DNA of 27,956 bases from Promethearchaeia archaeon (GCA_029856105.1 JAHQWH010000143.1:1-27956), one strand, 5' to 3'. Positions 1-27,956 are shown, numbered from the stretch's first letter. Translations and numbers: made by a program. The notes: a model not told the origin generated them from the sequence alone.

Positions 1-592
1 TATAGAAATTGGCAAATGCTATTGAAAATTTTGACCTTGCGATGTACTTTTCATTTTGAATTTCTTTAGCAAGATTTAACATTTTATGGAAATAATTCAA
101 CGCTTCATCCAATTTGCCTTGAGCTCGTTTGATCCAACCAATAGCTTCAAGCTGGACAAATATTGATTTTTTATCGTTCAAAGTTTCATAAATCGCTGCG
201 CTACGATGATAGTTTACTATAGCATTTTCAAGATTCCCTTGAACAGATTGCATAGCGCCTTTTATAGAAAATAGTCTGCCTATTCCATTCTTTACAAAGG
301 AATTTTCTTTTTTAACTTTATTCATTTGGTTTATAATTTGTTCAGAAAACTTAATTTCTTCATTAACTTGGTCATATTTTTTTAAGCCCATTATCGCTAC
401 TAATCTTACTATTCTTGCGCCAAATTTCTGAATTAAGTTTATTTGGGTTCCTTCTTCTTCTTTTAAAATGTTGTTAACTATTGAAAGAGATTTATCAAAC
501 TTCCTCGCTTTTAATAATGTTAAACAATTTAAAATTTGCTTATCAATATTCTCTAATTTTTGAAATTGCTTTTCCTTTTTCAATTTCCTCAA
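1..592 (-). CDS. Tetratricopeptide-repeat protein; 5' part only, runs off the left edge (not in ORF track)
   Basis: Hand translation of the minus strand from TTG at 592 gives MRKLKKEKQFQKLENIDKQILNCL...QLEAIGWIKRAQGKLDEALNYFHKMLNLAKEIQNEKYIARSKFSIAFANFY, with a TPR consensus (G-x-x-x-x-x-G-x-x-x-x-A-x-x-Y). The start codon is uncertain (TTG 592 or 583). Confidence 0.8.
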   Translation of the reverse strand, partial: MRKLKKEKQFQKLENIDKQILNCLTLLKARKFDKSLSIVNNILKEEEGTQINLIQKFGARIVRLVAIMGLKKYDQVNEEIKFSEQIINQMNKVKKENSFVKNGIGRLFSIKGAMQSVQGNLENAIVNYHRSAAIYETLNDKKSIFVQLEAIGWIKRAQGKLDEALNYFHKMLNLAKEIQNEKYIARSKFSIAFANFY

Positions 593-900
593 ATAGCTTT
601 AAATATCAATTATAATATATTTTTTATGGTATTTCAACCTTGAATATTCAATAATAAGGTCTACGAATGATTAATAAACAGTTAGCTTAATTAATAACAT
701 TTAACATTTTTGTTATATTTTTTTTATTTTAATTGTTATATTTAATATTTTATCTTTATTACTCTACAATTTATTTATATCATTGATCGAACATAAGATA
801 ACTAATATTTTTTAAAAATAAAGAACTAAGAATGGTAAGAAAATTAATTAAATTAAATTCTATTATAAATGAAAATCCTTAAAAATTCTAAAGTGATCTA

Positions 901-1872
901 ATGAAATCTGTTTTAATATTTATAGATGGAACTATATGTGACACACGTCAGAGACATCAAATTGGAATACAGACGTCAGATTTTAATAAACGTGAATCAA
1001 TTCTCAAAGATAAAGCTGTAACTAATAGTGTAAAATGCTTAAATAAATTAACAAATAGATATAATATTGTTTACATTGGAGCAAGACCGGAATTCACAAT
1101 GGAGTACACTAAAGAATGGTTAGAAAAAGAAGGATTTCCAAATGGAGAATTATATTTAGGACAAACCCAAAAAGACCGACTTGAAATAGTAAAAAAAATA
1201 AATAATAAATATGATTTCATTGCGGGGATAGGTGATCGGTGGGATGATAATGAATTACATTTGGAAATAGGATGTTTAAGTATTATAATAAAAGAATTTG
1301 GCGGTAATTGGGATTTTGTCTATAATTATATCATAGATTATGAACAGAAAATGAAAATTAAACAGAACGAAATTCATTTAAAAGGAAAGATTGAGGGTTT
1401 AGCTCGTGTATTACCAAAACTCTACAATAAATATGGAGATGAATTGTGGGAAGCATATTTCAATGCTGTTCTTAACATGGCAGAAGAGTCCAGAGAAGAA
1501 AGAAGAAAAGAAGATCTTGAATCATTTGATAGATTTAATCTAAATCCTGAGAATTTAGAAGATTTTGCTAAATGGGAAGAATTAATAAATGAAGAAGGAT
1601 GGGAGAATAATGAAGCATATGGATTACAAGATATTGAAACAGCAGAAGCAACGAATAATCGTTTTGTAAATAAAATAACACGTTGTCGATATGCTGAAAT
1701 TTGGCACGAGTTTGGATTTCCTGAAATCGGCTATGAAATTCACTGCCACTCAGACTATGCGTGGTGGGATCATCCTGCTTGGAACCCTAAAGTAAGATTT
1801 AAACAACCGAAAACTCTTATGAAAGGTGATGACTGTTGTCTATTCATTCTATTTATACCTGATGAAATCTGA
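901..1872 (+). CDS. Fusion of a HAD-like domain and an L-2-amino-thiazoline-4-carboxylate hydrolase-like (V4R-like, Cys-rich) domain
   Basis: The N-terminus has a HAD motif I-like FIDGT and a motif IV-like GIGDRWDD. The C-terminus has CRYAE...IHCHSD...[11 protein letters not shown], typical of the ATC-hydrolase family. Confidence 0.7.
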
Positions 1873-1883
1873 GTATTTGTTTA

Positions 1884-2060
1884 GATGTTATTCAATTTGC
1901 TGACGCACTACCAAAAACTCGAAGCGGTAAGATAATGTGCAGAATTCTTAAAGCCATAGCTTCGGGCACAGAAATTGGTAATGTTACGACCTTAGCCGAT
2001 CCTTCAGTAGTCGATGTATTGCTTGAAGAGCGTAAGAAAATGGATGTTGAAGTAGGTTAA
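1884..2060 (+). pseudogene. acs: 3' remnant of acetyl-CoA synthetase (AMP-forming), no start codon
   Basis: Translates to [58 protein letters not shown]. This contains the ACS A10 motif PKTRSGK and the C-terminal TTLADP. Only ~58 codons are present. Confidence 0.88.
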
Positions 2061-2064
2061 ACCT

Positions 2065-2093
2065 TAATTTTTATTTTATTTTTTATTTTTTTT
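2065..2093 (+). terminator. Archaeal oligo-T terminator candidate after the acs remnant
   Basis: T-runs immediately follow the TAA stop; a similar tract lies at ~2934-2962. Confidence 0.45.
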
Positions 2094-2185
2094 GATTGAC
2101 CTCTGGAATTTACTTATATGATTATTCACACATAAGGAATTAATATTTTAATGATCATATGTATATATATATCTAGTGAGTAAAA

Positions 2186-2419
2186 ATGACATCAAGATCA
2201 ATTTCAATTAAGGAAGAAATCTATAATCAACTTGACAAATATCGATTAAAGAACGAAAGTTTCTCAGAGGCGATAAAAAGATTACTAGAGTCTAACGCTG
2301 ATATTTTAGATTTAGCTGGGGCTTGGAAAAAAATCAGCGATGTGGAGCCTGCATTGGATGTAGTTGAAAAAATCGTAAAAAAAATACATGAAGAAGAAAA
2401 TGATATTAAATTGATATAA
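2186..2419 (+). CDS. vapB: VapB-type antitoxin (archaeal DUF217-like)
   Basis: The N-terminus SISIKEEIYNQL..K..NESFSEAIKRLL matches the family pattern, and the gene lies directly upstream of a PIN gene. Confidence 0.85.
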   Translation: MTSRSISIKEEIYNQLDKYRLKNESFSEAIKRLLESNADILDLAGAWKKISDVEPALDVVEKIVKKIHEEENDIKLI

Positions 2420-2420
2420 A

Positions 2421-2852
2421 ATGGCTGTTTTAATAGACACTAACATCATTATTGGTTTCTTAAAAGAAGATACATTAATTGTTGAAAAAATACGAGAATA
2501 TATAAAAAACAAAATTCCTCTTTTTACATCTACAATTTCTATTTATGAAATCTATACAGGAATTGTTGCTAATCTATACCTAAAAGGAGGTAGACCATCC
2601 AAGGTTCCAGAATTATTAGCAGCTTATGATAAATTCCTTTTAAAGTGTGGAATTCTTAACTTTACAAGAGAATCTGCTGAAAAAGCAGCAGATATTTATG
2701 CGCAATCACAAGGAAAGGGAACCACTATTAAAGAAAAGGATTGTCAAATTGCTGGAATTGCGTTAGCTCATGGAATTACAGAAGTTTATACTCAAGACGA
2801 ACAAGATTTTTCAAGGATATTTGATATTGTTGGATTGAAATACATCGGATAA
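2421..2852 (+). CDS. vapC: VapC PIN-domain ribonuclease toxin
   Basis: PIN acidic motifs: LIDTNII, SIYEI, DCQIAGIA, TQDEQDF. Confidence 0.9.
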   Translation: MAVLIDTNIIIGFLKEDTLIVEKIREYIKNKIPLFTSTISIYEIYTGIVANLYLKGGRPSKVPELLAAYDKFLLKCGILNFTRESAEKAADIYAQSQGKGTTIKEKDCQIAGIALAHGITEVYTQDEQDFSRIFDIVGLKYIG

Positions 2853-3101
2853 AAACCGGTTGAAATTCTTTATTTTGTATTACATTCCGAATGCACTCAT
2901 TATTCTCAATCATGAATTTCGAAGTAGGTTAAATTATTTTATTTTATTTTTTCAATTTTTTCTCTTACTTCTCTTTTAGGTTTCTCTTATGCTTCATGTT
3001 CAAATTAAAAAACAAACAAACAAACAAAAAAACTTAGAAATTAATTTAAAAGTCTTGAAGATTATTTATATTTAAGTGATAGAAGTCAAATAGTTGATCA
3101 A

Positions 3102-5636
3102 ATGAAAAATAGCCATTTAAAATTATATTCCTTAGCGAAATTAAACTCATTAGAGATTTTAATAGAAGAACGTATTCAATATGTAGGATCAAATCAATCG
3201 AGGTTTTTTGAGAATTATATTAAAAACCAGAAAATTCTAAAACGAAAAGTATTCATTACAAAGATATTTAGTTCAGTTATTTTTAGTATTTTACCTTTAA
3301 TTCCTTTATTAACTTATTTTCAAATAGATGAAATTCTTATCGAGGACAATTACAGCATAGATACTATCGTATTTGTTGGAAACTTACTCTTTACTTTGTA
3401 TATTTTGCTCCAATTTTTAAATTTTTTTCTATTAGGCATATTTAGCACTTCTTTAATTATTTCTGGAAGAATTTTTAGATGGTATGAAACTTTTCCAATA
3501 TCCAGAGACAAATTAAAAAAAATAGTTTATTTAACAATATTTCGGACTTTAGATTTGCCAATTATTGTATCAATTTTCGCATTTCCTATAATATTTTTAG
3601 TGGGGACTCTAAATATTACAATGTTTTTTGTTTGTTTAGGAATTTCTTTTCTTAATTGCTTGTTATCCTTTAGTATACTTATATATATTAGTGAAAGAAT
3701 CAACCGTATTTTAGATATTAATGAAATAGGTTCTAAAAAAACACATGGTATTCGTTTATTTAATATGTTCAGCTACCTTGCAATCATTACTATTAGTGTT
3801 TATACAATCCAATGGGTTATTGGTTCTTTGGGTTTTTTTTTTGACTGGTTTACAAATATGGAAAACGCTTCGTTTATTAATTTGATTTTAAGCGTTATAA
3901 TTTATCCTTTTACACCTGGTTATGTAATCTCGTTATTTATTTCTCCAAGTGGCGTCCCTAATGAACTTTGGTTTACCACATTCCTTGGACTTGGTATATT
4001 GGTATTGTTAACAATTAGAATTTATAATAAAGCTCTTGATAACCTTGAAAAAACTACATATTCTAAATATAAAACAGATAAGAAAAATTTTATATCATTT
4101 TATGGCCGAAAGAAACAAAAATTAAATTTGAAGGTGGTTTCTCCGGTTAGTGCATTTATCCGTAAAGATTTACTTACTGCTTCAAGAGATATTAAAACTT
4201 TTATGTCCATGATAATGCCAATAGTTCTATCTTTTGTGTTTAAATTTTCATTTAATCTTAGTTTATTAGGAATTTCCGTTCCCATTGAATCAAAGTTAAT
4301 ATACGATTGGATGGTAATTATAGGTTTTAATGTTATTTTAGGAGCTACGATAATCTATAATCTAATAAATATTGAAGAGTCAGGAGAAACGATATTATCT
4401 TCCCTTCCCATTAATCCACGTGATCAAGCAAAAGCTAAATTGGTTTTGATGTTAATTATACAAACAGTTTCAGTAATATCTCCAAATTTAATGTATATTA
4501 TGGACCCCCAATTTTTTGACTATTTGATAACTTCTTTAGCAACTATACCCTTTATATGGATGTTTTTGTTTTTAATGTTCGAGATGAGAATTTATTATTT
4601 TGGGAAGATAAACAACCGGTATATTATTGGGGATATTGTCGCTGAAAATAAATTGTTTAAATGGATTCTAATTTTTTTAGCAAATTACTTCTTTTACTAC
4701 TGGTTAATGGTGTTTACTATTAATCTTTATTATTTTGATGACTTAAATAACCTGTTAGAAATATTAACTACTATTCTTATTATAAGTTTTTTCCTTGTTG
4801 CTTCTTTATTTAACTCAATGTTTCCCAAAAAATTAAATGAGGTTTTTAATGAAGAGAAAGCAAAGATATATGGAATTTCCGAAATTGATAAGGATGGAAC
4901 TCCAACATGGTTTACTAAACATATTTGGATATCTATTTTTTTACTTATAATTCTTTTTTATATTTTTGGAATTATATCTTATTTTATGATGTCTGTTTTT
5001 AGTCCTTTTTATCTTGAGTATCCATATAGCGGGAGTCATGATATATCAAAAATAACATCTCTATTGGTTTTTAATTTAACGTTTATGTTATTCTTATTCA
5101 TAGTTCCAAGAATACTAGGTTTACCAAGAGGTAAACATTCATTCCCATTATATTTAAATAATATTGGCTTAGGATGGCTTTATAAATCATTTAAGAAAGT
5201 AATGGTAGGAATTCTATTTTTAATTCTATTTTTGATTCTTTATTTCATAATATTCGGGATTTTTTTATATCCACAAGAAATAGAAGACCTTTTTTATTTC
5301 GATAGTTCATTATTTTTTTTAATATTTAACATATCGAGTCAATTTTGGTTTGAAATATTAATAAGAGGGATTATTTTTACCATGCTTTTAACGAAATATA
5401 GTGAAAAAAAGAGCCTTGTATTGAACGTTATAATTTATGTAATTATATATCAACTCCCAACTGTATTTTATGTAGAAAGGAATTACTTTTCTTATCTCTT
5501 TAATTTAATTTATATATTTATAATTGGATTAATTTTTGCTTTCATATTTCTTAAATCAAAAAGTATTCTTCCTGGAATGACTGTAATAATTTTGACAAGT
5601 GTTTTAGGAATAAGTATATTTTTTAATTTTTATTAA
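3102..5636 (+). CDS. Polytopic membrane protein: ABC-permease-like N-terminal region fused to a degenerate CPBP (Abi/CAAX protease)-like C-terminal domain
   Basis: Many TM segments; FIRKDLLTASRD and LSSLPINPRD resemble ABC-2-type permease motifs; C-terminal WFEILIRG and KSKSILPG resemble CPBP motifs. Confidence 0.55.
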   Translation: MKNSHLKLYSLAKLNSLEILIEERIQYVGSNQSRFFENYIKNQKILKRKVFITKIFSSVIFSILPLIPLLTYFQIDEILIEDNYSIDTIVFVGNLLFTLYILLQFLNFFLLGIFSTSLIISGRIFRWYETFPISRDKLKKIVYLTIFRTLDLPIIVSIFAFPIIFLVGTLNITMFFVCLGISFLNCLLSFSILIYISERINRILDINEIGSKKTHGIRLFNMFSYLAIITISVYTIQWVIGSLGFFFDWFTNMENASFINLILSVIIYPFTPGYVISLFISPSGVPNELWFTTFLGLGILVLLTIRIYNKALDNLEKTTYSKYKTDKKNFISFYGRKKQKLNLKVVSPVSAFIRKDLLTASRDIKTFMSMIMPIVLSFVFKFSFNLSLLGISVPIESKLIYDWMVIIGFNVILGATIIYNLINIEESGETILSSLPINPRDQAKAKLVLMLIIQTVSVISPNLMYIMDPQFFDYLITSLATIPFIWMFLFLMFEMRIYYFGKINNRYIIGDIVAENKLFKWILIFLANYFFYYWLMVFTINLYYFDDLNNLLEILTTILIISFFLVASLFNSMFPKKLNEVFNEEKAKIYGISEIDKDGTPTWFTKHIWISIFLLIILFYIFGIISYFMMSVFSPFYLEYPYSGSHDISKITSLLVFNLTFMLFLFIVPRILGLPRGKHSFPLYLNNIGLGWLYKSFKKVMVGILFLILFLILYFIIFGIFLYPQEIEDLFYFDSSLFFLIFNISSQFWFEILIRGIIFTMLLTKYSEKKSLVLNVIIYVIIYQLPTVFYVERNYFSYLFNLIYIFIIGLIFAFIFLKSKSILPGMTVIILTSVLGISIFFNFY

Positions 5637-5658
5637 ATTATAGAGATGATTAAGATAA

Positions 5659-6456
5659 ATGAGTATAAAGAATAATACTAAACCTCCTAATAAAAAAATT
5701 ACTACAAATTTGAAGGAACATTTATGGAGATCAATTGTAATAATAATAATATTAATTTCTTATATTTTGGTTGAATATTTAATCATTTTAATCTATAACC
5801 CTATTGATCAACTTTATTTCCTTGAGCATGATGAATTTTTATATCAATTGACTTTACTATTCTTTCTTCTAATTACAAACTTAATCTTTGGTTTGTTTTT
5901 AATCGGAGTTGTACCTAAGATATTAGGATTTCAATTAAATAAGCACTCTATTTCGCAATTTTTAGAAAAAATAGGATTAGGCTGGTTAAGATCAATATCA
6001 AAAGAAATTCTATTAGGTATTATTGCCGTTATCTTAATTTCTTTTGTCAATATTGTATATTTTTTGATTTTATTACCCGAATATCCATATTATCTTAGTT
6101 CTATTAACCACATTGTTTTTGAAACAATCTTTTTTTTAGGAATCTATTTCTGGAGTGAAATAACTTTTCGAGGGATCTTTTTATCAGTTTTAATGAAAAA
6201 ATATCGTAGTATAGTAGTAATTTTTTTGAATTCTTTTATTTATTTATTCTATTTTTACATAAAATTACTCATTTTTATAAACTTACAGATGTTTTTATCA
6301 TTTGAACTAATTATAGTTAGTTTTCTAATTTTTTTTTATGCTTTAATAAATAGTTACCTTTTTTTTAAGACAAATAGCCTTATCCCAGGTATAGTTTTGA
6401 ACACAGGGCTAATTCTAACTGGATTTCTTTTAGCTGATATTATAGTTATGATTTAA
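5659..6456 (+). CDS. Degenerate CPBP-family membrane protein, paralog of the C-terminus of the upstream gene
   Basis: WSEITFRG and KTNSLIPG motifs; it shares VP(R/K)ILG...IGLGWL with the upstream protein. Confidence 0.6.
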   Translation: MSIKNNTKPPNKKITTNLKEHLWRSIVIIIILISYILVEYLIILIYNPIDQLYFLEHDEFLYQLTLLFFLLITNLIFGLFLIGVVPKILGFQLNKHSISQFLEKIGLGWLRSISKEILLGIIAVILISFVNIVYFLILLPEYPYYLSSINHIVFETIFFLGIYFWSEITFRGIFLSVLMKKYRSIVVIFLNSFIYLFYFYIKLLIFINLQMFLSFELIIVSFLIFFYALINSYLFFKTNSLIPGIVLNTGLILTGFLLADIIVMI

Positions 6457-6554
6457 AATACTTGTTGAAGCTTAATATTTTTAAGAAAATCATTGAAATA
6501 ATGAATTAAAAAAAATTTTAGTTAGCAGAAACTTTACCGAAAAATTATTAAATC

Positions 6555-7193
6555 CTTTAGGAGACATTCTTATTCTCCATAGGAAAAAAAAAGTTTTACT
6601 TCTTTTTTTAAGTAGTAATGGTAAACATGGTGCATCAGATACTTAGCATTCTGTAAACACTGAGCCTTCTTGCACACTTTTATCAATATTTTAATCTATT
6701 GGTTTTTCTGAATATATTAAATCGTTAATAAGTAGGTTAAGGAGCATTTTATATTTGTTTTACCCTATTAAAAGTATGAACAAGTGTCATAATTGCCATA
6801 ATTCAATAGCTGAAAATCAGATACTTTGCATGAATTGTGGATCTCAAATAAAGCCACTTGAAGTAAAATTAAGAATATTTGGTGCAAGACATAAACACTT
6901 TTTACTTATCCAGCATCCACCATTAACTGAGAGAAATCTGGTTAAATGGAGATATCGAGAACAAAAAGTAATACTGAAAGCTCCAAAGGGTAATATGACA
7001 TTAGATAACTGGTTTTAAATTAGCGGGCTATTTACTAATTGCATTAACGCATTAGATTTATTACTATGTAAATTAAAAAAGAGTTTCCAGATAAATTTAT
7101 ATCTAAAAAGGAGTAAGCTCTCATAATTCTTTTTCAAGGGTGTTAATCAATGAAACTTTAGGAGACATTCCTATTCTCCATAGGAAAAAAAAA
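6555..7193. repeat. 38-bp direct repeat with hairpin (6555-6592 and 7156-7193, 1 mismatch)
   Basis: CTTTAGGAGACATTC(T/C)TATTCTCCATAGGAAAAAAAAA, with an internal inverted repeat GGAGA/TCTCC. Confidence 0.92.
6755..7018 (+). CDS. Small zinc-ribbon protein with a C-terminal PIP-box-like motif (likely start ATG 6776)
   Basis: CHNC-x10-CMNCG zinc ribbon; the protein ends NMTLDNWF*. Confidence 0.65.
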   Translation: MFYPIKSMNKCHNCHNSIAENQILCMNCGSQIKPLEVKLRIFGARHKHFLLIQHPPLTERNLVKWRYREQKVILKAPKGNMTLDNWF

Positions 7194-7354
7194 TCAACAA
7201 TTTTTGTATAGTTTTAATAAAACCTTTTAAGAGGGTTAAACAAAGCGTTTATTGGGCTTTTTAAGTTATTACTCATTTTACTATTAGACTGAGAAGTTAT
7301 TTCATTTAGTATAAGTTTATTTGTCAAGTATAAAGCTGGTAGAGGTTAACCTTC

Positions 7355-9133
7355 ATGAGTTTAGAGAGAAAGAAGTACAAAAGTTATAAAACTTGGCTCC
7401 TTCACCATCTTTACAAAAATAAATTCTTGATATTGTTTGTTATAATAGGTATTATAATTGTTACTTTTACAAGAACTCTCATACCTATAATTATTGGCGA
7501 GATTGTAGATGACGCGCTAATTGCTCTTGACTACGATATATTCATAAAGCTCATTATTATGGGGTTAGCAATTTATCTCATCCGTAATGTTATGGATTAT
7601 GTAACGATGATGACCGGCCACTATCTTGGTTTGAAAACCGAGCAAAATATAAGGCAAGAGTTTTTTGAGACTATCCAACATAAACCTTTAAGATATCACG
7701 ATAACGCTAAAGCTGGGGATTTGCAAGCCCTAGCAACCAATGATGTGCGTATAATCAATACGATGATTTCCCACGGAAGCTTTTTTTTCTATCCATTCTT
7801 TCAAGTGGCAATAACTTTGCTTCTCCTTATTACTACACTCGATATAAGATTAGCTTTAGCATGTATTCCTTTTATTTTTTTTTACATTTACTTTATTTTG
7901 TCTTATCGCAGAAAAATTGCACCTTTTGCTGCTAAAAGGTTGAGGAAACATTCAAATTTAGCAGTTGTATTACAGGATAGTATAACAGGTGCTTCTGTAG
8001 TCAGATCTTTTGCTGCGGAAGGTTTAGAACGAAAAAAATTTACGAAAGCAGTAAACGCTTTCAGAGATAACTCCATCGGAGAATATTTAGTGCAAGCAAA
8101 ATATTTTCCTATGTTAGTTCTATACATAACCATCGGAATTTCACTTATTTTTTGCCTTGTCTTTGTATTCCAGAATTCATTAACCATTGGAGAATTAGTT
8201 GCTACGAATCTACTTTTGATAACTCTTGTAGATCCAACTAACCTTATTTGGTGGGCTACAAATGATATGATGAGTGGGTTTGCGGCTTGTTCGCGCTTGT
8301 TTATAGCATTATCCAATGAGGATAACGAGGATCAAAGAATTAAGAATCAATCGTGGCCGAAGGAGTTCAAAGGAAAAATAGAATTTAGAGATATAACTTT
8401 TACATATGAGAATGGAGATAAAAATCGATCCCCTGTTCTGAAAAATCTCAATTTCGTAATCGAACCGAATCAAAAAGTTGCTCTTGTTGGTCCCACAGGG
8501 TGTGGCAAAACAACGATCGCAAAATTACTGCTCCTCCTTTATGAACCCCAACAAGGGACTATTTTGTTGGATGGAAAAAACATTCAGGATTATCCCCTTG
8601 AAGAACTAAGAAGAAAGATTGGATATATAGAGCAAGACATCTATTTGTTCTCGCAAACTATACTTGAAAATATCGCTTTTGGAAACCAAAATGCTAATCA
8701 CAACGAAATAATTAGCGTAGCAAAACTTGCTCAAGTTGATGATTTTGTGCAAAATTTCTCGGACGGATACAATACCGTTGTAGGTGAGAGGGGTACGCGG
8801 CTCTCAGGAGGAGAGAAACAGCGGGTGGCTATTGCTCGAGCTTTTTTAACTAATCCTGCCATGCTGATACTTGACGATTCGGTTTCTGCGATTGATAGTG
8901 AAACGGAGGAGAAGATTTGGCGAGCGATGGAAAATATAATAAAAAACAGAACTACTCTAATAATAACTCATCGCCTTCATACCATACGGACATCAGATAA
9001 AATTTTAGTTCTCAAGCACGGAAGAATTGTAGCAGAAGGAAATCACTCTGAATTATTTCAATCATCTGAAGATTATAGGCGAATTTTTGGGAAACGAGTT
9101 TCTTTATCAGATTTTAAAAGATATAACATTTAA
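7355..9133 (+). CDS. ABC exporter, fused TMD-NBD, heterodimer subunit with degenerate Walker B
   Basis: Walker A GPTGCGKT, signature LSGGEKQR, Walker B ILDD (E to D), H-loop ITHR. Confidence 0.93.
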   Translation: MSLERKKYKSYKTWLLHHLYKNKFLILFVIIGIIIVTFTRTLIPIIIGEIVDDALIALDYDIFIKLIIMGLAIYLIRNVMDYVTMMTGHYLGLKTEQNIRQEFFETIQHKPLRYHDNAKAGDLQALATNDVRIINTMISHGSFFFYPFFQVAITLLLLITTLDIRLALACIPFIFFYIYFILSYRRKIAPFAAKRLRKHSNLAVVLQDSITGASVVRSFAAEGLERKKFTKAVNAFRDNSIGEYLVQAKYFPMLVLYITIGISLIFCLVFVFQNSLTIGELVATNLLLITLVDPTNLIWWATNDMMSGFAACSRLFIALSNEDNEDQRIKNQSWPKEFKGKIEFRDITFTYENGDKNRSPVLKNLNFVIEPNQKVALVGPTGCGKTTIAKLLLLLYEPQQGTILLDGKNIQDYPLEELRRKIGYIEQDIYLFSQTILENIAFGNQNANHNEIISVAKLAQVDDFVQNFSDGYNTVVGERGTRLSGGEKQRVAIARAFLTNPAMLILDDSVSAIDSETEEKIWRAMENIIKNRTTLIITHRLHTIRTSDKILVLKHGRIVAEGNHSELFQSSEDYRRIFGKRVSLSDFKRYNI

Positions 9134-9145
9134 CGAGGTATCATA

Positions 9146-10963
9146 ATGGGACTCTATGCAGGAATGATGAACGAGGAACAGAAACGAGAATATTCCGATC
9201 GTGAACTACTGGTCAGGTATATTAGGAGAGTTGCACCGTTTAGGAAAAGCATAGTTCTAATCTCATTGTTAATCTTTATTACTACCATAGCTGAAACTGT
9301 AAATCCTCTTTTAATTGGAATTGCAATTGACGAACTTTCTAAAATTAACAGTAATCCTCTGATTGTATTGGAGGTAGGGGGGCTGTACTTTATTCTTTCT
9401 ATTCTACTTTGGATAATGTTTTTCTTACGGCGTAGAGAAATAGGAAAGTTTGTTCCCTTTTTTTTGGAAAAGCTCCGAATGAATACTTTTGATAAACTAC
9501 AAGAGCAAGACATGAGCTTTTTCGACAAGCATCTGAGCGGTAAACTAAATACCAGAGTATCTAACGATGCTTTAGATTTTGGGAATACTACGCTCCTATT
9601 AGCAGATACTCTCGGTAACTTTCTTATAAGTATATTGACCTTTGGAATGCTTCTATGGCTAAATCCGGCATTAGCTCTCATAACATTAATAGCTATTCCT
9701 TTCATCTTTTTATTAGTTCTGTCGCTTAGGCGGTTAGTTAGAATTGTTAGTAGAGCTTATAGAAAAGCAATTGGTAGTGTAAATGCTGCTATGGTTGAAT
9801 CAATAGAAGGGATACACGTATGTAAAAGTTATGGACAGGAATCTACTGTTTCAGAGCAATTTCAAGAAATTAACAAGCAATATTTTAAAGCAGGGTTTAG
9901 ATTAACGGCCGTAACTCATATGTGGAGGCCTCTACTGGAAACCATTGCTTCTATTATGCTCATTGTCATCATTTTTTTTGGAGGTCAATTTGTCTTTCAA
10001 GGTATAACTAATCCCGGAACAATTTTTATGTTTGTTCTTTATCTTCAGAAATTTTTCCGCCCTATAATGGTCCTCTCTGTATTTTTCCCTCAACTTAGCT
10101 CAGGAATGGCAGCATATGAGCGAATACTAGACATCCTTGATTCTGAACCAAATATAAGACAAAATCCAAACGCAATTGATATCGATACTTTAGAAGGAGA
10201 AATTATTTTCAAAGATGTCGACTTCTGCTATAGAGAAGGTGAATGGGTATTCAAAGGATTAAATCTGCACATAAAAAAGGGAGAAAAAATAGCTATTGTG
10301 GGCCACACAGGGGCTGGGAAAACTTCATTGATATCGCTTTTAGCTCGATATTATGAGTTTCAAGGGGGATCAATTGAAATTGATGGAATTGACATTAGGG
10401 ACATGTCTTTAAATTCTTATAGAAGAAAACTAGGGAATGTACAGCAAGAAGTTTTTTTGTTTTCAGGTACTATAGAAGAAAATATTCGATATGGCAGACA
10501 AGAAGCTTCAGAAGATGATCTCTGGAAGGCAATTAATACTGTGCACCTCGAAGAACTAATCGAATACCTACCGGAAGGGTTGCAAACACAGATCGGTGAG
10601 AGGGGAAAAGGACTTTCGGCAGGTCAACAGCAACTAGTTAGTTTTGCTCGAGCAATATTGACTGATCCGCGGATTCTAATTCTTGACGAAGCCACATCGA
10701 GCGTTGATGCGTATACTGAAGCAATTATTCAAGAAGCTCTTGAAGTTCTATTAGCAAATCGTACTTCGATTGTTATTGCACATAGGCTCTCAACAATCGT
10801 GAATGCTGATAGAATAATTGTGATGGATAAAGGGCAAATCGCTGAAGAGGGTACTCATAATACTTTACTCGAACAAGGAGGAAAATATGCCAAGCTGTAT
10901 AAACAATTTTTTGAGCATCAAAGTCTAGACTGGGTGCCAAATCAGGGGTCTTTTAAAATTTAA
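9146..10963 (+). CDS. ABC exporter, fused TMD-NBD, second heterodimer subunit
   Basis: GHTGAGKT, degenerate signature LSAGQQQL, ILDEATSSVD, IAHRL; TM287/288-like asymmetry with the upstream gene. Confidence 0.93.
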   Translation: MGLYAGMMNEEQKREYSDRELLVRYIRRVAPFRKSIVLISLLIFITTIAETVNPLLIGIAIDELSKINSNPLIVLEVGGLYFILSILLWIMFFLRRREIGKFVPFFLEKLRMNTFDKLQEQDMSFFDKHLSGKLNTRVSNDALDFGNTTLLLADTLGNFLISILTFGMLLWLNPALALITLIAIPFIFLLVLSLRRLVRIVSRAYRKAIGSVNAAMVESIEGIHVCKSYGQESTVSEQFQEINKQYFKAGFRLTAVTHMWRPLLETIASIMLIVIIFFGGQFVFQGITNPGTIFMFVLYLQKFFRPIMVLSVFFPQLSSGMAAYERILDILDSEPNIRQNPNAIDIDTLEGEIIFKDVDFCYREGEWVFKGLNLHIKKGEKIAIVGHTGAGKTSLISLLARYYEFQGGSIEIDGIDIRDMSLNSYRRKLGNVQQEVFLFSGTIEENIRYGRQEASEDDLWKAINTVHLEELIEYLPEGLQTQIGERGKGLSAGQQQLVSFARAILTDPRILILDEATSSVDAYTEAIIQEALEVLLANRTSIVIAHRLSTIVNADRIIVMDKGQIAEEGTHNTLLEQGGKYAKLYKQFFEHQSLDWVPNQGSFKI

Positions 10964-10986
10964 AGATTTAAAATTAATTGAGTATT

Positions 10987-13026
10987 TTATAAAGAAATCT
11001 GTGTAGTGAGTAAATCTTCATTTTTTGATGAAGCTCCAATGTAAATGGTATATTCGATTCTCTCGACTTCCCATACTCTATTATCAGGATTATACCATGC
11101 AAAATCTTTTTTCCTCACATCAATGGATACAGTTTTTGTTTCTTTAGGTTTTAAGGCAACTCTCTTAAATCCACGTAACAGTTTTAGGGGCCGATCAACG
11201 CTAGATTTCTCAAACCCTACATATAATTGTACAATCTCTTCACCTGCAATAGCTCCAATGTTCGAAATATCCACGCTAACAATAATTTTCTCTTCAGTTG
11301 ATTCTACTCGGATATTTTTGTATGAGTATTCAGTATAACTCAACCCAAATCCAAAAGGAAATGCTGGTTCTCGGCGTTCCTTTTCCATCAAAGTATATCC
11401 GTGATAATAACCGTATTCAATCTCGTCAACATATATGTCAAAGAATGGTAAATGAGCGGGATCTGTAGGGATTGTAAGAGGTAATTTTCCGCTTGGGTTA
11501 ACTGCTCCAAAAAGGATGTCAGCTAGAGCGTTTCCTCCTTCCATACCTGAATACCAAGCCATTAAAATAGCGGGGACTCTTGTTCTCCATTCTTCCATGA
11601 GAATAGCGCTCCCCCCAATAAGTACAACTACGCATTTTTGATTAACTTGTGAAACTGCATTAATTAATTTAATTTCTTTCTCTCTTAGACCAAGATTAAT
11701 GCGATCTCCTAATCCCTTTGAAATAATTGGAATATATTCGCCCTCATCCTTATAGGTGTAACCAACCATTAATACTACCGCATCTACGCTTTGAGCAATC
11801 TGTTGAGCAACTTCAAGATCGCTACCATCGTTATGTATTATTTTTACTTTATCACCGAATCTATTTTCTAAACCGTGTAAAGGCGTCACAATATTATTTT
11901 GGCGCACGTGACTGCTTCCGTGATCACCCGTATTTTTTAAATCGGCTAATGGACCAATTACTGCTAAAGTATCAACTTCTTTAGAAGTAAAAGGTAATAT
12001 TTTATCTTTATTTTTAAGCAAGACCATGCTCTTCTCTGCAACTTTGCGAGCTAAAAGAACATGATCATCGCAACCGATTAAAGTAGGATCGTAATTTTGA
12101 GAGTCTTCTTTAGTAGTAAATCTTAACACTGTGCGGATTATTCGCTTTGCGGATTCTTCTATTAATTTTAAAGGAACTTTTCCTTGTTTCACTGCTTTTT
12201 CTAGTTTTCTTCCGTAATATTTTGCACGGGGCATTTCAACATCTAAGCCTCCCATGACTCCACCAATGGTATCGTGGACTCCATTCATCCAATCCGAATG
12301 CACAAAACCTTCAAACCCCCATTCACCTTTTAGTATATCTCTTAACAAAGGAGCATTATGACCACAGTACTCGCCGCGAACTTTATTATACGCTGACATG
12401 ACTGTAGCACAATTTTCCTCGATACAACGCTTAAAATGAGGAAGATAGACTTCTCGTAATGTTCGTTCGTCTAATTGTACATCAACTTTAAATCGCGAAT
12501 GTTCTATGCTATTAACAATATAGTGTTTAACTGTGGCCATAACATTATGTTTTTGTACGCCACGTATCAAAGCAGCCCCAAATTCACCAAGATGAAAGGG
12601 ATCTTCGCCGTATGTTTCTTGAGCTCGACCCCACGCGGGATGTCGCAAAAGATTTACACATACACCTCCAAAAAGATTTCCTCCATGAGCACGTGCTTCT
12701 TTACCGATAACTTCACCCACCTCTTCTTCGAGTTTAATATCCCACGAAGCCCCTCGGGCCATGGATACAGGGAAACAAGTAGAGCCGGGCATCATTACAC
12801 CCCTCGGACCATCTGTAAATAAGAATGGAGGTATACCTAATCGTTTAACGCCCCCACCTGGATAAGCACGCACGCCGAACTTTCGATCTTTTAGCAACAA
12901 CATAAAGAAATGTTTCCCCGACATTATATCAACCTTTTCTTTTAATGTCATTTCGGTTAAAGCATAATCTGCATATTCGTCTATTTCTCTATCTGACATT
13001 CCTTTTTTGATTTTATATTTTATCAT
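10987..13026 (-). CDS. Glycoside hydrolase family 3 beta-glucosidase-like enzyme with C-terminal Fn3-like domain
   Basis: TDGPRG, WGRAQETYGEDP, VKHY, SDW nucleophile, FPFGFGLSYT, GEEIVQLY, LRGFKRV. Confidence 0.95.
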   Translation of the reverse strand: MIKYKIKKGMSDREIDEYADYALTEMTLKEKVDIMSGKHFFMLLLKDRKFGVRAYPGGGVKRLGIPPFLFTDGPRGVMMPGSTCFPVSMARGASWDIKLEEEVGEVIGKEARAHGGNLFGGVCVNLLRHPAWGRAQETYGEDPFHLGEFGAALIRGVQKHNVMATVKHYIVNSIEHSRFKVDVQLDERTLREVYLPHFKRCIEENCATVMSAYNKVRGEYCGHNAPLLRDILKGEWGFEGFVHSDWMNGVHDTIGGVMGGLDVEMPRAKYYGRKLEKAVKQGKVPLKLIEESAKRIIRTVLRFTTKEDSQNYDPTLIGCDDHVLLARKVAEKSMVLLKNKDKILPFTSKEVDTLAVIGPLADLKNTGDHGSSHVRQNNIVTPLHGLENRFGDKVKIIHNDGSDLEVAQQIAQSVDAVVLMVGYTYKDEGEYIPIISKGLGDRINLGLREKEIKLINAVSQVNQKCVVVLIGGSAILMEEWRTRVPAILMAWYSGMEGGNALADILFGAVNPSGKLPLTIPTDPAHLPFFDIYVDEIEYGYYHGYTLMEKERREPAFPFGFGLSYTEYSYKNIRVESTEEKIIVSVDISNIGAIAGEEIVQLYVGFEKSSVDRPLKLLRGFKRVALKPKETKTVSIDVRKKDFAWYNPDNRVWEVERIEYTIYIGASSKNEDLLTTQISL

Positions 13027-13169
13027 TATGAACTCACGTTAATAAAAAATATCCCATAGTTCAAAATCAAATTTACTTCTTAAAATTTGGCATTAAAATA
13101 ACAGAAAATATTAGGAATTTTTATTTAATATTCTATTTTTTATGAAAATAAATATATTTTAAAAATAAT

Positions 13170-14432
13170 TTGTTGATAAAAATGATTGATAATAATTACA
13201 TGTATAAATTTATAGAAGATATTTGTAACGAGGTAGGGCCCCGAGAATCAGGGACTGAACAAGAAGTCTTAGCAGGTAATAGAGTAGAATCGGAATTGAA
13301 AAAGTTTTGCGACAAAACACATCAAGAGAAATATAAGAGTAGTCCTCATGCCTTTCTTGGAGGTATTAAATATGGTGCAATATTGGTCTTCATTGCTGGA
13401 GTCTTTTATTGGTTAACGTTGTTAATAGATATTAATGTAATTTCGTTAAATTCATCCATGAGTACGATCTTCTTATTAATAGCAATAATTCTTATCGTGA
13501 TAACAATTAGTTATTTCATTTTAGAAGTGATGAAATACCACGAAATCTTTGACTTTCTCTTTCCTAAACGGGAATCACAAAATGTTATAGGTACAATCAA
13601 TCCAAAAAACGAAGTGAAAAATACAATAATTTTTTCTGCACATCACGATTCTGCTTTTGAATTTAACACTTTTTACTATTTAAAGCGGTTCGGTCAAATG
13701 ATAATCAATATTGGATATTTAGCAGTTGGAATAGTGTTCATCGCGATAATTTTAAAATTAATATTTTTCCTTTTATCAATTGAGCAACCAATTCTCTTTT
13801 TAGTTTTTGGCATTATCTTTATATTTTTCGTTCCAATTATACTAGTTTACGTTTTTTTCCACAGCTCAAAGCCTGTCCTCGGTGCGTTCGATAATTTGTC
13901 CGGAGTCGCTATTGTGTTAGGGATTGGAAAATATTTATCTGAAAACAAGGATAACAGCGAGGTATTCCCTAAACATACAAGGATTCAATTAATTTCGTTT
14001 GCTGGAGAAGAATCAGGTTTAAGAGGCGCAAAACGATATGTAAAAAAGCATTATGACGAATTACTATCAAATGGAACTACTGTTGTGAACATGGATAGCA
14101 TTGCTAAAAGAGATATTATCGTAATACATGATAGAGAACCGGGTATAGGTGCTAAACATAATCCCGTTGTATTTGAACCTCTTTTAGGAATCGCCAAAAA
14201 GGTGAATTTAAAAGTAAAATTAATGCCATTGCCTTTCGGTGCAACTGACGCAGCAGCCTTTAGTAAGAAAAATATTCCCGCTACAACCATTGGGGGTTTA
14301 AATTTAAAAGAAGAATTACCGCCTTACTATCATACAAGAAAGGACACGCCAGCAGTAATAGAAAAAGAAGCTTTAGGACAAATTGTACAAATTTGCCTTG
14401 ATTACTTAAAACTAATAGATAATCGAAGATAA
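13170..14432 (+). CDS. M28-family metallopeptidase with inserted transmembrane helices
   Basis: SAHHDS, GAFDNLSG, GEESGLRG, NMD, TDAAAF, YYHTRKDT. Confidence 0.88.
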   Translation: MLIKMIDNNYMYKFIEDICNEVGPRESGTEQEVLAGNRVESELKKFCDKTHQEKYKSSPHAFLGGIKYGAILVFIAGVFYWLTLLIDINVISLNSSMSTIFLLIAIILIVITISYFILEVMKYHEIFDFLFPKRESQNVIGTINPKNEVKNTIIFSAHHDSAFEFNTFYYLKRFGQMIINIGYLAVGIVFIAIILKLIFFLLSIEQPILFLVFGIIFIFFVPIILVYVFFHSSKPVLGAFDNLSGVAIVLGIGKYLSENKDNSEVFPKHTRIQLISFAGEESGLRGAKRYVKKHYDELLSNGTTVVNMDSIAKRDIIVIHDREPGIGAKHNPVVFEPLLGIAKKVNLKVKLMPLPFGATDAAAFSKKNIPATTIGGLNLKEELPPYYHTRKDTPAVIEKEALGQIVQICLDYLKLIDNRR

Positions 14433-14469
14433 AAGATAATCTCTATTATTTATCTTCAAATTTCCATTT

Positions 14470-14874
14470 TTAATAGAGAAAAATTATTTTGCGAATATAC
14501 ACTTCTATTTTTTCTAATATTATGTTAAAATTGGATTCATAATTAATATCAAAAACTAAAAATGTTTTCTCGTCGCATTCAATAATAACAATTGTCTGTC
14601 CTTCTAACTCCGCAATAATTTTGTTTACTTTTCTATCTCCCATTGTGCGACCAAGATCTGTAGCACTTTCTAAGACCGAAGCGCACATCGAAGTGAAGTT
14701 GTTAAAATCAGTGTCTTCTTTAAAATCTTTAGCGATAAGTCCACCGTTGCGATATGCGAATAAAACACCTAATAAATTGCCTTTATTCTTTAATTCACTC
14801 AAGATTTGGTTTAATTTTTCAATTTTTTGAGGTTTTGGAAGTTCTATCTCATTCATCGTTATAATAATACTCAA
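14470..14874 (-). CDS. Roadblock/LC7 domain protein (likely start ATG 14856)
   Basis: ILSELK..GVLFAYRNGGLIA...FTSMCASVLESATDLG pattern; ~130 aa. Confidence 0.75.
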   Translation of the reverse strand: MSIIITMNEIELPKPQKIEKLNQILSELKNKGNLLGVLFAYRNGGLIAKDFKEDTDFNNFTSMCASVLESATDLGRTMGDRKVNKIIAELEGQTIVIIECDEKTFLVFDINYESNFNIILEKIEVYIRKIIFLY

Positions 14875-14897
14875 TTTTCAATAAATAATTTATATTA

Positions 14898-16328
14898 ATG
14901 AGACTTAAAATTTTAATATATATGAATAATCAAAGCTCTGAAATCGAGGAAATAATCCGTAATACTAATAAAAAGTTTATTGAAGAAGATTTAACGAATT
15001 TTCTAAAAATTTCAAGTTTTACTTTAAATAAAGAAGCAATAATGGAAGCAAAAGAATTTATCATTTCATATATTTCTGATTTTTGCGAAGATATTAAAGA
15101 GATCGAAGGGGAAATAAATCCTTTATTGTTAGCTAAGGTCAAAGGAAAAATTGAGGATTCTTTATTAATTTACATGATGTACGATACGCAACCTGTAAAT
15201 AAAGAAAATAAATGGATTAGAAATCCTTTTGATGCTGAAGTAACGCAATTATCCAAACCCTTGGATGGATTAGGTAATTGTTTAATTGCCAGAGGTGCTT
15301 ATAATTCAAAGACGCCTTTGTTATGCTTCCTAAACGTAGTAAAGATATTAAAAGAAGAAAAAAAGCTTCCAATTTCTCTACTATTACTATTCGATGGGGA
15401 AGAAGAATTAGGTTCGCCTACATTGTTAAAATTACTTGAAAATAGAAAAGATTTATTTAACTCTTGTTTAGGTGCATATTACCCTTCAATGAAACAAGAT
15501 TTAAGCGGTAATTCGGTTCTAAAGCTTGGTTATAAAGGTATTTTGTCGCTAACCGTAAAAGTCACATCTACAAATGAGGAAACCCATTCTGCCTTTAGTT
15601 CGATGGTACCTAATCCTGCACTTGATTTGATTTCTTTACTTAGTACCATTTATTCAAAGGACAAATTTAAAATTAATTCTTTACGCAATCCCTACCACAT
15701 GACCTCTGACGAGCAATCCATGGTTAAAGATTTAATGAAAAAAATCGATCTTGAGAATATTAAGAATAAAGCCGGAATTACGCAAACCTTAGAAGATGAT
15801 ACAAAAAAATCTTTTGTTAACTACTTATTCAATCCAACTTTTAATATATCCACCCTAAAATCGGGTTACTTAGAAGATGGGGTAAAAAACATGGTTGCAA
15901 ACAACGCAGAATGTAACATCGATATAAGGTTTGCCCACAACGTTTCTACTAACGATGTATTTAAAGAAATTAGAAAAATTGTAATTGATTTAGCAAAGTA
16001 TTCAAAATCTAAAATTGAATTAATTAAAAATATTGGTTACGAGCGCTCTAAAGTTAAACTCGATTCAATTTTAGTAAAAAGCCTTATAAAAAGTTTTGAT
16101 ATGTTAGGCATATCAACCCATATTTGGCCAATTAGTGCCGCTGCTGCTCCATTAAGCAAGATACAGAAGGATTTAGGGATAGATTTTGTCGTTGGTGGTT
16201 TAGGAATTGGAGGTTTTGCTCACGCCCCAAATGAATTTATCCAAATAAACTCAATTGTTAATACAAAACTTTCAAATTATTTATTTTTACAAAACTATGC
16301 AGTGTTGTATAATAAAGAAATCAATTAA
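14898..16328 (+). CDS. M20-family metallopeptidase/deacylase (likely start ATG 14922)
   Basis: MYDTQP, ARGAYNSK, GEEELGSP, LGYKG, AHAPNEFI; overlaps the convergent gene by 4 bp. Confidence 0.88.
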   Translation: MRLKILIYMNNQSSEIEEIIRNTNKKFIEEDLTNFLKISSFTLNKEAIMEAKEFIISYISDFCEDIKEIEGEINPLLLAKVKGKIEDSLLIYMMYDTQPVNKENKWIRNPFDAEVTQLSKPLDGLGNCLIARGAYNSKTPLLCFLNVVKILKEEKKLPISLLLLFDGEEELGSPTLLKLLENRKDLFNSCLGAYYPSMKQDLSGNSVLKLGYKGILSLTVKVTSTNEETHSAFSSMVPNPALDLISLLSTIYSKDKFKINSLRNPYHMTSDEQSMVKDLMKKIDLENIKNKAGITQTLEDDTKKSFVNYLFNPTFNISTLKSGYLEDGVKNMVANNAECNIDIRFAHNVSTNDVFKEIRKIVIDLAKYSKSKIELIKNIGYERSKVKLDSILVKSLIKSFDMLGISTHIWPISAAAAPLSKIQKDLGIDFVVGGLGIGGFAHAPNEFIQINSIVNTKLSNYLFLQNYAVLYNKEIN

Positions 16329-17488
16329 TACGAATGAAACAACCCACCAAATCCTCTACGCTTAGTTTTAATTGCTTGTTGAGGACACAATTCCATACAA
16401 CAAAGACAAGAGATACATTCTTTTCTCAAAAACTTGGGATACTCTCCGCTTTTAAAATCTATGGCGTTTGCAGGGCACACGTCGAAACATTGACCACATT
16501 GTACGCATATTTTTTTCTTTAAAATAGGAATTTTTTTAGTTACCTTGTAAACTATGTTCCTAGTGATAAAGCTTCCGAATCGCGTCATAGTTTTTCCAGG
16601 GACTTTAAATTTTGGAGCTAAATTTCTAGCTTTTTCTAAGGATAGTCCTAAAATTTCTATATCATCCAGATTTCCTATACCTAAACCTCTCTCGTAAGCA
16701 TTCTTTAAATGAGGAACATGTTTAAGACCTTTAAATTTTCCTATTTCTAGAGCAATAACATCTAACGCTAACTCATCTGTCCCAACTAAAATTAAATCCC
16801 ATCTCTTCATAGGTCCTGACACAGGACCCATTGTCCCTTGCATAACTCTGTGCAGATCATAAATAACTAAACGATTTGGTTTATTTTTGACAACCCAAGA
16901 AAAGTTGTCTGCTAAAGCTTCTCCAAATTGCTCTGGGTTTCTACCTAATAGATGGTATTTAGCTTTTAACCCTCCTGGAATTATCCCCCAATAATTTTTT
17001 ATAGCTCCCGTTATGGTGGCTTCTCCGTGAGTTTTTAACTTAGGTAAGTTTATTAATAAATCACATTCATTTACAGGATTTGATACGTAATAATCTTTTA
17101 ATCTTAATGCTCCTTCGATAACATCGTGAACGGGGGTATCATGCTCAAAATTAATAAATTTTATGCTTGCTTTTTCGCAAACCTCAAGTAAACTTATTTT
17201 TTTAGCAATTTGTTCTGCAGAAATTTTTATTTGTCCGGGAGAATCTCCTATACTAACGTTCTCCATTGCCACTCCAATTTCTTTTAGATATTTTAACACG
17301 CCTTCTACGAAAATGGGCTGAGTACAAGCATCTTTAGTCGCTCTCAATAGGTTAGGTTTTAATAGAATGTTCTTACAATTAAGAATGTCGAAATGAAAAT
17401 CTTTTTCAATCATCTTTATAGCTGCTACTATAGCATCTGGGATGCTTTCGTAATCGTTTATGTTTATTATGCTTACTTTCGTTGACAT
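16325..17488 (-). CDS. DUF362 domain protein with C-terminal 2x[4Fe-4S] ferredoxin domain
   Basis: LLKPNL, INLPKLKTH, GAIKNYWG; CVQCGQCFDVCP and CISCLCCMELCP. Confidence 0.92.
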   Translation of the reverse strand: MSTKVSIININDYESIPDAIVAAIKMIEKDFHFDILNCKNILLKPNLLRATKDACTQPIFVEGVLKYLKEIGVAMENVSIGDSPGQIKISAEQIAKKISLLEVCEKASIKFINFEHDTPVHDVIEGALRLKDYYVSNPVNECDLLINLPKLKTHGEATITGAIKNYWGIIPGGLKAKYHLLGRNPEQFGEALADNFSWVVKNKPNRLVIYDLHRVMQGTMGPVSGPMKRWDLILVGTDELALDVIALEIGKFKGLKHVPHLKNAYERGLGIGNLDDIEILGLSLEKARNLAPKFKVPGKTMTRFGSFITRNIVYKVTKKIPILKKKICVQCGQCFDVCPANAIDFKSGEYPKFLRKECISCLCCMELCPQQAIKTKRRGFGGLFHSY

Positions 17489-17753
17489 AATATCCCCTAT
17501 ATTTAATAATTAACTACAAAATTAAAATATAACTTATGATTGAAAAAAGCTGTAATTACAGAAAACAAAAAACAATAAATCTTTTTATTTTAGTAAAATA
17601 TGTATCGGAAACAAATAATTTTTAAAAAGAAACTTTTATTATTATTATAATTTAGACTTTTAACTTTTAAAAAACTGTAAAAATAAAATAGAATGGTAAA
17701 TCTTGTTTATTTTTACATCAAGTATGTATTAAAACGACCAAAATCAAGCGAGT

Positions 17754-18308
17754 GTGTGGAGAAGAATGGTTGAAAGCGACTTATTGTTTAAAATTTGTCT
17801 TTTTGGAGACGGTGGGGTGGGTAAAACTACTTTAATAGGTAGGTATATTACCGGAGTGTTCAAAAGTAATCAAACAATTACTATTGGAGTTGATTTCCAT
17901 GTTAAAAAGCTAGAAGTAGAAGGCAAGAAAGTTTCTCTTCAAATATGGGATTTTGCTGGCGAGAATCGCTTCAGATTTCTTTTGCCAAGTTATGTAGTTG
18001 GTGCTTCTGGTGGAATATTTATGTACGATATCACAAGATTTAGTAGTTTGAAAAATTTTCCCGATTGGATCGAAATTTTTAAAAAAGGGTTCATTGGAGC
18101 CCAAGATAAGCAGTTACCTGTAATTATGGCGGGCAGTAAATTAGACTTAAACTATAAGCGAGCCGTTTCTAGCAAAGAAGCTTTTGATATGGCGAAAAGG
18201 AATAATCTTTACGGTTACATTGAATGTTCTTCTAAGGATGGAAGAAATGTGGAAGATATTTTTTATGAGATTACTAAATTAATGATGCACAGAGCGGATA
18301 TAATTTAG
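17754..18308 (+). CDS. Rab-like small GTPase (Asgard eukaryotic signature protein; likely start ATG 17766)
   Basis: G1 GDGGVGKT, TIGVDF, QIWDFAGE.RFR, G4-like GSKLD, G5 CSSK; no C-terminal prenylation cysteines. Confidence 0.92.
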   Translation: MWRRMVESDLLFKICLFGDGGVGKTTLIGRYITGVFKSNQTITIGVDFHVKKLEVEGKKVSLQIWDFAGENRFRFLLPSYVVGASGGIFMYDITRFSSLKNFPDWIEIFKKGFIGAQDKQLPVIMAGSKLDLNYKRAVSSKEAFDMAKRNNLYGYIECSSKDGRNVEDIFYEITKLMMHRADII

Positions 18309-18313
18309 GCTCC

Positions 18314-19159
18314 TCATTCTCTAAAAATTCCTAAAAGGGATTTTATAACTAAATTAGGAATTAAATTCTTATCAATAAGTTGAGAGCGAATCGCTTTTTC
18401 TTGAATTTTTTTAACCTCGAGTTCAGTCGTGACCCCTGTTAATACGAGTACAGTATTAATTCCGGCTCGATTTCCCGCTAAAATGTCTGTGTTTAAACGG
18501 TCTCCGAATATCACTGATTTATCTGGTGATACATTCGTATGGTTTAATATCATTTGAATCCCATAAGGATTGGGTTTACCAAAAATTTTTAGAGGTTTTA
18601 TGTTAGTACATGTTTCTACTGCGTTCACCATCACTCCTGCTCCAGGAAGAAATCCACTCGCAGCTGGTAATGTTGAATCGGAATTTGTAGCGTAGAATTG
18701 AGCCTTACCTTGTAAAATACAATTCTGAGCGAACGCTAGTTTTTTGTAGTTGAATTCTCCATCTAAACCCACGATTACAAAATCAACCTTTTTATAGTTT
18801 GAAGAAAGGTTGACAATGGTATGACCTTTTGCTGTTAATTCATCCTTTAAACCAATTTCACCGATGACAAAAATAGTTGCATTTTGCTTTAGATTTGAAA
18901 TTTCTTCCGATGTAATCGAAGCGCTAGTATAAAAATCAGACGCTTTACTTTTTATATTTAAACCCTTTAAACGATCGACATACATCTGTCTTGTAATAGT
19001 AGAATTATTGGAATTATAAACGACTTTAATCGAAATGTCTTTTAATTCTTGGATCACTTTATCGCTGTTAGAAATTAATATATCTCCCCGGTAAATTACT
19101 CCGTCTAAGTCAAAAATCGCTAGTTCGATATTTTTTAATTCGTCAACTAATTCTCGCAT
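18314..19159 (-). CDS. HAD-IIA (NagD-like) phosphatase
   Basis: DLDGVIY, NNST, ATNSD, GKPNP, GDRLNTDI, VLTGVT. Confidence 0.92.
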   Translation of the reverse strand: MRELVDELKNIELAIFDLDGVIYRGDILISNSDKVIQELKDISIKVVYNSNNSTITRQMYVDRLKGLNIKSKASDFYTSASITSEEISNLKQNATIFVIGEIGLKDELTAKGHTIVNLSSNYKKVDFVIVGLDGEFNYKKLAFAQNCILQGKAQFYATNSDSTLPAASGFLPGAGVMVNAVETCTNIKPLKIFGKPNPYGIQMILNHTNVSPDKSVIFGDRLNTDILAGNRAGINTVLVLTGVTTELEVKKIQEKAIRSQLIDKNLIPNLVIKSLLGIFRE

Positions 19160-19201
19160 GAATAAATTTAATAAGATTATAATTTTTATATGTTTTACTT
19201 T

Positions 19202-20365
19202 CTATAACCAACCTACTGGTAATCCAAATAAGCATATCATAAGTTGAAGCCCAATTGGAATAAATATGGGATTTAATATATTATCTGCGGTAACTGACGG
19301 TAAGTAATCAATTAGAAAGAAAACGAGAGCTCCCATTATTGCATAAATTGGTCCTACAAATATAAAACCTATAATATACGCAACGGCTACTCCAGCAATA
19401 AATCCTTCAACAGATTTAACGTCTTTATTTCTAAGCGTAACCTTATGCTTTCCAAATCTTCTCCCGATTAAAGCAGCAGATGCATCAGAAAGGCACGCTA
19501 TAAGTATTCCTGCAAAAAACACAAAAATATGAATTATCCCCGCCATGTAAAGCATATAAGCAAAAATAAATCCTGTTATTATGTAAATTTGCGGTCCGGC
19601 AGCATTTTTTTCTTTATTTCGTAGCATAGATTTAGATAAGAAGTTAAAAAAGGAATATTCTGGCCCCCAAACGATTCGAATTATATCAGATGCAATAGTA
19701 AAGGCTAAAGAAGCAATTAAAGCGAACATAGTAATCTCTACAACAGCTTGAAAATCTCCAAAAACATATGGAAAATTGGCTATATCCCCCCATAATAAAT
19801 TATAAGATGGTTCAATTTGGTGAATAAATGTTATAACGCTATCATTTACCAGTAGAGTTATTGGAGGGATTGTCATAAAACCAAAAAAAGCCAAAAATAT
19901 TAGAAGCCCCGATAAATGAAAACTTTTTCTGAATAATTCCATCCTAAATGGGATTTCTTCTCTATAAGGATTTTCTCTCGTCATTCTTCTAATGTATCTC
20001 CTTAAAATCGTTTTTTCTTTATTTTTTCCTTCCTTATTAAACTGATCTTTCTCCTCTCTTTCCATTTTATTTATAATCATTCTGATGATTGTTGTAAATA
20101 AGAGATTAAAAAGTAGTGTCATGCCAATCCACCACACCATAAACCCGTTGTAAGGGAATGATAAAAACCCGATAACAGAGTTGTAATATCCAAAAATTAA
20201 AAAACATATCCCGCAAAGAAATGATGAGATTCCTCCATACTTGTTTTTTGCCCTATATCCCTTAATCCCTATGTAATACATCAAACTCATTAGAACGAAA
20301 AAAAACAGCGATAATGTGGTATTATAAAGACTCTCCACTAAAGCCCAATATTCCATAATTAGCAA
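19202..20365 (-). CDS. CTP-dependent polyprenol/diacylglycerol kinase family (dolichol/phytol kinase-like) membrane protein
   Basis: ELFRKSFH, SDASAALIGRRFGKHK, KSVEG, DNILNP. Confidence 0.8.
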   Translation of the reverse strand: MLIMEYWALVESLYNTTLSLFFFVLMSLMYYIGIKGYRAKNKYGGISSFLCGICFLIFGYYNSVIGFLSFPYNGFMVWWIGMTLLFNLLFTTIIRMIINKMEREEKDQFNKEGKNKEKTILRRYIRRMTRENPYREEIPFRMELFRKSFHLSGLLIFLAFFGFMTIPPITLLVNDSVITFIHQIEPSYNLLWGDIANFPYVFGDFQAVVEITMFALIASLAFTIASDIIRIVWGPEYSFFNFLSKSMLRNKEKNAAGPQIYIITGFIFAYMLYMAGIIHIFVFFAGILIACLSDASAALIGRRFGKHKVTLRNKDVKSVEGFIAGVAVAYIIGFIFVGPIYAIMGALVFFLIDYLPSVTADNILNPIFIPIGLQLMICLFGLPVGWL

Positions 20366-20461
20366 TCAAATTAGTAAAGTTAATTATTTTTATAATTAAC
20401 TATTAAATAATTATTCTTTGGTTTCATTTATTATATCATTAACAAAAATTAATCGTATTTT

Positions 20462-21025
20462 TTGATGAAAATGGATGATTTAGAGAAAGAAAAAACCGAA
20501 GGTTTAGATTTTCAATACTTAGGGGATGTCATCGACAAGAAAAAGGAAATTGGTAATAAATACATCACTCCCGGATTTGGATTAGCGGGCCAATTATTTT
20601 CCATGGTGGCAAAACATGTTATTAAGGAATTAGGTCCTGAAAAAGGTGAAGCTCTTCTTAAAGATGCAATTGAAGAATTTGGACTTGAAAGAGGTAACCG
20701 AATAGCAGAAAAAGTAAAAGCCGAGAGTAAATCGTTGTCCTTAAAGAATTGGTTGATTTATACGGATATTGACTCTATTGAAAACTTTCGTCCTATTAGT
20801 AGCACACCTAATGGCGATTTCGTAGTGAAAATTAAACATTGTACGTTTATTAATGCTGCTAAAGAATGGGGTTTAAATGAATATGCTAAAATTTATTGCA
20901 AATATGTAGATTATAAAATTCTTGAAGGATATAATCCTGATGTGAAACTTATTCTCGAATCTCGACACGATACCGGAGCTAATCGTTGCGTGTTTCGCTA
21001 TGTCATGAAGGAAGAAAACAAATAA
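20462..21025 (+). CDS. L-2-amino-thiazoline-4-carboxylate hydrolase-like (V4R-like) protein
   Basis: AIEEFGLERG, CTFINAAKEWG, YCKYVD, GYNPD, GANRCVF. Confidence 0.8.
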   Translation: MMKMDDLEKEKTEGLDFQYLGDVIDKKKEIGNKYITPGFGLAGQLFSMVAKHVIKELGPEKGEALLKDAIEEFGLERGNRIAEKVKAESKSLSLKNWLIYTDIDSIENFRPISSTPNGDFVVKIKHCTFINAAKEWGLNEYAKIYCKYVDYKILEGYNPDVKLILESRHDTGANRCVFRYVMKEENK

Positions 21026-21274
21026 ACGATTAAAAAACACTAAATGAAAATTGTTTTTAATTAAACGATAAAATTATAAGTGTAATTTTGGATAATAGTT
21101 ATAGCAAGGCACATATCTTTATCTACATATTATAAACTTTAATAAACCTATAATAGAGTAGATTTTTATATAAACGAATAAAAAAAAAAAATAAAAAGTA
21201 CCAATCTATTTAAAATATAAGTGATAATTATCTTTATTAAATCTAATAAATAATATTTATCTAATAAAAATCTA

Positions 21275-21667
21275 GTGAAGGAGAAAGTGACAGTAATGGA
21301 CCCCAATACGCCCGATAGCCTTGATGATATACTCAAAAGACTTCTTGGAGCAATTCCGGAAGTAAAATCTGCTGCTATAGTATCAGCTGAAGGCCTTCCG
21401 ATCGCTTCTGCACTTCCACAAGGCATAGACGAGACGAGAATTGCTGCAATGACAGCCGCTCTTCTATCATTATCCGAAAGAGCGATTATCGAAATGGCAA
21501 AGGGTGATTTCGACCAATTATATATTAAGGGAAGTGATGGCTATCTTTTGGTCATGCAGGCGGGCCCAAACGCTGTTTTGACCGTTTCTACAACTAAAGA
21601 AGTTCGGCTCGGGTTAATTTTATTAGATTGTAGAAGAACTTGTGAAAAAATAGCGCAATTAATATAA
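21275..21667 (+). CDS. Roadblock/LC7 (MglB-like) protein (likely start ATG 21296)
   Basis: AAIVSAEGLPIASALP...RIAAMTAALLSLSER...IKGSDG...LGLILLD. Confidence 0.92.
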   Translation: MKEKVTVMDPNTPDSLDDILKRLLGAIPEVKSAAIVSAEGLPIASALPQGIDETRIAAMTAALLSLSERAIIEMAKGDFDQLYIKGSDGYLLVMQAGPNAVLTVSTTKEVRLGLILLDCRRTCEKIAQLI

Positions 21668-21977
21668 AAAACAGAAATATTATTTGTTAAGAAATTACAT
21701 CACAATTCAAACTCTTTTGAATCTCATACTTTCTAATGTAAAAATCACAAATTATTAATTTTATGATTCATTTTTGTTATTACTAACACCTATTTGCTTT
21801 AAGGATACTTTATTATGTTCAAATTAGTTCAATTTATCAAACTCAATCTAAATAATCGTGGTGTGTGTGTCTGTGTCGCTTTCTAACGGCTTGAGTTCTT
21901 ATTAGAAATAAGAATTAAAAATAAAATCAAAAATAAAATAAAATAAGTCGAGGGCGTGTTCATAACCCCACAGGACG

Positions 21978-22322
21978 GGCACAAAACTTATGCGAAAGCA
22001 CTCCAAAGTACGTAATATCGATCGGGCTTAATTACGACGGAATTCACGATTTCGCCCCTTACGAGAAGTTAGACCAGAAAGCAGAAAGAATCTCCGATTT
22101 TAGCAATTTAGCAAAGGAATCGGTTATGTTTGGGACCGATTGGATTTATAATTTTAACAATCTCGAGAATAACGAGCTTTTAGAAAAAAAAGATGATATT
22201 TGGGACGAATACAAACCAAAAGACCAAATTTTTGAAATTTACAAGCTCGTAGACATGAGCGAGAATAACCCTAAGTTTTCCGAACTATTCTACGAAATTA
22301 GGCACAAAACTTATGCGAAAGC
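21978..22322. repeat. 22-bp exact direct repeat GGCACAAAACTTATGCGAAAGC (21978-21999 and 22301-22322)
   Basis: Read directly from the sequence; the two copies lie in different reading frames. Confidence 0.88.
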
Positions 22323-25300
22323 TTGGGAAGAATACAAACTTCAATTAACAGGAGATATAATCGAACAAGTATTTATGTCTGTTACAGCTTCTCTTCTTAG
22401 CGCAGCCGTCGAAGCAGCTATTACTGCCGTCACAGTAGGAACTGGCTGGTCAGCTGCCAAAGCTGCAGCTACTTTAACCTATGTAGCTGTATACACATTA
22501 ATGACAAAGTTTAGCATCGATAGGAAACTTCACGAAGCGGAGTCTAAAGAACGCTCCAAGACCTTCTATCCCGCCTCTGACGTGAAAGTAGAGCCCGAAT
22601 ATCTCAACGAGAAATGTATATACGATAGGGTTCTCCAAGACACGATGGCAGCAGCGCTTCTTGGGCACCCAGGAGGCTTCTACCAAACGGTGAGCGGTGA
22701 CGAGCCCGGTAATTCGTACACCGGTCATTTAGTGGTAAGTCCTCCCAACCTAGCCCGCGTATTAAGCTCGTTCGGCGGATTTTTAGACTTACTCTGGGAA
22801 AATTTCTGGAACGCAGGAGAATCGGACCCTGACTCCTACACCGCCCTCGATTTCGACGACCTAAACTTGGATTACTTGCTAACGACCAGCGAGTTGCCCT
22901 TCTACAACACAAAAACTTATTACACCTACCACAACACGGAGTTTGTTTTCGACACTTACAACATGTATTCCTACAACACTTTAGGCGCTCTCGAAACTCA
23001 AGTATTGGAAGGTTCGAGCGGTCAATTCGACGCGATCAGACCTACCTGCATAGATGGCGCTCCACAATACGAGTTTATCAATAGTACGCTTTATAACACG
23101 GTTCTACCGCAGCAAATTCTGTACGGACCAGTCGTGTTAAGCCAGACTAGGTACGATCAGATTAAACCCGCTTTGGGTCGACTTACTGTGAAAGTTCGAT
23201 GCAAAGACTACGATAAAACGCTGGGAATCAACCCTTACGCCATGAACGAGATAGAGCAAGAAGTTTACGAGGCTAAAGTACCGCTTAACGACAACGGCTT
23301 CGAATACCCGATTAGATACGTTTACATTGACGTGGTAAACTACGACGTGTTCGAAGGAACTAATTATTTTGCTCAAGATTTGCTGGTTAACGAGTCAGAT
23401 TACGCGATAGATTGCGGCAACCTTTACTTTACCAAGTCTCTCGAAGGAATTATTTCGGAAAAATATTCGGGTTTCGAAGAGTTTCTATCCGAAACTTGGG
23501 CTAGCGACTTGATTAAGTCTACTATATATTACAATGTTCGCGTAGTTTTCGATAGGTTCGTTCCCGACACCACGGACGAGACCAATAACCTAGCTTTAGC
23601 TCAAGCGACCTCTTACGCAATTATGGACTATTTTAACCAGTATACTTACGCGGAGATCAGCGCCAATATGATTTCTGAGGTTACCTACACCGAGACTTTA
23701 ACTTTTTGGTCTACTTTAATCAGCGCCCCGCTCGTCTATTTCGGTTCTTGGGCCGTTTCTGCTGGGGTTGGAAAAATGTTCGGGGAGGCAGGTTCTAAAG
23801 CCGTTCAAGCAACACTACAAAAGTCAATAATGGGAGGTCTCGTTGGAACGGTGGTAAGCCCCATTAAAGAAGTGTTCCAAGAAATCATTGAGGACGGGTT
23901 TAAAGAAGCGTTAATAGAAAACTTGGTAAGCATCGCGGGAGGAACGGACGATTTAGGCTTCTGGTTATCGTCGCTAAGCACTTCCGTTAGAGAGGTTAAA
24001 GGCGCGTTAGGGCAACTTACTTTTGGAGAGACTAACCTAAAAAATACTTTTACGCTTATTCACGCCATATCTTCGGGAGACATCGATACCAGGTTAGAAT
24101 TTGAGCAGAGAATCGCGCAAGACTTAAAGCAAAGACAAGAAGCAGAAAAAGCTAAGCAAGCGCAGATGAGTTTCTGGGACAATATGCTCAAGACCGACTT
24201 ATTGAAAGGACTTTTCATGGTAATACCGTCGATCTTTTTCGGCTCTTTTAGTTTTATTGCGCTATCTGGTTTTAATAAAATGGTAACGAGCTCAATTAAG
24301 CTCTCTCCGGCGGCATACGCGGAACACGCTTCGTGGAAGCACAGTAGGAGGAAGAAAGACACGATAAAAGCGGTTGGAACCCAAAGAGCTTTCTCTTCAG
24401 GTCGTATATTTACCGATAGAGTTTTAGGAGCAACGAAAAAGCCCGCCGAGCTAGAGTCAGTAGCTTCAGATATCAACAACGAATTTAAAGACGAACAAGA
24501 AACTGGAATCTTACCCCCGCCTCAAACTGCTCAAATACCTACGACCAATCCTAATCCAAAAACTGAAACGAGAAAAATACTTGCTGATAAATTTAACACG
24601 ATTGCGTTTGAAAACTATTTTAACGAGTGGATTGAAGGATATATATTTAGCGACGAGAGATTTAAAGCTTTTAAATCGGAGTTCAAACAAGTTCAGCAAA
24701 ATTATAGAGAAATTGGATTTCAAAAAGCGGAGAAAGATGCGATTGATATCATCAAAAACGCGCTTAAAGAGGATAAATTCAACCTAAGATTCCTTAACAT
24801 GTTCGGTGTGGAGTTTTACGATCCCGATTTTATTTTAATTGGCGCTTCTGGTCCTAGCACTAGGACGGAAGGCTCTCAATTATTGAAGCAGAATGCTTTT
24901 GAAGCGAAGATGACCACTTTAGACAAAGTAAACGAAATTAAGGGCTATTTCGGCGTGAGCGGCGATTATGCGATGTATGTTAAAGTGAGAGACGATCAAC
25001 TCATCTCCATCCCTGTAGATAGTGAGACAAATCTTGCAAATTGGTTAACAGACAACCATCACAGTATCGATAGCAAGATTTACGTAGCACCGAGTTCCCT
25101 TACTATTGAAGAATTCCATACTCTCGACAACTGGCAAGATCACCCCTCTTACGTTTTACAAGATAATATAAAAAGTTTGTTTTCAATAGAATTCGATAAA
25201 GAATTTTACCAATTACTAGAAATTTCCGAAGGTATTTTTGGATACCATAATAACAAGTTAAAAAAGAGCCTTAACTCTCTTTTCACTGACCGTACTCTTT

Positions 25301-26688
25301 ATCAATGGTTATTTAAAGTTGAGAACCATCCCGCAATAACTGGCGAGAATAAAAGAACTTTTCAAACATTAATAATGAATTATAGAGCAGATAATGGGTT
25401 ACAATATCAAGATCCTGCAATCGATACTTTAGTAGGAGCTCTTAGAATGGCCGTTCAGCACGAGGATGGTTTCGATACTCCATCTGACCGTAAACTAAGT
25501 GACTTTTTTAATTTTGATCCTACTATAAAGATTTTCAGGAAAGGAGCCCGAAGTATCCTATTCCAACAAGATCATGTGCTTAAGCTAGTTTACGGTTTAT
25601 ACAGAAGAAGTTCTGCTCGATTTATTTTGAACAATTTTGGCAAGACTACTGTTTTAGACGAGGGAAGAACATCTCTAGCTGTTAGAAAAGCTTTATTAGC
25701 TATTAATCAATATTGTGAATCAAAAGATAGTATTAATTTTGGTGAAGCTCCACCGCTTCAAAGGTTGATAACAGCATGTAGTTGGCACCTATCAGATATT
25801 CATAATGGAGGAAATTATTATATAAGATCTGAATTAGCAGGTTTATTCGGTTTAGAGATTCATATTATTGACAAGTATCTTACTGGAGTTTCCAGAAATG
25901 TAAAGAATATGGATTTTATTGAAAGAATCCGAGATTTAGTGTCAGACTTGAAAGAAGACTTAAACAGAGACCAGAGTGCCGTTTTAGGAGAGTTATATAG
26001 AAGATTCTATGCTTATAACTCCAGATCCTTTTCAGGGGTTCACAGAGCTCTTGGCGATCTCACTCTTTCTGACATATACGATTCTTCAAGGGAAGATTAC
26101 ACTTCTAGATGGTTTAATCCAGATGTTGCAGCCAAACATTACGTTGAATTGCTTCTTAAACAAGGCGGATTGTTGCCCGCTGGGAGGAGAGGAGAAGGAG
26201 CTGATAATTACGACGTCTCACTTTTTAAGGCTAGACACCATATTGATTTCTATAAACCTTCTATTGATCCATTAAATCTTATTCTTTTAGGAAACTTGCA
26301 TTATAATTTTATAAACCACGAAGCAAAAGGTGATTTAGATTACTATACGCGTATGCGTTACATGCGCGATAGTTTCGAAAATGCAATACCCCCGTCCTGT
26401 TGGGAATCAAATTTGCAAGACCTTTACATAGAACGCCTTAAGGAATTTATTATTGGATGGGAAAACGATAGAGTTATTCAATATACAAAACAAGGACCTC
26501 CAACCTATGAATTTGTTGATGGAGAGTGGGTAATCGTAGATATAAAAATTGATTTTATTAAAATGAACTATAAAGGAAAAACATATGACCTACAGGGAAT
26601 GCTCGAAAAAGGGTGGATTACAGAAGACTGGGTTAGTAGCATCATACAAGATTTAAGGCAAAAATTAGAAAGTAGAGGATTGATGTAA
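22126..26688 (+). CDS. Large multidomain protein, probably a 5'-truncated giant protein, with hydrophobic Gly/Ala-rich segments and a C-terminal HNH-like nuclease motif (polymorphic-toxin-like)
   Basis: The frame stays open upstream to 21937 without an ATG. TM-like segments at ~22375-22510, ~23700-23870 and ~24210-24270; Pro-rich linker at ~24511-24560; RHHIDFYKPSIDPLNLILLGNLH at ~26233-26301. Confidence 0.6.
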   Translation: MFGTDWIYNFNNLENNELLEKKDDIWDEYKPKDQIFEIYKLVDMSENNPKFSELFYEIRHKTYAKAWEEYKLQLTGDIIEQVFMSVTASLLSAAVEAAITAVTVGTGWSAAKAAATLTYVAVYTLMTKFSIDRKLHEAESKERSKTFYPASDVKVEPEYLNEKCIYDRVLQDTMAAALLGHPGGFYQTVSGDEPGNSYTGHLVVSPPNLARVLSSFGGFLDLLWENFWNAGESDPDSYTALDFDDLNLDYLLTTSELPFYNTKTYYTYHNTEFVFDTYNMYSYNTLGALETQVLEGSSGQFDAIRPTCIDGAPQYEFINSTLYNTVLPQQILYGPVVLSQTRYDQIKPALGRLTVKVRCKDYDKTLGINPYAMNEIEQEVYEAKVPLNDNGFEYPIRYVYIDVVNYDVFEGTNYFAQDLLVNESDYAIDCGNLYFTKSLEGIISEKYSGFEEFLSETWASDLIKSTIYYNVRVVFDRFVPDTTDETNNLALAQATSYAIMDYFNQYTYAEISANMISEVTYTETLTFWSTLISAPLVYFGSWAVSAGVGKMFGEAGSKAVQATLQKSIMGGLVGTVVSPIKEVFQEIIEDGFKEALIENLVSIAGGTDDLGFWLSSLSTSVREVKGALGQLTFGETNLKNTFTLIHAISSGDIDTRLEFEQRIAQDLKQRQEAEKAKQAQMSFWDNMLKTDLLKGLFMVIPSIFFGSFSFIALSGFNKMVTSSIKLSPAAYAEHASWKHSRRKKDTIKAVGTQRAFSSGRIFTDRVLGATKKPAELESVASDINNEFKDEQETGILPPPQTAQIPTTNPNPKTETRKILADKFNTIAFENYFNEWIEGYIFSDERFKAFKSEFKQVQQNYREIGFQKAEKDAIDIIKNALKEDKFNLRFLNMFGVEFYDPDFILIGASGPSTRTEGSQLLKQNAFEAKMTTLDKVNEIKGYFGVSGDYAMYVKVRDDQLISIPVDSETNLANWLTDNHHSIDSKIYVAPSSLTIEEFHTLDNWQDHPSYVLQDNIKSLFSIEFDKEFYQLLEISEGIFGYHNNKLKKSLNSLFTDRTLYQWLFKVENHPAITGENKRTFQTLIMNYRADNGLQYQDPAIDTLVGALRMAVQHEDGFDTPSDRKLSDFFNFDPTIKIFRKGARSILFQQDHVLKLVYGLYRRSSARFILNNFGKTTVLDEGRTSLAVRKALLAINQYCESKDSINFGEAPPLQRLITACSWHLSDIHNGGNYYIRSELAGLFGLEIHIIDKYLTGVSRNVKNMDFIERIRDLVSDLKEDLNRDQSAVLGELYRRFYAYNSRSFSGVHRALGDLTLSDIYDSSREDYTSRWFNPDVAAKHYVELLLKQGGLLPAGRRGEGADNYDVSLFKARHHIDFYKPSIDPLNLILLGNLHYNFINHEAKGDLDYYTRMRYMRDSFENAIPPSCWESNLQDLYIERLKEFIIGWENDRVIQYTKQGPPTYEFVDGEWVIVDIKIDFIKMNYKGKTYDLQGMLEKGWITEDWVSSIIQDLRQKLESRGLM

Positions 26689-26769
26689 AGTCAATAATAA
26701 TATCACAAATTATTAAATCTTAGTACAGCTATGATTAAATTATAAACAATTACTTTTTTTTATTTAACA

Positions 26770-27630
26770 ATGAAAAATATAAGAGAATTAAATTCTAAGG
26801 ATTTAGAAGGTTTAAATTCTGAGGAATATTATCATCTTATGGAATTAGACGACTTGATATGCAGCAATCTCAAAGGGGGGCAGGTTGGTGATTCGAGTCC
26901 GATCTATCTTGAGATTGAAAGCGGGTGTATCGTTAAACTTGATTTGGTTTCGTGTCGTTTGCCCTCGGTCCCTCGTGTTGTTTGGGAGTTTAAGATGCTA
27001 AAAGATTTAGATTTGGATAGAAACGCGATTGAAACTTTTCCCAATACAATTGAGAAACTAGAATTCTTAGAAGTTTTAAGCATATCTGATAATAAGCTAA
27101 GTGTTTTTCCTGAGTCGATAACAAAGGTTACCTCTCTGCAAAGCCTAAATTTGGCGAATAACAACATCGTTTCAATGCCGAGTTCGATTGGACATTTAAA
27201 AAATCTCCGTCATCTTGCCTTGACCAATAATCGGCTTAAAACGCTACCCGAGTCAATAGGGGGGCTGATATCTTTAAAGACATTCTACTTGAAAGAAAAT
27301 GAACTGGAAAAACTACCAGAAGGTTTTGGAGGTTTAAAAAGTTTAAAAGAATTTTCTATTAGAAATAATCGGTTAAAAACAATCCCCGTGTCGATTGGAA
27401 ATCTTAAGAACTTGAGCTACTTAGATTTATCAAACAATTGTTTGGAGAAATTACCTGACACAATCGGGGAAATGGAGTCGTTAAGTACTCTTTGGTTAGG
27501 GGGGAACGGATTAAAGAAATTACCTGATTCTATTACTAAGTTAAAGTCGATAAAGACGATACGACTAAAAGGAAACCCTTTAGTCTCCATTCCAGACGGT
27601 CTAATAAAGGAATCTATTAAAATCCTTTGA
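26770..27630 (+). CDS. Leucine-rich repeat protein (~10 x 23-aa repeats)
   Basis: Repeated LxxLxLxxNxLxxLPxxIGxL. Confidence 0.95.
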   Translation: MKNIRELNSKDLEGLNSEEYYHLMELDDLICSNLKGGQVGDSSPIYLEIESGCIVKLDLVSCRLPSVPRVVWEFKMLKDLDLDRNAIETFPNTIEKLEFLEVLSISDNKLSVFPESITKVTSLQSLNLANNNIVSMPSSIGHLKNLRHLALTNNRLKTLPESIGGLISLKTFYLKENELEKLPEGFGGLKSLKEFSIRNNRLKTIPVSIGNLKNLSYLDLSNNCLEKLPDTIGEMESLSTLWLGGNGLKKLPDSITKLKSIKTIRLKGNPLVSIPDGLIKESIKIL

Positions 27631-27700
27631 GTTTCGATTGAGTTTCGAGATTATTTTTTTCTTTCCATAAATTATTAATTTTATGCTTCTTTTTCATTAG

Positions 27701-27754
27701 CAATATTAACTATTATTAATAACAATATTAACTATTATTAATAACAATATTAAC
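27701..27754. repeat. Tandem repeat, 22-bp unit CAATATTAACTATTATTAATAA x ~2.5
   Basis: Read directly from the sequence, upstream of rpo7. Confidence 0.9.
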
Positions 27755-27775
27755 AAAAATAACGGGTGCAATGAA

Positions 27776-27956: not shown

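Follow-up and report, generated by a model that had tools for sequence, protein, structure and literature searches.

What kind of element is the large open reading frame (ORF) that lies, with an adjoining LRR gene, between Roadblock and rpo7 in a Promethearchaeia archaeon? The DNA analysed here is a single stretch of 27,956 nucleotides (GCA_029856105.1, JAHQWH010000143.1:1-27956), which we call the window. The original prediction was that the ORF encodes a complete giant protein with an HNH-like nuclease tip and that the LRR gene supplies its immunity factor, the two making up an Asgard polymorphic toxin-immunity system. At first inspection, the locus seems to fit this model. The ORF of 1520 codons is where it was placed, its hydrophobic Gly/Ala-rich segments lie at residues ~81-108, 530-549, and 690-717, the Pro-rich linker is present and terminates in NPNPK, the HNH-like motif is there, and the LRR gene begins 81 nt after the stop codon on the same strand. 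It is the completeness of the giant protein that did not survive closer inspection. The features of the locus are as follows, with positions counted from the first nucleotide of the window.

21746-21794, unstranded: left copy of the duplicated Roadblock-rpo7 spacer element (core CAYAAATTATTAATTTTATG), left insertion boundary
21795-21993, plus strand: non-coding left end of the insertion, without giant-family homology
21978-21999, plus strand: 22-nt repeat of 22301-22322 without mismatches, its end coinciding with the start of family homology
21994-22125, plus strand: in-frame codons homologous to the giant family, 5' of the first start codon (tblastn, translation, and alignment with the same-genus genome G008)
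22126-26688, plus strand: headless giant-family ORF, 1520 aa
22126-24546, plus strand: conserved distal core, residues 1-807, common to the relatives
22366-22449, 23713-23772, and 24193-24276, plus strand: three hydrophobic Gly/Ala-rich helices in the core
24547-24561, plus strand: NPNPK junction motif, residues 808-812, beyond which many relatives are unrelated
24562-26688, plus strand: variable C-terminal region, residues 813-1520 (from the relatives and an AF2 model)
26068-26490, plus strand: RHH domain, residues ~1315-1455, a candidate beta-beta-alpha-metal nuclease
26233-26301, plus strand: motif R1370-H1371-H1372...K1377...H1392, within the RHH domain
26770-27630, plus strand: LRR partner gene, 286 aa (LRR_8, E = 9e-47)
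27666-27714, unstranded: right copy of the duplicated spacer element (direct repeat D1), right insertion boundary
27785-27956, plus strand: 5' part of rpo7, context, collinear with locus L052

A truncated gene inserted between Roadblock and rpo7

In tblastn comparisons with 31 relatives, family homology begins at 21994-22012, which is 41 to 44 codons 5' of the ATG of the ORF, and translation of the frame between this boundary and the ATG revealed no ATG, GTG or TTG. Because the homology extends upstream of the ATG without a start codon, we read 22126-26688 as 5'-truncated. What is missing can be seen in G008, where contig C24 carries an intact gene of 13,847 codons that ends in the same tip and is followed, after 78 nt, by a 286-aa LRR gene. 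The open frame in the window is 55% identical to this protein and matches its residues 12,277-13,847; the window retains the last ~11% of the giant gene, or its last ~1,570 codons. The "giant protein" of the original prediction is thus only the last tenth of a protein of ~13,800 residues. No full-length carrier was found in the archaeon's own genome, and in its assembly (92% complete) the N-terminal giant part was found only as an 80-aa scrap on contig C94. On sequence grounds, then, 22126-26688 is a 5'-truncated, inserted orphan cassette and not a complete giant protein. Since it is missing both anchor and stalk, the window copy is most likely incapable of delivery.

Together with the LRR gene, the headless ORF forms a 5.9-kb insertion that separates Roadblock from rpo7. 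In genomes without the insertion, rpo7 directly follows Roadblock; the segment 21795-27665 is absent from four genomes of the same genus (G005, G002, G012, and G008), and at these empty sites the spacer element is single-copy. In the window it is duplicated as a 49-nt direct repeat, D1, the copies of which are 78% identical overall and near-identical over their first ~23 nt. The result is a presence/absence polymorphism bounded by direct repeats, as in integrative mobile elements. No integrase or transposase was found in the insert, whose only genes are these two. A tRNA-type att site was ruled out, as no tRNA or Rfam family was detected in the window. The 22-nt junction repeat has no other occurrence in the genome. 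GC content is raised in the ORF (43% versus ~30%) and declines toward its 3' end; it tracks the Gly/Ala-rich coding content, and we gave it no weight as a sign of foreign origin.

Other loci carry copies in various states of decay. At the same Roadblock-rpo7 site in L052, where the rpo7 counterpart is a called gene with SHS2_Rpb7-N and S1 domains, a 121-aa remnant stands beside an intact 286-aa LRR gene. The remnant on contig C94 of the archaeon's own genome has a frameshifted 205-aa tip and, again, an intact LRR gene, and locus L008 has a headless 940-aa copy with its LRR gene. At none of the loci is the LRR gene disrupted, even where the tip has been reduced to 121-205 aa. A further headless copy, on contig C114, adjoins a reverse-transcriptase (RVT_N) fragment.

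The giant family and its variable C-termini

Judged by sequence, the giant family is Asgard-specific. Its full-length members, exemplified by the G008 protein, are ~13,800 aa long, and loci L007 and L011 have multi-thousand-aa parts upstream as well. The G008 giant has ~6-7 TM helices clustered at residues 650-894 and a stalk of ~11,000 aa in which N-glycosylation sequons are enriched; the distal 1,500 aa, by contrast, have fewer sequons than expected (2 observed versus 10.8 expected, p = 0.001). A Pfam search at E<=0.001 of this 13,847-aa protein and 27 relatives returned nothing except LAGLIDADG_3. Known trafficking and release modules (T5SS/T6SS/T7SS, Rhs, HINT, signal peptide) were not found in the same set, nor were known toxin, secretion, protease-release or immunity domains found in the 13,847-aa protein or the partner genes. 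A virus or tape-measure reading was dropped, given no PHROG match, cellular flanks, and the N-terminal TM anchor of the full-length protein. For annotation, the consequence is that the numerous "hypothetical proteins" of 1,000-2,500 aa that this family contributes to MAGs are pieces or headless versions of a single type of giant gene.

The distal core is common to 31 relatives. Besides the three helices, it comprises a beta-rich domain (residues ~250-510) and an acidic ladder, E582/E586/D590/E594, that is invariant; a structure model of residues 1-830 (pLDDT 51) returned no matches when used in searches. When 22 relatives were aligned for their point of divergence, 10 of them stopped aligning within residues 811-864 and another 8 within 987-1015. 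What follows is a stretch of 170-950 aa with either no relationship or an identity of just 20-35%, and many of the tips are weakly homologous over their whole length rather than unrelated cassettes. Homologs thus share the stalk and differ in their C-termini, as the polymorphic-toxin idea had anticipated. NPNPK or NPDPR stands just ahead of the divergence point in 17 sequences, and the orphan tip P0062 begins at NPNPK, a motif that differs from the known demarcating motifs (VENN, PxxxxDPxGL). No orphan cassettes were found 3' of the intact G008 gene.

The RHH tip and its LRR partner

The variable region here is all-alpha to residue ~1300 and includes an HTH-like segment there; next comes the RHH domain, and a small beta/alpha domain closes the protein. 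Its full length is common to P0004, P0007, and the G008 giant, while P0021 shares it from residue ~985; the RHH domain itself is present in 33 representative proteins. Within it, the motif RHHIDFYK..NLILLGNLH occupies residues 1370-1392 of the 1520-aa ORF. Across 21 aligned relatives, the HH, the K and the last H are invariant, and the position of the HNH "N" is variable (N/D/E/V/Q). In a 511-aa AF2 model from the C-terminal region (pLDDT 87.9), a strand at 1369-1372 ends in the HH, a second strand covers 1385-1388 (LILL), and a helix starting at L1391 carries H1392, so that the RHH domain is predicted to have the strand-strand-helix order expected of beta-beta-alpha-metal nucleases. Alignment with seven PF01844 domains in hhalign fell in the canonical HNH register, at P = 0.19.

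Motif, register and predicted topology speak for the HNH-like tip that had been proposed, and the lack of a significant profile or fold match speaks against it. Pfam and NCBIfam gave nothing for the RHH domain at E<=10, Tox-HNH clade models included; sequence and profile searches of the PDB and a PHROGs search, with the whole ORF product (P0001) and its parts, produced no matches; and Foldseek and VIA runs on the 511-aa model, the output of which was dominated by helices, gave no significant nuclease match. Other tips of the family are also relevant. P0045 has two Cys-rich HH...CxNCH modules behind the same HTH region as in the present tip, and these align to PF01844-type HNH with an hhalign P of 0.0075; the RHH domain did not align significantly to them. 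LAGLIDADG_3 exceeds the Pfam cut-off in two other tip classes, and the tail of P0050 has a weak HTH_3 match. We infer that the tip here consists of an HTH-like helical part and the RHH domain, the latter an HNH-like metal nuclease. Among toxin tips, members of xHH clades of the HNH fold are frequent (PMC3482391).

The LRR protein (P0002) has ~9-10 LRRs preceded by a conserved N-terminal cap, MKNIR.L....EYY.L.ELD, and has neither a signal peptide nor a TM segment; its gene is a candidate for encoding a cytoplasmic cognate immunity or binding protein. An LRR gene of one subfamily adjoins the RHH tip at 11 of the 11 loci examined, representing at least seven alleles; the archaeon's own genome has only ~21 LRR_8 ORFs in its 3.66 Mb. 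The linkage to homologs extends to three distant architectures (P0047, P0056, and P0062), in which the LRR gene is convergent or divergent yet adjacent. That it is not co-directional with the tip at these three loci is unusual for toxin-immunity operons and counts against a toxin reading. Downstream genes also differ by tip class, as expected of such a system: a Zn-ribbon protein family (95-148 aa, with a basic N-terminus) adjoins the tip class of P0006, P0013, P0019, P0030, and the paralogs on contigs C114 and C107 of the archaeon's own genome (six loci), and the tip of P0017 is followed by the gene for a 202-aa protein. The special link to eukaryote-type LRR recognition that had been suggested is not needed, because LRR immunity is a known class in bacterial polymorphic toxin systems, where Imm-LRR has already been named (PMC3482391). 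The repeats of P0002 are themselves short and of bacterial type (22-23 residues), with best matches to LRR_8 and T3SS-effector-type LRRs.

Possible functions and comparison with known systems

Any account of the locus has to accommodate its truncation and insertion, the architecture of the family, the variable tips and their linkage to partner genes, and the decay of tips with retention of the LRR gene. The reading we lean toward, and which we hold to be slightly on the probable side, is that the locus represents an orphaned 3' cassette, derived from a system of giant surface proteins that is specific to Asgard archaea and laid out along the lines of polymorphic, contact-dependent toxins. In such a system, the full-length giant would begin with a cytoplasmic head, followed by the TM cluster that anchors it in the producer, the ~11,000-aa sequon-rich stalk, and a distal module, the amphipathic or hydrophobic Gly/Ala helices of which may insert into or cross a membrane. 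The NPNPK-type junction would then lead into an exchangeable C-terminal region, each tip class having its own small downstream gene. The tip, once delivered, would be toxic as a nuclease, and the cytoplasmic LRR protein would bind and neutralise it. In the window copy, the LRR gene is likely kept as protection against neighbours carrying the RHH tip, and the cassette likely serves also as a source of tips for recombinational exchange. Of the interference system originally proposed, the tip/partner architecture stands; a working giant toxin encoded by this copy does not. The hydrophobic segments close to the C-terminus could lead the tip back into the cytoplasm of the producing cell, which counts against a toxin reading.

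That topology is central to an alternative that we consider unlikely, in which the giant is a surface receptor or adhesin anchored at both ends, by the N-terminal TM cluster and the distal helices. The HTH and RHH tail would be a signalling or DNA-binding output in the producer's cytoplasm, the LRR or Zn-ribbon protein its regulator, and tail variability a matter of kin or partner recognition rather than toxicity. Three to four TM-like segments between stalk and tail, the HTH-like helices with the weak HTH_3 match in P0050, the cytoplasmic partner proteins, one class of which is a Zn ribbon with a basic N-terminus, and the failure to recognise any toxin domain are all in keeping with this. It is, however, a poor fit to headless copies, to decayed tips beside intact LRR genes, and to a direct repeat-flanked presence/absence cassette; LAGLIDADG nuclease domains in other tips also argue against it, as does the distal depletion of sequons, which suggests exposure to the glycosylation machinery and selection against modification.

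The mobility of the cassette could instead be its purpose: the tip might be a homing-endonuclease-like module that copies itself into giant 3' ends and other sites, with an adjacent gene that modulates it or merely hitch-hikes and a giant protein that is only a landing pad. HTH plus HNH-like and LAGLIDADG domains are classic homing-endonuclease families, the polymorphism is precise, with a duplicated element at its ends and no integrase, the C114 copy lies next to an RVT_N fragment, and an exact 22-nt repeat marks the truncation point. We nonetheless regard such a selfish cassette as quite improbable. The tips are translated in frame within a membrane or surface protein, behind a conserved junction motif; the insertion carried ~1,570 carrier codons, not the tip alone; and a dedicated partner gene that diverges in step with the tip and persists after the tip has decayed behaves as an immunity gene, which homing endonucleases do not need. 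Very improbable, in our estimation, is that the frame and the LRR gene are recent giant-gene debris with no present function. The headless state with no start codon at the homology boundary, the missing full-length carrier and the progressive decay at related loci would all suit a pseudogene. Against this, a 4.5-kb frame free of stops in DNA of 35-43% GC, with its invariant core residues kept, points to recent or continuing constraint, and the LRR gene is intact even beside the shortest tips.

If the toxin-system reading is extended to the family as a whole, several Asgard phyla may have independently evolved a contact-dependent weapon: a self-anchored, glycosylated filament of ~14,000 residues with a membrane-active distal module, RHH/HNH-like or LAGLIDADG nuclease tips swapped at NPNPK, dedicated LRR or Zn-ribbon immunity, and cassettes that also move alone into unrelated chromosomal sites. 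We put this forward tentatively, with somewhat less than even confidence. Were it true, the prokaryotes most closely related to eukaryotes would have a lineage-specific system for conflict among archaeal cells, with a carrier unrelated to any bacterial one. Some of the largest archaeal "dark-matter" genes (13,800 aa, no known domain) would gain a function, a new nuclease-like domain family would come with a dedicated LRR partner family, and the locus would illustrate how tip and partner cassettes spread and decay.

Multi-thousand-residue ORFs are known from Asgard giant genes, namely, the aloposon Otus/Ephialtes (compared here by description only) and "unrelated giant genes", of which truncated pieces had been seen at other places in the genome (Wu et al. 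2022, PMC8813620), and archaeal proteins of >10,000 aa have been described (West-Roberts et al. 2023, preprint). Variable tips with cognate partner genes are not among the features described in those papers. Eukaryotic ribonuclease inhibitor and RNase A-family nucleases resemble the present pair in that an LRR solenoid is matched with a putative nuclease; only the generic LRR fold is in common, and the partner role here is a candidate one. Closer is bacterial CdiA-CT/CdiI (T5SS), which likewise has a very long surface filament, a hydrophobic or translocation-type region ahead of the tip, a cognate gene directly downstream, and 5'-truncated orphan cassettes of tip and partner elsewhere. There the junction motif is VENN, in place of NPNPK. 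The giant carrier differs in being self-anchored in the archaeal membrane by its N-terminal TM cluster, in having a variable part of 500-950 aa, and in having orphans that are scattered rather than arrayed downstream of the main gene. No homology in sequence or domains connects the two: the CdiA/CdiB hallmarks (TPS domain, FHA repeats, VENN, CdiB) were not detected, and the 13,847 aa gave no Pfam match; the giant system may resemble CDI in operation without being a CdiA/CdiB member. Rhs/YD-repeat and other polymorphic toxins (Zhang et al. 2012, PMC3482391) share with it a variable nuclease-type tip, an HH-containing motif, an LRR protein as adjacent partner, and displaced tips kept with their immunity genes. 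In contrast to these toxins, the giants have no YD/Rhs repeats, HINT or protease release domain, their RHH domain matches no Tox-HNH clade model, and the system is confined to Asgard archaea. Four elements of polymorphic-toxin architecture (Zhang et al. 2012) are present: a shared carrier, a demarcating motif, a class-matched small gene, and orphan cassettes.

Truncation of the large ORF

The window is Asgard-like, with a Ras-family GTPase gene and two Roadblock/LC7 genes, and has a GC content of ~30%. The features of interest lie near its 3' end:

21746-21794 and 27666-27714, direct repeat flanking the cassette
22126-26688, + strand, headless giant ORF, 1520 aa (product P0001)
26770-27630, + strand, LRR gene, 81 nt after the large ORF

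Elsewhere, two ABC exporter genes and a GH3 glycosidase (7355-13026) form a block of 35-40% GC in surroundings of ~25-30%, which may be a horizontally acquired segment, and two neighboring membrane proteins (844 and 265 aa; 3102-6456) carry C-terminal domains weakly resembling Rce1-like CAAX proteases.

Much of the original prediction could be located: the hydrophobic Gly/Ala-rich segments, a Pro-rich stretch terminating in NPNPK (residues 808-812), the HNH-like string RHH...NLILLGNLH (residues 1370-1392), and the LRR gene downstream on the same strand. P0001 had zero matches in Pfam, PHROG and NCBIfam and among PDB sequences. A search of 5.8 billion proteins returned 31 relatives, those with a named source coming from Thor-, Prometheo-/Loki-, Odin- and Hermodarchaeota MAGs and from sediment or subsurface metagenomes. 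The claim that P0001 is a complete giant protein did not survive this comparison. Residues 1-2 map 100-950 residues inside the relative in 17 of the 31, and by tblastn the family homology begins at 21994-22012, 41-44 codons 5' of the ATG, in a stretch without a start codon. The same-genus genome G008 (100% complete) carries the family as a single uninterrupted frame of 13,858 codons (13,847 aa when counted from its first start codon) that terminates in the same tip; the window frame matches only residues 12,277-13,847 of it, at 55% identity. These alignments show the ORF to be a headless piece of a much larger gene. On the JGI contig L007, a 3025-aa ORF and the 1219-aa P0004 jointly span the family, with a gap of only 124 nt (9877-10001); the giant gene at locus L011 is likewise two long ORFs, separated by 186 nt (6472-6658) at a different position. 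A frameshift, sequencing error or intron could account for these splits.

In the window's own assembly (92% complete), the N-terminal part of the giant was not found, apart from an 80-aa scrap. Other headless paralogs lie there on contigs C114 (1403 aa), C107 (1416 aa) and C10/C26 (1041 aa). The last, a distant paralog with 29% identity to the hydrophobic core region, is present as two identical copies (L017 7533-10655 and L018 4177-7302), in each of which residues 685-765 form a LAGLIDADG_3/LAGLIDADG_1 domain; the contig duplication may reflect either a repeat or duplication during assembly.

No Pfam domain was found anywhere along the 13,847-aa G008 giant, which has a TM cluster at residues 650-894, a long stretch rich in N-glycosylation sequons, and hydrophobic segments at ~11,910, 12,403-12,445 and 13,034. 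Counted over window 22126-26688, L007 800-9877 and the G008 giant, the stalk has more sequons than expected (38 versus 25.8) and the distal 1,500 aa fewer (2 versus 10.8, p=0.001), a faint hint, compatible with a distal part that is exposed yet kept unmodified. Within conserved amphipathic helices of the core, the acidic ladder E582-x3-E586-x3-D590-x3-E594 (P0001 582-594; window 23869-23907) and T619-S620-x-R622-E623 are invariant in all 28 aligned relatives.

Variable tips and their neighbors

As anticipated, relatives share the carrier and have divergent C-termini and differing downstream genes. Alignment to P0001 stops at residues 811-864, right after NPNPK, in 10 relatives and at 987-1015 in 8 more, and each of these 18 continues for another 170-950 residues. 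The tails fall into several classes, some 20-35% identical over their length and others unrelated. The window tail is full-length in P0004, P0007 and the G008 giant, and recurs in P0021 from residue ~985; the gene 3' of it encodes an LRR protein of 285-287 aa. Zn-ribbon proteins of 95-148 aa are encoded downstream of P0006, P0013, P0019, P0030 and the paralogs on C114 and C107, and a 202-aa protein downstream of P0017. None of these partner genes matched known immunity families.

An exhaustive HMMER search with residues 1010-1520 gave 33 representatives and defined a ~200-aa domain (VELLIxQxGxxPxG...RHHIxFxK...LILLGxLH...LDYY..MR..F...PP..W). The predicted linkage of LRR genes to such tips held at every RHH-tip locus inspected (the window, C94 of the same genome, L007, L008, G008, L052, L053/L054, L025, L026 and L027), always with one LRR subfamily having the same N-terminal cap; among these are three distant proteins of other architecture, whose LRR gene is convergent or divergent. 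With just ~21 LRR_8 ORFs across the 3.66 Mb of the own genome, chance adjacency is ~1% per locus. The RHH tip and LRR gene are a linked pair. Tip and LRR identities are correlated (r=0.94), as simple linkage alone would also yield.

As to the proposed HNH character of the tip, the motif is present with a predicted beta-beta-alpha layout; all profile and fold searches were non-significant, and the Asn position of the HNH motif is unconserved. AlphaFold2 modeled residues 1010-1520 with confidence (pLDDT 87.9), placing an all-alpha part before the beta-beta-alpha layout, in which a predicted strand ending in H1371-H1372 is followed by a loop of 12 residues that includes the invariant K1377, then by the strand LILL and by a helix opening with H1392. 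An hhalign comparison with seven canonical PF01844 domains, taken from related genomes, puts the motifs in the expected register but is not significant (P=0.19). HMM, PDB-profile and fold searches with the tip gave nothing significant; the model, at 511 residues, is so large that it would mask a small motif. The relative P0045 has the HTH-like preceding region in common and then two Cys-rich HH...CxNCH modules resembling PF01844 (P=0.0075), and LAGLIDADG_3 scores above the Pfam cut-off in two further tip classes as well as in the C10/C26 paralog. The P0045 modules and LAGLIDADG_3 lend some indirect support to a nuclease tip, which is plausible; membership of the RHH tip in the HNH group is unproven.

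Insertion and decay of the cassette

Roadblock and rpo7 lie side by side, with one copy of the repeat element, in four genomes of the same genus, and in the closest, G005 (87% nt identity), window position 21779 is directly joined to 27720. Between the repeats, the 5.9 kb contain no genes other than the headless ORF and the LRR gene, and neither an integrase nor a tRNA or Rfam match was found in the insert. At the same Roadblock-rpo7 site, a more distant MAG of the same neighborhood (GCA_013375475.1; L052 6001-7296) retains only a tip remnant of 121 aa next to an intact LRR gene of 286 aa. Its DNA there is collinear with the window at 70% identity (flanks 73-76%). This remnant, set against the empty site in G005, implies either repeated insertion or precise loss. 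On C94, the 80-aa N-terminal scrap runs out of frame into a tip of 205 aa, and the LRR gene behind it is intact. On C114, an RVT_N domain of a group II intron-type reverse transcriptase (E 5e-27; L015 8815-9240) ends where the 1403-aa headless copy starts. These comparisons indicate that the pair is an inserted cassette decaying from its 5' side; intact partner genes beside decaying tips have the appearance of orphan immunity genes.

An exact 22-nt repeat (GGCACAAAACTTATGCGAAAGC) occurs at 21978-21999 and 22301-22322 in different reading frames, and was not found elsewhere in the genome. The first copy stops where giant-family homology starts; the repeat may mark a junction scar or stem from a template switch or an assembly artefact. 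A tandem array of three TTATTAATAACAATATTAACTA-like 22-nt units occupies 27691-27756, in the spacer immediately upstream of rpo7 and beside the duplicated element.

Interpretation and known systems

We somewhat favor the reading that the pair is an orphan cassette from a polymorphic system resembling CDI, with a filament, a membrane-active module, an exchangeable nuclease tip and LRR immunity. When intact, such a system would have a self-anchored, glycosylated filament that presents the membrane-active distal module and a putative exchangeable nuclease tip, and the cytoplasmic LRR protein would be the candidate cognate immunity factor. The giant might instead be a receptor anchored at both ends, with the HTH/RHH part as its cytoplasmic output domain, a reading we consider unlikely. 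That the insert is a homing-type selfish cassette strikes us as improbable, and that it is plain debris as quite improbable.

The favored CDI-like cassette parallels the architecture of polymorphic toxin systems point by point, with a carrier, a junction motif, a variable tip, a cognate neighbor and orphans. It matches none of the known models for trafficking, release, toxins or immunity and therefore belongs to neither the CdiA nor the Rhs family. Bacterial Imm-LRR proteins and HNH tips of the xHH type have already been described (PMC3482391), and giant Asgard genes with truncated fragments have been published without a toxin-system interpretation (PMC8813620; preprint 10.1101/2023.11.21.568195). 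Our literature search found no publication joining Asgard, polymorphic toxins and LRR immunity. To these known systems the window adds a truncated, inserted form, together with the clearest evidence yet for tip-LRR linkage and cassette mobility.
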